From a virus (lineage: Duplodnaviria; Caudoviricetes), in IMG/VR virus record IMGVR_UViG_3300033463_000014, positions 64,001 through 128,000 of that record: a stretch of 64,000 bases of DNA. One strand, 5' to 3'. Positions within the stretch are counted from its first letter, which is position 1, and the number at the start of each line of letters is the position of its first letter. Positions 1 through 64,000 of this stretch are shown here, in pieces. Under the pieces are notes generated by a model. It saw only the letters and a program-made list of their open reading frames with translations. It had not been told where the DNA came from and made no database searches. Both the position numbers and the translations under genes were made by a program.

Positions 1-1240
1 AGTTCACCGAGTCTTCCGCCTTTTTCTCCATTACAAAGTCCATGAACATGGCCTGCTTGATGGACGCGGCTGCGAGTGCGGCCTCAGGCCGGATCCTCAT
101 GTCCTTACCGTCAACTGTCCTGTATAGGACGAACCGGTCGTCCGGTATCGAGCTGGACCTGTCCTTCGCCTCCTCCTTCTCCCTCTTGCGCATCTCCATG
201 ATCTTGTTCGTGACCATCCACATGGCGACGGCCGGGATAATGAACGACGATCCTATCACGGCTCCGGTAAGCGAGTTGATGTTCTCTCTGGGACCGTATC
301 CCTCCTCCTGGGCCGTTTTCTCGCCTCCGCCCTGCAGGATGTTGACGTAGCGATTCCTTGCCCGCTCGGCGTTCTTCATTGAATTCTGCGCCCTCATCTT
401 GTTTACCCTGTCGACAATCATGGCGGACAGGTAGATGGCGCCGACCCCTCCAGCCGATATGGCAGTAGGGACGAAGGCCCCGGACTGGATGAACGCCTTC
501 ATCGTCTTGCCAGGATGGGCTATGGCCTTCCACGTCGAGTCAGCCCAATCAAGGTTCCAGCCGTCGTCCTTGGCCGTTTTCTCGTTTGATCCGGAATCTT
601 GCCCGTTTCCTCCATCCCCGTTATCGCGCTTCTCTCGCTCCTCCTCGGCCTTCATAACGCCGATCGGGGATGTCGGGGACACGAACCTTCCGGCGTCGTC
701 CCTGGGGAGATCCGTCTTTTTGTCACCGCCTTTCTCCGGAACGTCATCCTTGCCGCCCTCAGGCTTCGCCTTATCGGGCTCTGGAGAGCCTGACCCGTCC
801 ACGGCAGCCTTCGTGCCGAAAAAGTCGAACCGCCTCTCGCTCTTTCTCGATATCTCCCTCTTGAGACTGTCGATATCCTTTTTATCCATCCCCGAGATGT
901 CCGTCTTCGCCACAGCGTCCGTTTCCCCTCCGAACATCCTCCTGTGCTCCTCCGGCGTCGGCAGGCCCTTTGTGAAGTTGGACTTATCGATGTCGACTAT
1001 GATCGCACTCTTGGACTTGTGAGGGTCAATGGCCTTCCGGCGCTTATCGTCCGACTTGACCCCGCTCGCGTACGTCCCGATCCCGGCCGACAGGACGCCG
1101 GCACCGAGAGCCCACCTCAGGTATTTCGCGAGTTCCTTACGCTGCCTTTCATCAAGTTGCAACTTAGCGCTCTTAATCATCTCCATCTCCTTCATCGCAT
1201 TCATCGCCTTCATCGAATTCGCAGCCTTCGTCTGTCTCAT
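1..1240 (-). CDS. Putative virion/internal head protein with KxA motifs; runs off the left edge of the window
   Basis: Not in the ORF track because it is open at the edge. My translation from ATG 1240 begins MRQTKAANSMK..., with IKSA, EKTA (twice), IKQA and EKKA motifs and three hydrophobic Gly/Ala segments. Confidence 0.65.
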   Translation of the reverse strand, partial: MRQTKAANSMKAMNAMKEMEMIKSAKLQLDERQRKELAKYLRWALGAGVLSAGIGTYASGVKSDDKRRKAIDPHKSKSAIIVDIDKSNFTKGLPTPEEHRRMFGGETDAVAKTDISGMDKKDIDSLKREISRKSERRFDFFGTKAAVDGSGSPEPDKAKPEGGKDDVPEKGGDKKTDLPRDDAGRFVSPTSPIGVMKAEEEREKRDNGDGGNGQDSGSNEKTAKDDGWNLDWADSTWKAIAHPGKTMKAFIQSGAFVPTAISAGGVGAIYLSAMIVDRVNKMRAQNSMKNAERARNRYVNILQGGGEKTAQEEGYGPRENINSLTGAVIGSSFIIPAVAMWMVTNKIMEMRKREKEEAKDRSSSIPDDRFVLYRTVDGKDMRIRPEAALAAASIKQAMFMDFVMEKKAEDSVN

Positions 1241-1616
1241 CACCTTTTGACGGACTATCTCCTTCCCCGGCGAACTCCACATACTCGACATACTTCATCC
1301 AGTATGACGTCCCGTCTGGACGCCTAACAAGGTCCTTGCTCGTCTCGACAACGGCCTCAAGCCTTCCCACCTTCACGAGCAGACGCTTCCAAAGACTCTC
1401 GTACGCCTTCCTCTGATCAATGTCGGAAAGGTCGAATATCTCGACCTTCACCTTCTTGACCCTGAACTCGCTCCCGAATCCAGGAACCGGCGTCCCCCCA
1501 TCACCGCCTTCCGAAGCCCTGAATAGGGAATCAGGATTTATCGGGGCTCCAGTACAAAATGTCGGCACCCCCCTGCGGGCTGGACTTGACGAAACGAACG
1601 AGAATCCAGACATCAC
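1173..1616 (-). CDS. Hypothetical protein
   Basis: 147-aa ORF, ATGA-coupled to the upstream gene, acidic tail. Confidence 0.65.
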   Translation of the reverse strand: MMSGFSFVSSSPARRGVPTFCTGAPINPDSLFRASEGGDGGTPVPGFGSEFRVKKVKVEIFDLSDIDQRKAYESLWKRLLVKVGRLEAVVETSKDLVRRPDGTSYWMKYVEYVEFAGEGDSPSKGDETDEGCEFDEGDECDEGDGDD

Positions 1617-2092
1617 GCGAGCCTCTCGTCAAGCGCGTCCATGAGCTCTCCGTACCGCTTCTCGTACTCATCGGACGGCATTTTCTTGTAGTTCCTGGCG
1701 AGGTCGTCCCTCATCCCACGGACGCGGTCCATCCACTTCGCGTCCTCGAGCTCCCTCGCCCTTCCAGCGTACATGGCCTCCACCTTCCTGTTGAACTCGG
1801 TCTCAGGGGACTCCCTTTGCATCCTGTCCTTGATGAGGTTCCACGCTACCGATCCGACCGTGCCTGCCCCAGCGCCGTAGACCGAGAGAGCCTTCAGGAG
1901 ATTCACCGTCTCCTTCGTGAGCCCCCAGGCGGCCGGAACTGGGGAAACGAGCACGCCTCCTGCGTTCTTCAGGACTTTGAGGAACTCGCTGAACGATTTC
2001 AGGTCCACTTTCGCCGTCTTCTCCATCAAGGCGTCCCGAACGCCAGCCCTGAAAAGCAGGCCACGCTCGCTTTCGCTGATATACCCTGTCAT
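1613..2092 (-). CDS. Putative virion protein (MEKTA motif)
   Basis: Start moved to ATG 2092, which follows a GGAGG RBS; 159 aa with hydrophobic Gly/Ala helices. Confidence 0.65.
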   Translation of the reverse strand: MTGYISESERGLLFRAGVRDALMEKTAKVDLKSFSEFLKVLKNAGGVLVSPVPAAWGLTKETVNLLKALSVYGAGAGTVGSVAWNLIKDRMQRESPETEFNRKVEAMYAGRARELEDAKWMDRVRGMRDDLARNYKKMPSDEYEKRYGELMDALDERLA

Positions 2093-2106
2093 CAAAACCT
2101 CCGGAT

Positions 2107-2451
2107 CTAGTATTTCCTGATGGCCGAGACGGCGCCTATGCCGGTCCCTAGCCCCTTGAGAAAGCCGTTGTTCGTGAATGCTCCCGTTATGACCCTTCCG
2201 AGGATGCCTCCTCCGATCATTCTGAGCGCGTTTTCCGCCGGCGACGTGCTCCTGAGTCCGGAGTCGATAATGCGCCCGAACGCGTCCCTGCGCTCCTCTG
2301 GAGTCCCGATTCCCCTCGCCTGGGCGACGCCTATTGCGTTGAGGACGTCTGCGACCGACGGCTCGGGGTTTTCCCGTCCTACGGTGGGGGACCAAGCCTG
2401 GCCGTAGAACGCCAGCTTCTGAAGGGTTGATGCGTGTCTGTCAGTGATCAT
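2107..2451 (-). CDS. Putative virion protein with glycine-zipper C-terminus
   Basis: ATG 2451 lies just downstream of TGGTATAAT; contains QKLA and GGGILG...GLGTGIG. Confidence 0.65.
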   Translation of the reverse strand: MITDRHASTLQKLAFYGQAWSPTVGRENPEPSVADVLNAIGVAQARGIGTPEERRDAFGRIIDSGLRSTSPAENALRMIGGGILGRVITGAFTNNGFLKGLGTGIGAVSAIRKY

Positions 2452-2460
2452 AACTGACTG

Positions 2461-2469
2461 ATTATACCA
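2461..2469 (-). promoter_or_regulatory. Extended -10 promoter (TGGTATAAT), probably a near-leaderless transcript
   Basis: TGnTATAAT consensus 9 nt upstream of ATG 2451, with no RBS; the identical 9-mer occurs at 17425 and 58516. Confidence 0.6.
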
Positions 2470-2484
2470 CAAACGGGATGAAAG

Positions 2485-2603
2485 TGGCGGACGGGGCGGG
2501 GGTCGAACCCGCATGCCTGGATGTCGGATGGTCCTGCGCCGTTCCGCGGCGTGTCCGATTCCGGTCGAAAGGAACAAAGCCCGGCATCGGACGGCTCCCG
2601 TCC
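2485..2603 (-). ncRNA. Atypical tRNA-like RNA (acceptor stem, T arm and encoded CCA, with a non-canonical 84-nt core)
   Basis: GGACGGG/CCCGTCC 7-bp acceptor stem, discriminator G, CCA end; T arm GCGGG-TTCGACC-CCCGC; intergenic once the downstream ORF start is moved to 2451. Confidence 0.75.
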
Positions 2604-2614
2604 TCACGGATAAT

Positions 2615-3361
2615 TTACCCAATCTGAACGGTCAGCGCATCCGGGGCCCACAGGCTCCTGTTCCTCTCGAGCCATGAGTCCGCCATATTTTTTTTCCTTC
2701 TGGAGAACGACGCGCTTCCCAGATGCTCGATATACGGGTCGAGCGACTTTATGCGATGGCCCTTTAGCCCGCGCTCCTCGCAGTCCCTGTAGAACCACGC
2801 CCCTGTGTCGTAGTGCTTGTTCGGGAGATTATTTGAAAGCATCTCCATGAACTCGCCGTTGTAGTACCTTACTCCGGAGTCCCGGACTAACGGAACGTTT
2901 ATGAATGACAGGAACGGCAGAACCCTGTACGGGCAAAGTCCCATCTCATCGTTAAATGCGGAGAAGACCTGGCCCGACCATACGGCATCGTCAACGACAA
3001 AATCACGGATATCCCCCTTCATCAGCACATCGCTGTCAACCAGCATGAACGGCTCGTCGGTGTTGTCGATAAACCATTGGACAGACCTGCAATGCTTGGC
3101 CGACCCGTAGTTCGAGATGCGTGCATCCCTTGCGACCTTGTCCGGAAAACCCCGGAGCATCTCATCGAAGTCTATGACCTTACCGGACGTATTGTCGACA
3201 ACATCTATCCCGACACTTACGGTTTCCGGAGCTACGAAAGGGTCTCTGTCGCTGCTGTCGAATATGACGACACGGTCTATGCCCTTAGCGTTTTTATCGA
3301 TCGACCTTACGGCGGCCGATGTCACGTTGGGGGTATTATAGTGCGCGATGAAAGCTGTCAT
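2615..3361 (-). CDS. GT-A fold (GT2-like) glycosyltransferase
   Basis: IAHYNTP N-terminal strand, VIFDSS, LVDSD (DxD) motif, late HLGSAS; start at the ATGA overlap. Confidence 0.75.
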   Translation of the reverse strand: MTAFIAHYNTPNVTSAAVRSIDKNAKGIDRVVIFDSSDRDPFVAPETVSVGIDVVDNTSGKVIDFDEMLRGFPDKVARDARISNYGSAKHCRSVQWFIDNTDEPFMLVDSDVLMKGDIRDFVVDDAVWSGQVFSAFNDEMGLCPYRVLPFLSFINVPLVRDSGVRYYNGEFMEMLSNNLPNKHYDTGAWFYRDCEERGLKGHRIKSLDPYIEHLGSASFSRRKKNMADSWLERNRSLWAPDALTVQIG

Positions 3362-4134
3362 TCCCACAGTCTCCTGTTCATCTCGATCCATGCGTGGAAA
3401 CTCATCCTCTTCCTATATGACGCGGATCCATAATGAACGATGTATTGGTCTAGAGACTCCAGCCTTTTGCCGTCCAGACCGCGCTCCTCGCAGTCCCTGT
3501 AGAACCACGCCCCAGTGTCGCAATTACTTCCATACTCATCTTCTGAGAATCTCCACATGAAATCCTCATTGAAATAACGCGCTCCCGCATTCTTTACCAT
3601 CGGAACGTTTATGTAACACGCGAACGGCAATATCCTTGTCGGCTTTAAACCATAATCCTCTGAGTATTCCGAAGAACATTCACCAACCCATGCGTGGGAT
3701 TCCGAAACCATTACGGACATGTCACTCTTGCAGAGAACATCGCTGTCAAGGAGTACAAACGGGTCGTCCGAGTTGTCTATGAGCCATTGAACTGACCTGC
3801 AGTGCCTGGCTGACCCGTAGTTAGCCGTCCCCCTCTCAGGGCGTTTCCCCTTTCTCTCGCTCACCATCCTGTCCAGATCAACAAGGTTTCCACCGGTGTT
3901 GTCCAAAACGCGGACGAGGTTTCCTAACCCTTCAGGTATGACGAATGGAAGATGGTCGCTGTTGTCGAAAACCGTTATCCTTGAGACGGAAGGCGTGCTT
4001 TTGACAACCGATTTTACGCAAGCGGACGTGAGGTCTGGGGTGTTGAAATGTACGATGCAGACGCCGATCATGCCATTTCCGTGATCGCAGGAGCCTCTCA
4101 TTCCCGTGTAGCGCAAATATCCTCCTGACATCAC
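3358..4134 (-). CDS. GT-A fold (GT2-like) glycosyltransferase, paralog of the neighbour
   Basis: IVHFNTP, VFDNS, LLDSD and HYGSAS motifs; collinear with 2615..3361. Confidence 0.75.
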   Translation of the reverse strand: MMSGGYLRYTGMRGSCDHGNGMIGVCIVHFNTPDLTSACVKSVVKSTPSVSRITVFDNSDHLPFVIPEGLGNLVRVLDNTGGNLVDLDRMVSERKGKRPERGTANYGSARHCRSVQWLIDNSDDPFVLLDSDVLCKSDMSVMVSESHAWVGECSSEYSEDYGLKPTRILPFACYINVPMVKNAGARYFNEDFMWRFSEDEYGSNCDTGAWFYRDCEERGLDGKRLESLDQYIVHYGSASYRKRMSFHAWIEMNRRLWE

Positions 4135-5312
4135 ATGAACCCAGGATATCCAGGGAAATCATTAAGGTTCTGGGGGTCGGCTATCCACGTCGGGTACTGA
4201 AGCCTGTCCTTGACTTGGATGAAGAAGCTCCTCTCCGTCGCGTAGCATTTTCCGGTAAGCGTGTTGTAGAAGTCCGCGTGGATGAGCGGCCTGTGGCTGA
4301 TGAAATTCTCTATCCACTGGTCGTATCCGCTTCTGAACACAGTCGCGGCGTGCGTTCCCCACAGGTCGCCCTTTATCCGGCCGAACCTGCCGTCAGTGTC
4401 GAACAGACCGTGTTTCCCGGCGAGGTCGTGCCTCCTGACGAAATGGAGATTTCCGAACGTGATCTCTGTCGCGTCGTCCGGTATTCCGCCATCCAGGAAC
4501 CTGCCCAGCTCGTCGCGGCAATTTGTGGCAGGGTAGGCGTCCGACTCGAATATGGTGATCTGGGGGAAATTCAGCGATTTCGCCGCCTTGATGAGCTCCA
4601 GATGGCTCAGGGCGCACGCGTCCATTCCGTTCGGGACGGAGCATGCCGGGAACCTACCGTCATACATGGGAGGTATTTTGCCGAATCCTGCGCTCTCCAT
4701 CCTTTCGGCGAACCTTCCGTACTCTTCCCCGCTCACGGCGAGGGCGAACGAGTGCTCCATCATCTCATCCACGGAGAAGCTCCTGAAAGTACGGACCCTC
4801 TTTACCCACGATCCGTCTTTGAAAGTCTCCGAAGGCCCTCCGATGTCGTAAACAGCCTTGCTAACGCCTTCGAACGGGAAGTCGTGCCCGGCCACGAATT
4901 TCGGGCCCATAGACATGGACACGGCGATGTCTGATTTCACGTGCTCGTAGAGGTGGCAGGCGTCGATATACACGAGGTCGGGACGGACGTTCGGATATTC
5001 GTCATGGAAATCCTCCAGAACTCCCTTGAACTTCCTGATTTTGTCAGGATGTTTTGCCGCCACCTCGTCGAACGCTAGCTCGACCTCGCTCATGTCGGAG
5101 TGGGACGCCTTGTCGCTGTCGTCGTACCCAGGCTTCCACGGGTCAACGCACCAGATCTCGCGGACCTGCGGCATGTTTGCGAAGACCTCGGCGCTCTGTC
5201 CGGCGTAGCTTCCGACCTCAACCATGGAGATGCCGCTCAGGCCCGTATACTCGATGAGCTGGCGGAGGCCCTCGCGCCCTCCACTGTACCCACGCATGTC
5301 CATGACGCTCAT
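4131..5312 (-). CDS. Class I SAM methyltransferase (Methyltransf_24-like) fused to a GT25-like glycosyltransferase domain
   Basis: N-terminal half has VEVGSYAGQS, CVDPW, LVYIDACH and GHD. C-terminal half has ACALSH, IFESDA and WGTHA. Confidence 0.7.
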   Translation of the reverse strand: MSVMDMRGYSGGREGLRQLIEYTGLSGISMVEVGSYAGQSAEVFANMPQVREIWCVDPWKPGYDDSDKASHSDMSEVELAFDEVAAKHPDKIRKFKGVLEDFHDEYPNVRPDLVYIDACHLYEHVKSDIAVSMSMGPKFVAGHDFPFEGVSKAVYDIGGPSETFKDGSWVKRVRTFRSFSVDEMMEHSFALAVSGEEYGRFAERMESAGFGKIPPMYDGRFPACSVPNGMDACALSHLELIKAAKSLNFPQITIFESDAYPATNCRDELGRFLDGGIPDDATEITFGNLHFVRRHDLAGKHGLFDTDGRFGRIKGDLWGTHAATVFRSGYDQWIENFISHRPLIHADFYNTLTGKCYATERSFFIQVKDRLQYPTWIADPQNLNDFPGYPGFM

Positions 5313-5459
5313 GAGAGGAGAACCTTTCTTATCGCCGCAAGGCTTGGACTCATAGGTGGAGAAGGAGGTTGCCAAAACAGGGGCGTGGAACCTTGCACGG
5401 GGGACATCGGATGCAAATAATCGTTCATCATTCTTTTCGCCTGCCCAAAGCCAATGGTG

Positions 5460-5951
5460 TTATTTTTTCCACCATTTTCCCGCATCATAATCATTAGGCA
5501 ATCCAACGGGTTTCGCCGCGACAGGAAGACGTTCCGGCTTAAGATATTCTATGCCGCGCCTAGTATTTACGTAATTCACTACTCTATTCTGCGTATTGTC
5601 TCTATCTCCAAACCGCACCGATCCACCATGCTGGGTACTGAAACTATTCCCCGGCGCCTGCATTACATCTTTTTGAATAGTCCTGTAATTCCTATTTTGG
5701 ATCGGTGTATTGCTGACATAAACAGGAACGCCGTTCTTTGTATGGAACCCTGCTCTTCCGCCATTAAACATCGTCCCGCCATGTTGGGTTGCAAGAGATC
5801 TCGCTTTCTGCATCAATTTAGGCGTCTGCGGCTGCGCCGTGGGCCTCGTTTGAGTCTGCGGCTGTGCCGCCTGCGCCGTTGTCCGCGTCTTAGCGGGTTT
5901 ACCGGCCTGGGCGATCTTGACGAGAAGGTTGATGTGGTCGAATGCGTTCAT
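5460..5951 (-). CDS. Hypothetical basic protein (VKIA motif near the N-terminus), lower GC
   Basis: 163-aa ORF with an AAGGAG RBS; Gln/Thr/Pro-rich N-terminus. Confidence 0.6.
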   Translation of the reverse strand: MNAFDHINLLVKIAQAGKPAKTRTTAQAAQPQTQTRPTAQPQTPKLMQKARSLATQHGGTMFNGGRAGFHTKNGVPVYVSNTPIQNRNYRTIQKDVMQAPGNSFSTQHGGSVRFGDRDNTQNRVVNYVNTRRGIEYLKPERLPVAAKPVGLPNDYDAGKWWKK

Positions 5952-6021
5952 TCCATAACTCCTTTCCTATATTAGACCAAAAACAGGGAAAACCAGAAAC
6001 TTCTCATAAGCCAATACGCAA

Positions 6022-7770
6022 CTACGCCTCGTTCGGGTCGAGGCGGTCGTCGACTGGGGCGTCCCCGCTCACAATACCTCCGCCGAACGCCTCGGGCGGT
6101 ATCATGTCGTCGACGGCCATTCCGAGCAGCTTCATCGCGGCCATGCTGGCGAAGCACAGGGCGTGGCAGAAGTCGTCTGGCTGTGACTGGTTCCTGAGGT
6201 AGAGCCTGTGCGTTATCCCGCCGACCTCCGTTGTCGCCTCGTAGTCCGACAGGAGGTCCTCGAGGTAGATCCAGAACCCCTCCTCCTTCGGGAAGAAGGT
6301 CCTCCGGTTCCTAATGGCTAAAAAAAGGACGTCTAGCGCCATGACCTTGTCTATGGTCCAGCACTGGACGGTGTTCGTCCTTCCCGTTGACTGGTTCCTT
6401 CCGAACAGCTTGAGCTGCCGGGTGTACTGCATCTGGATGATGGGGAGCCCGAACCTCTTGGCCAGGATCTGGTTCTTGTCCAGACCCATTCCTGCGTCAG
6501 CCGCACACGCTATGACATTGTAGAACCGGCACACCTTGGCTATGTCCGTCATCTGCTCGTCGGGGTCGAAGCCCCTGTAGCGCCTCGCCCATAGCACGTC
6601 TATGCGGCCGCTCGGACGTATCCCGATGACCGTGATGACGGTGAAGGACGAGAGCTCCGCTCCGCCCCAGTCGATTCCGGCAACGGTGAAGGAGTACCGG
6701 TTCGGGTTCGCCTTCAGCTCCTCCTGAAGCGTCTTGGTCGAGGGGAGGAGGCACTGGCGCTGGATGTCGGCCCGCGTCAGTAGCCTCTGTCCGACAGAGT
6801 AGGAGATTCCGAGGTTCTCCTGGATGAAGGTCGCAAGGATTCCGGACGTCAGCTTGGTGAGCAGGCGGTTCCACTTTGCCGGGTCCTCCACGATCGCCGG
6901 CACGACGACCTGGGGTATGTGGTAGCCCCTGAAGGAGTTCATCCTGCCCGGGAATGCGGCGATCCACTTGCCATCCCTGACGTTGAGCTTTCTCCCGCAG
7001 TGTACGCAGTGCATGCCGTCCGCCTGGATCATGTTGAGGACCTTGCCGTCCATGTTGGGTATGTTGTGGTACCCGCATGACTTGCACCGCATGACCCACT
7101 CGCACTGGGCGCTCTTCTGCCATAGCGACTCGATGAGGTTCTCGACCACCATGGCCGTGCCTGTGTAGCGGGAGCACCCGTACTTTGCGGACGTTAGCGT
7201 CTCCTTGACGATCGGGATGGTCTCCGAGGACTGGGACTGTATCTCGTCGAAGTCGCAGAACTCCTCCTCGAGGCCGCGGACGCGGTCGGCCGACGACTTG
7301 GCGTAGGTGAGGACTACACCTGATCCGTTCGCGAAGCTCTTGTGACCCGTGGCCTTGTTGATCTTCGAGTCGGACATCGTGTCGGCTAGAGCCTGAGACT
7401 GGAGGGCCCCGGCGAGCGGGCATGACTTGATGGCCTCGCTCAGGATGAGGTCGCTGTACCGCCTTGACTGCTCCTGCAGCGGGGCGACGTAGAGCATCTG
7501 CAGGTTCGGGATCGTGATCATGTTCATCACCTCGCTCCTGGCGAGGTTCTGCGTCTTCCCGATCTGCCTGCCCGTCATGAAGATCATGTCCGGGACGAGC
7601 TCCCTGCCGTACATGACCCTGAACTGCGGGTAGTCCCTGAGGCTGTAGGGCTCACCCCTGATCCTGAACAGGGCGGGGAGCAGGTCTGCGCGGTCCATTG
7701 AGCGCATCCTCTCCCTGAAGGAATCGCTCCTGGCGATCCTGACAAGCTCCTCCGCCCCTATCTCTGCCAT
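6022..7770 (-). CDS. terL: Terminase large subunit (GpA-like, with a zinc-ribbon insert)
   Basis: Walker A TGRQIGKT, Walker B CDFDEIQ, coupling motif GTA, CKSC/CVHC, nuclease AGIDWG and C-terminal DDFCHA. Confidence 0.9.
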   Translation of the reverse strand: MAEIGAEELVRIARSDSFRERMRSMDRADLLPALFRIRGEPYSLRDYPQFRVMYGRELVPDMIFMTGRQIGKTQNLARSEVMNMITIPNLQMLYVAPLQEQSRRYSDLILSEAIKSCPLAGALQSQALADTMSDSKINKATGHKSFANGSGVVLTYAKSSADRVRGLEEEFCDFDEIQSQSSETIPIVKETLTSAKYGCSRYTGTAMVVENLIESLWQKSAQCEWVMRCKSCGYHNIPNMDGKVLNMIQADGMHCVHCGRKLNVRDGKWIAAFPGRMNSFRGYHIPQVVVPAIVEDPAKWNRLLTKLTSGILATFIQENLGISYSVGQRLLTRADIQRQCLLPSTKTLQEELKANPNRYSFTVAGIDWGGAELSSFTVITVIGIRPSGRIDVLWARRYRGFDPDEQMTDIAKVCRFYNVIACAADAGMGLDKNQILAKRFGLPIIQMQYTRQLKLFGRNQSTGRTNTVQCWTIDKVMALDVLFLAIRNRRTFFPKEEGFWIYLEDLLSDYEATTEVGGITHRLYLRNQSQPDDFCHALCFASMAAMKLLGMAVDDMIPPEAFGGGIVSGDAPVDDRLDPNEA

Positions 7771-7796
7771 CCCCTACAGTTCCCCAGATCACGGAC

Positions 7797-8366
7797 CTAT
7801 CGTTTGATTCCCAGCGATACCCCGAAGAGGTGCCTGTTTTTGGTGTAGAAATCCCAGTCCATTGCGCCCATGTCGAGATCCATAGGCTTGACGTAGGACT
7901 CGAACATGGTGTCGATGACCCCGCACCCCCAGTCCCGGTCTATGACGTAGCAAAGGTATGGAGACTCGTACTTGTACTTCAGGAACGCCTTCCAGCAGTC
8001 CCCGTTCCACGCCAACGGCGAAGGCTCCCTCCTCTGCTGGTCCTCCCTGACAGGAAGGATGTCGTGCAGGACGACCACTCCCCCGCCGTTCAGGAACCTC
8101 ATGGAGTTCATGATGTCCCTGTAGACCTGGTCGCTGTGGTGGAGCCCGTCTATGAAGACGATGTCGAACGTCTGCGCGTTCGAACCGAAGAACTCGTCTG
8201 ACCCCATGACGTGCGTCTTTCCGACGCTTTTCGGATTCGGGTCCACGCCGACCTTCAGGCCGCACCTGATGTTCCCTATGACCTCCCCCCTGTCAACCCC
8301 GATCTCCAGGTAGCTCTGATATCCCCTGCTGTCTATGAAATCCTGTATGATGTCCCTTCTCGTCAC
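7797..8366 (-). CDS. Class I SAM-dependent methyltransferase (Methyltransf_24-like)
   Basis: YLEIGV, VGVDP, FDIVFIDGLH and VVLHD motifs. Confidence 0.85.
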   Translation of the reverse strand: MTRRDIIQDFIDSRGYQSYLEIGVDRGEVIGNIRCGLKVGVDPNPKSVGKTHVMGSDEFFGSNAQTFDIVFIDGLHHSDQVYRDIMNSMRFLNGGGVVVLHDILPVREDQQRREPSPLAWNGDCWKAFLKYKYESPYLCYVIDRDWGCGVIDTMFESYVKPMDLDMGAMDWDFYTKNRHLFGVSLGIKR

Positions 8367-8406
8367 GACACCCTCCTTTTTTTAGCCATCGCGCGACACG
8401 CCGCCC

Positions 8407-9054
8407 CTACCTCGGCTCCGAATAGTCGCTGTCGTAGACGACCTCGAGGTCCGGACTGTCGAAGAACGACTGGGCCAGATACTTCGGCCCGCTCCTGAGT
8501 ATCCCGTGCCACAGCGATCCCTTGAGCATGGGGATGTCCAGTCCTGGATAGCACTTCCTGACGAGCTCGTGGCAGTAGACAGGCTCGCCTCCCGAGGCGC
8601 CTTCCTCTACCGCGAAGTCGTAGTCGTACTCGTTCCCAACGTATTTGAGCGCGATACCGGCGGCTTTTCCGGTCAGCTCAGCCATGTCGCGCCCATCGGA
8701 CTGCTTCGGGCGGAGGATGGCGAACCCGTCGCACCTGAGGAAGTCGATGATGTCGGTCTTCTGGACGCCGTCGCTCATGGAGTGGACGATGAGGCCGTCC
8801 CCGATGCAGATCCCGGAGTGCGTGAACCTTCCCGGGATGAAGTACCCGTCGAGGTAGTTCCTGTACCTCCTGACGAAGATGTCCCCCGTCCTTGCCATGG
8901 ACAGCGCCTTCCTGATGCCTGCGGCCCTAACGTCATACCCCTTCGGCGAGTATATGACGAACATGGGCCACCTGTAGACCTTGATCTTCCCGAGGACATA
9001 CAGGAAACCTACCTTAATGCTCTTGACGACTCCGTGGCACAAACCCTTGAACAT
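8407..9054 (-). CDS. YiiX/YebB-like permuted papain-like NlpC/P60 enzyme
   Basis: GDIF, FTHSGI (His), YDYDF and YCHELV (Cys after His, the permuted order). Confidence 0.8.
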   Translation of the reverse strand: MFKGLCHGVVKSIKVGFLYVLGKIKVYRWPMFVIYSPKGYDVRAAGIRKALSMARTGDIFVRRYRNYLDGYFIPGRFTHSGICIGDGLIVHSMSDGVQKTDIIDFLRCDGFAILRPKQSDGRDMAELTGKAAGIALKYVGNEYDYDFAVEEGASGGEPVYCHELVRKCYPGLDIPMLKGSLWHGILRSGPKYLAQSFFDSPDLEVVYDSDYSEPR

Positions 9055-9086
9055 CTCTCTTCTCCCTCTTTTGACCGACTGAACTA

Positions 9087-10442
9087 TTATACGTCTTTAC
9101 CTATCGCCCCGGCTATCTGAGAGTCGATTACCTCTGCATTGATCTCCCTGCCCCTGTCCTCGATGCTCTGCCTGTCGATGGCAAGCTGGCTGGATATCCT
9201 GCTCTTGATCTCTGCGCTCCTCTCGAGCATCGTCCTCTCGTCCGTGTCGACCGCGACCATCTCGGGCGCCGTGAGGGAGAGGATGCCCATGAGCGCGTTG
9301 ACCGTGTCGTCCGCACCGACCTCACCGGAGCCACGGCGGTCCTCGGTGAGCTTCTTCGACTGGGCCGTGTAGGCCGAAAGGATCCTAGCGGCGTCCTCGT
9401 GCCTCATGTCTCCCGTGAACAGGTCGGACAGGAGTCTCCCCGTCGCCGCCTTCCATCCGAGATCCATGGCGTGCTCAAGGCTCCTGTCCGTCATGCCGTG
9501 CGCCTTGCCGTCCCATCTCCAGTAGTAGATCAGGGCGTCATAGCCCATCGTCGCCGCTATCGCCCTCCACACGTCGCTGTCCTTCGCAAGGGGGCGCCCG
9601 TCGCCGATCACGAAGCCGTCGCTGTCCAGCTCCTCGTTCTTCCTCATGAACGTCTTCAGGGGTCCGTAGGGCATAGCCATCCTCTGGATGAGCTGCATCG
9701 ATGGGTTGAGGGACCAGTCGTCAATCCTGCAGTTGTAGAAGAGGCGCTCGTAAGCCTCGATCGCGGGACGTGCGCTCTGGATTCCGATAAGGTCAAGGGT
9801 AATCACGTCCATGTCTATGCCCGTCAGGAGGAGGGGCTCTATCCTTTTCCTCATCGCTGCCTCGCTCTCCCTCTCGTAGTACCATCTGGAAGCGAGGCGT
9901 ACCGGGACGCTCTCGTCGGATATGCAGGATCCCTGCGACTCGTCGTTATACATGACGACCATCCTGGCTATCCAAGGATCGGATGCGAACGGCCTGTAGG
10001 ATGCGTCCGTGTCGAACGGAGGGATCGCCCTGCACGTTGTCTCCACAACCGTGCCCGCCGGCGGCTGTTTGGATCCGTTTTTATTTTTCCGGCCCTTTCT
10101 GTGGGCTGATGCCGTGTTCTCTGGTGATGCGTGCGTTTCAGAAGGGATTTCTGACCTCTCCGGGGGGTCTTCGTTTTTGGGGTGTACTGTAACGTTTTGG
10201 TCAAATACCCCCCCCGTTACGGTACGCCCCTCCTTCGGGGGGTCTCCGGAGGGGTCTTTTTCGGCGTTTGTTACTGTACGGGTTACGGATATTCCGCCTG
10301 TTTTCGCTATGCTGTCCAGATCCCCCGCGTTTCTCGCTCCTGCCGAGAAAAGGTAGCCCGCCACGATCGACCTCCAGGCCGGGTTGAACTGGCACGGGTC
10401 GTCAAGCGGTGTCACGACTTCGCCTGTATCTGGGAGTAACAT
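9087..10442 (-). CDS. Hypothetical protein near terL; possible packaging accessory or small-terminase analogue; low-complexity insert carrying iteron-like motifs
   Basis: 451-aa ORF with a helical C-terminal part; the function is inferred from position only. Confidence 0.55.
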   Translation of the reverse strand: MLLPDTGEVVTPLDDPCQFNPAWRSIVAGYLFSAGARNAGDLDSIAKTGGISVTRTVTNAEKDPSGDPPKEGRTVTGGVFDQNVTVHPKNEDPPERSEIPSETHASPENTASAHRKGRKNKNGSKQPPAGTVVETTCRAIPPFDTDASYRPFASDPWIARMVVMYNDESQGSCISDESVPVRLASRWYYERESEAAMRKRIEPLLLTGIDMDVITLDLIGIQSARPAIEAYERLFYNCRIDDWSLNPSMQLIQRMAMPYGPLKTFMRKNEELDSDGFVIGDGRPLAKDSDVWRAIAATMGYDALIYYWRWDGKAHGMTDRSLEHAMDLGWKAATGRLLSDLFTGDMRHEDAARILSAYTAQSKKLTEDRRGSGEVGADDTVNALMGILSLTAPEMVAVDTDERTMLERSAEIKSRISSQLAIDRQSIEDRGREINAEVIDSQIAGAIGKDV

Positions 10443-10451
10443 CTGGTCTGG

Positions 10452-10766
10452 TCAGGGCGTTCTTCTGTTCTTGTTCGTCGCGCCGTGCGCTTCGTGCGCC
10501 TTGTTCCGGTTGTCTCCGACAGATCCGCAGTAGATCGACACGACCTCGTCCCAGTCGTCGTCACCCCGTTTTGAGAAACCCCATATGTCCTTACGGAGTC
10601 TCGCGAGGATGGCTGAAGGCTCACCGTCACGCCCCCTGACGATGACGGCGCTTGCGTCCGGAGAGTCCAGAAGTACGTCGGAAGGCCCGAGCCCGAGCAC
10701 CATGACCCCTCCCTCGGCGGAAGGAGGGGCCTTTTCGGGAACGGTCTTTGATGCCCCCTGTGTCAT
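10452..10766 (-). CDS. Hypothetical protein
   Basis: ATGA-coupled to the protease gene. Confidence 0.55.
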   Translation of the reverse strand: MTQGASKTVPEKAPPSAEGGVMVLGLGPSDVLLDSPDASAVIVRGRDGEPSAILARLRKDIWGFSKRGDDDWDEVVSIYCGSVGDNRNKAHEAHGATNKNRRTP

Positions 10767-11683
10767 TTGAAAGCCTCCATTCCCGTGAACAGGGCGCCGA
10801 GCGACGTCTGGACGGGGTGTTGGTCCTTCTGCTCCCTCTGGACGTCCGAGTAGACGAGGGTCCACAGGCCGTCATACGATACTCCGGGCTTCCAGTTTCT
10901 GACGACGGCCCTTGTCATCACCCCGCCGGCCGAAGCGCCGTAGGAGAACTCGGCCTCCCTGCAGCCGCTCCAGCACAGGATCCTGGAGGAGACGGCCCTT
11001 CCCGAGGAGTCCACGGAGAGGGCGCCTGCCTGGACGAAGTCCGAAGGGTCGAACGTGAATCCGGACGACCACATGACGCACCTAGCGGAGAGCGCCCTGG
11101 CGTCCCCTCCCCGGATGGCCGATAAGTCCGACGCCACGCTCCTGTAGAGCGTCGCCGAATGGCATGCGTCGAAATAGAGGAAGACACGTCCCTTGCAGGA
11201 GCTCACGATTTCCCATATCTCGTCGTCCAGCATGTGCGTGTCGTAGAGGCACAGGTACTCGTCCTGCCTGTCGGCTCCGTCGGGCTCCTTCCCTCCGAGA
11301 TACTCCTGACCGCCGTGTCCGGAGTAGAAGAACAGGAACAGGCCGCCCTCCTGGGTCGATGACACGCCGTTCCTGAGCATTTTCTCGACGTTTGCCTTTG
11401 TGGCCTTCTCTGACACCAGGGTGTCGCCCGTGTACCCGAGCCCGTCCATGATCGAGGACAGGACCTCTGCGTCCTTTTTGCATCCCGGGCACGAGCCGAA
11501 CCGGGCCGACCTCTCCATCCCGACGCAGAGGTATGTCGCCGCGGCGTTAGTCCTGGACGACCACCATCCGGGATCCTCGCCGCATTCCCCTTCGCACGTC
11601 TTTCCCCTGCATCCGGCCAAAGAGACGGCGATCGCAGCAGCGGCCGACGCGGCCGAGGCGAGTGTGAGAACAGAAACTTTCAT
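10763..11683 (-). CDS. Caspase-family (peptidase C14, metacaspase-like) protease with a lipoprotein signal
   Basis: FFYSGHGGQ (catalytic His), DEYLCLYD, YFDACHSA (catalytic Cys), WSGC...S, QHP; hydrophobic N-terminus ending in an LAGC lipobox. Confidence 0.88.
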   Translation of the reverse strand: MKVSVLTLASAASAAAAIAVSLAGCRGKTCEGECGEDPGWWSSRTNAAATYLCVGMERSARFGSCPGCKKDAEVLSSIMDGLGYTGDTLVSEKATKANVEKMLRNGVSSTQEGGLFLFFYSGHGGQEYLGGKEPDGADRQDEYLCLYDTHMLDDEIWEIVSSCKGRVFLYFDACHSATLYRSVASDLSAIRGGDARALSARCVMWSSGFTFDPSDFVQAGALSVDSSGRAVSSRILCWSGCREAEFSYGASAGGVMTRAVVRNWKPGVSYDGLWTLVYSDVQREQKDQHPVQTSLGALFTGMEAFK

Positions 11684-11727
11684 TCCATATCTCCCTTCGT
11701 TTTTTCTGTATTACAACCGCGGGCGCG

Positions 11728-12099
11728 TCATGCGTCCGCGCAAGACGACGTATCGGCTGGATCGGAGGACTGAGAGGCGGACGACCCATAGCCGGTCTCG
11801 GAAAGGAGCCCAGGGCTCGCGTAGCCCCTGTCTCGCTTGCCTCCCCACGTCGTCAGGGACCTCAGCCTCCACTTCCTGCACGGCGGGTCGAGCGAGTTCT
11901 CCTTCTTCTCCTCGATCCCGCACCTGAACTCGCAGGTCGTGCAGATCCTTTTCGGGCAGAACCCGGGGCATCTGCTCATGAGGCCCCTGGACCCGATGAC
12001 GCTCCCGTCCCCGTCCTTCCAGGCGCAGACGGCGGACACCGTCCCCCGGCTCGCAAGGACGGACCTTCTCCTGTAGTGTACGCACCACTGGCATGTCAT
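11728..12099 (-). CDS. Cys-rich small protein (CxxC repeats, probably metal-binding)
   Basis: CQWC and CTTC plus further Cys; two internal repeats. Confidence 0.55.
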   Translation of the reverse strand: MTCQWCVHYRRRSVLASRGTVSAVCAWKDGDGSVIGSRGLMSRCPGFCPKRICTTCEFRCGIEEKKENSLDPPCRKWRLRSLTTWGGKRDRGYASPGLLSETGYGSSASQSSDPADTSSCADA

Positions 12100-12145
12100 A
12101 CCTTACCCTCCATCTCCACTATTTTACAATATATTGAAATCGCCG

Positions 12146-12496
12146 TCAACCGGAGTCCGACTTGCCGGACTTCATGCGTCTATGAGACTTCCCGACGGAG
12201 GCCCTCCCGCCGGACCACAGGGGGCATTCCGACGCAGACTTTCGGACGTCCAGCGTGCACGCGCCCTTCCTCGCCGGCGTGACGCCGTCGGCGAAATACT
12301 CTCCCCTGGACCAGTACCGGCAGTTGGGGCAGCTCCGCCTCAGGGAGAAGTCTGGGCATGTCTCCCTGCTGTACGGACGGGGCTCTCCCATCCTCTGGCT
12401 TTTCGGCGTGAACCTTACGCCCGCGTGCTGCGGGAGGGAGCACCTCCCGTACCTGCTCCCGTCGTAGCGTAGGTGCGAGCACCGGTGGCAGTCCAT
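12146..12496 (-). CDS. Cys-rich small protein (CxxC repeats)
   Basis: CHRC...C...CPDF then CPNC...C...CPLW. Confidence 0.6.
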   Translation of the reverse strand: MDCHRCSHLRYDGSRYGRCSLPQHAGVRFTPKSQRMGEPRPYSRETCPDFSLRRSCPNCRYWSRGEYFADGVTPARKGACTLDVRKSASECPLWSGGRASVGKSHRRMKSGKSDSG

Positions 12497-12751
12497 CAGA
12501 ACTCCCCTTTCACTCCGACGGATACGAACACGTCCTTCGGGCCTCCCTCGCTGTCAGGGGTCCGCACCTTCACGAACGGCCTCACGCGTGGGCGACCTTG
12601 GCCAGCCTTGACCATCTCAAGGGATTCCGGGGACGGTGGAGAGTCGGCGTCAAGGCTCCTGGGGAGCCTGGAGGTCGGTCCGACGATACGACCGGGACCT
12701 GTGCTTTCCTGTCCAGCGCTTCCACGGGCGCCACTGTTTTCTCTTTTCAAG

Positions 12752-13828
12752 CTATTTCCTCCGTCCGCTCCCCTTCTGGACCCTCCTTGGAGGGTCCGGG
12801 GTCGGCTCCCTGTGGAGCTTCAGGATGAGCCTCCTCCTGAGCTCGGCCATGAACAGAACGGCCTCCTGGGCCGTTATCTCGCACGAGGACATGTCGTCCA
12901 GTATCTCGGACTGTGATTCGTAAGGCTTTATCCTGCCGAACGCTATGTCCTCCTCGATGTCCGAGACGCAGGAGTACGGCCTCGCCTTCCTCCTCGTGAA
13001 CCCAGCGTCCTGGACAGGCGAATTTCCCCCCGCGTCGGCGGCGCCGCATTTCGCTTGCGCAACGGGGGAAAGCGCTTCTGTTTTAGCTTCGTCCGCCGCC
13101 GCGGGGGAAACCCTAACGTCATCCTCATGCCCCTTCCTGGGGCACTGTGCCTTCTGCTGGCGCCTCTTCGGCTCCCAGTCCATCAAGAAGCCGCCGAAAA
13201 GCGACGGCTGGTTATCCGACAATTCCCTCGCCTCGGCCCTCCTGCGCTCGGCGTTGGACATCCTCCTGGGGGACGGATCCGGGACGCACCCGGCCATGCT
13301 CTCGGCTTCGGATATGCAATCCTCCGCGCCGTCGCAGAACCCCGGATGGAGGTATGTGCCCTTCAGGGAATCCCTGGACTTCAGGACAAGCAGGCGTATC
13401 TTGAACGAACGCATGTCCCCAAGCAATACCGCCCTCCTGAACCTGTGGGTCGCGTACGACGCGACCTTGTCTCCGAAGAGGTCGCTGGCCAGGTCCTCGC
13501 AGATGGACGAGACCGACTCCTCCCAGTCAGTCAGCTGAGGAGGCTGGTAGAGACCCCTTCCAGAGTTCGCCCTTCCCCTGGACACGGCGGAGCGCATGGC
13601 CGAGAACCACCTGGAGTAGATGTCGGCTGCGGCCCTCAGTAGCCTGTCCGCGTTCGACCTGGCCCTCGTCACGCCGAACATGTCCGGGTCGTCGTCCACG
13701 CACTCATCGGTACTCGGATCCGCAGGAGGGGGACCTCCCCCGCCTACCGTCCAAATATCGGCGGCCGTCATCCCGGCCGCCAAGCGCCTCTCCTCTCCGA
13801 GGCCAGCGCACGCCATCTCCGCGCCCAT
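12752..13828 (-). CDS. Hypothetical protein
   Basis: 358-aa ORF with a GGAGG RBS. Confidence 0.6.
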   Translation of the reverse strand: MGAEMACAGLGEERRLAAGMTAADIWTVGGGGPPPADPSTDECVDDDPDMFGVTRARSNADRLLRAAADIYSRWFSAMRSAVSRGRANSGRGLYQPPQLTDWEESVSSICEDLASDLFGDKVASYATHRFRRAVLLGDMRSFKIRLLVLKSRDSLKGTYLHPGFCDGAEDCISEAESMAGCVPDPSPRRMSNAERRRAEARELSDNQPSLFGGFLMDWEPKRRQQKAQCPRKGHEDDVRVSPAAADEAKTEALSPVAQAKCGAADAGGNSPVQDAGFTRRKARPYSCVSDIEEDIAFGRIKPYESQSEILDDMSSCEITAQEAVLFMAELRRRLILKLHREPTPDPPRRVQKGSGRRK

Positions 13829-13862
13829 TCCAAAACCCTCCTCAGCTTATCCGCGACACGGG

Positions 13863-15011
13863 CTACTCTACGTCCTGACGCGCTTCGTCCTCCGGCGCTG
13901 CGTCCTCCCCTGACTGCTCGCCACCGAAATCCCCTCCCGCGTCAGCGAGCCTGATGAATCCGACGAACGAGAGCCCGCCGGCTATGGGGAGGTCGAACCT
14001 CGATCCCAGGAAGATCACCGGGTCGTCCACGTACCGCTTCCCGTCCATCGTGTAGGACATCAGGAGCCTGGCGGTGGGCTTGGGCGTGATGGTGGCCGAT
14101 CCGAACTTCGAGACTACCGTGATGCACGGGGCGGCGTGATAGACCATTATGGCGTCGAAGCTCATCTTCGTCCCGTCGATTTCGAAGGTAACGGGCGTGC
14201 TCCCGCTGATCCACCTTGTGAACGCGGACTCGTCCACGGAGGATGTCTTGTCAAGCGCGTCCTGCGCCTTCGCAGAGGCCGCCGAAGCGGTCACGATCTC
14301 GGACACGCGCCCCTGAAGGTCAGAGAGCGTCCGCTCGATGCCGTCGAACGAGATGCCGAGCCTCCTGTACAGGTCGTCGCGGAACTCCTCGAACTGGGAA
14401 ACGCTGACAGCCCCCGACGCTTTCCTGGGCTTCTGCTGAGCGGGGACGCTTTTCGCCACGCCGTCTTTGGGCCCTTCCTTCCATGCGCCGGCCTGAGGGT
14501 TTTCAGGTAGGGACGTCCCGTCCCCGCCCTCGAGCCTGTGCCCGTCCTCTGACCAGGCGCTCTCGTGGTTGATCCGACCGTTCTTCATGTCCTCCACCCT
14601 CCTGACGGCGGCCGCCTCCCGGACGGCCCTGTCCTCCTGGCTTTCATCATGGACGCCGGAACCGGACTGGCTGTCCTGGCTGACGGGCCCGTTACCCACG
14701 ATCGGGACCCGCGCGCCGATGTCGTCATCGTCGTCGTAGTCCTCCGGACGGTCGGGTACCGCCTTCCTTCCCGGTTTTTTCATCTGGGCCTTTCGGAGGC
14801 TATAGAGGCTGAGCACGTCGTCTCCGTCGACGGTCACGTATCCCGTCTTGTGCTTCCGCCTCGCGACCTCCTTGTCGGCCCTCTCCTGTGGACCGGGAAG
14901 CGGGGGCTTTCCCATGGCCCTTCGCCTTCTGTTCTCCTCCTCAAGGTCCTCAAGCTCCTTGGCGAGCCTGTCGGCCTCCATCATGATCGACCCCATGTCC
15001 CTTTCAGACAT
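13863..15011 (-). CDS. Hypothetical protein (acidic disordered N-terminus, beta-rich C-terminal domain)
   Basis: 382-aa ORF. Confidence 0.65.
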   Translation of the reverse strand: MSERDMGSIMMEADRLAKELEDLEEENRRRRAMGKPPLPGPQERADKEVARRKHKTGYVTVDGDDVLSLYSLRKAQMKKPGRKAVPDRPEDYDDDDDIGARVPIVGNGPVSQDSQSGSGVHDESQEDRAVREAAAVRRVEDMKNGRINHESAWSEDGHRLEGGDGTSLPENPQAGAWKEGPKDGVAKSVPAQQKPRKASGAVSVSQFEEFRDDLYRRLGISFDGIERTLSDLQGRVSEIVTASAASAKAQDALDKTSSVDESAFTRWISGSTPVTFEIDGTKMSFDAIMVYHAAPCITVVSKFGSATITPKPTARLLMSYTMDGKRYVDDPVIFLGSRFDLPIAGGLSFVGFIRLADAGGDFGGEQSGEDAAPEDEARQDVE

Positions 15012-15020
15012 CCGAACCCC

Positions 15021-15758
15021 CTATTTCCTCGACTTGCGTTTCTTTGACGTTTTCTCCTGCGCCGCGCCGCCGGCCTCCATCTCCCCGTTCTGCCTGAGGA
15101 CCGCGCCAAGCCCAGTCTCAGCGAGCTCGCGCTCCTTCTCCGCGGCGAGCCTGTCCATCTGACCCGAGCGCTCCGGAGCCTCGGGGACGGGGAGCTCAGT
15201 CTCCGCCTTGGCGCGCTCCGCGCCTTTGGCCATGTTCGCGCCGATCGGGTCCAGGGCGAGATTCTGGTCAAACTTTGCCCGTCCGGACGCGATCCTCTCG
15301 TTCTCGGCGATGATGTCCTCGAACCCGGACTTGATGACGTGCAGTGAGTCCGGCCCGCCGACTCCACGCCTGCGCTCTTCCGTCTCACCGTTGATGAGGG
15401 CCTCGCGCCTGGCGCCATCGGCGTTAGCCTTGCGCACGCGCTCGAGATGCTCGGACTGGAGCTTCCTCGCGCTCTCTATCGCCCGTTTCTCGCCAGTCGG
15501 GTCGCGCCTGATCTCGAGCGGGATGACGCTGGGGTCGAACTTCTCGCCCATCTCGTTGAGGTCCATGAGCCGCATGATAAGCCTAGCTTCGGTGTCGTTG
15601 AGTATCAGGCCTATCTCGTTCCTGCCCCCGCAGGCGTCGCACACGCTTTTCAGGGCGCTCTCAAGGTCCCTGTACGTGTCAGGCGTGGTCCTGCCGGGCC
15701 TCATGTTTCCCATGCTCGACAGGTAGATGTTCCGCGTTGTCATGTTGACGAATCTCAT
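15021..15758 (-). CDS. Hypothetical protein
   Basis: Probable start MRFVN at 15758; the ORF extends upstream to 15830. Confidence 0.6.
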   Translation of the reverse strand: MRFVNMTTRNIYLSSMGNMRPGRTTPDTYRDLESALKSVCDACGGRNEIGLILNDTEARLIMRLMDLNEMGEKFDPSVIPLEIRRDPTGEKRAIESARKLQSEHLERVRKANADGARREALINGETEERRRGVGGPDSLHVIKSGFEDIIAENERIASGRAKFDQNLALDPIGANMAKGAERAKAETELPVPEAPERSGQMDRLAAEKERELAETGLGAVLRQNGEMEAGGAAQEKTSKKRKSRK

Positions 15759-16731
15759 TGCTGACCTTCCTTGTTTCGTCCTTCCGGACTTCCTGGCCGT
15801 TTTTGCCGTTCTGTCTGTTCTTGTCTTCACTGCACGCGTCGCTCCCCGGCCCGGAAGACGACGGGCAGGGGGATGACGAAGAGACGCTGTCGGCCAGCTG
15901 CTGCTGCGTCATCTTGGTGGATGGCGAAGGAAGGCCCGACTCGTTAGCCTCCCTCATGATGCGCAGGGCCGACGCGACGAAAGCGGTCGCCTTCTCGGCG
16001 CTGAACCCAACGCTCCCGAAGAATCCCGACTCCGCGCCGGCCGCAGCCCTTACGGATCTCCTGGCCAGCATGGGTAGCAGGGGGCATGACCCCGTGTCGA
16101 ACAGGAGGGAGGTCAGGGTGTACACCACCGGCGTCGCATCCCGCTTCCTCACGGCGTACAGGAGCCTCCTCCTCCTGCACTGGGGGTTCCACGACAGGAA
16201 CCCTTCCTCCGCGGAGCTCTCCGCTATGGCCCTTTCCATGACAGGCATGACGGCGTCCTCTGCGAACGATCCCGACGGCTCGGACACGAACCTGGCCATG
16301 GCGATCTCGTCGGCGAGCGAACGCATGGCCTTCCACACGTCCCTGGCGAACGACTGTTCGCTCGAGTCCGCCCGCATGGACAGAACCGCCGAGACGAACG
16401 AGGCCGCGTTCCTGGCCCCCTCAGTGTCGAGGTTGAGCCTGTCCCCGGCCTCCCACGCCCTCCTCACGGACACCGCCGCGGGTATGATCCTGTCCTGGGA
16501 CACGCATCCCCTGTCGAACAGCTCGGCGACGGCCGACACCGACGGCATCCAGATCGCCGGGTCTTTCGACGCGGACAGCCTCCTCTCCTCGCTCTCGCCG
16601 CACTTTGACCATGTGACGACGTAAAACCCAAGGCCAGGGTCGAGCGTTATCCTCGCCGGCATCCGCTCGAACCTGAACGCGGGACGGCGCCTTTCGCCTC
16701 CCGTTCCGCTTCCTCCTGACGACACTGTCAT
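15679..16731 (-). CDS. Hypothetical protein
   Basis: About 350 aa; start at the ATGA overlap with 16728. Confidence 0.55.
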   Translation of the reverse strand: MTVSSGGSGTGGERRRPAFRFERMPARITLDPGLGFYVVTWSKCGESEERRLSASKDPAIWMPSVSAVAELFDRGCVSQDRIIPAAVSVRRAWEAGDRLNLDTEGARNAASFVSAVLSMRADSSEQSFARDVWKAMRSLADEIAMARFVSEPSGSFAEDAVMPVMERAIAESSAEEGFLSWNPQCRRRRLLYAVRKRDATPVVYTLTSLLFDTGSCPLLPMLARRSVRAAAGAESGFFGSVGFSAEKATAFVASALRIMREANESGLPSPSTKMTQQQLADSVSSSSPCPSSSGPGSDACSEDKNRQNGKNGQEVRKDETRKVSNEIRQHDNAEHLPVEHGKHEARQDHA

Positions 16732-17411
16732 TCCCCCACGGACACGCATACCATGACTGTGAAGACGCAGCCGCTCTCATCCGACAAAGGCCCCAAGGGA
16801 CTGACCGTCATGGGATTTAAGCCGAGAAAGCGGCTCCGGCGACTTCCGGGACCCTCGTTCCGGATCCCATCAGGCACGGCACGGGCAGACCCTACGTCAC
16901 CGCAAGAGTCTCCGGATCCCCTCGACCACTTGCTTAGATCGACACCGAGCCTGTCCTTTATGTAGTCGAAGATGATAGGCTTCCACCCCGACGAAACGGA
17001 GCTATCGTGACCGATGACGTATTGGGCGACATCCAGCGCCCACTTGACGAGAACCGAAAGGAGGAGTTTCCTGATATACGACTTCTCGGCGCCTTCCGCG
17101 CCCCTGTCGTCCCCGGAGAGGTCGATTCCGTTTTTCCTCGCCGTTAACTCGACTACGTCTATAACGCTACTGCCCGACTTCTCGCACGCGTCCAGGAAAC
17201 CATCGATATCCTCCTGGCTGACATAGCACTCTTCTTTTTTCTTCGAAAACTCCTTTATGGACTCTTCGGCAAGGCCCCTGCCGTATTTTCCTATCCTGTC
17301 GGAAAAGGAACCGTCCTTGTTGCATTTTCCCCAACCGCACCCGGAGGAGCATCCCTCTTTCTCACCGTTACCCATATTCATCAATCCTTTCGTTCCGATG
17401 CGCAAGTACAC
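16728..17411 (-). CDS. Hypothetical protein
   Basis: First gene after the TGGTATAAT promoter at 17425. Confidence 0.6.
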   Translation of the reverse strand: MYLRIGTKGLMNMGNGEKEGCSSGCGWGKCNKDGSFSDRIGKYGRGLAEESIKEFSKKKEECYVSQEDIDGFLDACEKSGSSVIDVVELTARKNGIDLSGDDRGAEGAEKSYIRKLLLSVLVKWALDVAQYVIGHDSSVSSGWKPIIFDYIKDRLGVDLSKWSRGSGDSCGDVGSARAVPDGIRNEGPGSRRSRFLGLNPMTVSPLGPLSDESGCVFTVMVCVSVGE

Positions 17412-17424
17412 ATCCGTCTCTAGT

Positions 17425-17433
17425 ATTATACCA
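17425..17433 (-). promoter_or_regulatory. Extended -10 promoter TGGTATAAT
   Basis: AT-rich intergenic region just downstream of a terminator; adjacent CACAATAT direct repeat. Confidence 0.65.
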
Positions 17434-17481
17434 CAATATTGTCACAATATGTTTTCTTTTTGAGAAAAATGTCCAATAGCT

Positions 17482-17510
17482 AAAAAAAAGGGCCGGGTTC
17501 CCCCGGCCCT
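17482..17510 (-). terminator. Rho-independent terminator
   Basis: GGGCCGGG-GGAA-CCCGGCCC followed by T8. Confidence 0.85.
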
Positions 17511-17716
17511 CCTAAGGCGCGAACGCCGATATCCGCCCCTACTCCTCCGGACGGAGTTTGTAGGACGCATGGATCGAATCCGATATGCACCCAAGCGCCG
17601 AGTAGAGCGCGGACATGACATCCCTCTTGGCGTCGGTGTCAAGCGGGCCTCCGCTGATCCTGGACGCGGCGCTCTCGACGGCCCTCTCGGCATCCCTGAG
17701 GTCATTTTCGAAAGCG

Positions 17717-18496
17717 TCAACTTCCTCGTTTGTCATCAGCCGTCACCGTCACCCTTTCCTTTATCGCCGAATCGACACCCTGCATGATGATGTCAAGAGC
17801 TTCGCACATAATATCCTGAAGATCGGTATACGAGACTGGACGTGACACCATCATGAGTATCCTCCTGTATGCCCTGTTTGCATATGCCTTCCTGTCCGTG
17901 TCCGGGGCGGAGCTCGAAGCCTCAGCAAGGTGCGCAAGCGATCTCGTCAGCGAAACGAACGACATCCACGATTCCCTGTCTTCATCGAAGAACATTTCTC
18001 GCACTTCATCGCGAGTGTAAGGGTAATTCAGGAACTCCTCGACATACTGCCATTTCGCCATTTCCATGTCGCACCCAGACGCCTTTGACAAAAGCATGCC
18101 GGCAATGCCATCCATAAATACGGAAAACTCCTTGCATTTTTCGTCAAACGCCTGCCCCTCAACCCTCGTGAACCAGTACAGACCCTTCCTTTTCGCGGAG
18201 ACGACCAGAGCGTACGCGAAAAGGTATTTCATTGTCGCAAACGCGCTGGATTCGGCAGCCTCTTCGGTAAGGATCGAAGCCCTTACAATGTCCGTGTATA
18301 CGTCCACTACGGAAGGGCCCTCCAGAACGTCCAGACCGTAGAGATTGCCGTACTCAAGCTCCCTTGCCGCAATGATCATGTTACGGAAATATCTTCCGAA
18401 ATCCCTTCTTCCTGAGAAGTAGGACAAAACATCGGAACCACCAGACTCTGACATTCTCAATCCCTCACTTTCCATCTGCTGACAATTCTTTTCCAT
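17717..18496 (-). CDS. Hypothetical protein
   Basis: 259-aa ORF in a coupled run of genes. Confidence 0.6.
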   Translation of the reverse strand: MEKNCQQMESEGLRMSESGGSDVLSYFSGRRDFGRYFRNMIIAARELEYGNLYGLDVLEGPSVVDVYTDIVRASILTEEAAESSAFATMKYLFAYALVVSAKRKGLYWFTRVEGQAFDEKCKEFSVFMDGIAGMLLSKASGCDMEMAKWQYVEEFLNYPYTRDEVREMFFDEDRESWMSFVSLTRSLAHLAEASSSAPDTDRKAYANRAYRRILMMVSRPVSYTDLQDIMCEALDIIMQGVDSAIKERVTVTADDKRGS

Positions 18497-18953
18497 GGTT
18501 TATGGCGGACGCGACCTCGCTCTCGGCGATCTTGACCTCCTCGTGGATCTCCTTGTCCAACGCATTGATCCTTTCTACGATCATGGACTGGGCCATGTCG
18601 AGAGCCTCATCGAAATGAAGAAGAACGACCTGCATCATTGCCCTGTCAATCTCATCCTTCGCGTATGCGATTGCGTCCTCGTTTATGGAATTACCGTCGC
18701 CCATGATCCTGATCATTCCCGGAAGGCCTCCCTTTTTCTCTCCGATGTCGTCCCTCGGGATGATCGTGTTACCCTTCCGGATGATTTCTTCCGCCGTGTA
18801 TCCGCCATGCTCGCCTTTCGGCCACACGACTCCGTTCAGCTCCGTGTCGTACATCCCTACGCACATCGACGGGCAGTACTCCAGCAAGGACCTAAGTGCC
18901 CTGACCGCCGTGTACGCGTCGGCCTTCCTCGTCATCTCGTAAAGCTTGTCCAT
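18465..18953 (-). CDS. Hypothetical protein
   Basis: 162-aa ORF with an RBS. Confidence 0.6.
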   Translation of the reverse strand: MDKLYEMTRKADAYTAVRALRSLLEYCPSMCVGMYDTELNGVVWPKGEHGGYTAEEIIRKGNTIIPRDDIGEKKGGLPGMIRIMGDGNSINEDAIAYAKDEIDRAMMQVVLLHFDEALDMAQSMIVERINALDKEIHEEVKIAESEVASAINHGKELSADGK

Positions 18954-19354
18954 TTATTATTGATCACCTTCCTTTTTAGCTATAGACATCATGGCATCGT
19001 CAACGCCGCACTCGCGGCTCAGGATTTGAAGGGATTTCTCGGCGACGCCGATCATCTCCTTGCAATCGCAATAGACTTCGTTCACGCGGGACACAGCCAA
19101 GTCTCTCAACCTCTCCAACGCATCGCGAATGTATGCGATGTCCCCGCACCCCGTGTAGCGGTGCATCCGGTTCATCTCTTCGCAGAACTGGGTGGCGTTC
19201 TTGACCGCATCCTTGTTCCTTCGGTGAGGCTCTCCGGAGAAAAACAGGATGACGTTGCCGTCCGCGTCCCTCACGGTTGCCGTAGGAACCGGAGGAGAGT
19301 ACGTTTTTTCACGCTCGCGTTTCCGACCAAGGTTCGTGAGAGGGTATCTCCAGT

Positions 19355-19759
19355 TCACTTTTCCTTGCTCCTTTCGCGTTTTACAAACCTGACATATCCA
19401 TCCCACCCCTTGTCGAATATGAGGAGAGCGTGGAATCTGGCGCATCCGAACATGGCTCCCGTGCAGTCTTCGCAGACGCTCAGTATCGCATTCTCGAAAT
19501 CGAGCTGACTGCTGTTCGTCATCCTCGGAGTCCACTTCTTACCGGTTTCGCGCTCGAATTCCTCCCGTTCCTTTTTCCATTTTTCCCTCTCTCCCTCGTG
19601 GCTCCTAAGCCACATCACGCCGGCCTTCGCCATCCTCCTGCAGGCAGCCTCATACCCTCCTCCGAATCCGCTGATCTCGAAAGGCCATTTGAACTCGCCT
19701 GCATCCTTCCTAACTTTCGAAGCCAGCTTCCTATCAGGTTTTGTCTTGCCGTCTCTCAT
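19355..19759 (-). CDS. Hypothetical phage protein
   Basis: ATGA-coupled; ISGFGGGYEAAC and CTGAMFG motifs. Confidence 0.6.
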   Translation of the reverse strand: MRDGKTKPDRKLASKVRKDAGEFKWPFEISGFGGGYEAACRRMAKAGVMWLRSHEGEREKWKKEREEFERETGKKWTPRMTNSSQLDFENAILSVCEDCTGAMFGCARFHALLIFDKGWDGYVRFVKRERSKEK

Positions 19760-20022
19760 TCACAATATCCTTCCTCGGTTTCGGGCTCGACCCATTCATC
19801 TTCATGTTCCACGGAAACGACCTTGATTTCCTCCACGGACAATCCTTCTCTCAGGCACCAGTCCGAGCAGAAAACATTGTCCGACTCATCCTCGGCGAAA
19901 TACCGCACCTGAAGGTAGTTGTCGCAAACCTTCAGGTACGTTTCCCCGTCATTCAATTCCTTTCCGCACACAGAGCATATCATTCCGCTCATTTTCCTCC
20001 CGCCGTGTCAGTCGCGGTAAAC

Positions 20023-20541
20023 TCAGGACAGTTTCTCGTCCCCCTCGACCTCTCCGATGCTCCTGTTTGCCTCGTCAACCGTTTTGTCGAGTTCCTTCCT
20101 GCTCGAATCGGACAGCTTGACGAACGCTTCCTTTATGAGATCGCCAGTCAATCCGATGATCTCGTCCAAATGACTATAGATTGTCATAAGTACCGCCTTC
20201 TCAAGAAACGTACTGAGGCTCCCCTTAGTTTCCGAGTACTTAGACGCATTCTTTCCGACAACCCGAAGGAGTCCACCCGCTCCACTGCAGAGGAATCCGA
20301 GCTTTGGAAGTCCGTCCGCATGCAGCTTCTCCTCTTTGTAGCTCCATGACCAGAATTCTGGGTTGAGGAAACCTCCTTCGTCCACAACCGCAGGAGGCTC
20401 GTAATCGCTGAACGAGCTTTCCCTGTCAAATACAACGATCCCTACGTTCCCTTCCTTGATATCCTTCTGGAGCTCACGTGCAATCCTGTAAGACTCAGGA
20501 AGATTATGCAACAATTCTAAGTTGATAATAACATCACTCAC
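20023..20541 (-). CDS. Hypothetical protein
   Basis: 172-aa ORF. Confidence 0.55.
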   Translation of the reverse strand: MSDVIINLELLHNLPESYRIARELQKDIKEGNVGIVVFDRESSFSDYEPPAVVDEGGFLNPEFWSWSYKEEKLHADGLPKLGFLCSGAGGLLRVVGKNASKYSETKGSLSTFLEKAVLMTIYSHLDEIIGLTGDLIKEAFVKLSDSSRKELDKTVDEANRSIGEVEGDEKLS

Positions 20542-20571
20542 AACACAACTCCTTCCCTATTTCCAAATACC

Positions 20572-20994
20572 TCAAACATCTCCTGAACCGTCTCCGTCTC
20601 CGTCGCCGTCGTCGTATCCGGAGCCGTAGCCATAGCCGGAACCGCAGCCGTAGCCGGATCCGAATCCGTAGCCAGCGCCAGAGCCGTCGCCGGCGTCGTA
20701 TCCGGAGCCGTAGCCGTCGCCGACGCCGCATCCGTAGCCGCTTCCGTCGCCGAATCCAGATCCGGAGCCGTCGCCTGAGCCGCATCCGTAGCCGCGGCCG
20801 GATCCGCAGCCGTAGCCGCAGCCAGACCCGTCGCCGGCGCCGTCGCCGCAGCCGTGTCCGCAGCCAGATCCGTAGCCGGTGCCGGAGCCGTAGCCGTGGC
20901 CGTATCCGGTGCCGGAGCCGTAGCCTGATCCAGATCCGTCGCAAGAGCTGGAGCAAGATCCGAACTTAAACGGCTTTGCTTTAATTTTGCTCAC
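20572..20994 (-). CDS. Gly-rich (Gx)n repeat protein, Cys-containing variant
   Basis: Short leader, then GYGCGSGDG-type repeats; overlaps the stop of the upstream DUF6948-like gene. Confidence 0.7.
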   Translation of the reverse strand: MSKIKAKPFKFGSCSSSCDGSGSGYGSGTGYGHGYGSGTGYGSGCGHGCGDGAGDGSGCGYGCGSGRGYGCGSGDGSGSGFGDGSGYGCGVGDGYGSGYDAGDGSGAGYGFGSGYGCGSGYGYGSGYDDGDGDGDGSGDV

Positions 20995-21376
20995 ACACTG
21001 CCGCCTCTCTTATTGTCCTCGCCGCCGTTTCGCTGCACGGTATCACCTCATATACGTCTCCCAAGAAGATTTCTGGGAGTTCGTCCGGAAGGGCTATATT
21101 ATTGGCGATGCCATGCACCGCGACCGCAGAGAGCGAAATGCCCTTTTTCGCCTTCCAAGACCACAGCCTACGTGAGTTGACGAGTTGGCAGTGGTTGCCG
21201 TCGTGATCCTTCAAAAATCCCGCGTGAACGCCACAGTAGTAGCCTCGGCATATCACGTACGGGAGTCCGTCGGTGTTCTGAGCGGGGTATTTGGCGGTTT
21301 CGTGGATTGCGCTTCTTCGTACCCACTCCTCGCCGTTTATCGTCATTGTGTCATCTGTGTTCATCTGAGTGTTCAT
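20981..21376 (-). CDS. DUF6948-like protein
   Basis: YVICRGYYCGVHAG...SRRLWSW...ISLSAVAVHG...EVIPC. Confidence 0.75.
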   Translation of the reverse strand: MNTQMNTDDTMTINGEEWVRRSAIHETAKYPAQNTDGLPYVICRGYYCGVHAGFLKDHDGNHCQLVNSRRLWSWKAKKGISLSAVAVHGIANNIALPDELPEIFLGDVYEVIPCSETAARTIREAAVCEQN

Positions 21377-21428
21377 CCTTTGTGTTTTTCATGATGGCCC
21401 TACTCGCTCGAGCTTTCGGGCCATCGTC

Positions 21429-21902
21429 TTACCTGTCGTAGCCGTCGCCGTATCCGGATCCGTATCCGTCGCCGTATCCGTCGCCATAGCCGTCGCCATA
21501 GCCGTCGCCTTCGCCGGCGCCGTAGCCGTTGCCGGAGCCGAATCCGGCGCCGTAGCCGTTGCCGGAGCCGAATCCAGAGCCGTCTTCGTCGCCGGAGCCG
21601 TCGCCGTAGCCGTCTCCATAGCCGTAGCCTTCGCCGTCGCCTTCGCCTGAGCCGTAGCCGCGGACGTAGCTGTCTCCGGAGCCGTAGCCGTTGCCGGAGC
21701 CGAATCCGGCGCCGTTGCCGTAGCCGTATCCAGAGCCGTCTTCGTCGCCGGAGCCGTCGCCGTAGCCGTATCCAGAGCCGTCTTCGTCGCCGGAGCCGTC
21801 GCCTTCGCCAGATCCGTCGCCGTATCCTGAGCCGGAGCCGTATCCGGGTTCTGAATCGGGACTGAAACCGAAGTGCAGTCCGACTTCATCAGGATCAATC
21901 AT
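21429..21902 (-). CDS. Gly-rich (GYGDGSG) repeat protein
   Basis: Start moved to ATG 21902, overlapping the upstream stop; acidic Gly repeats. Confidence 0.7.
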   Translation of the reverse strand: MIDPDEVGLHFGFSPDSEPGYGSGSGYGDGSGEGDGSGDEDGSGYGYGDGSGDEDGSGYGYGNGAGFGSGNGYGSGDSYVRGYGSGEGDGEGYGYGDGYGDGSGDEDGSGFGSGNGYGAGFGSGNGYGAGEGDGYGDGYGDGYGDGYGSGYGDGYDR

Positions 21903-22305
21903 TATCGTCTTCGATAAACTTCTCATAGGTTTCCCACGCGTGGTCGGTCACGGGAATGTACTCGATCGCGTTTGTCAAGACGACCTCGTCCGTCCTGTTA
22001 AGCCTTCCACTTGCGATCCCGTTGTGCGCGACGGCCGAGAGCGACAATCCCCCTCCGCTCCATTTCCAGAGACGGAGCGCATCCTTCAGATGGCACTCCG
22101 TAGCATTGTCCGGGTTAACCGACACCAAAGTGCCGATATGGACACCTGCCGAATAGGACCTGACAAGCACGCGCTTCCCGATCATAGGATGCCGCCAAAC
22201 CGGACGGCTGGCCTCCTTCACATTGCCTTCTTCCTTCACATCGCCTTCTTCCTCCATACCGACGATCTTCTCCAAAATTCCGATAAGCCTCTCATACTTT
22301 CCCAT
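21895..22305 (-). CDS. DUF6948-like protein
   Basis: VLVRSYSAGVHIG...RLWKW...LSLSAVAHNG...EYIP; GGAGGAG RBS before ATG 22305. Confidence 0.75.
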   Translation of the reverse strand: MGKYERLIGILEKIVGMEEEGDVKEEGNVKEASRPVWRHPMIGKRVLVRSYSAGVHIGTLVSVNPDNATECHLKDALRLWKWSGGGLSLSAVAHNGIASGRLNRTDEVVLTNAIEYIPVTDHAWETYEKFIEDDND

Positions 22306-22336
22306 AATCCAAAGTCTCCTCCGATTTTCGTTCTGC

Positions 22337-22429
22337 AAAAGAAAAAACCCGCCGCCGCCAATTCATTAAGCGCTCGCACCCCTCCAACGGGGGCCGTCCG
22401 CGACGGCGGCGGGCATCCCTGCACCCGCC
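22337..22429 (-). terminator. Terminator/attenuator-like structure
   Basis: 12-bp stem CCCGCCGCCGTC/GGCGGCGGCGGG followed by TTTTTTCTTTT, with a large structured loop and a competing upstream hairpin. Confidence 0.55.
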
Positions 22430-22557
22430 GGGAACATTTTGTCCTGCATGATTCCGTTCCAGACTCGCTCGAACATCTCGTATAGGGCGTACGACGCGTC
22501 TTGTGACAGGTGGTAAACGCTCTCGTCGGTGTCCATTATGACATACGTGTCCTTCAT
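22366..22557 (-). CDS. Small hypothetical protein whose stop lies in the loop of the terminator-like structure
   Basis: 63-aa ORF with a GAGG RBS. Confidence 0.45.
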   Translation of the reverse strand: MKDTYVIMDTDESVYHLSQDASYALYEMFERVWNGIMQDKMFPAGAGMPAAVADGPRWRGASA

Positions 22558-22566
22558 GTAGCGACC

Positions 22567-23070
22567 TCACCGCGTCGTCTCCAAGATGGCCTCGTCCGCC
22601 TTGAGCACTAGGTCGCTGACGGACTTTGCGAGTGTCTTCACAATATGCTTCTTGATCTGCTCGCCCATTATCTGGAACACCCAGTTGCCCTGGCCGACCT
22701 CGAACAAAGCCATGTTTTCGTCGACGCGCTGCTCGATGGACTTCCTGAGTTCGTCTGACATCTCTGAAACCTGATGCAGAATCTCTGCGTTGAACGACCT
22801 CCTGACCTCGGCCCTGATGTGCTCACGCGCTTCATTCGTCAGCCTGACCATGTTGTCGTCCCTGTGGGGATACCAGATGCCGAGGGTTGTGCTGTTTTGA
22901 ATCACGGCGAGAATCAGCTTGTCGATTCTCTCTGACACCTGTTGCTTCACCTGCTCCTTGATTACCTTCTCCACCAGCTCGGCGACGTCGAGCCCCTGAA
23001 AGGTCATCATGATCTGCTCCTGTTTGGGCATTTTGGCGCTCTTGCGCCTTGAGTTTGTTGCTTTGCTCAT
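22567..23070 (-). CDS. Hypothetical helical protein
   Basis: 167-aa ORF with an AAGGAG RBS. Confidence 0.6.
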   Translation of the reverse strand: MSKATNSRRKSAKMPKQEQIMMTFQGLDVAELVEKVIKEQVKQQVSERIDKLILAVIQNSTTLGIWYPHRDDNMVRLTNEAREHIRAEVRRSFNAEILHQVSEMSDELRKSIEQRVDENMALFEVGQGNWVFQIMGEQIKKHIVKTLAKSVSDLVLKADEAILETTR

Positions 23071-23074
23071 TTTT

Positions 23075-24106
23075 TCAGTCTCCTTTGTTGTTATCTTTTT
23101 CCGACTCCGCCTGCTTCCTGGCGAGTGGGAACTTTTCCCCCATGACCGCTTCGTACAGCGCGAGCATGTTTTCGCGGGGTATCCTGTGGCAGCCGATCTG
23201 GATCGTGTCTCCCTCGTATCTAACGATGGAGTAGGGTCCTATCTTCATCGTGCGCATGTCCTTCCCGAGCGCCCACAGCCTCAGCAGCACCTTCGCCTCG
23301 TCCAGCGGGACGCTGACGCGCTCCGACGTCCTGATGCAGTTGTTTTCGGGCTCCGGCCACACGTACGCCGCGTTCCTGTCGATCTTTTTCCGGAACATCG
23401 TCCTCTGGTAGCGGTCGAACGGGAACCTCTCGCTGTGGTATCCAACGTCGAAGACCGCGCGCACGAACTCGCAGTAGTCCGCGCCAGACGTCTCCCCCTT
23501 CGGAAGGTACTTTGCGAACAGGATGCGCGTCTCGGCGGCGCGCTCCGCAGCCTCCCTGCGCCTCTTCGCCTGTAGCTCCTTCGCCATCTTCTCGACATCC
23601 ATCGCCTCGAACCGCTTGAACCTACGGTCGCGGAGGGGCCTCGCCCATTCCTCGCACGAAAGCTCCATTACCTTTTTGCGGCACGCCATGAGATTCGCGA
23701 ACTCGCGGCGGTTGCCGATCGTGTTCAGCTGGCCGGTTAGTCTCTCGAGGGCCTCGAGGAAGTTCTCCGCCACGCCTCTCGGCGAGAAGTCGGAACACCC
23801 CCTTCTGAGCGGCACGGGCACGACCGTGAACGGGCTCGCCTGTAGCACATACGATATGTGCTTTGACGTCGTTTTGCTCATCGAGTAATATGATATGAGC
23901 GTCAGCCCAGTCTCAGGATCATTCGTGCGGACGTCCTTCTCCTCCCTGTCCTTCGTCGGGACCACCTTCGCGATCGCCGTCGAGTAGCTGAAGGCCGTGG
24001 ACCCCCTGTATCTCAGCGAGCATCCGCGGTACGCGTGGCTCTCGTCTCTGTCGACGCCCTTGTAGTAGAAGTCGTGGGCCATCGACCAGTTTGTGTGACT
24101 TGACAT
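23075..24106 (-). CDS. Conserved phage hypothetical protein
   Basis: FSYSTAIA...YSMSKTTSKH N-terminus and RTS...IGCHRI C-terminus, motifs I recognise from phage accessory proteins. Confidence 0.65.
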   Translation of the reverse strand: MSSHTNWSMAHDFYYKGVDRDESHAYRGCSLRYRGSTAFSYSTAIAKVVPTKDREEKDVRTNDPETGLTLISYYSMSKTTSKHISYVLQASPFTVVPVPLRRGCSDFSPRGVAENFLEALERLTGQLNTIGNRREFANLMACRKKVMELSCEEWARPLRDRRFKRFEAMDVEKMAKELQAKRRREAAERAAETRILFAKYLPKGETSGADYCEFVRAVFDVGYHSERFPFDRYQRTMFRKKIDRNAAYVWPEPENNCIRTSERVSVPLDEAKVLLRLWALGKDMRTMKIGPYSIVRYEGDTIQIGCHRIPRENMLALYEAVMGEKFPLARKQAESEKDNNKGD

Positions 24107-25681
24107 GTTTACCTTCTTTCGTTCGTTCTTTCAGGCTCACGCAGCCACGGCCGGACGTAGCGTCCAGCCGTCGTCTTCGAGCTGCGTCTCAACGGGCCCG
24201 TACAGCCACGCTGGGAGCCGATTGTCCGCCCCCTTCGGGACCAGTGACACGATCTCGCGGACGCACCGTACGTCGGCGGCGTCCACGAGTTCGATGATCT
24301 TCTTACACAGCAAGTCTCTGGTCCCATGCGTGGTGCATGGCATGGTTCCGTCAAGAAACCTCCCCATGGCGAGCAGCGTCAGTTTCCCGTTCCAGTAGAT
24401 CCGATCCGTGACGCGTTCGACGTTTTCCTTCACGACCGTCTTCACACGGTCGAATTTAATCGACTTTTCAGACATGATTCTCGATCTCCTCCCCGATACC
24501 CGTTACGATCCGGTATAGATCCTCGTCAGTGTCAGTTCCCATGATCACTCCTTGTCAACGTCACCGCTTCTGTCGGAGACTCCGGTTTCAAACAGTTCCC
24601 TGGCGTCCTCCACATCAGCGGCGCACAGGCTACTTACCTTCCACAGCCTGTAGATCTTCCTGAACGTCCTGTTCGCGCGCAGATGCCGAAGGAGGACATC
24701 GAGATCGACCTTTCCCTTTATCCTGTCGCGTTTAGGGTTCCAGACATACGCAGTAGCCATGAACGCGTCGCACACGTCTCCCTCGACCAGCTCGACCAAG
24801 ACGCTGACCGGGAAGGACTTCCTCTTCCCGGTGAAGGCGACCTTACCGAATTCAATCGTGCTGATCATTTTTCTGGGTTTCATCGTCGCCATCGACTTCC
24901 CTCTCTGTAGCATTCTCCCATTTCCTAGTCCTTTGACCTGTAGTTTTCGATTTGCTCACCCAGGCAATTCGCGGCGTCTAAGATGTGCCTGATCGCGGCC
25001 CTCACGAGGGTCTCCGCCGTCTCCATGGACATCAGGAAGTCTCCCTCGAACTCCCTCTCGTAGTCAAAGAGGATGCTGTACGCGTACGCGAGATGCTCGA
25101 CGCACTCCTTCTTCGCCTCGATGTAATCAGCAACCCCTTTAACCTCTTCCATGTCTTCTCTGTTTTTAGCCATACCCTATCTCCTGAATAATGACCCGTC
25201 AATCAGATTGTCGCCATCGACTTCCGATTCTTGCGGATGTCGGTCGTTCCGATCTTCTTGATCATTTTAATTCTCCTTTCGTGTTTGCCATGTTTTCCTT
25301 AGCCCCATAGCATATTCGCCAGGGGGGATGTACCCTTTGTAGACGGACTGTGCAACACCCTTTACGAACACGACATTCGCGAGCGCGCAAAGTGTTTCCA
25401 CCCGCTCAAGGAACTCGTCTTCATCACAACTCTCGATCCTTTCCTCCGCAACACTTACCGCGAAGTCGGCGACAAACCTCGCCGCCCCGGTCGGATTCCT
25501 TGTCAGCATGTCCTTCAGCCAAGGCTGTACGTGGCCGGCGAACGTTACTTCCAACTTCATTCCCATGTCATACCTCCTCCGCCTCGAATGTCGAGTGCTT
25601 GTATTATGACTACTCTCATCCCTTGGACCAGTCGTCCAGGCCCTTTTCAATCTTGTCGGCGAGCTCGGTACATGCGCTTCA

Positions 25682-25927
25682 TCAATCGAGCCTATTCCAG
25701 CCGTCGAACCGCATCATGCACTTCGGCGGCCGTGTCGGCTCGGGGTCCGCCTGTGTGACGGACTGCGTTTCTCTACCGTACGGATTGTCGACGGCGCAGC
25801 ACATTTCGATCGACCCCCTGTCGAGGAGGTCGTCGACATACTGTTCCGCCTCTTCTCCGTCTTCCGCCTTCACGGCGACCCGCAGGTGGCGCGTCTGGTC
25901 GATGTCTACGTAGAACCATCTTTTCAT
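25682..25927 (-). CDS. DpnD/PcfM-like small protein
   Basis: YVDI...VAVKAEDGEEAE pattern. Confidence 0.5.
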   Translation of the reverse strand: MKRWFYVDIDQTRHLRVAVKAEDGEEAEQYVDDLLDRGSIEMCCAVDNPYGRETQSVTQADPEPTRPPKCMMRFDGWNRLD

Positions 25928-27047
25928 GGATCAATTTTCCTCCATACCTGCGTCCCTTTCGGGAGCCGCCTGTAGCCATACCTGTCCCGGTACCACGCAC
26001 GGGCCTCGGCCTCCGAATACGCATACACGTCGGACGCGTAAACATGCCCCGGGATCCAGAGCATCCAATGTATCAACCGCTTCACATCCTTCACAGGCAG
26101 GCATCCTTCAGCGGGCACTTGCTGTCCTTGAGGATGGACCTCTTCGCGATGTCGATGATGCCCTTCGGAACGTCGGCCGGCCTGAACCCGTCCGAGGCGA
26201 CCACGCACTCCTTCCCGTCGGAACGTGTGCACCGAAGGACTACGGTGCTTCCGTAGATGCCCCACGCGTCAACGATCGCGTAGGCGTTATTCATGGGATC
26301 GTCCTGGTTCCACAGCATCACCAGCGTCCCCGGTTCCTGCTCGAGGGCCTCTACCCACTTCCACGGCATCGCCAGAAACATGATCTTTGGCGCGGGCATT
26401 CCTGCTCCGTACTGCATGCGATATGCAGTTGTGTACCTCTGGTACATTTCGTCGCATTTTGCCTCGAGTTCCTTTGCATCACTGCTGATGTGTATAGCGG
26501 GGCGGCTCCCCGCCAGTTTCTCCAACACGTTCATTCCGCTTCTCCTTTCTTTTCTTCATCAGGCTCGTATGGCCACGGAGCGTTTGGGCACATGTCGTGT
26601 CCGAGTATCGCGCGCAGGAATCCGGACTTGTCACAGCATGGATAGTCCTCTCCAGGCGCATAGGACGCGACCTTGCAATGTCCGCACGTCTTCCAGTTTC
26701 TGTCACATTTCGATGTTATAGGAGAGTATTTCCTCATCGTCATTGACCCTACTCGTTTTTCTCGATCTCCTCGTTTTCCTCCGATGGCTGCGGCTCGAAG
26801 CACAGACTCTCCCCGCACCCGCCGTAGCTCCATATCGCGACGTCGCGGAGGCGGAAGTCACCGTTGGCGCAAAAGTCGAGCGTTATCTGGTCCACGTCCG
26901 ACATCGGCTCCTCGGACCTTCTGTCCCACTTCACGCCCGCGCTCTTGAGCGCATTGACCATCGCCGCCACTGCGTCCTCGAACGCCGCGCGCTGGGCAAG
27001 ATTCAGCTTCAGGTAGTCTTCGTAGCCGTCGTACTTTTCGCGCTTGG

Positions 27048-27611
27048 TCATTCGTCCTTGTCCTTCCAGTCGCGCCAGACGCGGCGCGCAGTCTTTCTCA
27101 CGAACTTGGCGAAGTCTTCCCACGAGCGGTAGCCAACAGGGGCGCCCAGATCCATCCTATCAATGTAGCCGTTGCGGCCCTTCGTGAAGACCATTCCCCA
27201 CTTGAGGTCGATGGACTCGTCGGTGTCGTCGACGTGCCCCTCCTCGAGCTCCGGGTCAGCCTTGGCCATCGCCTCGGTGACGTACGGCATCTCGAAGTCG
27301 ATGTCGTAGTCGCACTGCATGATGTTGTTGTGCGTCTGCCGGCCGATCTTCCAGCAGATGCGCCAGCCTTGGTCCACCTCCTTCGGGTCGACAGGCGGGC
27401 AGAACGCGGGCCGGAGCTCGCCGTTCTTGCCGCACCATTTCTCCTCGGACGCCGGGCCGTAGCCGGACTGCCAGCCCATGCAGACGCAGTACCGGTACTT
27501 GTCGGTGCTCGCGAAGTGGATGGAGCAGCAGCCCGCCTGTTCGCGGACGAGCCACTCCCACCACCTCTTGAGCTCCTTTCCGGTGACTTCCTTGAGGTCA
27601 CATGTCCTCAT
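27048..27611 (-). CDS. Hypothetical protein
   Basis: 187 aa with KIG...MQCDYDIDFEMPY; phage-like codon use. Confidence 0.6.
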   Translation of the reverse strand: MRTCDLKEVTGKELKRWWEWLVREQAGCCSIHFASTDKYRYCVCMGWQSGYGPASEEKWCGKNGELRPAFCPPVDPKEVDQGWRICWKIGRQTHNNIMQCDYDIDFEMPYVTEAMAKADPELEEGHVDDTDESIDLKWGMVFTKGRNGYIDRMDLGAPVGYRSWEDFAKFVRKTARRVWRDWKDKDE

Positions 27612-28480
27612 CGCAGGTCTCCTGTTTTAATCTCCTGTGATCTACGAGATAGGCCATCTCGTGCATGGTTCGCCCCAACAGCCAGTGCTTGCTGAACCCC
27701 GGGTCGGGTTCGTAAGGGAGTCTGTTGTTCCGAAATTCTATGGACAGCCGGACAAGCGCCTTCCGGCGCGTCCCGAACTTGAACCCCTGGACGTACTCCT
27801 TCCTGTGGCGGTCGAGTATACACCACCATATCTTCCCGTCCAGCGCGATGCGCTTGACCGGCTCGAACCTCGACTGCCCGAACCGGACGCACCGACACTG
27901 CGGGTACCTTTGGTCACTCGTCCTCATTGTCTATTTCCTCCTTGATAATCAGTCAGTCTCCTCTACCTCGAAGGTCGCGTTAAGATGAGACGCGCACCTT
28001 CATCTGAACCTCTTTCCGCTGTCCGTGTCCGTTAACCGGTATCCCTGCCTGAGGTTGGACAGGGCCGTCACCGCACGGTCCCTCTCGGAACCATCCGTTC
28101 CTGCTATCCAGGCCATCAGGTAGTCTTCGTATTCTTTTTTGCTATGGAACGTGAACGACTTCCCGTAAGCGACGATCCCATACTTTTCCCCTTTTCCGCT
28201 CATGCACGTCTCCCAGGCCTCTTTTTCAGATATTCTCTCTCCACATCGTCTGTCTCTAAGCGGAGCATGTCCCATAAGCCGTCCATGTCAACGCACAAGC
28301 CAAGCTCATCGTTCATCGTCGCGTTGTCCTCAAGGAACCTTCCCCATGTTCCGGCAATCATCATGTCCGCTATCAGCTTGAAAGCAGGCCTAGTCTCAGG
28401 GGACGCGTCATCGTACACGGACCTCTTAGCGAACTTTACCCATTCGATGTCATTCTCGTTCTCTGTCATCATCCACATGA

Positions 28481-28744
28481 CTAATCCTCTTCGTCTTCTT
28501 TTTTTTCCCCTCCCTCCGATACGGGCACGGACTTGACCGGCCGGTATTCCCAGCCGCCCCTGCGGTCCTGAACGAACACCACCGTGTCGTCCTCGACCTG
28601 GATGTCAAGGTCGTCCCAGTCGCAGAGCGGCGCGGCGTTGGCGATCTTTAACGCCTTATCCTCGGCCTCTTCCGTGGATCCCGCCTCGACCTCAACTAGT
28701 TTCTCCAACAGTTTCGTAAGCGTCACCGTGTATTCGAACGCCAT
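28481..28744 (-). CDS. DpnD/PcfM-like protein
   Basis: YTVTLTKLLEKLVEVEAGSTEEAEDKA. Confidence 0.6.
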   Translation of the reverse strand: MAFEYTVTLTKLLEKLVEVEAGSTEEAEDKALKIANAAPLCDWDDLDIQVEDDTVVFVQDRRGGWEYRPVKSVPVSEGGEKKEDEED

Positions 28745-28791
28745 ATCCTTCTCCTTTTCCTATTCCGCTTCATCCACCTCATAGGTGGTGT

Positions 28792-29223
28792 TCAGGTTTG
28801 AAGCTTGTTCCACCTCGCCACAGCCTCTTGATCCGTAATTGCCCAGGTTTCGGTCTGCGGACTATAGCGACACTTCTGGCAGCGCACATAAGAGCCGCCG
28901 TCATACGTCGGATGCACGATCCTTGCCCCGTCCTCGCCGCACCTTGGGCACGGCAGGGGGATTACAGGCTCGGAAGCGATCGTCTGGTGGACGGGTGATG
29001 GCCGGACGGAAATGCGGGGCTCGCCGTCGTCGTCGCTCGCCTCGAACCCGTCAGTCCACACGCACACTTCACCCGAGTCAACGAGGCCGCGTATTTTCTG
29101 CGCGGCCTCCTTCTTACTCCAGGCGTCAACGTCGTAGACCTTCTTGACGGTCCACCTTACCTCAACTTCGTATCTCTTCAGATGTCCTTGTTCGTCGGTG
29201 CCAAGCGTAATGTATCTGCTCAT
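28792..29223 (-). CDS. DpnD/PcfM-like domain fused to a Lar-like zinc-finger domain
   Basis: YEVEV...VDAWSKKEA, then PCPRCG...VRCQKC...EAVARWN. Confidence 0.6.
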   Translation of the reverse strand: MSRYITLGTDEQGHLKRYEVEVRWTVKKVYDVDAWSKKEAAQKIRGLVDSGEVCVWTDGFEASDDDGEPRISVRPSPVHQTIASEPVIPLPCPRCGEDGARIVHPTYDGGSYVRCQKCRYSPQTETWAITDQEAVARWNKLQT

Positions 29224-29588
29224 GGCGATACCTCATTTCCCTCAGTATCACTTTCGTCTTTGTCGTCGACGCGTATTTCTTATACGAAATTTCCCCAGTC
29301 TTTGAGCGCGCCGACCCTGTCCCAGTCCCTTATCGGGTTGTCGTCACACCTGACACCGAGCGCGTAGAGAAGCGCTCCGTCGATCGTGTCGAATGATTCG
29401 ATGAACACGTCCTTCCCCGTTGATGAGTCCACGACTTCGAACTTGCCATTGACCGACAGGTTTGGCGGCAGGATCCACACTCCGATTTTCGGCTTACGAA
29501 GCAGGCATCCGGCACGGATAACCCGTTCGGACTCCGTCATCTCTTTGGCGTTCTGTACAAACGTTATCTTCATACCCACGTCCTTTCC

Positions 29589-30003
29589 TTATAGTGAACA
29601 ATGGTTCTCCCACACCACGGTGGATTTCTCCGGGTTCACTTTGACCCGAAGCTCAACCGAGTACCGGCTTCGGCAGTGTTACACACAGCTGAATGACGGA
29701 TTCTCCGTTTAGGACGATCGATCCGTTCGTCAGAACGGGCGTCGGTTCGATGACGCGAATTTCCGGCGTAAGATTCAGTAGAGCTTCGCCGTCGAGAATG
29801 CGCGAGCGCTTGAGTTTTTGGTGCAGTTCGCTCCCGAGCTTCGCCCGGATGCTCGTCGTCACGTAAGAATTGTCGTTCACGCAAAGCATGACAGGCGAGC
29901 AAATAGCGGGCAAGACGCTTCGTAGCGTGAGTCTGCCCTCTTTCTTTAGGTTAAGCGTCACCGACTCGGTGTTAGCCGGTATGTCCAGATCGATCTTCTG
30001 CAT
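29589..30003 (-). pseudogene. Tandem duplicate copy A, apparently frameshifted near its 3' end
   Basis: Near-identical to 30014..30385; the shared CRSR motif and the following YSVELRVKVNPEK... are out of frame. Confidence 0.5.
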
Positions 30004-30013
30004 TGTCTTCTCC

Positions 30014-30385
30014 TCATCTTACTTCTGTTTCCTGCACGTTCCTTCCGCGAGAGCGGCAGTCCACCTTCGGCGGCGTCACACATAGCTGAAGGACGATCGA
30101 TCCGTTCAGCACGATGATGCTGATTTCTGGCGCGAGGTTCAGGATAGCTTCGCCCTCGAGGATGCGCGAGCGCTCGAGGATGCGCGAGCGCTCAAGCTTT
30201 TTGAGCAGGTCGCTCCCGCTCTTAGCCCGGATACTCGTCGTCACGTAAGACTCGTAGTTCACGCAGAGCATGACAGGCGAATGAATAGCGGGCAAGACGC
30301 TTCGCAGCGTGAGTCTGCCCTCTTTCTTTAGGTTCGGCGTTACCGATTCGGTGTTCGCCGGAATATCCAGATCAATCTTCTGCAT
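30014..30385 (-). CDS. Tandem duplicate copy B (internal RSRILE duplication, apparently truncated)
   Basis: MQKIDLDIPANTESVT... start shared with copy A. Confidence 0.5.
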   Translation of the reverse strand: MQKIDLDIPANTESVTPNLKKEGRLTLRSVLPAIHSPVMLCVNYESYVTTSIRAKSGSDLLKKLERSRILERSRILEGEAILNLAPEISIIVLNGSIVLQLCVTPPKVDCRSRGRNVQETEVR

Positions 30386-30681
30386 TGTCTTCTCCTTGTT
30401 TCACTTCGGTTTCGGTTTCGTGAACGCTCCAGACAATGCACCCGCCGTCCGGGAGAACCAGTATGGCGTCGTCGTCCGTGTCGAACGGCGTCGTGTTTTC
30501 GTCCGGCGGCGAGTGCAGGTCCCGCTCGATATACTCTTCCTTGAAGTCGTCCACCATCGCGGAATGGGCATGGTCCCCATGCAGGAACGTGTAGCAGGCC
30601 GACCGTACGTAACCGTACTGGTTGAGCCAGATCTTTTCCAGAACCCACACTCTCATCTGACCTCCGTCCTCACTGTAAGTT

Positions 30682-31659
30682 TCATTTCAGTTCGTCCTTG
30701 TCCCTGATGATGTTTTCGCTGCGTATGGTGTCGTGGCTGAACACGTCCCAGAGCCGCTCGCCGTCCCCGACGAACGCGTTGTAGGCGCTGTTCCAGTGAC
30801 GGTACACCTTGGCCTCGGAGAGGTCCTGCGTCCATGAGGCGCGAACCTTTCTGCCGTTTATGACGTCTGACTCGCGGCATAGGTACAGCTTCGTCTCTGG
30901 GTGCACGATCACCAGCTCGGGTATCGTCCACTCGTCCCCGACGAAACGCCCCGTGGCGTCGAACACGTCCGTGTCCTCGTTTTTCGAGAAGCCGATGTCG
31001 TCGACGGAGTCAACGTAGTACCCGCCGCACGAGTCGCCGTCCTCCCAGTCGCAGTCGTCGAACTCCCGCCCGTCGGGATAGACCCGCTTGAACGGGACGC
31101 GAGTCTCTTCGCGATACCAGAAGCACTCGCCGTCCAGATACTTCTGGAACAGCTCGAGCTCGCCTTCCGCCAATTTCCACAGATACCGCCTGAACTCCGT
31201 TTCGTCCTTGGCCTCTCGTCTGGACTTCGTTTCCTCGTCGTATAGCTCCATCCAGGGTCCGCACATCTTCTCGAAGCGCTCCCTGTCAGTCCACATATAC
31301 GCCGCGTTCCTGGTAGTGTCCCAGCCGCCGGGATCGCACGGGAACTCCCGTATCGACCCCATGCTGAGCGCGATCCCGGAGTGGATGTACGCGGAGACCG
31401 GGAACGCGACGACGCCTTCGCGGAATCCATACTCTCCCGTCCCATAGCCGTCCTCGTCCTCGATTTCGACGAGCGGGCTGACGTAATCCTTCCGCCGCTC
31501 GTTGCCGCAGAACTCCCTCGGGATGTTCGAGTGAAGCAGGAACACCTGGTCGTAATCGATGAGCGGGTTTGGGCCGTCGCGGTCCCAGTCGATGATGACG
31601 TGCGTTGACGCCTTGCTGGAGTCGCGCTCGTCAAGCGCCAGCACTTTTTTCTTGATCAT
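30682..31659 (-). CDS. Conserved phage/mobile-element hypothetical protein
   Basis: AYIHSGIALS...WD...YLDGE...DSCGGYY pattern. Confidence 0.65.
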   Translation of the reverse strand: MIKKKVLALDERDSSKASTHVIIDWDRDGPNPLIDYDQVFLLHSNIPREFCGNERRKDYVSPLVEIEDEDGYGTGEYGFREGVVAFPVSAYIHSGIALSMGSIREFPCDPGGWDTTRNAAYMWTDRERFEKMCGPWMELYDEETKSRREAKDETEFRRYLWKLAEGELELFQKYLDGECFWYREETRVPFKRVYPDGREFDDCDWEDGDSCGGYYVDSVDDIGFSKNEDTDVFDATGRFVGDEWTIPELVIVHPETKLYLCRESDVINGRKVRASWTQDLSEAKVYRHWNSAYNAFVGDGERLWDVFSHDTIRSENIIRDKDELK

Positions 31660-32126
31660 TGTAGAACTTCTCCGTCTTGTCCACCCCCGAACGCTTCGTC
31701 CGCCTTTCCGTGCACCCTGTCCTGTAGCGTGGACTTCACGTACTCAAGCACCTCAGGCGGGACGTCGGATTTCACAATCTCGTCCGCTTCCAGACTCGAT
31801 TCGCCGGTCGCAAGCAAGACCGCGACATTCCAGTGGTGGTGATTGCATCCGACAAGGGTCCATCCGTTTGTCATTCCGATCTTCCCATCTTTCGTGCGGA
31901 CGAGCACGTCCTTTTCCCACTCGAACGCATCGAGTCGGCGGAGGTCCACGTCTTCCAGCAGAAATATTTCGAAGGGCACATATTCGCGGTCCTCTTTGTA
32001 GTCGTCTCCGTAGCGGTCCTTGAGACACGCCTCGAAGCGGTCGTACACTTTCCTCGCACGCTTAATTTCATCGTCCGTCGGGCGTTTTAAGCACGTCCCA
32101 ACCCTCAGCTTCTCAAACATCTTCAT
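31656..32126 (-). CDS. Hypothetical protein
   Basis: ATGA-coupled 156-aa ORF. Confidence 0.55.
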   Translation of the reverse strand: MKMFEKLRVGTCLKRPTDDEIKRARKVYDRFEACLKDRYGDDYKEDREYVPFEIFLLEDVDLRRLDAFEWEKDVLVRTKDGKIGMTNGWTLVGCNHHHWNVAVLLATGESSLEADEIVKSDVPPEVLEYVKSTLQDRVHGKADEAFGGGQDGEVLQ

Positions 32127-32341
32127 TCCTTGTCTCCTTCTTTATTCCTGTAATACTCCTCGACCACTCTCGCGATCTTTTCGGATTCTTCCCGCTCTGG
32201 GCGGTTGACGAATTTTCTCCCGCACCTAGGGCAAAACCTCGGATCCTTCCCCATGTCGCTGACAGCCGTGCGGCAATCCCTGCAGGCGCGTATGATACGA
32301 ATGCGCCCCCTGCCGATTCCTTCCACGTCGATGATCTTCAT
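32123..32341 (-). CDS. Zinc-ribbon protein
   Basis: CRDC...FCPRCG. Confidence 0.6.
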   Translation of the reverse strand: MKIIDVEGIGRGRIRIIRACRDCRTAVSDMGKDPRFCPRCGRKFVNRPEREESEKIARVVEEYYRNKEGDKE

Positions 32342-32754
32342 TCCGCTCCTTCTTTATCCTCTGTGGCAAAAAGCCACTTCAGCACATCAACATAAAGATT
32401 CAGGAACCCAACCCTTTCTCTGTGAGCATCCTCAAAAGCACTGCTTGCCTCTTTCCATGTCGCAAACTTGTCGCAGTTCCTCGACGGTTTGGAGAGGGCG
32501 TAAGACGCCCAGTTCTCGATCCAGTCAATCGCGTCTCGCACGCACGGCACGACATTTGGATTCCTCTCTCTCAATTCTGCGATTTTATCAAGAATCCAAG
32601 ACAGCGCCTCGCGCATCGCCGCGGCGTTGCAAACGGGCGGATGTTCTTGATACGTCGGTGAGTTGCATCCGTTCGGCTCACCGTAGTATTCGCAGTATGT
32701 CGGCTCGATCTCGCCATCAGCGCATTTGATGCAGGTCTCTTTCCAGTCTTTCAT
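32338..32754 (-). CDS. RNCD-family mosaic protein
   Basis: NAAAMREAL...PSRNCD...WLF...EGAE; first ~50 aa near-identical to 51110..51520. Confidence 0.75.
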   Translation of the reverse strand: MKDWKETCIKCADGEIEPTYCEYYGEPNGCNSPTYQEHPPVCNAAAMREALSWILDKIAELRERNPNVVPCVRDAIDWIENWASYALSKPSRNCDKFATWKEASSAFEDAHRERVGFLNLYVDVLKWLFATEDKEGAE

Positions 32755-32792
32755 TCAACGCCTCCTTCCTCATTCCCTATAGCTTTTCCATC

Positions 32793-33686
32793 CTAGCCCT
32801 CCGCCTCAACGATTTTGCCGCATTTCATTGTGTACCACGTGTCTGCCTTGTACTTTTCGCCGTCGATGCACACCATCTTCGCACCGCAAAGATACCAGTT
32901 GTAGTTGGGCACATCATTTCGCCAGTCAGCGAGGACGATATGAGAACCTTTCACGCCCCTGGCCTTGCCGTGGACGCCCCATGCGACGGCAATAGCGGTT
33001 TCGTTTTCTGCGCTTGCTTCGGAGTTGTAGCCTGTTGCGCTTGCGGCGGAGCGGACGCCCGTTGCGCTTGCGACGGAGTAGTCGCCCGTTACGCTTGCGG
33101 CGGAGCAGTCGCCAGCTGCGCTTGCGACGGAATTATAGTCAGTTGTGCTTGCGGCGGAGCACTCGCCCGTTACGCTTGCGGCAGAGTAGTGGCACATTGC
33201 GCTTGCGGCGGAGCACCTGCCCGTTGCGCTTGCAACGGAGTGATGGCCTGTTGCGCTTGCAACGGAGTGATGGCCTGTTGCGCTTGCAACGGAGTGATGG
33301 CCTGTTGCGCTTGCTGCGGAGCGGACGCCATTTACGCTTGCGAAACCATGATCTTCATAAGCTTTCGCCTCTGGCTTGACCCGCGCAATCGTGTAGTCGA
33401 TAGCGGCCTTGACCAGCCCGGCGAATGTCAGCCGCGCTCCGATAGTGATCTTCGTCGCTGCAATCTTCGAATCTCCACCATTATGGTCGATGTCGCCTCC
33501 CATCTCAACTTCATGATACACCGACTCGTCGTACAGACAATAATAATACAGGCAATCAAGCGGGTTTTCGCAAGCATGAAAACCCTCTCTACAACAACTG
33601 GCTCTGTCCGTCTCGTATGACTTGCCCTCCTCGTACTGGAATCCGCGGCAGGTCATATCCTTATTGAAACCCTTATAGGCCTTCAT
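32793..33686 (-). CDS. DUF7666-like protein with 9-aa (SVASATGxx) repeats
   Basis: MKAYKGFNKDMTCRGFQYEEG...GFHACENPLD; C-terminal IDGEKYKADTWY. Confidence 0.8.
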   Translation of the reverse strand: MKAYKGFNKDMTCRGFQYEEGKSYETDRASCCREGFHACENPLDCLYYYCLYDESVYHEVEMGGDIDHNGGDSKIAATKITIGARLTFAGLVKAAIDYTIARVKPEAKAYEDHGFASVNGVRSAASATGHHSVASATGHHSVASATGHHSVASATGRCSAASAMCHYSAASVTGECSAASTTDYNSVASAAGDCSAASVTGDYSVASATGVRSAASATGYNSEASAENETAIAVAWGVHGKARGVKGSHIVLADWRNDVPNYNWYLCGAKMVCIDGEKYKADTWYTMKCGKIVEAEG

Positions 33687-34662
33687 CCCAATCCTCCACC
33701 CTAACGATTTTCCCGTCACGCAGAGCATACCACGTGTCGGGCTTGTACTCAGACCCGTCGATCCGTATCGCCTTAACTCCGAGGACGTTATGTTCGACAT
33801 CGCGCTCGGTCAGCACAAGCCAGCATCCTATCGCACCGCGCGCCATGCAGTTGGCGCCCAGGACGGCAGCTATGGCGTTCTTACCTTTTACCTCTGCGTT
33901 TGATAAGTCTCCGGTAGCCGCTGCGTTTGATAAGTCTCCAGAAGCCGATGCATGTGATTCGACCCCGGAAGTCGTTGCGTTCGACTCGTCTCCTGAAGTC
34001 GCGGCGTGCGCTCTGTCACCCGAAGTCGCTGCGTTTGCGTTGTGTCCAGAAGTAGCGGCGCCTGCGCTGCCTCCAGCAGTCGCGGCGTTTGAGCCATCTC
34101 CCGAAGTCGCGGCGTGTGCGAAGGCTCCGGATGTCGCGGCGTGTGCGAAGGCTCCGGATGTCGCGGCGTGTGCGAAGGCTCCGGATGTCGCGGCGTGTGC
34201 GCTGCCTCCAGCAGTCGCGGCGTTTGAGCCTTCTCCCGAAGTCGCGGCGTTTGCGCAGACACCGGAAGTCGCGGCGTATGCGAAGTCTCCGGATGTCGCG
34301 GCGTGTGCTAAGGCTCCCGAAGTCGCGACGTGTTCATGGCCTACAGGAGAAGCATTTGCTTTATTTAACACAAAGCTGGTTCCAGCCTTGACCATGTCAG
34401 CCATAGTCATCCTGGGGCCGATTTTGATTCTGGTCGATGCTACCTTCGTCCCTCCTTTTTCGCTGACGATTTCGCCGTCAAGCTCGACCTCGTGATAAAC
34501 GGATTCGCCCGGTTGGTAGTAGAAAAAACAGTCCAACGGGTTCTCACATGCGTGGAACCCGCATTCACAAATTTCAGCCAGGTCCGTCTCGTACGACCCG
34601 CCTTCCTCGTACTGGAAGCCGCGGCAGGTCATATCCTTATTGAAACCTTTATAAGCCTTCAT
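33673..34662 (-). CDS. DUF7666-like protein with 9-aa (ATSGxxAxA) repeats
   Basis: Same N- and C-terminal domains; 27-bp tandem repeats at about 33880-34330. Confidence 0.8.
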   Translation of the reverse strand: MKAYKGFNKDMTCRGFQYEEGGSYETDLAEICECGFHACENPLDCFFYYQPGESVYHEVELDGEIVSEKGGTKVASTRIKIGPRMTMADMVKAGTSFVLNKANASPVGHEHVATSGALAHAATSGDFAYAATSGVCANAATSGEGSNAATAGGSAHAATSGAFAHAATSGAFAHAATSGAFAHAATSGDGSNAATAGGSAGAATSGHNANAATSGDRAHAATSGDESNATTSGVESHASASGDLSNAAATGDLSNAEVKGKNAIAAVLGANCMARGAIGCWLVLTERDVEHNVLGVKAIRIDGSEYKPDTWYALRDGKIVRVEDWDEGL

Positions 34663-36345
34663 CCCTAATTCCACCCTTTTAACCCTAGCACAACATGGCG
34701 TTGGGGTCGTTCTTGACCAGCCTCACGATCTCACGGCACAGGCAGAACCGCTCGTCCTGCTCCGTGTGCAGTTTATCGTAGTTCCCTTCATCAAACTCGA
34801 CGCCCGCGTTCATGAGGCGGCGCTGAAGGAAATCGACATACCTGTCGCGCGCCCGATCATACCTGATAAAACGGTCGACCAGCTCCCGCAGGAGCTGGCC
34901 TTCCGTCATTTCACCGATGTCCTTAACCTTTCTGTCCATTGACACTTAGCACCTCCGTCTTGTAGACGGTCCAGACAATCTCCCTGTCAGAACCGGTGTA
35001 CCTGTACATCCTCACGCCGACGCTGGAACTCTCCGGTCTTGACAGCGTCTTCCGGACCTCAGTCCTGATGTCGCTATCGGAGTAGCTCATGCCATAATAG
35101 TTCTCGCGGACTCTGTTTGTTACCATCTGCCTGAGCATCCTTTCGCAGGACTTCCTGTCATCCAGCACGACAGCCGTTGCGTTCAGATGTCCTGGAATTG
35201 ATTCAGCTCCATAGCACGTCAGTCTGAACAACTCGCTGACAACCCAGACTTTTCCCATGGCCGAACACTCGGATGCATGACCGTTCTGTCTTACGAAAAC
35301 CCTCTTACCGCATGGATCAAATCCAACGATCATTCTTGTTTCCTCCTCCTGACCGGAGCGACACAGTCCCAGACCTCACCATCGGAACCGAGAAGATAGT
35401 ACCTCTTCTTAAAGTCCGAAGGCCATCCCGCAAGAGCAAGGGCTGGCATCACGAAGCTCCTCAGGTCGCCCGAGGCGAACACCTTCTTTGAGAACGGAAG
35501 AAGATAACGGGACGTGCCACTCGATGACAGCGAAACGCCGTTTGAAAGGCCTGTGTCATTTACGCGCAGCGTCCTTCCGCTTAACGTTATTACGGAAACC
35601 GCACCGTCGGCACGGTTCCCGTAAACGTCACAACCGAGAGACCCGTCGTGATCATTAACGAATCCGATTGAGACAACGCCTATTCCGGGACGGTAGAACA
35701 GATATCGCCCCTCGTACCTGTAACGGTTGCATGGGACATATCCGTCCGCGCACACTGTCGGCATGTTCTTCTTGAAAGCCCTCTTGACCTTGTCAGTCCA
35801 CACGCAACCGTCCGGCCCGCCTTCATTCTTCTCCGTATTCGGAATCATCCCTCTCTTCATACCCTCCTACTCCATTCTTCTTATCCATGTCCAGAGTCAC
35901 CCTCATCTCATGAGGGGAACCTATCCCAAGATAGTTCGGCGAGTAGTCATCGTCGCCTGACCACATCATGATGTTTGCGTGGGACGCATGCCATCCTTTC
36001 CCCAGGTTCTTGGCCTGGCGGATGATCTCCTCCGCGTCAGCGATTATATCCGGATAGACCAATTGGTCTCCAATCCTGATATTGACAAAAACGGTTATAT
36101 TCCATGACGAACCGCCGCACCTCCTCTCGATGTGTATGTTTCTTATTCTATCGCGCGGTATACCCTTGTTCTTTTTCTTGCCTGAGCTCATTTTTCCTCC
36201 TTGGAATCGTTCGGCACCCACTCCGAAAGCTTATCGGAGAGGGTCGTCTCCTTCCGTTTCCTGCACACAGAGCCGATCGCATATCCGATCGCTACCGAGA
36301 AACTCCACACAATAACGCTCACCGCAAACACATCAACACCGTTCA

Positions 36346-36831
36346 TCATTCTCCCTCCCATATACGCCTTCTAGTCGTAACGCTCAGCATAGAGCGCCTC
36401 GTGCCGTCTTCGTACTTTTCGGATTCGACAAGATACTCGTCATAACCATCGTCCCTTCCGACGGACATACTTGACCCGTCCTCAAGATATGGCGCCAGTT
36501 CGGACATCGCGTCTTCCATGACTGAGCTCCAGCTGTATGATCCCCTGAATTCGCTCCGGTATGTCTCCCATCCTCCGTCGCATTCGTTATCGTACCTGCA
36601 CGAACCCTGGTGAAAGGCGAGTATGCACTTTATCATGCCCTCAAGCGTGTCGGTGTCGATACCGTTCTTGCGGCACTCTTCCCGGCACCAGCAGACATTT
36701 CCGAAACTGCCTTTCGGTCCGTACCTGGATTCCTTTTTCTCCATCCATTTCCGCAGGGAATCCCTCGCCTCATCGCGCTTCCCTTCCCTGAACTTAATGT
36801 CAAGGCATACGCTGTAGTTGTCTCCCATCAC
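36346..36831 (-). CDS. Hypothetical protein
   Basis: 161-aa coupled ORF. Confidence 0.55.
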   Translation of the reverse strand: MMGDNYSVCLDIKFREGKRDEARDSLRKWMEKKESRYGPKGSFGNVCWCREECRKNGIDTDTLEGMIKCILAFHQGSCRYDNECDGGWETYRSEFRGSYSWSSVMEDAMSELAPYLEDGSSMSVGRDDGYDEYLVESEKYEDGTRRSMLSVTTRRRIWEGE

Positions 36832-37072
36832 TTCCCCTTTCTTGACGCTCTCCTCTTTCTGGCGTTCGTGACCTTCACCTTAACCCTTACCCTCTTGACC
36901 CGGGCTCCGCAATCATCTCCTTCGGCGATATATTCACCGGCCTCTTCGACCGTGTCGAAACGGTCAGCAGTCTGAGGGTCTCCCCAGCAATCGACGACAG
37001 CGCCGTCCTCGAACGTACGCCAGTACGTGCCCGGGACGCTGCTTATGACGAAGAACTCGTCCGTATCGATCT

Positions 37073-37354
37073 TCATTTCTGGCTGTCCTCCAACCTCTCG
37101 AACTCTTCGGACTCCTCGACCTCATAGGTGACGTGAAAATTGGTCGCTAGTCCGTACCAGTCATACCCTCCTTTGAACCTATCGACTTCCCGTATCTCTT
37201 CGTCGACGATTCGTTCCGCATCGTATGGACTTCTAGCCTCTACGAAGAGATAGTGAGAGAGCGTGATCGCAGCCCTGACTTTGTATATCTGGACTTCTTT
37301 GCCTTCGTCGTCCTTATGCGAGAAGACGTGAACGGTCCTCTTCTTATGCTTCAT
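37073..37354 (-). CDS. DpnD/PcfM-like small protein
   Basis: YKV...FVEARSPYDAE. Confidence 0.45.
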   Translation of the reverse strand: MKHKKRTVHVFSHKDDEGKEVQIYKVRAAITLSHYLFVEARSPYDAERIVDEEIREVDRFKGGYDWYGLATNFHVTYEVEESEEFERLEDSQK

Positions 37355-37395
37355 GAGACATCCTTTCCTCCGATGTATGAACAGACATGTAAAGG

Positions 37396-37830
37396 CTAAT
37401 CATCCGCTTGGTGTTGCGCTTTACCGCCATCATTCGGAAACAGACTGAAGATGTAATCCATCGTCTCTCTGTCGGCCAGCTTCACATCTCCAGGATTCCC
37501 GTCTCTGATAACGTCATGCCTAAGAACCGCAAACCTCCCGGTAGGGAACACCTTGTTCCCTTCCGCGTCACGGATTGCGAACCTATCCTGGTTCCCGTAT
37601 CTGGATCCGTCTTCGTTCACCTCAACGATAAGGACGCCTTTCTTGAACTTCTCTTTGCACTCATCGCACGCGTCTAGACCCCCTGTAATTTCGTGGGGCG
37701 CCTCCAGGTCGCCCTTAATCCTTCCCATAAGCGCCACTCCCATGGGTTTCCCGCACCAGAAGCACTTAAGAACTGATGGGTTGACTCCATACTTTTTAGA
37801 CAACTTTATGCTCCTACCTTTTCTTCCCAT
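37396..37830 (-). CDS. Zinc-binding phage hypothetical protein
   Basis: LSKKYGVNPS..CFWCG...CDEC...PTGR. Confidence 0.65.
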   Translation of the reverse strand: MGRKGRSIKLSKKYGVNPSVLKCFWCGKPMGVALMGRIKGDLEAPHEITGGLDACDECKEKFKKGVLIVEVNEDGSRYGNQDRFAIRDAEGNKVFPTGRFAVLRHDVIRDGNPGDVKLADRETMDYIFSLFPNDGGKAQHQADD

Positions 37831-40079
37831 TCGTTACCCCTTTCTTCACTTTCTTATCCGAAATCCCTTTCCCGGACGCCCTCGCCCGGCACTCCATCCA
37901 AAAGGCGATCGCCTTCCTCGACGCCTTAACGCAGTACAGGAGATGGTCTATCTTGAGCAAGTTCCTTTTGATACACCTTCGCTCCCTTGCTATGAATGAG
38001 TCTATCTCCTTCACGTAGAAATCTCCGACTACGTCGTCACCATTCTTCGCCATACGCATCCTCTTCTCCCATGTCCATCCCTATACCATGTATACGCTGA
38101 CGACAGGGATGTCGCAGTCCGGACTGTCCGGATCATCCTCGATCTTAACGTCGAACTCATCAAACTCCTTGTTCAGGAGATCCCTAATCTCTGAAATGGA
38201 CTCCTCGTCACCGCCGATGTAGTCTGCGTTCCAGATCCTGTGCCACTTGCCGTCCTTCTCGACGATCTTGAACCATATCTCGTCGTAGGCGATATCCATC
38301 AATTCATGCAGAACCATATGACATCCCTTTTCATACTCACCCAAGATGTAGGACGACCTTGTCAGTCCCGTAGTCGAAAGTGACCTGCCTCGCTCCCTGT
38401 CGAACGATCACACCGCCTCCGCACCAGCTGATTGACCTAAGGAAAGAGCTATCGCGGAAAACACGCTCGATCTCATCCATCGGCCGCAGCTTTTTACCAT
38501 AACCCTTGAAAAGGCCAACATCGTCCATGTCCTTCGCAACCAAGATCTTGCTATAGTCAAACCAGAAGAATCCCACCGCGTTCATCACGCTCGTTCGCCC
38601 TATCTTAACAGGGCGCCTCTCCTCGGCCTTCGCACGCTCGATAGCCTTCCTCTTCTCGCTCTTTCCCATCACTTCCTCCTTTTTCTTTTTGGAGTAACGG
38701 TCGCACAGGGAGATGACCTTCCTTCGCGACCACATAATCCCCTCGCGTATGTCGCAGTTCGTGTGAAGGCGTCCTGTGTCCTCCTCATACTGGGATACCC
38801 TCAGCGCCTTCGACACCTCTTCCCTCATGACCTCCGGAGAGAACACTGGCGGGCCGTCCGCTCCGATGACGATCTTATCCCTCTTCTTCATTCATCGTCT
38901 CCTGTCCTCTACCATACAGACGTCTTTCCCCGACTCGCACCATGTTCCGAATCCAAGGAGATGTTCCGGCATAGACGTGATGAAGTTCCTTATGCAGGCT
39001 ATCTCTCGCTCCTCCATCTTCATCGTAACCGAGCCAAAGACCCTGGAACCGATTTTTCTCTCGATCCTGAGGCGCGGCTTGGAAGCGGGGTCCCACTTGG
39101 CTTCCGACACATACACGATCGAGAAGTCGCCCTTTGACACCGTCCCTCCGCCCTTTCTGAAGCTCTCCTCGAGCTGGAGAGCCTCGCACGGGTTCAGGTT
39201 CATGTACGCCACGGTATCCGTCTCAGAGTCTGAGCGCCGCATCGATATGCACACTCCAAACGTACACTTCTCTAAATAAAGCTCGAACAACGCGCCGTCT
39301 ACAACCTTTCTGATCATACCGTTCCTTTCTCGTTACCACTTGTCCGGGTCGCCGCTCCACCTATCGGCCGACATGAGCAAATCAGCCATGTTCTCAAGCG
39401 CTATCTTTACGAACCGAACCTCGTGCTCCCTGAGCGGGAAAGAAATGATCGGGACGAGTCCGGACTCGCCCTCTGTCGCTATGGAGATCAACGAGTACAC
39501 ACCCAGTCCGCAGAACGCAAGGCACCTTCCGTCAAGCGCCCGTATCACGGCTCTTCCAGATGAAAGGCCTTCGATAAGCTCAGACACCTCGGACGGGCTC
39601 ATCACGAAGGACTCCCTCTCATCCTCCTTACCTTTCCCTTCGGGATATCTGCAGACCATGGAAACCATCACGCCTCCACTAACGAGGTCCATGGACAAAT
39701 CCAAAACCCTTCCGTCATCCATCTCTCTCTTGATCATATCGACACCCTTATCCCTTTTCCCCTAACCTTTACCGCGCTGATCCTAAACGCTTTACCACCC
39801 CTTACGAACCAGGCCTCGTCTCCGTTTGGCGAGTAATAGACGTCGAGGCACCCCTCGGTGTCCCCATCGGCGAACCCCTTGAAGTCGGCTAGGTTACCGA
39901 CCAACTCCGCTCCGCTTTCGTCGCGCACGACGACGTTTTCGAGCCACTCCTTCCTGATGACGTTTTCGATGAACGAGATAGCCTGATCCTTTGTGTCGAA
40001 CAAGGTGAAGGCAGCCCACACGCATTCCTCCGGCGACTCCCCTTCATACCACTCTGACTGGAGAACTGCCCAACCAATA

Positions 40080-40271
40080 TCATCTGTATGACCCGACATT
40101 GTTACCCTCCTCATCATATGCGCAGTCTGGATACGAACCGACGACAAGCATGTTCGACAGGTCCGCATTCCCGAACTCTTCCTGCGCCTTCTCGAACGCT
40201 TCGTCAACGCTTTCCGCGTCTACACTGATTTCGATCCTTCCTTCGACGACCATATTAACGCTATACATCAT
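40080..40271 (-). CDS. DpnD/PcfM-like small protein
   Basis: MMYSVNMVVEGRIEISVDAESVDEAFEKA. Confidence 0.5.
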   Translation of the reverse strand: MMYSVNMVVEGRIEISVDAESVDEAFEKAQEEFGNADLSNMLVVGSYPDCAYDEEGNNVGSYR

Positions 40272-40615
40272 AGAATCCTGAACTGCGTCGCCCGAGCCGA
40301 ATTGACCCGATAACCAACGGCAATGATGGCGTCGAGATTGTAAAAGTCGATTTTCCGTCGGACGATGCGGCCACCTTCTTCTCGAACTTGTTCCATTTTG
40401 GAACAAGTTGCGCTTTCTTGCAATTCCCCTGCCGAATAGATGTTTTTCAGATGTTTAGTGACCGCCTGCGTACCGACGCCGAAAAGCTTGGCCATCGCCG
40501 CCTGCGTGAGCCATGCTGTTTCCTTTTCAATGATTACATTGACCTGAACCGCCCCATCTTCAGACTTAAGAATCTCCATTGGCGTTTGAATCACCCAATC
40601 GATAGTATCCCACAC
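40268..40615 (-). pseudogene. Truncated RhuM-family (virulence RhuM-like DNA-binding) fragment
   Basis: ETAWLTQAAMAKLFG..AVTKHLKNIY..GEL...FYNLDAIIAVGYRVNSARATQFR, then an abrupt stop. Confidence 0.75.
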
Positions 40616-41629
40616 CTATGCATTCGATCGTTGGCATTGAAGACGTTCCCCTTTTTCAAGAAGCCTACGGAACTCGTGGCTGCCGTAGTCGCTTTTGTCA
40701 AGGATCTTCGCGAGCTCCGACGCCTTCATCCTGTCGCTCCGCTTGAATCCATGCGCATTGAGCCATGCGTCCGTTCCCTGCCGGCAGGCTCCTGTGAGCC
40801 TCTGGTACAGAGACGCAGTCATGACCGTATCGGGATAGATGACGCCATACGAGACTTCCGATTGCTTCATCTTTCTCACGAGGGCGTTAATTGCCGACTT
40901 GACCGACCTTCCGTGAGCTGTCACTCCTCCTGAGAATGAAGCCGTTGTGCCGGCGGCGAACGTCTTTTCCGAACGGACGTAGTATCCGCGGCCTTTATAC
41001 AACATCCATCCTGGGGCTACGTAGAAAGAGCCTACGCTCTTTTCCCTTCTCCTGTCGAGTAATGTAGGGATGCCGTCGATCTGTCTGTAGCATGTGGCAC
41101 GCTTCGGAAGGTTGACAAAGCACGTGTACTCGTACATCAGGTATGTGCACCTTCTGCTGTATGTGCCTAACTCCTTCCTCTCGACGTGGCACTCCACATC
41201 GCTTATGCCGTCCTTGTATTTCACGACAGAGTCACCTCTTCCGGGTGTGAACCCGATACCGCGCAGCCCCGCTGAGACATCACTCTTTACTTTTACCTCA
41301 AGTCTCTTCGCGGCCGTCGAGGAGACGTCTGAATCTTTCCCGATATGGAACCTTTCCTTGTCAGGCCTTCCTCTGCAAAGCAGAACAAGCGTGTCCTTGA
41401 ACAGACGTTCCGCACGGCTCAATCCTATTCGCTTCCTTCCCTTCAGTTCCCTGACGGTCTTCAGCCTTTTGTTCCGCGTGCTGTTTGCAATGGCGATCTG
41501 TGCGCCTCCTGATCGCATGGCCTCTGCGACGGCGGCCCTGAACAGCCTTTTCCCTCCCTCTCGGATGATTCGGAGGGCCTCCTGCCTACGATTCTCCTTA
41601 TCCAAAACAAACCGATTCTTTTCCATCAT
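40616..41629 (-). CDS. Basic phage hypothetical protein
   Basis: 337 aa; C-terminal AHG...RLTGACRQG. Confidence 0.6.
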   Translation of the reverse strand: MMEKNRFVLDKENRRQEALRIIREGGKRLFRAAVAEAMRSGGAQIAIANSTRNKRLKTVRELKGRKRIGLSRAERLFKDTLVLLCRGRPDKERFHIGKDSDVSSTAAKRLEVKVKSDVSAGLRGIGFTPGRGDSVVKYKDGISDVECHVERKELGTYSRRCTYLMYEYTCFVNLPKRATCYRQIDGIPTLLDRRREKSVGSFYVAPGWMLYKGRGYYVRSEKTFAAGTTASFSGGVTAHGRSVKSAINALVRKMKQSEVSYGVIYPDTVMTASLYQRLTGACRQGTDAWLNAHGFKRSDRMKASELAKILDKSDYGSHEFRRLLEKGERLQCQRSNA

Positions 41630-41669
41630 CTTCTTCTACCTCCGGAACTCCTGACCATTCTTTTCCATT

Positions 41670-42458
41670 TCAGCCACCCATCTTTATGGGAGTGCGCCAG
41701 ATGTCCCACCTGCGAACCTTTTTGTCGTCGATGTGATATCGGAACCATCCGAACTTTGAAAGGTTCTCCCTGGCGGACCTTATCACATCTGACCTGCGAC
41801 GCTCATCAGAGCCGCACAGGACAAGCAGGTCTCCCAGGTCGTCAAGCGCGTTTTTAACTGCGCTTTCCTTCGTCAGATGCAGCTTAGGGAACTTCTGTTC
41901 GAACTCCTCGTCGCCGCTGTCCGAACTCCCGGATGTGACGCATGTCCATAACGTCGCGGTCCCCTCGATTTCGTTCTCGAATATCTCGAACCTGAAAACG
42001 TTATCGCCTTTCCTGGCAATATACACGAACTGATCAGACAGCTCTCTAATGATATACTTTTTGAGCGCGGACCTTACGTAAAGCGTGACATCGTTCATTT
42101 CCCACGGAACGCTATAGCGTGGGAAAATTAACGGTTCGAGCTCAGCTCCGGACGCATTGCCTTTGGAATCGGCATCCGAAGGACTGTATACAAACAGCGA
42201 CCTTACGGTCTCTTCCGGATTCTCGGCTCCGGCCCTTTCTGCCGCCATCTCAAGGATTTCACGGAGGCCTTTGTGATTCTCGTCATAGTATAGCGCCATC
42301 CTGATGTCGTCCCTGACATCAAGCCGATCGATGATGTAATCCGCGCACTCCGTGATCGCTTTCCCGACTGACAGGAACGTCCCTATGCAGCTCGTATCAA
42401 AAGGATAGCCGGGCGAATAATCGAATGACACGACGCTGTAAGCTGTGATTCCCTTCAT
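41670..42458 (-). CDS. Hypothetical protein
   Basis: 262-aa ORF. Confidence 0.6.
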   Translation of the reverse strand: MKGITAYSVVSFDYSPGYPFDTSCIGTFLSVGKAITECADYIIDRLDVRDDIRMALYYDENHKGLREILEMAAERAGAENPEETVRSLFVYSPSDADSKGNASGAELEPLIFPRYSVPWEMNDVTLYVRSALKKYIIRELSDQFVYIARKGDNVFRFEIFENEIEGTATLWTCVTSGSSDSGDEEFEQKFPKLHLTKESAVKNALDDLGDLLVLCGSDERRRSDVIRSARENLSKFGWFRYHIDDKKVRRWDIWRTPIKMGG

Positions 42459-42554
42459 GGTTTATACCCCTTTCTGACACACTTGGAGGAACGAGTCGCC
42501 GTTAGAGCGTATTTCGTATCCTCCGTTTCCGCCGAAGACATTACGCCGGACACG

Positions 42555-43163
42555 CTACTTTCCATCCCGGACCTCCGTGATCCTCGTCGCGAGTTCGTCA
42601 GCTGCGACGATGACTGACAGGAGCGGATACTTCATACATGCGGCGGAGAAGTTCCCCTTGGACTCCATGCTGTCCGGTAGCTCCCATCCGGCCATGTGCC
42701 ACCTGATCGCGGCGATCTCCTGCTCCGTCATGACGAGCCCCATCCGGAGGAGCCGAACGACGGACTTCTCACCGTGCCCCAGCGGGTAATCCGAATAGTC
42801 CGCGTCATAAGTCCAGTACTTCTCCCACTTGCCGTTTTCATCCTTCCTGAACCGCTCCACCTTGCGGTAGATATCAGCCTTGCACACGTCATGCAGGAGA
42901 GACGCGATGATGACGCTGTCCATCGGAAGCTCTTGTTCGAGCGATCCGTCGAGCCTGATCTGTGCCTCCCTGATCGCTTCGGACTGGGAGTACACATTGA
43001 GGGAGTGCCTCACGAGACCTCCCTCAACGGCGAGATGATGCCTCGCCGACGCAGGCGCCTTGAAGAACCCAAGGCTTTCAAGACACCCGATAACCTGAAC
43101 CACACCCTCGCGGTTAGTAGACCGCAAGAGATCATTGAACCTGTTTGAATACTCATTCGTCAT
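42555..43163 (-). CDS. HD-domain phosphohydrolase
   Basis: FFKAPAS.RHH..GGLVRHSLNV, LLHDVCK, GHGEKS, AIRWHM and AD motifs. Confidence 0.88.
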   Translation of the reverse strand: MTNEYSNRFNDLLRSTNREGVVQVIGCLESLGFFKAPASARHHLAVEGGLVRHSLNVYSQSEAIREAQIRLDGSLEQELPMDSVIIASLLHDVCKADIYRKVERFRKDENGKWEKYWTYDADYSDYPLGHGEKSVVRLLRMGLVMTEQEIAAIRWHMAGWELPDSMESKGNFSAACMKYPLLSVIVAADELATRITEVRDGK

Positions 43164-43773
43164 ACCAAAACCCACTTTCCAACACATCCCTCGATCGGAT
43201 ATTTGAGCGATATGCGCGTCACCGCGCAGATTCCCAGTTCACGTCGCCAGTGCGCGCAGTTGAAGCAATCGCCGTAACGCTCGCTTTCCGGAACGCCTAC
43301 GCGTTCTTTCTCCTGTGCGCACTCGCCAGTCTTCCTCGGTTCCTTCTTTTTTGCTGCTTTCCTCTTAACCGGGCCATCTCGGCGCCGCCTCATCGACCTT
43401 CCCATCCTTACCTCCTATGCGTATCCGCACATCATGAATTGTATTCGTTCATAGTCACGGTGACCTTGGTGGACAGCGGCTTCTCATGCCCCTCCAGGAG
43501 GTATGTGGTCCACCCCTGGCACTTGGTGTCCAGCATCGCCTTCTCGTACTTGGTGTCGCCCCATCCACACCCGTACTGGTAGATTGACTCGGTGTACGGC
43601 TCCTCCACCTTGAGATCCTTTGCCTTCTCGTTCCACTCCTCCTGAGTGAGTACGATTGTCCTGTACGGGCCGACACTGCGCCCGCAGGCGTCGGTTCGGT
43701 AAAAGTTTCTGACTACTCTCATTTTCCCTCCTTGTTTCTCCAGATTGACCAAGCCTTCCGACCTGGCACGTCA

Positions 43774-44640
43774 TCAGATCCACCGCTCGCATAGACGCAC
43801 GGTGCCGACGAATCTCGTTTCCTTATCGTCTTCCCCGTACGTGATGTCCGGGTCGACCGACATCGGGTCGTAGACGCCCAAGGCGCTGAGGGCGAAATGG
43901 AAATCGGATTCCGAATCCGCTTCGATCCGGATCTGAACTATCAATGCATCGGAGCATACGTTATGATCGTCCACCTTTACCCGTACGTTTTTCCCTGTTT
44001 CAGCACGGATCAAAGATTCCCACGCCTTGCTGAGAACGTCTTCGAGCTTCGGCAAGAGAACGGATGTAACGCGCTTTGGGTCTTTCCCATACATCGTCCC
44101 TCCGTCCGGGAAGAGCTTTCTACCGTATATCCTGATCTTATTCCCCTGTTCTGGGTTAAGGTCGGACTTATCCCAGGTATCCCAGACGCTGATTTCCGGA
44201 GCGGCTTTGAGCCATGTCAGAGTAACAACGGTTTCGTTTTTTCCGTGAAGCTCCTTGCGGGCCCAGTCACCCGGCTTTTTCAGCCCGTCGAACAGCTTCC
44301 GTAGTGTTTCACCTTCGATTCCAATCCCTTTTGCGTTTTCGATAAACATTGACCTGACGGTTACTATTGGCGTGCCTTCTACGGACATAAGCGTGAGCGA
44401 CCCGTCGCCATAGGCCCAGTAGTCGTTGTACTCAATGATCGGTTTCTTATCTCCGTCGAACAGGTATTCCCTGTAAACGGCCCTGCGTTCATTGGACGGG
44501 TTGCCTTCCACGCCCCCGATCTCTGTAACCTCAATCAGAAAAACTTCCATCCTATTCTCCTTCTTCCTCTCTTGCTTTCTTTGCCGTATGGACTGGCCAT
44601 ATCCCATAAGTGTACACGCTGTTGCGGTACCTGCACTCAT
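43774..44640 (-). CDS. Hypothetical protein
   Basis: Long ORF; the true start is probably MEVFL near 44550. Confidence 0.5.
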   Translation of the reverse strand: MSAGTATACTLMGYGQSIRQRKQERKKENRMEVFLIEVTEIGGVEGNPSNERRAVYREYLFDGDKKPIIEYNDYWAYGDGSLTLMSVEGTPIVTVRSMFIENAKGIGIEGETLRKLFDGLKKPGDWARKELHGKNETVVTLTWLKAAPEISVWDTWDKSDLNPEQGNKIRIYGRKLFPDGGTMYGKDPKRVTSVLLPKLEDVLSKAWESLIRAETGKNVRVKVDDHNVCSDALIVQIRIEADSESDFHFALSALGVYDPMSVDPDITYGEDDKETRFVGTVRLCERWI

Positions 44641-45133
44641 CCTCGCAGTTCGGATCGATCAACATGGCGGTCATGGACGCGACCAGCTCAGTGATATTCT
44701 CCGAATCTTCGTCATTAAGCGCATTGCACGTGATCGCCAAGTTCTCTGCAAGCCCGGCAGCCATTGCCTTTGCCGAGTCGTACACGCCGACCACCTCATT
44801 GTCGTCGTCCTTGTAGCGCTCGAAGAGAATATACACGGATTTCTCCTTATTCTTCTCCTCGAGCATCCTTTCTTTCATCTCGCTAATCTCGCTCATCCCT
44901 GCTCTCCTTCCACGCCTTCCACTTTTTGACATCTGCCGCATGTTTCCTTGCGAGCTTTCTTAGCTCTGAGAAGCGACTCGCGAAATCAATCACGCATATA
45001 CTCTCCGAAGGGACACTGGTCTTGAATGGGTTTTCGGGGAGCCTGAGGAAACCCAGGCCCTCCATCTGCTCCCAAAGCTTGATCAGGATAAACTGGTTCG
45101 GCCAGTCATCTCCAGTATATGCCATGTCTACAC

Positions 45134-45631
45134 TCATCCGTTTCCGTTCGAGACGTTGATCTTCGCGTTGCACAGGGATAGGAACTGCCTGAGGCCCTTC
45201 AGGTCGATCGCCTCGATGTCGCAAAGGGTCATGAAGGATGTGATCGCCGTAAGCTCAGATATCGTGAACTTAGGGTTCTCTCGCTCATCCTTTGCCTTTC
45301 TCTCCTGTTCGGCGCGCTGCGCCTCGATGCGGGCCAGCTCCTCTTCCTTCCGACGATTCGCTTCCTCCACCTTCTCAAGTCGGCGGACCTCCTTGACATA
45401 GGAGATCGCGCCATTCAGTGCGGCCGCGGTGACCTTACCTAGGTCAACCTTGGATTCTGGGCGGGCCTTCTTGTACTTGACGGCCCAGTCCGACTCCCCG
45501 GAGGCCAGAAACTCGTCCACGCTCCTGAACTCCATGATGACCCGCATGGCCTTTTTAGTCGTCGTGCTGTTGCACGATGACTTGAGATACCCTTCGATCC
45601 TATCCAGTTCTTTACTGTTCTCTTCCCTCAT
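45134..45631 (-). CDS. Hypothetical coiled-coil protein
   Basis: 165-aa ORF with an E/R/K-rich helix. Confidence 0.55.
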   Translation of the reverse strand: MREENSKELDRIEGYLKSSCNSTTTKKAMRVIMEFRSVDEFLASGESDWAVKYKKARPESKVDLGKVTAAALNGAISYVKEVRRLEKVEEANRRKEEELARIEAQRAEQERKAKDERENPKFTISELTAITSFMTLCDIEAIDLKGLRQFLSLCNAKINVSNGNG

Positions 45632-45973
45632 ACTTCTCCTCCTGTTTTCTCTTTTCCTTTGCCAGTTTCAGTGAGTCCTCGATCGCTGACCTCATAGCCT
45701 TTTCATAGGCATCAGTCCCTTTTTCCGCATCCTTGCTTTCACCCAACTCATACAGGTGAAGCATGAGCATAATAGCGTTAAGCTCAGGATCGTTCTTCGT
45801 GATGGCGTATTTAGACAGCTTTCGCAGGATCTTCATCGCCGGGATTCTTCCGTAAACGTCTGAGTGCTTGATGATGAATTCCGGAAGATCGAACATCCAA
45901 AAAAACGGCTTATTTTCTCGCGACATATCACTGTCCGTCCCGTCGACATGCATGCTCAACGGCAAACTATCCA

Positions 45974-46585
45974 TCAGACGACCCCTTTCTCTTTCCGCGT
46001 GAAGGCGATGATCCTGTCGCAGATCTCTCCTCCGAAAGCGCACAGCACTTTCGCCTTCAGGTCTTTAGCATCGAGCTTGTCTGCGAGTGAGACTGCGAGC
46101 CGTTCGATCCGGTTGTATCCGGCAGCGGCTGACCTCACCAACTTCGAAGCCTCCGCCTCCCTGTCCGCTAACTCGATCCTACGCTCGATGATCCTGTCCC
46201 ACACCTCCCTAGTCTTCTCCTCGGACATGATGTATATGCGCCCGGATCCATCGATCTCCCCTATAAGGGGTATGTCGAAATAGGACCACCCTTCGCAGAC
46301 AAACACCTTGACCTGCGGAACAGGAGTTCCGTACCCCGGCACCGAGCAGTACGACCATGTCGTTTCTGCGTCCCTGAAAAGGGTTTTGCCGTTGTACTTT
46401 ATCTCCTCGCTTCCATACATCCTGGCCAGTTCGTTCAGGACCTTCCGGCTAACCTTCTTTCCGTTCCACTTCTCAAGGAACCCGGACTGAGCTATGGCCC
46501 TGATCTTCTCAACATGCGCCCTTATCAGTGCCTCGTCCTTTCGCAGACTCCGCTCGGCCTCTTCGATCCTAACGTTCGTAATCAT
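45974..46585 (-). CDS. Hypothetical protein
   Basis: 203-aa ORF. Confidence 0.55.
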   Translation of the reverse strand: MITNVRIEEAERSLRKDEALIRAHVEKIRAIAQSGFLEKWNGKKVSRKVLNELARMYGSEEIKYNGKTLFRDAETTWSYCSVPGYGTPVPQVKVFVCEGWSYFDIPLIGEIDGSGRIYIMSEEKTREVWDRIIERRIELADREAEASKLVRSAAAGYNRIERLAVSLADKLDAKDLKAKVLCAFGGEICDRIIAFTRKEKGVV

Positions 46586-47301
46586 GAGACTTTCAGGACT
46601 CCTCTCTCACCGTGCGTTCCATGTCCTCGTCAATGTCAGACATTCTTATTCCTTCCTCCTTTGCCGAAGATATCGTCAGGCTCGACGAGTATCTCGCACT
46701 TTGGCTCCTCGTCTGATCCGAACGGGCTTGTTTCCGATATCATACGCATCTTGAGAAACGAAAGCCTCTCAAGTCGCTGCCACATCCTGAAGAGGCATCT
46801 CTGCCCCTCCCATTTGTCGAACACCCTATACCTTGACGGGACGGACCTGAACATCCTGAGACTATCGAGCTTCGCGCTGTTCGCCTCGTAACGATCATGG
46901 TCGTTTTTAGTGCCATCCCTCCTTGGGAGCTCTCCGACGATAGCCGCCCTGTGCCATAAGGACTTCCTTACCATCTTGCTGTAGAAGTAAACCCACACAG
47001 CGTGTATTTGGCCTCCGCCGAACCAGGAGAATCTGTAACGCTTGAACATCTCAACCCTCCTCAGGCAACGGCGTAGCGTCTGTCCATTGAAACGGGCGCA
47101 TCGATTTCATCAATTCTCATTTCTTCTTTCCTTTCTTCTTTTGCTTTCACCTGTACTTCGCTTGCCTGGCCTTGAACTCGGGGAGCGGAGAAGTCTGGTT
47201 CCGTTTTGTGTCCACGTTGTTTCGCTATTTACAGAGCCAGGAAAGATAGTCGGTATCAAGCAAAAATCCCAGCGCATCCGCATTACTGGACGTTTCACAT
47301 G

Positions 47302-47652
47302 TCATTCCAACACCACCCTTTCCCCGAGGCTGATTACGTAGTGCGGCGCGTCGGGCTCGCCCCACTCTGGATGCGGGTGAGGCCTGTAGCCCACTACGTA
47401 CAAATCGCCAATCGGCCACGGATGCGCTCGGAAGAACATGCCCGGCTTCGCGTACCCGAGAGAAAACGCAACAACAAGATACGTTTTCCTGCCACACAAC
47501 CGTCGATCAATCCAGTTTCTGATTCTCACGTCCCAATAGAGCTTTTCTTCACGGTACTCCTCCTTCTTTTCTCCGCTTGCGATCATGTCGTACCACTTTC
47601 GCTTCAGCGTGAGGTTAAGCACGGAGCAGTCTTCTCGTTTCAGCGTTTGCAT
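47302..47652 (-). CDS. ASCH-domain protein
   Basis: LNLTLKRKWYDMIASGEKKEEYRE...FSLGY...WG...YVISLG. Confidence 0.8.
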   Translation of the reverse strand: MQTLKREDCSVLNLTLKRKWYDMIASGEKKEEYREEKLYWDVRIRNWIDRRLCGRKTYLVVAFSLGYAKPGMFFRAHPWPIGDLYVVGYRPHPHPEWGEPDAPHYVISLGERVVLE

Positions 47653-48230
47653 TCTTTTCCACTCCCTATTTCGCTGTCTCTCCGTATCGCATCCTTACTA
47701 TTGCAACCAATGATCATGTCGCTACTTTCTTCTCCTTTCTTCGATATCATCCACTTCACTACGCACTCCGCGCAGTTGTGGGGGCATTGAGTCCTCGGAT
47801 CTTCCCAGTCGTTATCGTAATGATCGCAAACTTCCGACCTGAATCTCCTTGTGATTTCTTCTGCGGATTCAGCTGTGTCACAATTCCTCGATGGCTCGAC
47901 CATGGCATGCCTCATCATGGCAATGCACATCTTCATGCACCCGACAAGGAACAAAACATCATCACCGAAGTCTTTGTCGGCGACGGCTTCGTTCATGTAC
48001 TTCGAGCACAACTCCAACGTTTTGCGCATCGCATTTGTGTTTCCGGCTTCATGTCCATATACCTCTTTGTTCATCCTATCGCAGATGGATTCTGCGCGTT
48101 CGATCCTCCAATCCCTGTAAGTATCAGTGTCCCAGCGGAACAATACATCGTGATTCGACGAGCAACGTATCGCCACGACAGAAGTCCCGTAATCAACATA
48201 GAATGGCTTTCCTCCTCCCGTTATACTCAT
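47640..48230 (-). CDS. RNCD-family mosaic protein
   Basis: GNTNAMRKTL...EPSRNCD...KWM. Confidence 0.7.
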   Translation of the reverse strand: MSITGGGKPFYVDYGTSVVAIRCSSNHDVLFRWDTDTYRDWRIERAESICDRMNKEVYGHEAGNTNAMRKTLELCSKYMNEAVADKDFGDDVLFLVGCMKMCIAMMRHAMVEPSRNCDTAESAEEITRRFRSEVCDHYDNDWEDPRTQCPHNCAECVVKWMISKKGEESSDMIIGCNSKDAIRRDSEIGSGKECKR

Positions 48231-48438
48231 TCAGCGCCTTCTTCCTTCTCTATGAGTTCAGCAAGGTGTTTGATGTCTTCGCTGATCCGGTTTAGGTTTT
48301 GGTACTGCTCAACGAGCCGGTGTAGCGCGTTGTCCGCAGTGAATTCGCCATACCCGACACCTCGAATAGCGTCGTAAATACATAAGCAGGAAGAATCAAC
48401 ACGAAATGACAGAGAAATCAGTTTGCCCCTGAGGTCCT

Positions 48439-48699
48439 TCATTCATCACCGCCTTTCTTATCCGCCTTTGCGTACAGCCACTCATCGAACTTCTTTTGGT
48501 CCTGCATATCATCTGCGCAATCGTTCTGCCATGCGACCCACGCTTCATGCAGATTCTGATACGTGTCGCAGTTCCTCGCGGGCGCGGCGAGGGCGGCGTC
48601 ACACCTAATGACCGGCTCCACAAAACCATTGAGGGCCAAAACATCACGAGCATACTTTAGCGCGTCTCGGAGCGCGACGGCGTTTCCGTTTTCAGCCAT
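48439..48699 (-). CDS. RNCD-family protein (minimal form)
   Basis: GNAVALRDAL...ALAAPARNCD...WLY...KGGDE. Confidence 0.7.
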   Translation of the reverse strand: MAENGNAVALRDALKYARDVLALNGFVEPVIRCDAALAAPARNCDTYQNLHEAWVAWQNDCADDMQDQKKFDEWLYAKADKKGGDE

Positions 48700-48700
48700 T

Positions 48701-49000
48701 TTACGCCTCCTTCCCTTCCTGGGCAAAGAGCCAGCGCACAAACGCGAAAACCTCGTCCATATCGTCCCACAGTTCGATGTCGGCCCAAACCTTGTGTCCG
48801 CGAATCCTCTGGAACTCCAGCCGCGCCTCCTCCGCCGTTGCGAATCTGTTGCAGTTGAGCGGAGGTGTAGAAAGTGCGTAACGAGCATTTTGTGCCAACT
48901 GGTGTAGCACAGGTGAGATGCTCATACAGCAACGACAAGTGGTCTGATAATAGGAGATCATAGACTCAAGCGCCTCTCTCATCTGCTCGTATGCGTTCAT
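48701..49000 (-). CDS. RNCD-family protein
   Basis: MNAYEQMREAL...ALSTPPLNCN...WLF. Confidence 0.7.
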   Translation of the reverse strand: MNAYEQMREALESMISYYQTTCRCCMSISPVLHQLAQNARYALSTPPLNCNRFATAEEARLEFQRIRGHKVWADIELWDDMDEVFAFVRWLFAQEGKEA

Positions 49001-49344
49001 TCCGCACCTCCTTCATCCGCCGTGGTGAGGGTCCACAGGCCAAACCAGTATTCTGGTGTCAGGTTTTGGTTGTACTTCCACAACTCGTTCTCAAGAAAGT
49101 AATCTTTAGCGGATATGTAGTCATCGAACTTATCGCAGTTCCTCGCTGGCGCGGCGAGGGCTTTTTGGATTGCCGTCTTCGCCTCGCACAAATCACGATG
49201 TCCGCACAGTATGTCACCACAGTTCGCATTTATCGTGCTGTTCTCCCAAGCGAGACTGTCGCAAGTATGATTTGCTCGGGCATGGTTGCATATTGCCTTC
49301 TTCGCTATCTCCAGCGCCTCGCGCATCTGCTTGTATGCGTTCAT
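48997..49344 (-). CDS. RNCD-family protein
   Basis: MNAYKQMREAL...ALAAPARNCD...WTL...EGGAE. Confidence 0.7.
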   Translation of the reverse strand: MNAYKQMREALEIAKKAICNHARANHTCDSLAWENSTINANCGDILCGHRDLCEAKTAIQKALAAPARNCDKFDDYISAKDYFLENELWKYNQNLTPEYWFGLWTLTTADEGGAE

Positions 49345-49724
49345 CCCTTCGCCTCTCCTTCCGCCGTGTACGGCATCTGCGCCCACACCAATTGACACGA
49401 TTCGCTCCCTGTTTGCCTAAAATCCCATCTCGCATGAACAGGGCAATCACAACAATCTTGCGCTTTGCATTGTTTTCTGTATCGCTCGTACTGCTCCTCC
49501 GCCGTGCCAACGTCGCAGTTGCGGCGCGTTTCAGCGTTCTCACCCTTCACCTCAACAACGATGACGAACACGTCCTTCGAGTCTCTCCTCTCCTCGATCC
49601 GCACCCCCGCGATGTCGAGCGGGATCCTCTCCCCGTCCCGCTCGATCTCCACCGGCACGTTCGAGTCAGACAGCCTCTGCGCCATCCTCCCGATCTCCGT
49701 CGCCACCGTCATCCACCCCATCAT
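49341..49724 (-). CDS. RNCD-family chimera (unrelated N-terminus)
   Basis: RRNCDVGTAEEQ...WAQMPYTAEG. Confidence 0.7.
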   Translation of the reverse strand: MMGWMTVATEIGRMAQRLSDSNVPVEIERDGERIPLDIAGVRIEERRDSKDVFVIVVEVKGENAETRRNCDVGTAEEQYERYRKQCKAQDCCDCPVHARWDFRQTGSESCQLVWAQMPYTAEGEAKG

Positions 49725-49911
49725 TTCGACACCTCTTTTTTCATCTTCCGATCCTTCTTCCTAACGTAGTACTGGCACTCTCCCGGCGAGCACGGCTTGT
49801 CGTCCTCCATCTCGTCTAGTTCGCAGAAACAGTGCGAGACAACCCTCTCGCATTCACTGTCAAGCACGATACCCGTTCTAAAGAACGCGCACTTGCTGTT
49901 TTTGTGGGCAA

Positions 49912-50301
49912 TCATCGGCTCGCATCCCCTTCCGCCGTGTACTGCATCTGCGCCCATTCCAATTGGCATAGCAATTCACCATGTCCTTCCTGCCTTAATT
50001 TTATGTGTATAGGGCAATCTTCCGCGCATCTCACATTGCCTCTATATGAGCATGGATTGTATCTGTCCGTGAATTTACAATACCTTCTAGACTGCTCATC
50101 CGGCGTCCCCACGTCGCAGTTGCGGCGAGGAAGGTCAAGGGCGGCGCGGGCTTCTTTGAGAACTGATAGGGTGTGCTCGCTATTCATGTGGCAGTTGGGC
50201 GATTTGATTGCTATGGCTAGCGTATTCTCATCAACCCCCATGTTATACAATACATCAAGAAGTTTCTCCAAAGCCTCCCTCATCTGCTCGTATGCGTTCA
50301 T
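49912..50301 (-). CDS. RNCD-family protein
   Basis: MNAYEQMREAL...PRRNCDVGTPDEQ...WAQMQYTAEG. Confidence 0.7.
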   Translation of the reverse strand: MNAYEQMREALEKLLDVLYNMGVDENTLAIAIKSPNCHMNSEHTLSVLKEARAALDLPRRNCDVGTPDEQSRRYCKFTDRYNPCSYRGNVRCAEDCPIHIKLRQEGHGELLCQLEWAQMQYTAEGDASR

Positions 50302-50789
50302 TTGGGGCCTCCCTCCTGTTCGATCCGCTCTATGTAACGAACGGCATCTGTGAGCGTGTCGCACTCCGTGACGCTCGTCAGTCTTTCGTCGTTCTTTGAA
50401 ACGCGCCAACGGACATGACCGTTAATCCTGTCGTAGCCGTAGATAGTTATACAAGTTATAACATACCTTCCGTCGAAGTAGTATTGGCTAGCATCGACCT
50501 TTGTCAATCTGCCGCCTATCATTCCGCCCTCCTTTCCCTGCTGGTCGCAATTTGCTATACCAGAACTTGCGCTTTTCGCGCTTCCACAGCAACCGCGCAA
50601 TCTTGCAAACAATCTTGTCCCTGTCTTCATGGTAGTCCAGCTGTTCGCCAAACACCCAACCAACTGCCCATTCGTATGACGCATCATAGCGGAGGAGCGT
50701 TACCTCCCCGTTTGTCGTTCCAAAGCGGGAAATTTTATTGTAGAAGATGTTTCGCGCCTCTCTTCTTATTTTGCGTAGTAGTTTAGTCT

Positions 50790-51113
50790 TCATTCAGCAC
50801 CGCCTTTCCTTTTGCGATAGTGTTCATGATCGAACATCTTTACCAACTGATCCTCTCTCATACCTTGTACTTTATGGTTGCAGAAATCTACCAAGTCTTT
50901 AAGCGTTCCATCAACCCAGTGCCGTATGACTCTAAAATCATCAGCAAGTTTTGTCTCTCTAAATCTGTAGTGGTATCTCTTGAAATCTTTGCACGCATAA
51001 TCAATGTTGATTTTCGCCGCCCTAAGATGCGCGAGGATTATTGCATCCTCGACAATTTCAACATCGTCAATGGTCGTTGTCTTCGCTTTGCTCTTCTTCT
51101 TTCGCTCACTCAT
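50790..51113 (-). CDS. Hypothetical protein, AT-rich cassette
   Basis: ATGA-coupled on both sides; ends KGGAE. Confidence 0.55.
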   Translation of the reverse strand: MSERKKKSKAKTTTIDDVEIVEDAIILAHLRAAKINIDYACKDFKRYHYRFRETKLADDFRVIRHWVDGTLKDLVDFCNHKVQGMREDQLVKMFDHEHYRKRKGGAE

Positions 51114-51520
51114 TCCGCGCCTCCTTTCTCCGCCTGGTCGAAGAGCCACGCTTCGGTTGAAATTTCAACTCCTATGATTCGACCTTGCGCATCTTTCGGG
51201 TGGTTTCGCAATTCGGAGTACATTTCCGCCAAAGACAAGAACAAATCGCAGTTCCTCGCCGGTGCGGCGAGGGCTGCCATCGTCTTGTTGTATGCTGTTT
51301 CGAACAGTCCTCTCATATACTCGTTCATCGGATGGTCTACCCTCCATAGGTAGTCCATACAAGATTCCAGCGCCTCGCGCATCGCCGCCGCGTTGCCAAC
51401 GGGCGGATGTTCGTGATACGTCGGTGAGTTGCATCCGTTCGGCTCACCGTAGTATTCGCAGAACGTTGGCTCAATCTCTCCGTCTGCGCATTTAGCGCAA
51501 ATTCCATTCCAATCTCTCAT
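51110..51520 (-). CDS. RNCD-family mosaic protein
   Basis: CADGEIEP...GNAAAMREAL...ALAAPARNCD...WLF...KGGAE. Confidence 0.75.
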   Translation of the reverse strand: MRDWNGICAKCADGEIEPTFCEYYGEPNGCNSPTYHEHPPVGNAAAMREALESCMDYLWRVDHPMNEYMRGLFETAYNKTMAALAAPARNCDLFLSLAEMYSELRNHPKDAQGRIIGVEISTEAWLFDQAEKGGAE

Positions 51521-51577
51521 TTCTCTCCTTCTACCCGCATTCATACACGACACAGCCAATCGTCACTTCCATTGAGC

Positions 51578-52492
51578 TTACCCCATCTTAACGATCTTTC
51601 CGCCACAGAGCGCGTACCATGTGTCGGGCTTGTACTTTTTACCGTCGATCCGTATCGCCTTCACGCCGAGGACGTTGTTTTCGCCGTCGCGCTCGGTGAG
51701 GACAAGCCAGCTTCCTAGCGATCCACGCGCCTTGCAGTTGGAGCCAAGGACGACCGCTATGGCGTTCTCTCCCATTGACTCGGCTTCTGAAAAATCACCG
51801 GCAGCAACTGCGTTTGACGAGTCTCCCGAAGTTATGGCGGTTGCGCCGAGTCCCGAAGTCATGGCGTGTGACCTGAATCCGGAAGTTTTTGCGCATGCGT
51901 TTATTCCGGTAGTTGCGGCGTTCGCCCAGGATCCAGAAGTCTCGGCACTCGCGCCGTATCCAGAAGTCATGGCGTTCGCGTTGTTTCCAGAAGTCGCGAC
52001 GTGCGCGTTGTTTCCAGAAGTCGCGGCGTGTGCGAAGGCTCCCGAAGTCGCGGCGTTTGCGAAGGCTCCCGAAGTCGCGGCGTTTGCGAAGACACCGGAA
52101 GTCGCGGCGTGCGCGTTGTTTCCAGAAGTCGCGACGTGCGCGTTGTTTCCAGAAGTCGCGACGTTTGAGCAGCGTTTTCTCGTACCAGCATGTGCTCTGA
52201 CAAAGTCGATTTCAGCCTTGACCAGGTCAGCTATAGTTATCCTGGGTCCGATCTTGATTCTGGTCGAAGCTACCTTCGTCCCTTCGCCGTTGTGTACGAT
52301 TTCGCCGTCAAGCTCGACCTCGTGATAAACGGATTCTCCCGGTTTGTAGTAGCTGAAACATTCCAACGGGTCTTCACAGGCGTGGAATCCGCATTCACAA
52401 ATTTCAGCCCTGTCCGTCTCGTAAGACTTGCCCTCCTCGTACTGGAAGCCACGGCAAGTCATGTCCCTGTTAAATCCTTTATAAGCCTTCAT
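51578..52492 (-). CDS. DUF7666-like protein with 9-aa repeats (third copy)
   Basis: MKAYKGFNRDMTCRGFQYEEG; ATSGNNAHV repeats; close DNA similarity to 33673..34662. Confidence 0.8.
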   Translation of the reverse strand: MKAYKGFNRDMTCRGFQYEEGKSYETDRAEICECGFHACEDPLECFSYYKPGESVYHEVELDGEIVHNGEGTKVASTRIKIGPRITIADLVKAEIDFVRAHAGTRKRCSNVATSGNNAHVATSGNNAHAATSGVFANAATSGAFANAATSGAFAHAATSGNNAHVATSGNNANAMTSGYGASAETSGSWANAATTGINACAKTSGFRSHAMTSGLGATAITSGDSSNAVAAGDFSEAESMGENAIAVVLGSNCKARGSLGSWLVLTERDGENNVLGVKAIRIDGKKYKPDTWYALCGGKIVKMG

Positions 52493-53634
52493 CCGCACCA
52501 CCTTTCCTATCCCTCTTTCTGAGATTAAATGACTCGCACAGCGTATAGACAGGCATGCCGGTGTATGCGCTCACAGCGTCGTCGTACGTCCGCTGCCACT
52601 CACCGTAGTATAATGGGCCTCCGAAAATGCAGTCGCAATACGCGATGAACCACTCGCCTGTCTCGTGTGGTGGTATCACATAGCCGTCACCTCGACACGG
52701 AAGACTGATTCTCCCCCTTTCGCATTCATACTCAATAAAGCGCTTCCATCTCTTGTAAGGACTTTCCCCTAAATCCGGATTGTTTAGAATGAAAGCCATT
52801 TCGTCATCGGTTCCAGTGAACTTGAACGACGCAACCTCTATAGGGCTCCCGCAGTCTTCGCATTCTTTGAGATAGACATTTCCGTTATTCGCTATGAAAA
52901 TGTCATCTCTGCTTCTGATCTCGTCAAGAAGATCTCCTATAATCTCCATGAGCTGCCTTGAGCTTAACTTCTCCAGCATCATCCTGCCCTTTCTTCCCCT
53001 TTCCGTCCATTCCGTCTGAATCAGGCCACTCTTTGTTCTCTTTTAAAACCTTCTTTTCACCACATTTCTCCTTTCTTTTTTCGTTTAGTCCAGAGTTGTT
53101 CGCGCGCGTTCCTTCCTCGTAGAACACGCAGCCTTTACTCCTGCACCTTACGTATCCTTCCTGAAGACCGCAGGCCCAGTACCTTACGCTTTTCCATGGC
53201 TCTCCGTGGAAAAGCCCGCTCCTTATGCTAATCGCGCGGAAGGCGTGTCTGCATGTTTTCATTAACGCTCCTTATCATTGCTTTTAAATCTGTCGCCGAT
53301 CTCGTAGTCCGGGCATCCGCCATCAGTGTTCCTCGCGATCGCCGAAGGGAAATCATTCCACCATCCCTGCCCCGGCTTTCCGACTTCCGGATCCGTATCT
53401 TTCTCGCACATGAATCCGTCTGGAACAGCGTCCTCTATATGACCGAACCCTACATACCCTCCATCATCACCTTTTACGAAAGCCCCCCTGAATTTGCATG
53501 AAAGGCAGTTTCTGTGCCCTGGATCAAATCTGCAGTCGTGACGGGAAGGTGTCTTAAAATTTTTCCCGCACCACCTGCATCGGTACATTGTAACCTTTTC
53601 CATCGATCTCATTCCAGTTCCTCTATTCCACTTC

Positions 53635-54186
53635 TCACTTCGAAGCTGTTTTTTCCACATCCTTGTCTGCGCATGCCTTCACGAACACTACGAACCACGT
53701 AAACTTCGACCCGCTCCTCGAAACCGTCTTATGCCAGATGAGCGGAGGGTACTCCTTAGGCGCTAGACCGAGCATATAGTCTATCGACTTGAACGAGTCG
53801 CACCACTTAAAGATAAGAGTTCCGTTTTTCTTCAGCACCCTGAAGCACTCTGCGAAACCCTTCCTAAGGTCTTCCTCCCACTTAAATCCAAGCGATCCGT
53901 ATTTGTAGAACATGAAGCTCGTCTCGCCGCACTTGAGATGCGGAGGGTCGAAGATCACGATGCTGAACGACTCGTCAGGGAATTCCATTTTCCTGAAGTC
54001 CCCGACGATGTCCGGCCTGACCTCGAAGTAGGATCCGTTACTCTCTATCTTGTGCCGCTCGACTACCCTGATGTCCTGTCCGACAACGCGTGTGTCCCGC
54101 TTGTCGAAGTAAAACATCCGCCCTCCGCAGCACGCGTCGAGGACTGGTCTAGATCCGATATCCATTTCTCTGACATCCTGTTCCAT
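53635..54186 (-). CDS. Putative amino-DNA (N6A/N4C) methyltransferase
   Basis: LDACCGGRMF SAM-binding motif, IFDPPHL catalytic motif, RVLK..GTLIFKW. Confidence 0.8.
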   Translation of the reverse strand: MEQDVREMDIGSRPVLDACCGGRMFYFDKRDTRVVGQDIRVVERHKIESNGSYFEVRPDIVGDFRKMEFPDESFSIVIFDPPHLKCGETSFMFYKYGSLGFKWEEDLRKGFAECFRVLKKNGTLIFKWCDSFKSIDYMLGLAPKEYPPLIWHKTVSRSGSKFTWFVVFVKACADKDVEKTASK

Positions 54187-54344
54187 GCTTCCACCGCTCC
54201 CTGAAAAGTGTCTGACGCTTCGGCCGTTAACCCGCAGTTCGGACAGACGAAATACACGTCCGATCCGGAAGGGAACGACTTAACCAGCTCAAGACCGACA
54301 TTCCTGTTGCCGCACCTAGGGCAATGCATTTTTCTGTCTACCAT
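54063..54344 (-). CDS. Lar-like zinc-finger protein
   Basis: CPRCG...FVCPNCG...AVEAWNR. Confidence 0.6.
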   Translation of the reverse strand: MVDRKMHCPRCGNRNVGLELVKSFPSGSDVYFVCPNCGLTAEASDTFQGAVEAWNRMSEKWISDLDQSSTRAAEGGCFTSTSGTHALSDRTSG

Positions 54345-54356
54345 GGCACACCTCCA

Positions 54357-54722
54357 TTAGAACGGCATCTCGTCATCTTCCCTGTCCTCTCCGGGGAAGT
54401 CTGCCGCCGCAGAGGACGCCCTTTCGCACGCACCGATCGACGCGAGCGACAGCCACATCGAGTACTTTTTCCATTTACCCGAACCGTCTTTCCTGTCCAG
54501 CTCGTCAACCTTTCCGTTCAGGTATCCGGTCACGTGAACCGTTGCCCCGACCTTCGCGAACCCGTCCTGTGGCCCTAGAGGCTCTGGATCTTTCGTTGTG
54601 AACGCGAATGGGCTCGGATATGCCCCCTGCTCCTCAACAACAATCGTGTATCGCGTAACTCCGTCCTTTCCAATCCTCTTCGTCCTCTCCCGGACGACTC
54701 CATTCATGCTGACCTTCATCAT
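54357..54722 (-). CDS. Single-stranded DNA-binding protein-like (OB fold)
   Basis: GATVHVTGYLNG strand; acidic tail ending DDEMPF. Confidence 0.7.
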   Translation of the reverse strand: MMKVSMNGVVRERTKRIGKDGVTRYTIVVEEQGAYPSPFAFTTKDPEPLGPQDGFAKVGATVHVTGYLNGKVDELDRKDGSGKWKKYSMWLSLASIGACERASSAAADFPGEDREDDEMPF

Positions 54723-54938
54723 TCATCCTCCGAATATGGATCGTCACCGAACATCATCGCCATCACATGACCAAGTGCCCGAATGACGGTTTCGACATCA
54801 TCTGTTAAAGAAGTAACCGCATCGCCCACGGAACCGTATCCAAGCTCATAAGCAAAGCTTGACAATCCTTCCAGAGCGTTCACCGCATCATCCTTGACCT
54901 TATGGTACCGATCCCACGCTTTTACCCTTTCTGTCATG

Positions 54939-55517
54939 TCATTCATATCGTTTCCCGCTTTCGTTCCCATCGGACTCCTCTTTCTCTTGACGTTCGCACT
55001 TCACGCATACATCGTTCAGCTCAGAGTCACCGATGACATATGGGAGCGCAGACCACCCTAATGACTCTTCGTCGAATCCGCCCTTCAGACCTCCCTCGAA
55101 ATCGTCAGACGGCATGAAGAAAGGAAGATTGGTGAACACTTTCCTGTCTTTCACAAGGCCTCCGGCAGTCACTACATAATGCTCCTGGTAGCCCATCCCT
55201 TCTTCCTCAGCCCAGATTTCGATTCCGACGCCCAGAGCCTTGCAGATACACTGAAGAGGCCTCTTAACAGAACCGTTCTCCATGCTGTAGCTAGGCTGGT
55301 CCATGTTAATCCATTCGCTTATTCCCCAAGCGACGTCCCCGCATAGGCCACAAACCCAGTATCCGTCATCTTCGTGAGCCTCATCGTACACGTCGCAGCA
55401 GAAGCATCTGTATACGAAGAACTCACTGTCCCTGTATATTAAGATGTCATATACCCTATCGACGGATTCCTTCGTCCTACCTACGACGTGCATATCGTAG
55501 AAACAGTTGTTCGCCAT
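54939..55517 (-). CDS. YubB/Api92-like ferredoxin-fold protein
   Basis: MANNC..., VAW and IWAEEEGMG pattern. Confidence 0.45.
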   Translation of the reverse strand: MANNCFYDMHVVGRTKESVDRVYDILIYRDSEFFVYRCFCCDVYDEAHEDDGYWVCGLCGDVAWGISEWINMDQPSYSMENGSVKRPLQCICKALGVGIEIWAEEEGMGYQEHYVVTAGGLVKDRKVFTNLPFFMPSDDFEGGLKGGFDEESLGWSALPYVIGDSELNDVCVKCERQEKEESDGNESGKRYE

Positions 55518-56003
55518 ACAGACTCTTCTTATTTTCCTTTTACTACACCTGACATGTCCAGGAGCTCTGAGTACTTCGCCTCGGCCTCGCCGGGAGGAAG
55601 CGACCTGAGTTCCTCGAACGCCTCGAGAAGTTCGTCACCGTAGAACGACACGACCTCTCGGTAGTGCGCGTATTCGATACCAAGATCATTCCAGTTCGGT
55701 CCCTTGATGTAGGGTATCAGCCTTCCCGGATCTTTCACGTATCCGGGATTCACCTTCATGAGAGACTTTGCCCACTTCCTGAACTGATTCATAAGCTCTG
55801 ACTGCTTTTTCTTCATTCTCCAATCTCCTTTCCAACATCGCAACCGTCTATAACGGACTCAGCGAAACTGACCATATCCGCCTTGCTCTTCTCCCACGCT
55901 GACTCAAGCTCCGCTCCGTCCCATCCTTTCTCTGCTATCGCACTGTCGCAATGGCTAAACTTAAGGACGAGCCTAGCGAGCTTAACGAGCCTCTCTTCTT
56001 CAA

Positions 56004-56402
56004 CTAACGGCATGTCATTTCCTCAACATCATATCCTCTTGACCTAAGCCAGTCGGCTATCAGGTGCCTGTGGCTGAAGCACAGCCTAGTCTTCTTCCTG
56101 TCCTCGTATCCCTCCCATGCCGTAAGTATCCTGTTGTTGTACCTGCTCGCTATGTCGTCTGCGTCAAGCGCGGCGAACCTCATGGTATACAGTTGGGAGA
56201 ACCGCTGGACGCTCATTTTGCCCTTCATGAACTTCCATAGCATTCCGAACGGAGGGGCGAGCTCGTCAGCGACAGGAAGATGGAAACCTGGAGGCTGCTG
56301 AAGGCAGACGCTCACGGCCCTGTCGGACCTGTCTCCAAGTCCGGAAAAGTAACAGGTGTAGATCATATTAAAAAACCTCCGTCGGACGTCTGCCTTATCC
56401 AC
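56004..56402 (-). CDS. DUF488-like protein
   Basis: IYTCYFS...AVSV...LAPP...HRHLIADWL; probable start near 56366. Confidence 0.6.
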   Translation of the reverse strand: MDKADVRRRFFNMIYTCYFSGLGDRSDRAVSVCLQQPPGFHLPVADELAPPFGMLWKFMKGKMSVQRFSQLYTMRFAALDADDIASRYNNRILTAWEGYEDRKKTRLCFSHRHLIADWLRSRGYDVEEMTCR

Positions 56403-57031
56403 GGCTCTACCCTACGCCTGCTCTTCTTCGACTTAATCTCGACCATCTTGAACATCTGTGCGAACCGGTCGGCGACACGCCTCTCGTACCGCTTCAGGAT
56501 GTCGGACGCTCCAAGGTTTGAAGTCATGTGCGTCCTGCACGACCTTCTGGCCATACGCATCTCGAGAAGGTAAGGGAACACCTCGACCTTCTCACCGTAA
56601 TGGTTGAGCATCGGCTCTGCGCCAACGTCGTCGATCAGCACGTCCATCTCATATGTCCTCTCGGACCACTTTGCGGCGTCCTCCATCGTCCACCCCTGGG
56701 TCTCCAGCATGGAGAGCTTCACGATAGGCTGAATTCCCATCGACCTCCTGACTGAGTTCAAGCACTCGAAGAAGAAGGTCTTCCCGACGCCGACCGCTCC
56801 GCATATCCACAGGTTGTAGCCTCTCATGTAGTCGTTCAGCGCGGACAGCGCGTCAGCACCCATCTCGTATCCGCACCTAACCATCATTCCAGCCACACGC
56901 TCCACCGTCTCATCCGGGATATCAGACGGTTCCTTTTGCACAGGAATAGGAACTGACGAAAGCCTCTTCGCCATGGCTTGGAAGTCATGCTTACCCAGAT
57001 CAGCCTTTTTATCGACCATTTTCTCCTCCAT
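56363..57031 (-). CDS. DnaC/IstB-like AAA+ helicase loader
   Basis: GAVGVGKT Walker A, LIDDVGAE Walker B, THMTSNL and RY.RRVADR; directly downstream of the initiator. Confidence 0.8.
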   Translation of the reverse strand: MEEKMVDKKADLGKHDFQAMAKRLSSVPIPVQKEPSDIPDETVERVAGMMVRCGYEMGADALSALNDYMRGYNLWICGAVGVGKTFFFECLNSVRRSMGIQPIVKLSMLETQGWTMEDAAKWSERTYEMDVLIDDVGAEPMLNHYGEKVEVFPYLLEMRMARRSCRTHMTSNLGASDILKRYERRVADRFAQMFKMVEIKSKKSRRRVEPWIRQTSDGGFLI

Positions 57032-58187
57032 AATCTCCTCCCTCAGATCCCGTCATCCTCCTGATGAGGTCAGCGTCCGATTCTGCGTCCGACGCAAGGA
57101 ACTTCGCCTTCTCGTCTGACGGAACAGGCACGGAGCCGTTCTCGACGCTGTCCTGCCAATGCCCTGCGTTAAGCCAGGTGGCCGGATAAGGGATATACAT
57201 CCCGGAATCCCTCTTCCACTGCCTGGTTCGCTTCCAGTAGGCGAGAGAATCCATCATCACGCCCATGAACACGTCCACATCCTTCTGGGACTTGATCAGC
57301 TTGGTGAAAGCCTTCTGCGCATCCTTCTTAGCGACCTTCCTCGGATACTGCTCCCAGAATATGGCGAACTTCGGCGGAATCCACGCTAGGTCATTCCGCG
57401 TATCAACCGATTTGTCTCCAGTGTCGCGACATTTTGTCGCATCTTCAGAAACCGCTCCAGAATCGCCCACGTTCGCTCCGGGCGTCAAGGCCTGCATAGA
57501 TGCCTCGCCGAGACCTTCCTGAGCGCCTGATGCCCGTTCTGACCTCAATGAGACGCACTCCATCCGTTCCGAGACATCAATATCTTGGTCAGACAGGCTG
57601 TCGGCAACAGAAAAAAGATCCTCGGAGAACTGGTCCATTTTCCCCTTTGACACAGACTTTGCCCTATTCCTTCCCGCACGTTCCGACTTTTCTAGGGGAG
57701 AGGGACACTTCTTCTCTAGGGGGATTATAGGGGGTGTCTCTTCTTCAGGGATACGGGGTGTCTTTGGTTTAGAAATTGTGTCAGAGGCTCCGAGCGTTAC
57801 AGTAACGCTGTCAACCTCGCGACTTTCACCGCATGAAACACCTGTTTTATCATCGTTTCCGAGAACTTTCTTCTTTTGTACGGAACAGTTATTAACAGCC
57901 CTGTCAGTAACGTTGTCCTTTGCCCGTTTCCTGATCTTCGCAACCCTCTCCCTCGTCATCGCACGCTGGTGCAATTTGTCACGGTAGATAAGGATTTCAG
58001 CCTCGGTTGACGGTGTCGCGAAAAAGTCAGTATCCATTGCAAGGCAACGAGTTATGCGCCCTATGTCATCATTGGAGAGATCCTTTCTTGAGACCAGTTC
58101 TCTGAAGGTCCACGGAACCCGGAAATCAGAATGAAGGATCGATTCTGGTATCTCCGGCCAGATGCTTTTGTCGTCCGTTTTCCTCAT
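57009..58187 (-). CDS. Phage replication initiator (replisome organizer)
   Basis: RERVAKIR helix, disordered linker holding an iteron, C-terminal FAIFWEQYPRKVAKKDA...YIPYPATWLN domain. Confidence 0.8.
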   Translation of the reverse strand: MRKTDDKSIWPEIPESILHSDFRVPWTFRELVSRKDLSNDDIGRITRCLAMDTDFFATPSTEAEILIYRDKLHQRAMTRERVAKIRKRAKDNVTDRAVNNCSVQKKKVLGNDDKTGVSCGESREVDSVTVTLGASDTISKPKTPRIPEEETPPIIPLEKKCPSPLEKSERAGRNRAKSVSKGKMDQFSEDLFSVADSLSDQDIDVSERMECVSLRSERASGAQEGLGEASMQALTPGANVGDSGAVSEDATKCRDTGDKSVDTRNDLAWIPPKFAIFWEQYPRKVAKKDAQKAFTKLIKSQKDVDVFMGVMMDSLAYWKRTRQWKRDSGMYIPYPATWLNAGHWQDSVENGSVPVPSDEKAKFLASDAESDADLIRRMTGSEGGDYGGENGR

Positions 58188-58205
58188 AAATACCCGTCCA
58201 AAACC

Positions 58206-58289
58206 GTTACAGTACGCGTTACAGTAACGCTGCTGAAAATGTTACAGTAACGCGTACAGTAACGCGTACAGTACGCGTTACTGTAACGC
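58206..58289. repeat. Iteron array, probable replication origin
   Basis: Six copies of GT(T)ACWGT(A)AC-GC at 58206, 58218, 58241, 58254, 58266 and 58277; a seventh 17-bp palindrome AGCGTTAC-A-GTAACGCT at 57793-57809 inside the initiator gene. Confidence 0.8.
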
Positions 58290-58515
58290 ATAAACCGACT
58301 CCTAGCTGACGTTATCGGGATCCGCCTTTGGCTCTTTCTCTCCCTTTAAGCCCTTGACGAAAGCGTCGGCAATGGACTTAAGAGACCGGAACAAACATAA
58401 GAAAAGTTCGGACGCGATAAAGCACCAACCCTTCCCCTTTTCCCTGAGCCTACCGGCGAATACGCCGATTACGAATAAAAGAACACCAGCAACAACCATA
58501 AAACCTCCGGACTCA

Positions 58516-58524
58516 ATTATACCA
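58516..58524 (-). promoter_or_regulatory. Extended -10 promoter TGGTATAAT upstream of the replication genes
   Basis: Same 9-mer as at 2461 and 17425; followed by GGAGG and a small membrane ORF (58302..58499). Confidence 0.6.
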
Positions 58525-59132
58525 ACCCGAAAATGTACGTCCGAGCATAATGAAATTGTTAACAAGATGTTAATTTCCTGTTAACAAAGCCATGTCAGCC
58601 ATTAACCGCATTCTCAAAGATACATGTCATGGATAACGTCCGACGCGTGGGACACGCTGAGACCTCCATCAAGATATGCATCGACAGCGACTCCTGCCGC
58701 AGACCTGGCCGACACACTTCCGTTTGACCCGTGGACGCACATAATTACGATCCTGAACAGCCTTTCCGAATCGTCCGTCAGGCACTTTCTAGCTCTCGCG
58801 GATCTCATCCTGTTCCTGGCTCCGCGTATGGCCATGTCAAGCTCATACGCGGCTAGAACATCTTCAGGACGGACGTCCCTCGATACAAGTTCCCTTGCCT
58901 CCGAGAGGGACGATTCATAAGTGACCTTACCCTTTGCCATAAAGATCCTCTCCGACGACCTCAGCATAACGCTGAAGGATATCGATAACACGGTCTGTAA
59001 GCTCACTGCTCCTTGAAATGATAACGCCCCCGCCCGTGCTGTTTTGCTTTCTAACCATCACGATTGCGGACTGATTCATGAGTCTTTCTGCGATACCAGC
59101 AGCCGTGTCTGCAAGAACTATGTCCCGATCTG

Positions 59133-59843
59133 TTAGCGACATTTACCCTCCTCGTCAACCTTCCTGTCGGCGTACGACGCGATGTGGCAATACTCCCCAG
59201 AACATCTCACGTGGATTTTAACGGACAGATCCTTGATTTCGCACTCCATGTCGAAATCTCCGTCCCCGTCATAATCAAGACCGTACTGGAAATGGGTTCC
59301 TTTCTTGATCTTATCAAGCGTCCTTTTACTCAGGACGAACTTCCTGAGCGCCAACGCCGCAGGCTTTTCACCTATGATAGTCTCTCTGTCCATGAAATGG
59401 CAGAAAGACCTGGACCTGTTGTCGCACAGCCTGACTCCGAACGCCGCCGTATGCGAGCGAGGATCATTGAGCATCCCGAAGTTCATCGCCTCGTTAATTG
59501 AAAGATCCTCTACCTTCCTTATCCTCTTCTTTTTTTCCGTGTTTTTCTTTCCGTCTTTACTTTCGGACATACCAAACTCCTTTCCGTCCCTCACGTTGTC
59601 GCAGAAAATCTCCACGTCCTCCGTTCCGCAGAACTCAAGCGACCCAGCTATCCTTCTCCTCTCCGCAACGCGCCTGAGCGCATCGTGCGTAAGCCTTCTG
59701 TCGGAGAATACGGTCGTACGGTACTTGCATGTCTCAACGACGACCATGCCGTACGCGAACCGTCCGCTTTTCGCGCTGTCCGCCTTTCCTTTCCTGTTCG
59801 ACACCATCATAGCCTCCGTTACGTCACAAGCCGATACCTTCAA
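59133..59843 (-). CDS. Hypothetical protein
   Basis: 236-aa ORF. Confidence 0.5.
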   Translation of the reverse strand: MKVSACDVTEAMMVSNRKGKADSAKSGRFAYGMVVVETCKYRTTVFSDRRLTHDALRRVAERRRIAGSLEFCGTEDVEIFCDNVRDGKEFGMSESKDGKKNTEKKKRIRKVEDLSINEAMNFGMLNDPRSHTAAFGVRLCDNRSRSFCHFMDRETIIGEKPAALALRKFVLSKRTLDKIKKGTHFQYGLDYDGDGDFDMECEIKDLSVKIHVRCSGEYCHIASYADRKVDEEGKCR

Positions 59844-61197
59844 GAGACGACTCGCACATTGCGGCCGCCGTCATTACCGGAACGCTGTTTCCGATCAGCC
59901 TTACCTGTTCCGAGCGGTTGCCCTTCAGGATATAATCCTTCGGGAAACTGTGGGCTGACGCAAGCTCGGAAGGCTTCAGCATCCTGATCCTTATATCAAT
60001 CAGCCTTCCGTCGTCAAGAACGGGGAACACTCCCCTGACAGCACCCGAAGTCGCTATGGTAGGACACGGGAAGTCAACCGGCCTGCACACGGATCCACCG
60101 TGCTGGCCGAGGACTAGAGGAGTCACCATGCTGAACCTGTCATGCGTCGTCTGGGCGCCTATCGGTATGCTTCCGTCCATCGCCTTTCCACCCCTTGTGT
60201 GGTCTATCACTATAGGCTGGCACAGCATGTGACACCCTCCCGAGGTAGTAACGGTCGAGCACGGCATGTCGATGTCCTCCACAGTGCTGTTGTTCCTCAG
60301 CTTCACGATGAACGGACGGACGATCATTGTCCTGTTCCCGCCCGCATGCTGTGTCCGCATAGGTGAATCCAAAGACAAGACTCGTCCTTCGTGCCCTTCC
60401 CCGCACCCAACTATATCAAGCTGGAAATCAAGGCCGTTGAATTTCTTCAACCCAACCATGATACGATCAAGCGTCTTACGTGCGAGAGGCTTCTTCCTCT
60501 CGAAGATGCTCGTTCCAAGGTCCGACATGTCCAGGCATTCTCTTATGCCCCTCCATTTTTTCAGATTAGTTGTGAACAGGGAGGCATAAGGATCCTTTGC
60601 GTGTGTCGGATTCGGCCATACGATCTTTCCGTACCCGCGCCTGACAGCCTTTAGGAAGAACCTCCTGCGAGTCGTTGCGTCTCCGTAGTCCGCACAGTTA
60701 ACGATTCTCCAATCGACATCATAATCCCTTGATATTATGTCGTTAATCCATGCCTTGAAACACGAACCAGCCTTCTCCTTGATAGGCTTCACTTTCTCGT
60801 CAAGAGGGCCCCAATTCAAGAACTCAGGAACGTTTTCCACAATGAAAGAATCGACGAACAGTTCATCAAGCCAATACGTAACGAACTCAGGCTGTGAACG
60901 AAGCTGGTCGTTCCTTGGCCTCCCTCCGAGAGCCCGGCTGAAGTGCGTGCATGTCGGGCTGGCCCACATCAGTTCAACCCTTCTTCCGGGAACAAGAACT
61001 GAAGGCCTCGCGCTCTCGATCGACATACATCTCGCGTCGATGTCTCTGTGATTAGCGGACATTGTTGCGATCGCTGTTTCACAGTGGTTTATGGCTACGC
61101 CTCGGTGCCATATACCCCTCCTCCTCAGTGCGACCTCCATTCCTGTGGAAGATCCGCCACCTCCGCTGAAAAGATCCACAGTCGTTATGATTATCAC
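59824..61197 (-). CDS. DNA cytosine-C5 methyltransferase
   Basis: DLFSGGGG (motif I), WASPTCTHFS (IV), IVENVPEF (VI), YGDATTRRR (VIII), RML..SEL and IGNSVP (IX/X); GTG start after AGGAGG. Confidence 0.9.
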   Translation of the reverse strand: MIIITTVDLFSGGGGSSTGMEVALRRRGIWHRGVAINHCETAIATMSANHRDIDARCMSIESARPSVLVPGRRVELMWASPTCTHFSRALGGRPRNDQLRSQPEFVTYWLDELFVDSFIVENVPEFLNWGPLDEKVKPIKEKAGSCFKAWINDIISRDYDVDWRIVNCADYGDATTRRRFFLKAVRRGYGKIVWPNPTHAKDPYASLFTTNLKKWRGIRECLDMSDLGTSIFERKKPLARKTLDRIMVGLKKFNGLDFQLDIVGCGEGHEGRVLSLDSPMRTQHAGGNRTMIVRPFIVKLRNNSTVEDIDMPCSTVTTSGGCHMLCQPIVIDHTRGGKAMDGSIPIGAQTTHDRFSMVTPLVLGQHGGSVCRPVDFPCPTIATSGAVRGVFPVLDDGRLIDIRIRMLKPSELASAHSFPKDYILKGNRSEQVRLIGNSVPVMTAAAMCESSLEGIGL

Positions 61198-61534
61198 CGA
61201 AATCCTCCTAAAGGAGCTTAACCATAATGATCCCAAGAATGATAGCAGTGGCTATAACTTCTATAGCCTCAAGCGTGTTTGGGCCGATGTCCACCTCTTC
61301 TCCTCCTTTCCACATCTGAACCTCCGTTGAAGATTTCCCTCCCGTCGTCTATGCGGTCGATCAGATAGAGATACGTACCGCACTTTACAAGCAGGGCGCT
61401 ATCTCCCCAGTAGCGTTTCCTCATTCCCCTGATGCTTGCGTTTGGTCCGGTGCTCGCTATCGAGTTGGACTCAAGCCAACGGAGCATCAGATCAGTGCTC
61501 TTCCGATATATCGTTCTTCCTTTTTTATCAGTCA

Positions 61535-61912
61535 TCACTCGATCTCCAGAGAGAACCTTCTGCCGTCGCGCTTATAGGACGTGAACTGCTCGATGTCCTC
61601 GTCCTTCACACCGAACTTGGCGAAGATTCCGTCATAGTCGACTGACTTCGTGACGTTTCCAGGAAGCCACGTCGCGATTACCCCGCAGGATCCGACAATC
61701 TGCTCACCCGAACCCATGGCGTTCATGATCTCTCCCTTAAGGATGGAAGCCTTAAGCTTAAGGGCGTCGATATCGCGGAGAACTGACAGGAGATCCCTCG
61801 CCTTCTTCTCAAGCTCTCCAGTCGCATTGACCGTCTTCCCTGGCTCAACCTCTTTGTATTTAGCCTTCGCCTTCTTCTCAAGTTCGCTCTCAGTCTTCTC
61901 GTGTTTCATCAT
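61535..61912 (-). CDS. Hypothetical protein (coiled coil plus a small beta domain)
   Basis: 125-aa ORF with an AAGGAG RBS. Confidence 0.6.
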   Translation of the reverse strand: MMKHEKTESELEKKAKAKYKEVEPGKTVNATGELEKKARDLLSVLRDIDALKLKASILKGEIMNAMGSGEQIVGSCGVIATWLPGNVTKSVDYDGIFAKFGVKDEDIEQFTSYKRDGRRFSLEIE

Positions 61913-62681
61913 TTTCTCCTTTCAGTTTCCATTGACGTTTTCTCCGGACTCCAACCTGCACGCTATGATCGCGACAGATCCGTTTCGCCGGTCACTCATA
62001 ATCCAAACCCTCGTCTTCGATATCCACGTTCACCTCCGTGCCTCCGATGACGGATGACACAGCCTTCATTATCCTTCCCGCGAGAGATTCCTGACTGCAT
62101 TCAGACGCTATCCCGTCTATAATCCTCATGGTGAAGAAAATATCAGCCGCATCCCTGCATTCCTGGCACGACGCCACATCACCGCAAGGGCGCCCTCCTC
62201 GTCCAGCCCTGCATGAAGACATACGGAAAGGCGCGTATCCGCGCAGAGCCCTTGCGGCCTCTGACTGGACTTTCTTACTGATGAAATAAGTAGGAGACAT
62301 CCCTTCCAGGAAAGCCCGCTTCGACCCTATAGAGTCTCCTGGGCGAACGAAGAAAAACTCCCCTGTCACCTCTGCACGGATTCGTCCATCCCTTTTGTTC
62401 AGCCTTACTTGGTGCATATCCTCACCTTATCGATCTTCAGGACGATGCCTCCGTCCCTATACTCCCAAATGCCTTCGCCGACCTCGGCGACATCATCACG
62501 GCGCCATCCGTTTTCCCTGACATCCTTGTCAATGATGTCCCTGACCCGCTCCTCGGCCTCATCGCGCGTTTCGCACACGCTGATGGATGAGACAGACATC
62601 GGGTCCGGATCATTCGTGTTCGTGTCCACCACGACCCATACGTCAAGACCGTCTTTTTCCTCTGTATCCATAAGCCTCCAT

Positions 62682-62705
62682 AAAAAAAAGCCCCATGAAT
62701 GGGGC
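62682..62705 (-). terminator. Rho-independent terminator
   Basis: GCCCCA-TTCA-TGGGGC followed by T8. Confidence 0.75.
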
Positions 62706-62985
62706 ATGTTCTAGACTTCCAGACTTCCAGGTTTCAAGATTCCCCGGTTCCTAGTTTCCGGCGCTCCTCTTCTCCCGTTCCTCTACCGCCTTCATGGCTA
62801 TCTCGTCCAGCTCCTTCGTCCTCTGCGGCAGCCTGGATCCGCACCCGGGACATATCTTGAGGCCGCGCCCCCTTCTTCCCGCCCATCCGCAGGACGGGCA
62901 GAGGTAGGCTATCTGTTTCCTCGAGTTCCAGCACCCGATATGCATCGCCATACATACCTTCGGACTTTATTCTGTGGACTACGGA

Positions 62986-63345
62986 CTACGGCCTTGTGTC
63001 CATGGAAAAGGCAGGAGATCCGTCTTTATCCGTTATGCCTTCGAGAACAGACGCGGGAGGCTCTAAAGTCTCGCCAGCCTGCTCAAGGGCGTCGACATAC
63101 CCGAACAGCGCCTCAAACGGGATAACGTGCCGGCGCTCCGCCTTGCGCGTCTCCATCCACTTGATCCTGTGCTCACGGATGATCATCGCGAGAACAGGAA
63201 ACTCGGAAAGGCTCTCCGATGAGGCGTGGCAGAGCTCGCCGACGGCGTACCCGTAATAATCCGGATAACCCATCGCGCACTCCTCGATGTAGACCGCCGC
63301 CGCCCCCAGGTGCTTCACGACGCACTCAAGACACGTCTTTCTCAT
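62986..63345 (-). CDS. Hypothetical protein
   Basis: RKTCLECVVKHL...GELCHA; possible metal site. Confidence 0.6.
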   Translation of the reverse strand: MRKTCLECVVKHLGAAAVYIEECAMGYPDYYGYAVGELCHASSESLSEFPVLAMIIREHRIKWMETRKAERRHVIPFEALFGYVDALEQAGETLEPPASVLEGITDKDGSPAFSMDTRP

Positions 63346-63643
63346 TGCCCACCTCCCCTTCGTCTCCTATTGCGAATCCCTTGTAGTCTGCACTCGGAGG
63401 ATAGACGCGTATCATTTTCTTCACGTAATCCCTCCACAGTGCCCCCTTGTCCGTCAGCGGAATGATCTCCATCGACACGCGCCGGCTGTCGCCGTCAAGG
63501 ATAACGTCGACATCGTAGTCTACGCCCTCCTGCGGGATCAGCCTGGCGAGCGCGTCCGCAAGGATAACAACCCTCTGCTGCTGCTTGAAGGACAGTTTCC
63601 CTACGGGTATCTTCTTCCCGGAAGCGCGCTCGAGGAACCTCAT
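63326..63643 (-). CDS. Hypothetical protein
   Basis: 105-aa ATGA-coupled ORF. Confidence 0.55.
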   Translation of the reverse strand: MRFLERASGKKIPVGKLSFKQQQRVVILADALARLIPQEGVDYDVDVILDGDSRRVSMEIIPLTDKGALWRDYVKKMIRVYPPSADYKGFAIGDEGEVGNEKDVS

Positions 63644-64000
63644 TTGGATTTCCTCGACTTTCGCCTTTTCGGAGGCTTGTCGGCGACTTTCGGAAGATCG
63701 ATCTCGACCTCGGAGCCTGACGGACCGCCATGGGCTGACTCATCCTGAGTCTTCCCGTCCGGACCTATCTTCGCCGCGTTCTCAATGTCCTCACGCCACC
63801 CTTCCCTGACGGCCGCGTACTCCTCGTCGTCAAGGGAAATCTCCACGTGCGACAGGTTCGCAACGGACATCAGGGCAGCGATCGCGTCCTTCACGACGAG
63901 GGACTGGATCCTGATCCCGACAGGAGCGTCATCGAACGATTCCGAAGAGACGATGAGCTTCATCCCGACACCCATCTTCGCCGTCCTGTACGACACGGAC

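Follow-up and report, generated by a model that had tools for sequence, protein, structure and literature searches.

A 119-nt tRNA-like gene of a large bovine-gut phage carries, to judge from its sequence, the acceptor and T arms of a serine tRNA on a body that is predicted to fold otherwise than as a cloverleaf. The preferred explanation of this irregular phage tRNA-like gene is that it represents a remodelled, mosaic descendant of a class II tRNA-Ser, residing in a variable tRNA/cargo interval and probably being a young relic, a reading that we hold to be evenly balanced between right and wrong. Its ancestor was most likely a phage serine tRNA gene, and the RNA itself is most likely non-decoding. 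The gene lies within the window, by which we denote the whole 64-kb stretch analyzed, i.e., bases 64001-128000 of a 181,382-bp virus record (58% G+C) that has direct terminal repeats and is rated complete. Public runs containing this stretch comprise bovine-gut and other gut metagenomes, and no RNA run is listed among them. The features referred to below are, in window coordinates:

2485..2603, minus strand (2603->2485): tRNA-like gene, 119 nt; RNA position p equals 2604 minus the window coordinate
2597..2603, minus strand: 5' acceptor strand GGACGGG, RNA 1-7, perfect complement of RNA 109-115
2593..2595, minus strand: 5' strand GCC of the closing helix, RNA 9-11, pairing with GGC 87-89 at a probability of 0.86-0.89
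2553..2592, minus strand: hairpin 1, RNA 12-51, 7 bp, a 1x1 mismatch and 4 bp, with a 16-nt U-rich loop
2537..2551, minus strand: hairpin 2, RNA 53-67, CGCCG/CGGAA/CGGCG, 5 bp with a 5-nt loop, from the minimum-energy fold and the Ser-model alignment
2519..2534, minus strand: hairpin 3, RNA 70-85, GGA/UCC in this record, at the variable-arm position
2515..2517, minus strand: 3' strand GGC of the closing helix, RNA 87-89, from the minimum-energy fold
2513..2525, minus strand: three strain substitutions, 2513 A>G (U91C), 2522 T>C (A82G) and 2525 C>T (G79A)
2496..2512, minus strand: T arm GCGGG / TTCGACC / CCCGC, RNA 92-108, pair probability 0.93-0.96
2485..2495, minus strand: 3' acceptor strand CCCGTCC, RNA 109-115, discriminator G116 and encoded CCA, 117-119
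2615..3391, minus strand: upstream open reading frame (ORF), 258 aa, with a paralogue at 3358-4134
2461..2469, minus strand: putative extended -10 promoter TGGTATAAT, located 9 nt ahead of the ATG of the downstream gene, as read from the sequence
2107..2451, minus strand (2451->2107): conserved 114-aa gene, the true downstream neighbour of the RNA
6022-7770: terL (phrog_675)

Serine-type top half

Each element of the top half described in the initial annotation was borne out by the sequence. The acceptor strands GGACGGG (RNA 1-7) and CCCGTCC (RNA 109-115) form seven perfect base pairs, the discriminator is G116, the CCA is encoded, and the 5' acceptor strand is separated from the T arm by exactly 84 nt. 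The RNA thereby shares with canonical tRNAs the 7-bp acceptor stem, the 5-bp T stem and a 7-nt T loop of the type T-T-C-R-A-N-N. Scanning of the entire genome (181 kb, both strands) for modules composed of a 7-bp acceptor stem, a 5-bp T stem, a TTYRANN loop and NCCA returned two modules only, namely the 119-nt RNA and a tRNA-Arg(CCU), compared with a mean of 0.025 modules per genome in 40 Markov-1 random genomes of the same dinucleotide frequencies. The top half is real, beyond chance.

For the categorization of the top half, one-genome-per-species contigs were searched with the 3'-end pattern GGTTCGA-NN-CC-NNN-CCCGTCCGCCA, yielding at least 120 loci. Among the matches listed, each of the 108 tRNAs called by ARAGORN at loci with this 3' end was a tRNA-Ser (anticodons UGA 75, GGA 16, CGA 11, and GCU 6), and nearly all of these tRNA-Ser genes begin with GGACGGG. 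The matches listed originate mostly from Alphaproteobacteria and also from gut Clostridia, where the gene is a tRNA-Ser(CGA). The same pattern was found at 23 loci in viral contigs, almost all of Ser(UGA) type; the exceptions are one Ser-type gene whose anticodon is GUU and a small number of att-site hybrids. In addition, the RNA displays G1-C72, G2-C71, and G73, the conserved acceptor-end features of bacterial tRNA-Ser (PMC9976931), of which G73 also blocks LeuRS and TyrRS (PMC9976931; PMC5389517; PMC7609411). The anticodon is not used in serine identity and is ignored by SerRS (PMC9976931; PMC5389517). Judged by these sequence matches, we assign the top half to the serine type, which is the new element of the present analysis. 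The RNA likewise has features used by RNase P and in 3' end processing, which is consistent with the earlier proposal that RNase P could process it. The accompanying suggestion that it is perhaps aminoacylated gains ground, the acceptor stem and G73 being those of a bona fide tRNA-Ser, whose synthetase ignores the anticodon (PMC9976931).

The viral contigs also contained other unusual genes. At L172 (6657-6746, minus strand; IMGVR_UViG_3300035184_000978), a viral tRNA with a full tRNA-Ser body, i.e., a GGACGGG acceptor, G73, and a long extra arm, bears the anticodon GUU (Asn) and can be regarded as a candidate missense tRNA. In L165, L170, L173-L175, and L180, a non-pairing 5' strand, GGTCGGG, is fused with the 3' portion of a tRNA-Ser(UGA); these look like att-site hybrids of elements integrating into tRNA-Ser.

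Fold of the body

The minimum-energy structure calculated for this record with ViennaRNA (-53.4 kcal/mol) consists of a GCC/GGC helix (9-11 with 87-89) closing three hairpins, with A8 unpaired, and coincides with the hand fold given in the initial annotation. Hairpin 1 (40 nt, pair probability 1.0) occupies the place expected for a 17-nt D arm; the idea that it is a repeated mobile element was dropped, no other copy being found in the genome. The alternative cloverleaf that had also been put forward, in which 9-11/23-25 form a D-like arm and the loop TTTCGACC comprises 8 nt, does exist, but it is 14.5 kcal/mol worse. Only in this 8-nt loop, which has a pyrimidine at position 37, is a CGA anticodon present. 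Compared with dinucleotide shuffles, the z-scores of this record were -1.5 for the whole RNA, -0.9 for the core alone (9-89), and -2.6 for hairpin 1 alone. The core fold is not significantly better than the shuffles; only hairpin 1 stands out.

At default settings, ARAGORN detected neither a tRNA nor a tmRNA at the RNA. An intron-bearing tRNA was rejected as well, ARAGORN proposing one only at lowered thresholds in the form of a poor tRNA-Glu with a 31-nt "intron". No Rfam family matched the 64-kb window at gathering thresholds, the RNA failing RF00005 too, and the only match at E<=10 was tRNA-Sec (RF01852) with 18.2 bits versus a cut-off of 47, carried by the acceptor stem and the T arm. These checks agree with the initial view that the RNA is no standard tRNA, tmRNA, or member of an Rfam family. 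A tRNA-Ser covariance model built from 27 bacterial and four phage tRNA-Ser genes gave a score of 34.2 bits, a value inflated by the selection of the training genes via the query's own 3' end; all real tRNAs of the related phage G001 scored higher (36-61 bits).

In the alignment to this model, 41 nt are treated as an insertion in place of the 17-nt D arm, and the anticodon arm of the model falls on hairpin 2, whose loop GCGGAAC corresponds to the anticodon GGA with C33. Hairpin 2 is flanked by 1 nt before and CA after, comparable with positions 26 and 44-45 of real tRNA-Ser. Hairpin 3 (4 bp, 8-nt loop) follows 2 nt after hairpin 2 and is itself followed by 6 nt preceding the T arm, three of which pair with nt 9-11; the V-arm pairs of the model mostly fail. 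A canonical D arm with G18G19 and U8 was looked for and found neither by ARAGORN nor by the Ser model, position 8 being an A. Similarly, the search for a Ser anticodon in a 7-nt loop with U33 yielded only GGA in the loop GCGGAAC, which has C33 and could be closed by a G-C pair. As U8 and a G18G19 loop are both missing, the normal D-loop/T-loop elbow cannot form and, as a consequence, decoding has most likely been lost.

Taken by these predictions, the body is not a cloverleaf, and no tRNA model accepts it. The five predicted helices would nevertheless stand in the order of a class II tRNA, with a hypertrophied hairpin at the D position and a doubtful anticodon loop, for which the models leave two rival assignments: hairpin 2 would supply GGA, and the alternative fold CGA in its 8-nt loop. 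The case for a core homologous to a tRNA-Ser body would be founded on the order of the helices and the lengths of the connectors rather than on sequence. The initial annotation had regarded the core as novel. This claim is not supported, and neither is the decoy or aminoacyl-donor role suggested with it. The core has no covariation support, no homologue, and weak thermodynamic support, and we prefer to read it as a remodelled tRNA-Ser body because its five helices follow the class II order with the 1-nt and 2-nt connectors rightly placed.

Genomic context and relatives

G1 of the RNA (2603) is located 11 nt downstream of the TAA stop codon (2617-2615) of ORF 2615-3391. The gene had originally been placed 11 nt downstream of glycosyltransferase genes; the distance holds, but the glycosyltransferase label is weak, with no Pfam/PHROG match of the ORF itself and only some of its homologues being fused to PF14393. 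Used as a query, the ORF retrieved no related viral loci, and an exact-protein look-up, from which the window's own genome may be excluded, had none on record. On the other side, the 3' end of the RNA lies 15 nt before the putative extended -10 promoter TGGTATAAT of the next gene. A promoter and terminator belonging to the RNA itself were sought beside it with only chance-level matches. ORF 1613-2395 (260 aa) was rejected as a frame artefact of G+C-rich DNA, since the homologues show two genes there, 2451->2107 (114 aa) and ~2092->1613.

Both terL and the 114-aa gene point to one large gut-phage family with the gene order terL, variable interval, 114-aa gene, three small genes, and a fused RNA polymerase gene. 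The 114-aa gene has >150 homologous clusters (63-83% identity, 105-148 aa) and is situated in the relatives between the cargo interval and the RNA polymerase gene. The RNA is part of the variable cargo interval extending from terL to the 114-aa gene. In phage G001 (terL 69% identical), the same place hosts ~24 tRNAs including four GCCA-ended Ser genes, of which three escape ARAGORN and Rfam and two carry C33; one irregular Ser tRNA shares the C33-GGA-A37 loop core of hairpin 2. Elsewhere, the interval contains a tRNA-Met (L159), a tRNA-Gln (L020), or, in other relatives, unrelated genes.

Copies of the RNA were searched for with ARAGORN, the top-half scan, blastn-short, and the Ser model in 19 metagenome and three viral loci retrieved via terL and in 15 loci retrieved via the 114-aa gene. 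It was absent from all of these fetched loci, including those with a neighbour gene 81-83% identical; the sole blast hit in a relative (L009) falls inside a coding region and was discarded as a chance match. A blastn search of the RNA against the phage collection gave no match, and the exact 28-mer of T arm and acceptor was absent from viral contigs and genome contigs. Among the loci examined, the RNA is restricted to one lineage.

The only ordinary tRNA of the phage is the tRNA-Arg(CCU), encoded outside the window (genome 149833-149909, minus strand). AGG accounts for 40% of the Arg codons in the phage ORFs, which fits codon supplementation by this retained tRNA. The commonest Ser codons are TCC (30%) and TCG (25%), so that a Ser tRNA as ancestor of the RNA makes sense. 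As potential partner proteins, a class II synthetase core domain, a CCA-adding enzyme, RtcB, and Ro (TROVE) were sought; genes of PF00587 (class II synthetase core domain, which includes SerRS), PF01743, PF01139, and PF05731 were absent from the genome. A search restricted to tyrosine integrases (PF00589) gave no match in the complete genome.

Within the family, further irregular genes were encountered. L006 (13015-13399, plus strand; IMGVR_UViG_3300031992_000021) has four tandem tRNA-Ser genes (CGA, GGA, UGA, GCU), all ending in GCCA, of which ARAGORN and Rfam call the last only; position 33 is C rather than U in two of them, and the T stem of one contains a U53-C61 mismatch. In this phage group, Ser tRNAs of irregular form seem to be typical. 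At the site matching that of the RNA, L149 (2357-3000) has 645 nt in which no gene is called and which gave no tRNA or model match.

Strain variants and a mosaic contig

Contigs from the runs X3, X4, and X5, belonging to three other studies, cover the RNA and share the same three substitutions, U91C, A82G, and G79A. None of them is located in the top half and no helix is broken. A82G even adds a pair, extending hairpin 3 from GGA/UCC to GGAC/GUCC, and the X3-X5 allele reaches a fold energy of -57.5 kcal/mol (z = -2.4 versus shuffles). The three shared substitutions within the 119 nt of the RNA can be set against 55 differences in 829 nt of the X4 contig, a comparison that does not amount to a measurement of conservation, the run-specific differences comprising only the best-supported ones. 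Altogether, the strain data hint at constraint on the RNA.

A second contig of run X3 (~193 nt) matches the window at 2480-2513 only, i.e., the last 29 nt of the RNA plus 5 nt of trailer, comprising T arm, 3' acceptor strand, GCCA, and trailer. On its 5' side, this contig continues with an anticodon arm of regular form, bearing UAG in the loop CTTAGGA, and with a short extra arm capped by GAAA. Aligned with the core of the RNA, its 30 visible nt performed no better than shuffles (p = 0.2-0.4), and a 37-nt pattern derived from it had no match in viral contigs or in the loci collected here. As the homology stops at RNA position 91, a mosaic joint can be placed there. The nearest known relative of the 3' module would accordingly appear, by sequence, to be part of an ordinary-looking class II tRNA. 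This partly realizes the refutation foreseen in the initial annotation, that homologs might turn out to be ordinary tRNAs, the only other contig sharing the 3' 34 nt continuing as class II arms. In its own right, the X3 contig represents a class II tRNA with a Ser-type 3' acceptor strand, G73, and the anticodon UAG (Leu codons CUN), with 30 nt of its body visible. If charged by SerRS, such a tRNA would insert Ser at Leu codons, as allo-tRNAs do.

Comparison with known systems

With class II tRNA-Ser (7/5), the RNA has in common the acceptor stem GGACGGG/CCCGTCC, G73, the encoded CCA, the 5-bp T stem, and the UUCGANN T loop as well as five helices in the same order, with 1-nt and 2-nt connectors at positions 26 and 44-45. 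It differs by a 40-nt hairpin instead of the 17-nt D arm, A8 instead of U8, the lack of G18G19, and a G-C-closable loop with C33 at the anticodon position. Moreover, 6 nt precede the T arm, three of them pairing with nt 9-11, compared with 1-2 nt in tRNA-Ser; the length is 119 nt versus 88-95 nt, and no tRNA model calls the RNA.

Serine identity via G73 and extra arms is shared with the allo-tRNAs and other irregular Ser-type tRNAs described by Mukai et al. (PMC5389517). These have been reported in phages and bovine rumen Clostridia, and some of them were proposed to be regulatory or inactive (PMC5389517). Allo-tRNAs have an 8/4 or 9/3 split with normal D and anticodon arms (PMC5389517), whereas the acceptor/T-stem split of the RNA is 7/5 and its body abnormal; an assignment as allo-tRNA was therefore not made. 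Plant mitochondrial t-elements are likewise tRNA-like structures beside protein genes, acting as RNase P/Z cleavage signals and not as decoders (PMC1920247), and the start of the RNA 11 nt after a stop codon resembles this arrangement. The analogy is a loose one, as t-elements belong to another domain of life and do not encode their CCA, and a processing role of the RNA would be an inference.

The tRNA-like domain of tmRNA also combines an acceptor/T-arm module and CCA with the lack of a working anticodon arm and a helix at the place of the D arm. The absence of tmRNA features claimed at the outset was nonetheless correct: tmRNA has G3-U70 and A73, the RNA has A3-U70 and G73 at ~1/3 of the tmRNA length. 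It contains no tag reading frame or pseudoknots, and both the tmRNA mode of ARAGORN and Rfam were negative. Assignment to tRNA-Sec (RF01852) can be dismissed, the RNA having a 7/5 arrangement instead of the 13-bp 8/5 branch, no 6-bp D stem, and no UCA loop. For a Y RNA-like (YrlA) mimic, there was no TROVE match in the genome and no Rfam hit, and the ends of the RNA form an acceptor stem with CCA. Phage T4 encodes stable RNAs known as "species 1 and 2", small RNAs of the tRNA cluster with unknown function that are processed together with the tRNAs. By description, the likeness between these and the RNA presented here is that of phage-encoded small RNAs associated with a tRNA cluster.

Origin and possible fate of the RNA

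For a remodelled tRNA-Ser descendant, we envisage that the acceptor/T-arm minihelix was retained whole (G1-C72, G2-C71, A3-U70, G73, encoded CCA), while the D arm would have been replaced by the 40-nt hairpin and the extra GCC/GGC helix would lock the core; the arm at the anticodon position has a G-C-closable loop, GCGGAAC, with C33. The RNA would be transcribed by read-through from the upstream genes, cut by host RNase P at G1, and trimmed to the encoded CCA. It may be a weak SerRS substrate and may still serve as a processing site. The top half would have survived because few events separate the RNA from a working tRNA. In favour of such a relic are the top half that exceeds chance, the Ser-type 3' end, the tRNA-cargo context, the absence of a copy in the fetched loci of relatives, the mosaic joint at RNA 91, the helix order and connectors of the Ser-model alignment, and the failure of ARAGORN and Rfam. 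Against it, neutral decay should strike the top half too, yet 12 out of 12 pairs, the T loop, and GCCA are perfect, and the persistence of the RNA with an unchanged top half in strains of three further studies hints in the same direction.

It is precisely the perfect top half and the strain data that keep alive a selected non-decoding tRNA mimic, in which the Ser-type minihelix with CCA is functional and the core a mere holder. This reading ranks next after the remodelled descendant, and we consider it possible, though rather doubtful. The mimic would either serve as a decoy, diverting defences or toxins directed at the acceptor end or T arm of tRNAs, or carry seryl groups for a non-ribosomal reaction. 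A body diverged past recognition below a flawless top half, the maintenance of the RNA in strains of four studies with that half unchanged, and the better fold of the commoner allele (-57.5 kcal/mol, z = -2.4) are in line with it; moreover, phage tRNAs are known counter-defence tools (PMC10264068, PMC11555353), defences cutting tRNA tails exist (PMC12851939), and the anticodon is dispensable for serine identity (PMC9976931, PMC5389517). The mimic is challenged by its singleton lineage, with no copy in the fetched loci of relatives even at a neighbour-gene identity of 81-83%, by a core that has no covariation support (no homologous copies) and in this record is no more stable than shuffles, and by the absence of a partner gene among PF00587, the CCA-adding enzyme, RtcB, and Ro. 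E. coli SerRS furthermore reportedly reads the tertiary shape of tRNA-Ser (PMC9976931), which the core cannot copy. The fully elaborated version, a tRNA-Ser gene turned into a non-decoding "top-half" RNA that is cut by RNase P, CCA-ended, serylated or bound by tRNA-binding proteins, and selected as a decoy against acceptor- or T-arm-directed tRNA defences or as a private seryl donor, appears unlikely.

Placed lower, and in our estimate distinctly improbable, is a working irregular tRNA-Ser that reads UCC (GGA, hairpin 2) or UCG (CGA, alternative cloverleaf) and supplements the commonest Ser codons. The codon usage (TCC 30% and TCG 25% of the phage Ser codons) would suit this function, G001 keeps irregular Ser tRNAs including one with the C33-GGA-A37 loop core, and engineered Ser-type tRNAs reportedly tolerate V-arm hairpins (PMC7590224). 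Such a tRNA would, however, have to operate without a D arm, U8, or a G18G19 that could dock on the T loop; closure of hairpin 2 to a 5-nt loop is possible and U33 is missing from it, the CGA cloverleaf costs 14.5 kcal/mol and offers an 8-nt loop with a pyrimidine 37, and the Ser-model score below that of all real G001 tRNAs is accompanied by failure of RF00005. The lowest rank, and only a slim chance, is given to a recombination scar, i.e., a captured 3' fragment of a tRNA-Ser, as found at att sites, beside a fortuitous or hairpin-derived complement and with no discrete RNA produced. Viral contigs do show att-hybrid-like tRNA-Ser 3' halves on non-matching 5' strands, CCGTCCG occurs twice in the RNA (10-16 and 110-116) so that GGACGG can pair locally too, and the homology of the X3 contig ends at position 91. 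A scar is at odds with the perfect 7-bp acceptor stem carrying the exact tRNA-Ser 5' sequence GGACGGG, with the chance rate of 0.025 per genome for the full module, and with the lack of a tyrosine integrase in a complete genome with direct terminal repeats. The narrower case of an attP-type tRNA 3' fragment was likewise rejected, given the presence of the 5' acceptor strand and the absence of PF00589.

Implications and further observations

Phage tRNAs are now viewed as counter-defence tools besides codon supplements, and an RNA keeping only the acceptor/T-arm half of a tRNA-Ser would offer a clean natural test of which half is read by host enzymes and defences. Its value is at present limited by the single lineage. 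If the mimic reading were true, viral tRNA mimics would gain a new class, characterized by a rebuilt core of three hairpins under a 3-bp closing helix. If the remodelled descendant is only a relic, it would illustrate the turnover of tRNA cargo in large gut phages via mosaic joints inside tRNA genes. It would also explain the undercounting of such genes by standard tRNA finders, which missed three of the four Ser tRNAs of G001 as well.

Outside the window, the phage genome encodes a reverse transcriptase (RVT_1, E = 1e-13; genome 157029-157589, minus strand) that adjoins a 123-nt direct repeat with 93% identity (158006-158128 / 158370-158492, L187); this combination resembles a diversity-generating retroelement. 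Next to the RNA, the motif TGTGGTATAAT (or TGATATAAT) precedes the 114-aa gene in every relative (window 2449-2471, minus strand; L002 4840-4863; L149-L156). By its sequence, this motif reads as an extended -10 promoter with a very short leader. The ATG of the 114-aa gene follows the TATAAT hexamer after 7-9 nt in the window and L002, compared with 12-25 nt in other relatives; the shortest of these distances may give a leaderless transcript.

Follow-up and report, generated by a model that had tools for sequence, protein, structure and literature searches.

Probable exchange of protein modules at short conserved DNA islands among small phage proteins of a large family that has no name

Seven genes of a single family occupy positions 47640 to 51520 of the window (the whole 64,000-nucleotide stretch of DNA that we analysed, part of the 181-kb genome of a cattle-gut phage), where they are part of a series of small non-structural genes; the family has its eighth gene at 32338-32754. 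All eight are on the minus strand, and they are the genes that the first-pass annotation had grouped together; when the complete genome (181,382 bp) was scanned for the motifs, no further family genes turned up. Two short motifs, NAxxMREAL (anchor 1) and ALxxPxRNCD (anchor 2), are common to all eight. The segment between them is a variable middle module, and anchor 2 is followed by a second, predicted helical C module that exists in many alternative versions, of which type I has WLFAPA at its end and type II runs from VGTxEEQ through a Cys-rich stretch to WAQMPY. Optional N modules (a Zn knuckle, a Lar-like Zn ribbon and others) can precede anchor 1. AF2 models place the anchors, at the level of secondary structure, at opposite ends of one helical hairpin (pLDDT of 82 for 49912-50301 and of 79, with the core above 90, for 32338-32754), and the core of ~95 amino acids is predicted to be a long alpha-helical hairpin opened by anchor 1 (NAAAMREAL) and closed by anchor 2.

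The eight genes combine these parts differently. The gene at 47640-48230 (196 aa) has NTNAMRKTL as anchor 1, VEPSRNCD as anchor 2 and a Cys-rich C module, and its N module is unique in the array and recurs in the metagenome protein P0078. The gene at 48439-48699 (86 aa) encodes only the core, with NAVALRDAL and ALAAPARNCD as its anchors, and its C module (TYQNLHEAW...) is found after different middle modules in P0125, P0132 and P0141. The product of 48701-49000 (99 aa) has MNAYEQMREAL at its very start and a variant anchor 2, ALSTPPLNCN, and its C module likewise follows different middle modules in P0101, P0104, P0129, P0138 and L017. At 48997-49344 (115 aa), the start MNAYKQMREAL leads into a Cys/His-rich middle module and ALAAPARNCD; the 11 members of this middle-module cluster are combined with 10 distinct C-module clusters. 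In the 127-aa product of 49341-49724, an unrelated N domain is fused straight onto RRNCD, which is followed by a type II C module (VGTAEEQ ... WAQMPY), and a type II C module also ends the 129-aa product of 49912-50301, which starts with MNAYEQMREAL and has LDLPRRNCD as anchor 2. In the 136-aa product of 51110-51520, a Zn-knuckle N module leads into NAAAMREAL, and a middle module then connects to ALAAPARNCD and a type I C module; the gene at 32338-32754 (138 aa) has the same Zn-knuckle N module joined to other middle and C modules.

A third anchor, W(L/A)x...EGGAE, had also been proposed. Its first part, the W-L-F or WAQMPY stretch, is indeed a protein motif. Its EGGAE end is mostly the Shine-Dalgarno sequence of the next gene together with an ATGA stop/start overlap, and is better read as a translation-initiation region: the last codons of family genes encode the ribosome-binding site and start of the following gene, and 55 of 60 family genes have a Shine-Dalgarno-like motif within their last 20 nt.

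The anchors were said to be conserved as DNA, and the three sequence motifs quoted in support were found where they had been reported, with no match to any of them in 100 shuffles. The first, a 29-mer, is the anchor 2 island that encodes ALAAPARNCD, and it lies on the minus strand at 48566-48594 (gene 48439), 49133-49161 (gene 48997) and 51246-51274 (gene 51110). A 21-mer occurs at 48980, 49324 and 50281. A second 29-mer occurs at 49357 and 49928 and corresponds to the C-terminal island of the type II module (WAQMPYTAEG; 49357-49385, minus strand, with a second copy at 49928-49956). The other end of that module, together with anchor 2 (RRNCDVGTxEEQ), forms an island at 49490-49526 on the minus strand of gene 49341, 89% identical to 50091-50127 in gene 49912. 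A composite island, again on the minus strand, spans a gene boundary at 48965-49024, where the upstream gene's tail and Shine-Dalgarno sequence are followed by ATG-NAYEQMREAL; additional copies lie at 49309-49368 and 50266-50325.

Similarity between genes switches at these islands, as had been claimed. The Zn-knuckle N module through MREAL (51368-51521, minus strand) and its counterpart at 32602-32755 share 154 bp at 87% DNA identity, and the match ends on the final base of the MREAL codons. Gene 49912 is a mosaic: the opening 12 residues are shared with 48701 and 48997, and the half that follows RNCD is shared with 49341 (39% identity over 88 aa, E = 4e-17), a gene whose N-terminus is unrelated. 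GC content is also higher in the anchors (0.63 and 0.73) than it is in the variable modules (0.52 and 0.55). Within the window itself, identical codons at the anchors exceed expectation only modestly (64 observed against 45 expected, and 98 against 83), and the strong DNA evidence comes from related phages. The array paralogues are old (25 to 47% amino acid identity) and can be aligned over the whole core. The modest excess and the whole-core alignment would fit an ordinary paralogous family with motifs under protein constraint and fast-evolving linkers, in which the mosaic would be an illusion or the product of chimeric assembly at shared k-mers. We nevertheless regard this account as highly improbable, given the comparisons with other phages described below.

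For these comparisons we used 61 family genes from ~45 other phage contigs, retrieved with a pattern that was fully degenerate at synonymous positions. Third-position identity was 0.53 to 0.65 in the anchors and 0.25 to 0.36 in the flanks, and pairwise nucleotide identity was 0.57 to 0.78 and 0.27 to 0.31, respectively. The Arg codon of MREAL was CGC in 52 of 60 genes (background, 26%), the first Ala codon of anchor 2 was GCC in 50 of 59 (background, 23%) and the Leu codon of anchor 2 was CTC in 44 of 58 (background, 25%). The DNA conservation of the anchors exceeds what codon bias would predict. Codon conservation is not confined to the anchors: all the other conserved motifs of the proteins show it, the Zn knuckle and WAQMPY among them. 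Anchors and other motifs stand as islands of ~30 nt between which the DNA cannot be aligned.

Silent-site conservation this strong might also mean that the anchors are functional DNA or RNA sites, either the target of a dedicated site-specific enzyme or regulatory or structural RNA, with exchange catalysed there or arising as a by-product, and the AGG variant of anchor 2 does contain a 6-bp inverted repeat, CCTCGC...GCGAGG. The repeat is missing, however, from the common ALSAPP/CGC variants. Furthermore, every anchor copy is on one strand in direct orientation, two scans of the whole window and genome revealed no copy outside the family reading frames, and the phage has no tyrosine or serine recombinase and no template repeat that matches the array region, all of which leaves this explanation with a very small probability.

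A different cause of the codon conservation, such as position-specific codon selection, would be needed if recombination were illegitimate and could occur anywhere, with selection keeping only those in-frame joints that fall at sub-domain boundaries, where the conserved motifs happen to lie. The spread of codon conservation to all motifs is consistent with such an account. What argues against simple optimal-codon selection is that Ala codon choice depends on position within one and the same anchor, GCC here and GCG there; some position-specific codon constraint at the family motifs may nonetheless be at work.

The positions at which similarity ends bear on the same question. Among alignments of at least 60 nt with at least 88% identity (88 to 100%), 50 of 118 internal HSP ends (42%) fell in one of the two anchors, regions that account for 7.8% of the sequence, and another 19 fell at the gene end or Shine-Dalgarno sequence; a few lay outside the anchors. 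Similarity was confined to the stretch from anchor 1 to anchor 2 in the pairs L007/L001 and L020/L045, to the region between anchor 2 and the gene end in L019/L045 and L009/L048/L004, and to the portion up to anchor 1 in L011/L006 and L046/L023. Modules also assorted independently: between-locus pairs with a common middle module had unrelated C modules in six of seven cases, and those with a common C module had unrelated middle modules in nine of ten.

One crossover could be mapped to a short tract. In a set of three nearly identical phages, gene A of L002 corresponds on its left to gene A' of L004 and on its right to the neighbouring L004 gene X, and the joint lies within TCTCCGCGCCCGCGAGGAA, a 19-nt tract of anchor 2 that is identical in both parents; no bases were gained or lost.

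These observations bear on the accounts by ordinary paralogy and by illegitimate joining. In many independent contig pairs, segments of 90 to 100% DNA identity give way at the anchors to DNA that cannot be aligned; this, and the failure of middle and C modules to predict each other, argues against ordinary paralogous divergence. Chimeric assembly has in its favour that islands of the anchors' length suffice to break k=31 graphs. Typical short reads are, however, 100 to 150 nt long and should span anchors of ~30 nt, and the L002 and L004 arrangements each recur on independent contigs from different sources. Illegitimate joining, for its part, would fit with the shortness of the perfect homology tracts, the lack of a detected recombinase gene in the phage and the few HSP ends outside the anchors; what makes it unlikely is the clean joint inside an identical tract, together with the occurrence of exact anchor 31-mers in differing genomic contexts of one sample. 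When metagenome runs were compared with the array region at the contig level, contigs from the source run broke at the islands, that at 48566-48594 among them, and contigs from other cattle-gut runs matched the array only at islands of 35 to 45 nt, with unlike flanks.

Taken together, the silent-site conservation, the HSP ends in anchors and the mapped crossover mean that module exchange through short-homology recombination is well supported, and the eight genes belong to a large modular family whose N, middle and C modules are probably exchanged in this way at the islands. Recombination between the short islands would swap the modules, and repeated exchange would keep the islands homogeneous. 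Where the partners are tandem paralogues, the event would amount to unequal crossing-over in which a unit running from RNCD to RNCD is lost or gained across the gene boundary, a possible source of multi-unit fusions; co-infecting phages could serve as alternative partners. The exchange of modules at the anchors, as first proposed, is supported, whereas the idea that it is purely intragenic is not, since the unit may span the boundary.

The mechanism had been described as a dedicated cassette-shuffling system acting on homologies of 20 to 30 bp. The identical tracts available are shorter, 19 nt at the mapped crossover and 11 to 14 nt as perfect runs among the three anchor 2 copies of the window, and because of this we favour short-homology or microhomology recombination with no dedicated system. 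The codon conservation of all motifs, the age of the array paralogues and their modest codon excess count against exchange by short homology, and so do three further points: identity of 11 to 19 nt in the cases examined is below the efficient RecA-type range; searches for RecA, RecT, Erf and Sak4 found none in this phage, nor any other recombinase; and breakpoints at anchors would also be expected if selection for folded proteins filtered random joints. The claim that neither a diversity-generating retroelement (DGR) nor an invertase acts on the array was upheld. The only reverse transcriptase in the genome (157029-157589) belongs to a DGR elsewhere that is unrelated to the family, with its template repeat at 158006-158128 and variable repeats at 158370-158492 and 159599-159721; we rejected the array as its target, as the template repeat has no similarity to the RNCD region. 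A shufflon or invertase was rejected as well, since the anchors are direct and the complete genome has no Phage_integrase or Resolvase match.

The family extends well beyond this phage. Its core profile matched 3,244 clusters (50% identity clustering), 341 of them at E <= 1e-10. The family is thus very large, although it has no name; its members are small proteins (~85 to 250 aa) of rumen and gut phages, and a genome carries several copies. It had no match in Pfam, PHROG, NCBIfam, PDB or GenBank phages, the eight window proteins had no profile match in Pfam-A, PHROGs v4 or NCBIfam 20, and no prior description surfaced in database or literature searches, as the first-pass annotation had supposed. 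Among 140 diverse relatives there were only stray N-module matches (Lar_restr_allev, one; DUF7666, one; phrog_33451, four). Assignment to Lar restriction alleviation (PF14354) was rejected, as no window protein matches the profile; the Lar-like domain is an extra N module in rare relatives only (P0052, P0064 and one A4 member). The Excalibur calcium-binding domain (PF05901) was rejected too, as the window proteins have no Pfam match at E <= 1; a 20-residue resemblance (RNC-DF-TW-EA--F) to repeats of P0144, which we take to be Excalibur-like, extended no further.

Hints of function were limited to the rare Lar-like N modules and an Atlas lead toward Lar (0.77) that is at noise level, and the suggestion of host interaction or anti-defence is no more than a guess. 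The products may, as a tentative and somewhat doubtful reading, be cytoplasmic and partly Zn-binding, with the variable hairpin and C module serving to bind host targets that themselves vary, in take-over or counter-defence. The family models gave no structural match to any adhesin; an adhesin role may nonetheless exist.

In design, the closest precedent is the T-even gp38 adhesins, in which glycine-rich motifs (GRMs) separate hypervariable segments, recombination between conserved motifs is cited as swapping adhesin specificity, and the variable parts are thought to be presented on a structural core made of the conserved motifs (Trojet et al. 2011, PMC3157838). By functional analogy, not homology, the RNCD family likewise has short conserved motifs in fixed order between interchangeable variable segments of a restricted palette exchanged among phages. 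It has no sequence or fold similarity to gp38, which is a virion adhesin, whereas the RNCD proteins are small and apparently non-structural and are encoded in tandem arrays among early-type small genes; moreover, their exchange unit may span a gene boundary, yielding gene gain or loss that could explain multi-unit proteins.

Other systems share some of these traits. Polymorphic toxins carry alternative C-terminal modules behind VENN (CdiA-CT) or PxxxxDPxGL (Rhs-CT), plus orphan modules, and there too a short peptide motif with conserved DNA marks the joint for module swaps by homologous recombination. They have one such joint, whereas the RNCD family has two or more per 95-aa domain, lacks a large delivery domain and a toxin/immunity pair, and is phage encoded and probably cytoplasmic. 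Mosaic phage genomes arise by exchange at conserved boundary or linker sequences and by relaxed homologous recombination via phage single-strand annealing proteins. Here too short conserved sequences serve as exchange sites between phages, but classical mosaicism moves whole genes or blocks, RNCD units are 100- to 200-bp sub-domain pieces within one small-protein family, and searches of this phage detected no annealing protein. DGRs and shufflons also diversify part of a protein in a constant frame. The former require a template repeat and adenine-specific changes, and this phage's DGR (reverse transcriptase at ~157 kb) targets other genes; the latter require inverted sites and a tyrosine (Rci-type) or serine recombinase, whereas the RNCD anchors are direct and the enzyme is absent.

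It is unlikely, in our estimate, that the anchors are selected recombination signals and that rumen and gut phages have in this family an evolved device for combinatorial diversification. If this were so, tandem arrays and co-infecting relatives would be cassette libraries for new combinations of hairpin and C module, matching variable host targets, and the family would amount to an antigenic-variation cassette system of phages, one that uses neither a reverse transcriptase nor a site-specific recombinase, its anchors perhaps acted on by a still unrecognised enzyme.

The analysis defines a large phage protein family that has thousands of sequence clusters and no name in curated databases, and it offers a nucleotide-resolution view of sub-domain pieces of ~100 to 200 bp that would reassort at silent-site-conserved islands, so that the conserved-motif/hypervariable-segment logic of adhesins and polymorphic toxins would extend to phage proteins that are small, apparently non-structural and encoded in tandem arrays. 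If the proteins target host defences or variable host factors, nature would here provide a rich library of binders that all share one scaffold. In practical terms, the anchors break short-read assemblies and could serve as primer sites for amplifying the family repertoire from rumen or gut viromes.

Seven genes on the minus strand of the window, trimmed to 47640-48230, 48439-48699, 48701-49000, 48997-49344, 49341-49724, 49912-50301 and 51110-51520, and an eighth at 32338-32754, also on the minus strand, form the family recognized in the first-pass annotation by the motif pair NAxxMREAL (anchor 1) and ALxxPxRNCD (anchor 2). That annotation described the eight genes as sharing up to three anchors; gene 49341 (genes are named by their window start coordinates) has RRNCD alone. 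The window covers bases 64001-128000 of the complete phage genome, which is 181,382 bp long with direct terminal repeats and a GC content of 58%, and its DNA was found almost entirely in two runs from one bovine gut sample. Scanning the entire genome for the motifs in six frames turned up no additional members. Genes in the RNCD region all lie on the minus strand, closely packed and with frequent ATGA stop/start overlaps; their neighbors are small unnamed genes and genes for DUF7666 repeat proteins. The minus strand encodes three DUF7666 paralogues, at 32793-33800, 33673-34674 and 51578-52501, whose internal tandem repeats are of the ATSGxxAx type. Two of the three lie directly upstream of the RNCD genes with a zinc knuckle, and a DUF7666 match also occurs in one metagenome protein related to the RNCD core. 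Self-comparison of the window further revealed a tandem array at about 20.6 to 21.8 kb (20588-21847; 70 to 77% identity), a duplication of about 300 bp (29748-30031 versus 30112-30413; 80% identity) and a diverged repeat pair (2647-3112 and 3363-3822).

The patchwork described for these genes was borne out. Three DNA strings of 29, 21 and 29 nt had been reported at 48566, 49133 and 51246, at about 48980, 49324 and 50281, and at about 49358 and 49928, respectively; all sit exactly there, with zero occurrences expected by chance. Genes 32338 and 51110 have 154 bp in common (87% identity), and the match stops exactly where the MREAL codons end. Gene 49912 has the start of 48701 and 48997 joined to the post-RNCD half of 49341. 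The modules are also AT-richer, as claimed, with GC contents of 0.52 and 0.55 compared with 0.63 and 0.73 for the anchors.

In AlphaFold models of a type I member (pLDDT, 79; core, >90) and a type II member (pLDDT, 82), anchor 1 opens helix 1 and anchor 2 closes off the long helix that comes next, so that the anchors bracket a helical hairpin, whose length between the motifs is 33 to 62 residues. RNCD lies in the loop after the hairpin, and the C module that follows consists of two or three further helices. An optional N module precedes anchor 1: in genes 32338 and 51110 it is a CxxC...CEYYGEPNGCNSP zinc knuckle, and elsewhere it is one of several unnamed helical modules or, in rare relatives, a Lar-like zinc ribbon. 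The proposed third protein anchor, W(L/A)x...EGGAE, did not survive as such. Its EGGAE, KGGAE or ERKGEGDG tail is GGAGG-type Shine-Dalgarno (SD) sequence, after which comes the next gene's start codon; in 55 of 60 family genes the last 20 nt contain an SD-like motif, and 27 of the 60 end in ATGA. The protein portion of anchor 3 is only W-L-F or WAQMPY.

We then asked whether the anchors are conserved as DNA. Among the genes in the window, identical residues were encoded by identical codons 64 times in anchor 1 (45 expected) and 98 times in anchor 2 (83 expected). The codon bias of the phage is strong. Because this excess was modest, family genes were gathered from other phages with the pattern A-L-x-A-P-x-R-N-C-D, fully degenerate at silent positions and leaving out anchor 1, which yielded 61 different family genes spread over about 45 contigs. 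In this set, codon choice at the anchors is position specific and far narrower than elsewhere in the same genes, upholding the claim of DNA-level conservation. CGC encodes the MREAL Arg in 52 of 60 genes (background, 26%). In anchor 2, GCC encodes the first Ala in 50 of 59 (background, 23%), with GCG favored at other Ala positions, and CTC encodes the Leu in 44 of 58 (background, 25%). Mean pairwise nucleotide identity is 0.57 to 0.78 in the 30-nt anchors versus 0.27 to 0.31 in the flanks, and identity at third codon positions is 0.53 to 0.65 versus 0.25 to 0.36. The zinc knuckle, VGTAEEQ, WAQMPY and WLFAPA show the same codon behavior. The idea of an RNA hairpin at anchor 2 was abandoned, since the common variants lack the stem.

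Assembled metagenomes independently support the conservation of the anchors as DNA: Logan contigs from the source run stop at anchors (48594/48565 and 51396/51367), and contigs from three further gut studies align for just 35 to 45 nt at the anchors before continuing into unlike sequence. Summed Logan depth climbs to 26 and 45 at 48565-48598 and 51366-51400, compared with 14. Together, the contig ends and the rise in depth identify these islands as repeats that break assemblies of rumen metagenomes. The contig "joints" in the region are not deletions; they come from other family members matching two anchors.

When the DNA of the 61 gene regions was compared all against all (at least 88% identity over at least 60 nt), 118 internal segment ends were obtained. 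Anchors 1 and 2, only 7.8% of the sequence compared, took up 50 of these ends, and a further 19 fell at the gene end/SD; reciprocal and overlapping pairs are included in these counts. Among the independent cases, some pairs have in common exactly the anchor 1-to-anchor 2 stretch (L007/L001, 90% over 201 nt; L020/L045, 94% over 127 nt; L numbers denote family loci on other phage contigs), others exactly that from anchor 2 to the gene end (L019/L045, L009/L048 and L004/L009) and others the upstream part as far as anchor 1 (L011/L006 and L046/L023). In a wider set of proteins, the Cys/His-rich middle module of gene 48997 (lying, like all middle modules, between anchors 1 and 2) is paired with 10 different C-module clusters and that of gene 51110 with 8, and 226 distinct module combinations were observed versus 227 ± 3 after shuffling, a test biased toward independence because these proteins are mostly representatives of 50%-identity clusters. 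We therefore repeated the analysis on locus-derived genes: C modules were unrelated in six of seven between-locus pairs with a common middle module, and middle modules were unrelated in 9 of 10 pairs with a common C module. Of the C modules in the window's genes, every one that was checked recurs elsewhere behind different middle modules.

One crossover could be mapped among three phage contigs that are ~97% identical upstream. In L004, gene A' consists of a zinc knuckle, middle module 1, RNCD and C module x, and the gene after it, X, has a new start, middle module x, RNCD and C module 1. L002 has a single gene, A, in which middle module 1 is fused to C module 1. The left part of A is that of A' and the right part that of X, so that the two arrangements differ by one RNCD-to-RNCD unit, as expected if unequal crossing-over had occurred between tandem paralogues. 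The switch lies within a 19-nt tract identical in both (TCTCCGCGCCCGCGAGGAA), flanked by silent diagnostic differences, with CTC/ATC at one end of the tract and AAC TGC/AAT TGT at the opposite end. In L003, this left part continues at anchor 2 into a type II module. Modules are thus swapped, as first proposed, but not by purely intragenic exchange, since the L002/L004 unit crosses a gene boundary. The L002 and L004 arrangements were each seen again on independent contigs. Such replication of alternative forms, together with typical short-read lengths (100 to 150 nt), which exceed the anchors, makes it unlikely that the mosaic junctions are assembly chimeras.

The data fit recombination at short homologies, which would act both inside arrays and from one related phage to another; recurrent exchange would keep the islands homogeneous. 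The main rival, that joints are illegitimate and are filtered by selection for folded proteins, is made less likely by two findings: the L002 crossover falls in a tract identical in both parents, and silent-site conservation is position specific. For short-homology recombination, the enzyme may be the host's, as neither RecA, RecT, Erf or AAA_24 (Sak4) nor a tyrosine or serine recombinase was detectable in the complete phage genome. The latter result agrees with the earlier view that no invertase is involved. A DGR is present outside the window. It comprises a reverse transcriptase open reading frame (462 amino acids; genome positions 157029-157589, minus strand), a 123-nt template-like repeat (158006-158128) and variable repeats (158370-158492 and 159599-159721) 93% identical to the template repeat, inside two paralogues that share 87% identity over 1,115 bp. 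No similarity was found between this DGR (157029-160680) and the RNCD family, in keeping with the earlier view that the family works without one.

With one member as the query, 80 unnamed metagenome proteins were retrieved, and a core profile matched 3,244 clusters (50% identity), 341 of them at an E value of ≤1e-10. Many matched proteins contain two to four core units. In the relatives P0009, P0083, P0086, P0122 and P0216, two to four MREAL...RNCD units share one polypeptide, with the second unit of P0009 directly after RNCD-RF; such proteins look like fusions from the same anchor-to-anchor recombination. Literature searches returned no relevant mention of the motifs, in line with the impression that the family is undescribed, and searches of Pfam, PHROGs and NCBIfam with the window proteins and 140 relatives gave no assignment for the core. 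A sequence profile search of the PDB returned nothing but designed helical proteins (E ≥ 0.007), Foldseek gave no match in the PDB or BFVD at an E value of ≤0.001, a wide VIA-align search gave generic helical hairpins only (residues 41 to 90; Z ≤ 7.3), and ESM Atlas scores (0.84 and 0.77) were under the noise level. A tblastn search of 50,697 GenBank phage records with one type I and one type II member found no match, and a zinc knuckle pattern search for related loci recovered one IMG/VR locus only. One 991-amino-acid metagenome protein (P0144) has eight repeats (PDRNCSDFATWAEAQAFY..DGDGNGIACE), presumably Excalibur-like by their motif, that match core profile positions 50 to 69; this short likeness around RNC-DF-TW-EA may reflect convergence in helix capping or a remote relationship.

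A constant scaffold with variable binding surfaces on display is suggested by several features: R, N-C-D and W are invariant, Cys clusters are frequent, genomes carry multiple copies and modules reassort freely. A role in host interaction or antidefense, as first proposed, is a tentative reading that we consider rather doubtful; the rare Lar-like N modules are the sole link to counterdefense. Interchangeable segments joined at conserved motifs are also the principle of polymorphic toxin cassettes. The gp38 adhesins of T-even phages, in which interchangeable hypervariable segments lie between conserved glycine-rich motifs (PMC3157838), have the same design principle as the RNCD family. New relative to these precedents are the family itself, its size and its sub-domain grain, the arrays of small nonstructural genes with units that cross gene boundaries, and the direct demonstration of junction islands conserved at silent sites.

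Relatives were recovered from gut metagenomes (cattle and others), IMG/VR contigs and contigs in rumen metagenome-assembled genomes (MAGs). Four of the loci (L051 to L054) lie on ~35-kb contigs of 59 to 63% GC in rumen MAGs from sheep and dairy cattle that carry Lentisphaerae or Kiritimatiellae labels; these labels, together with the GC content, hint at the host group of the phages.
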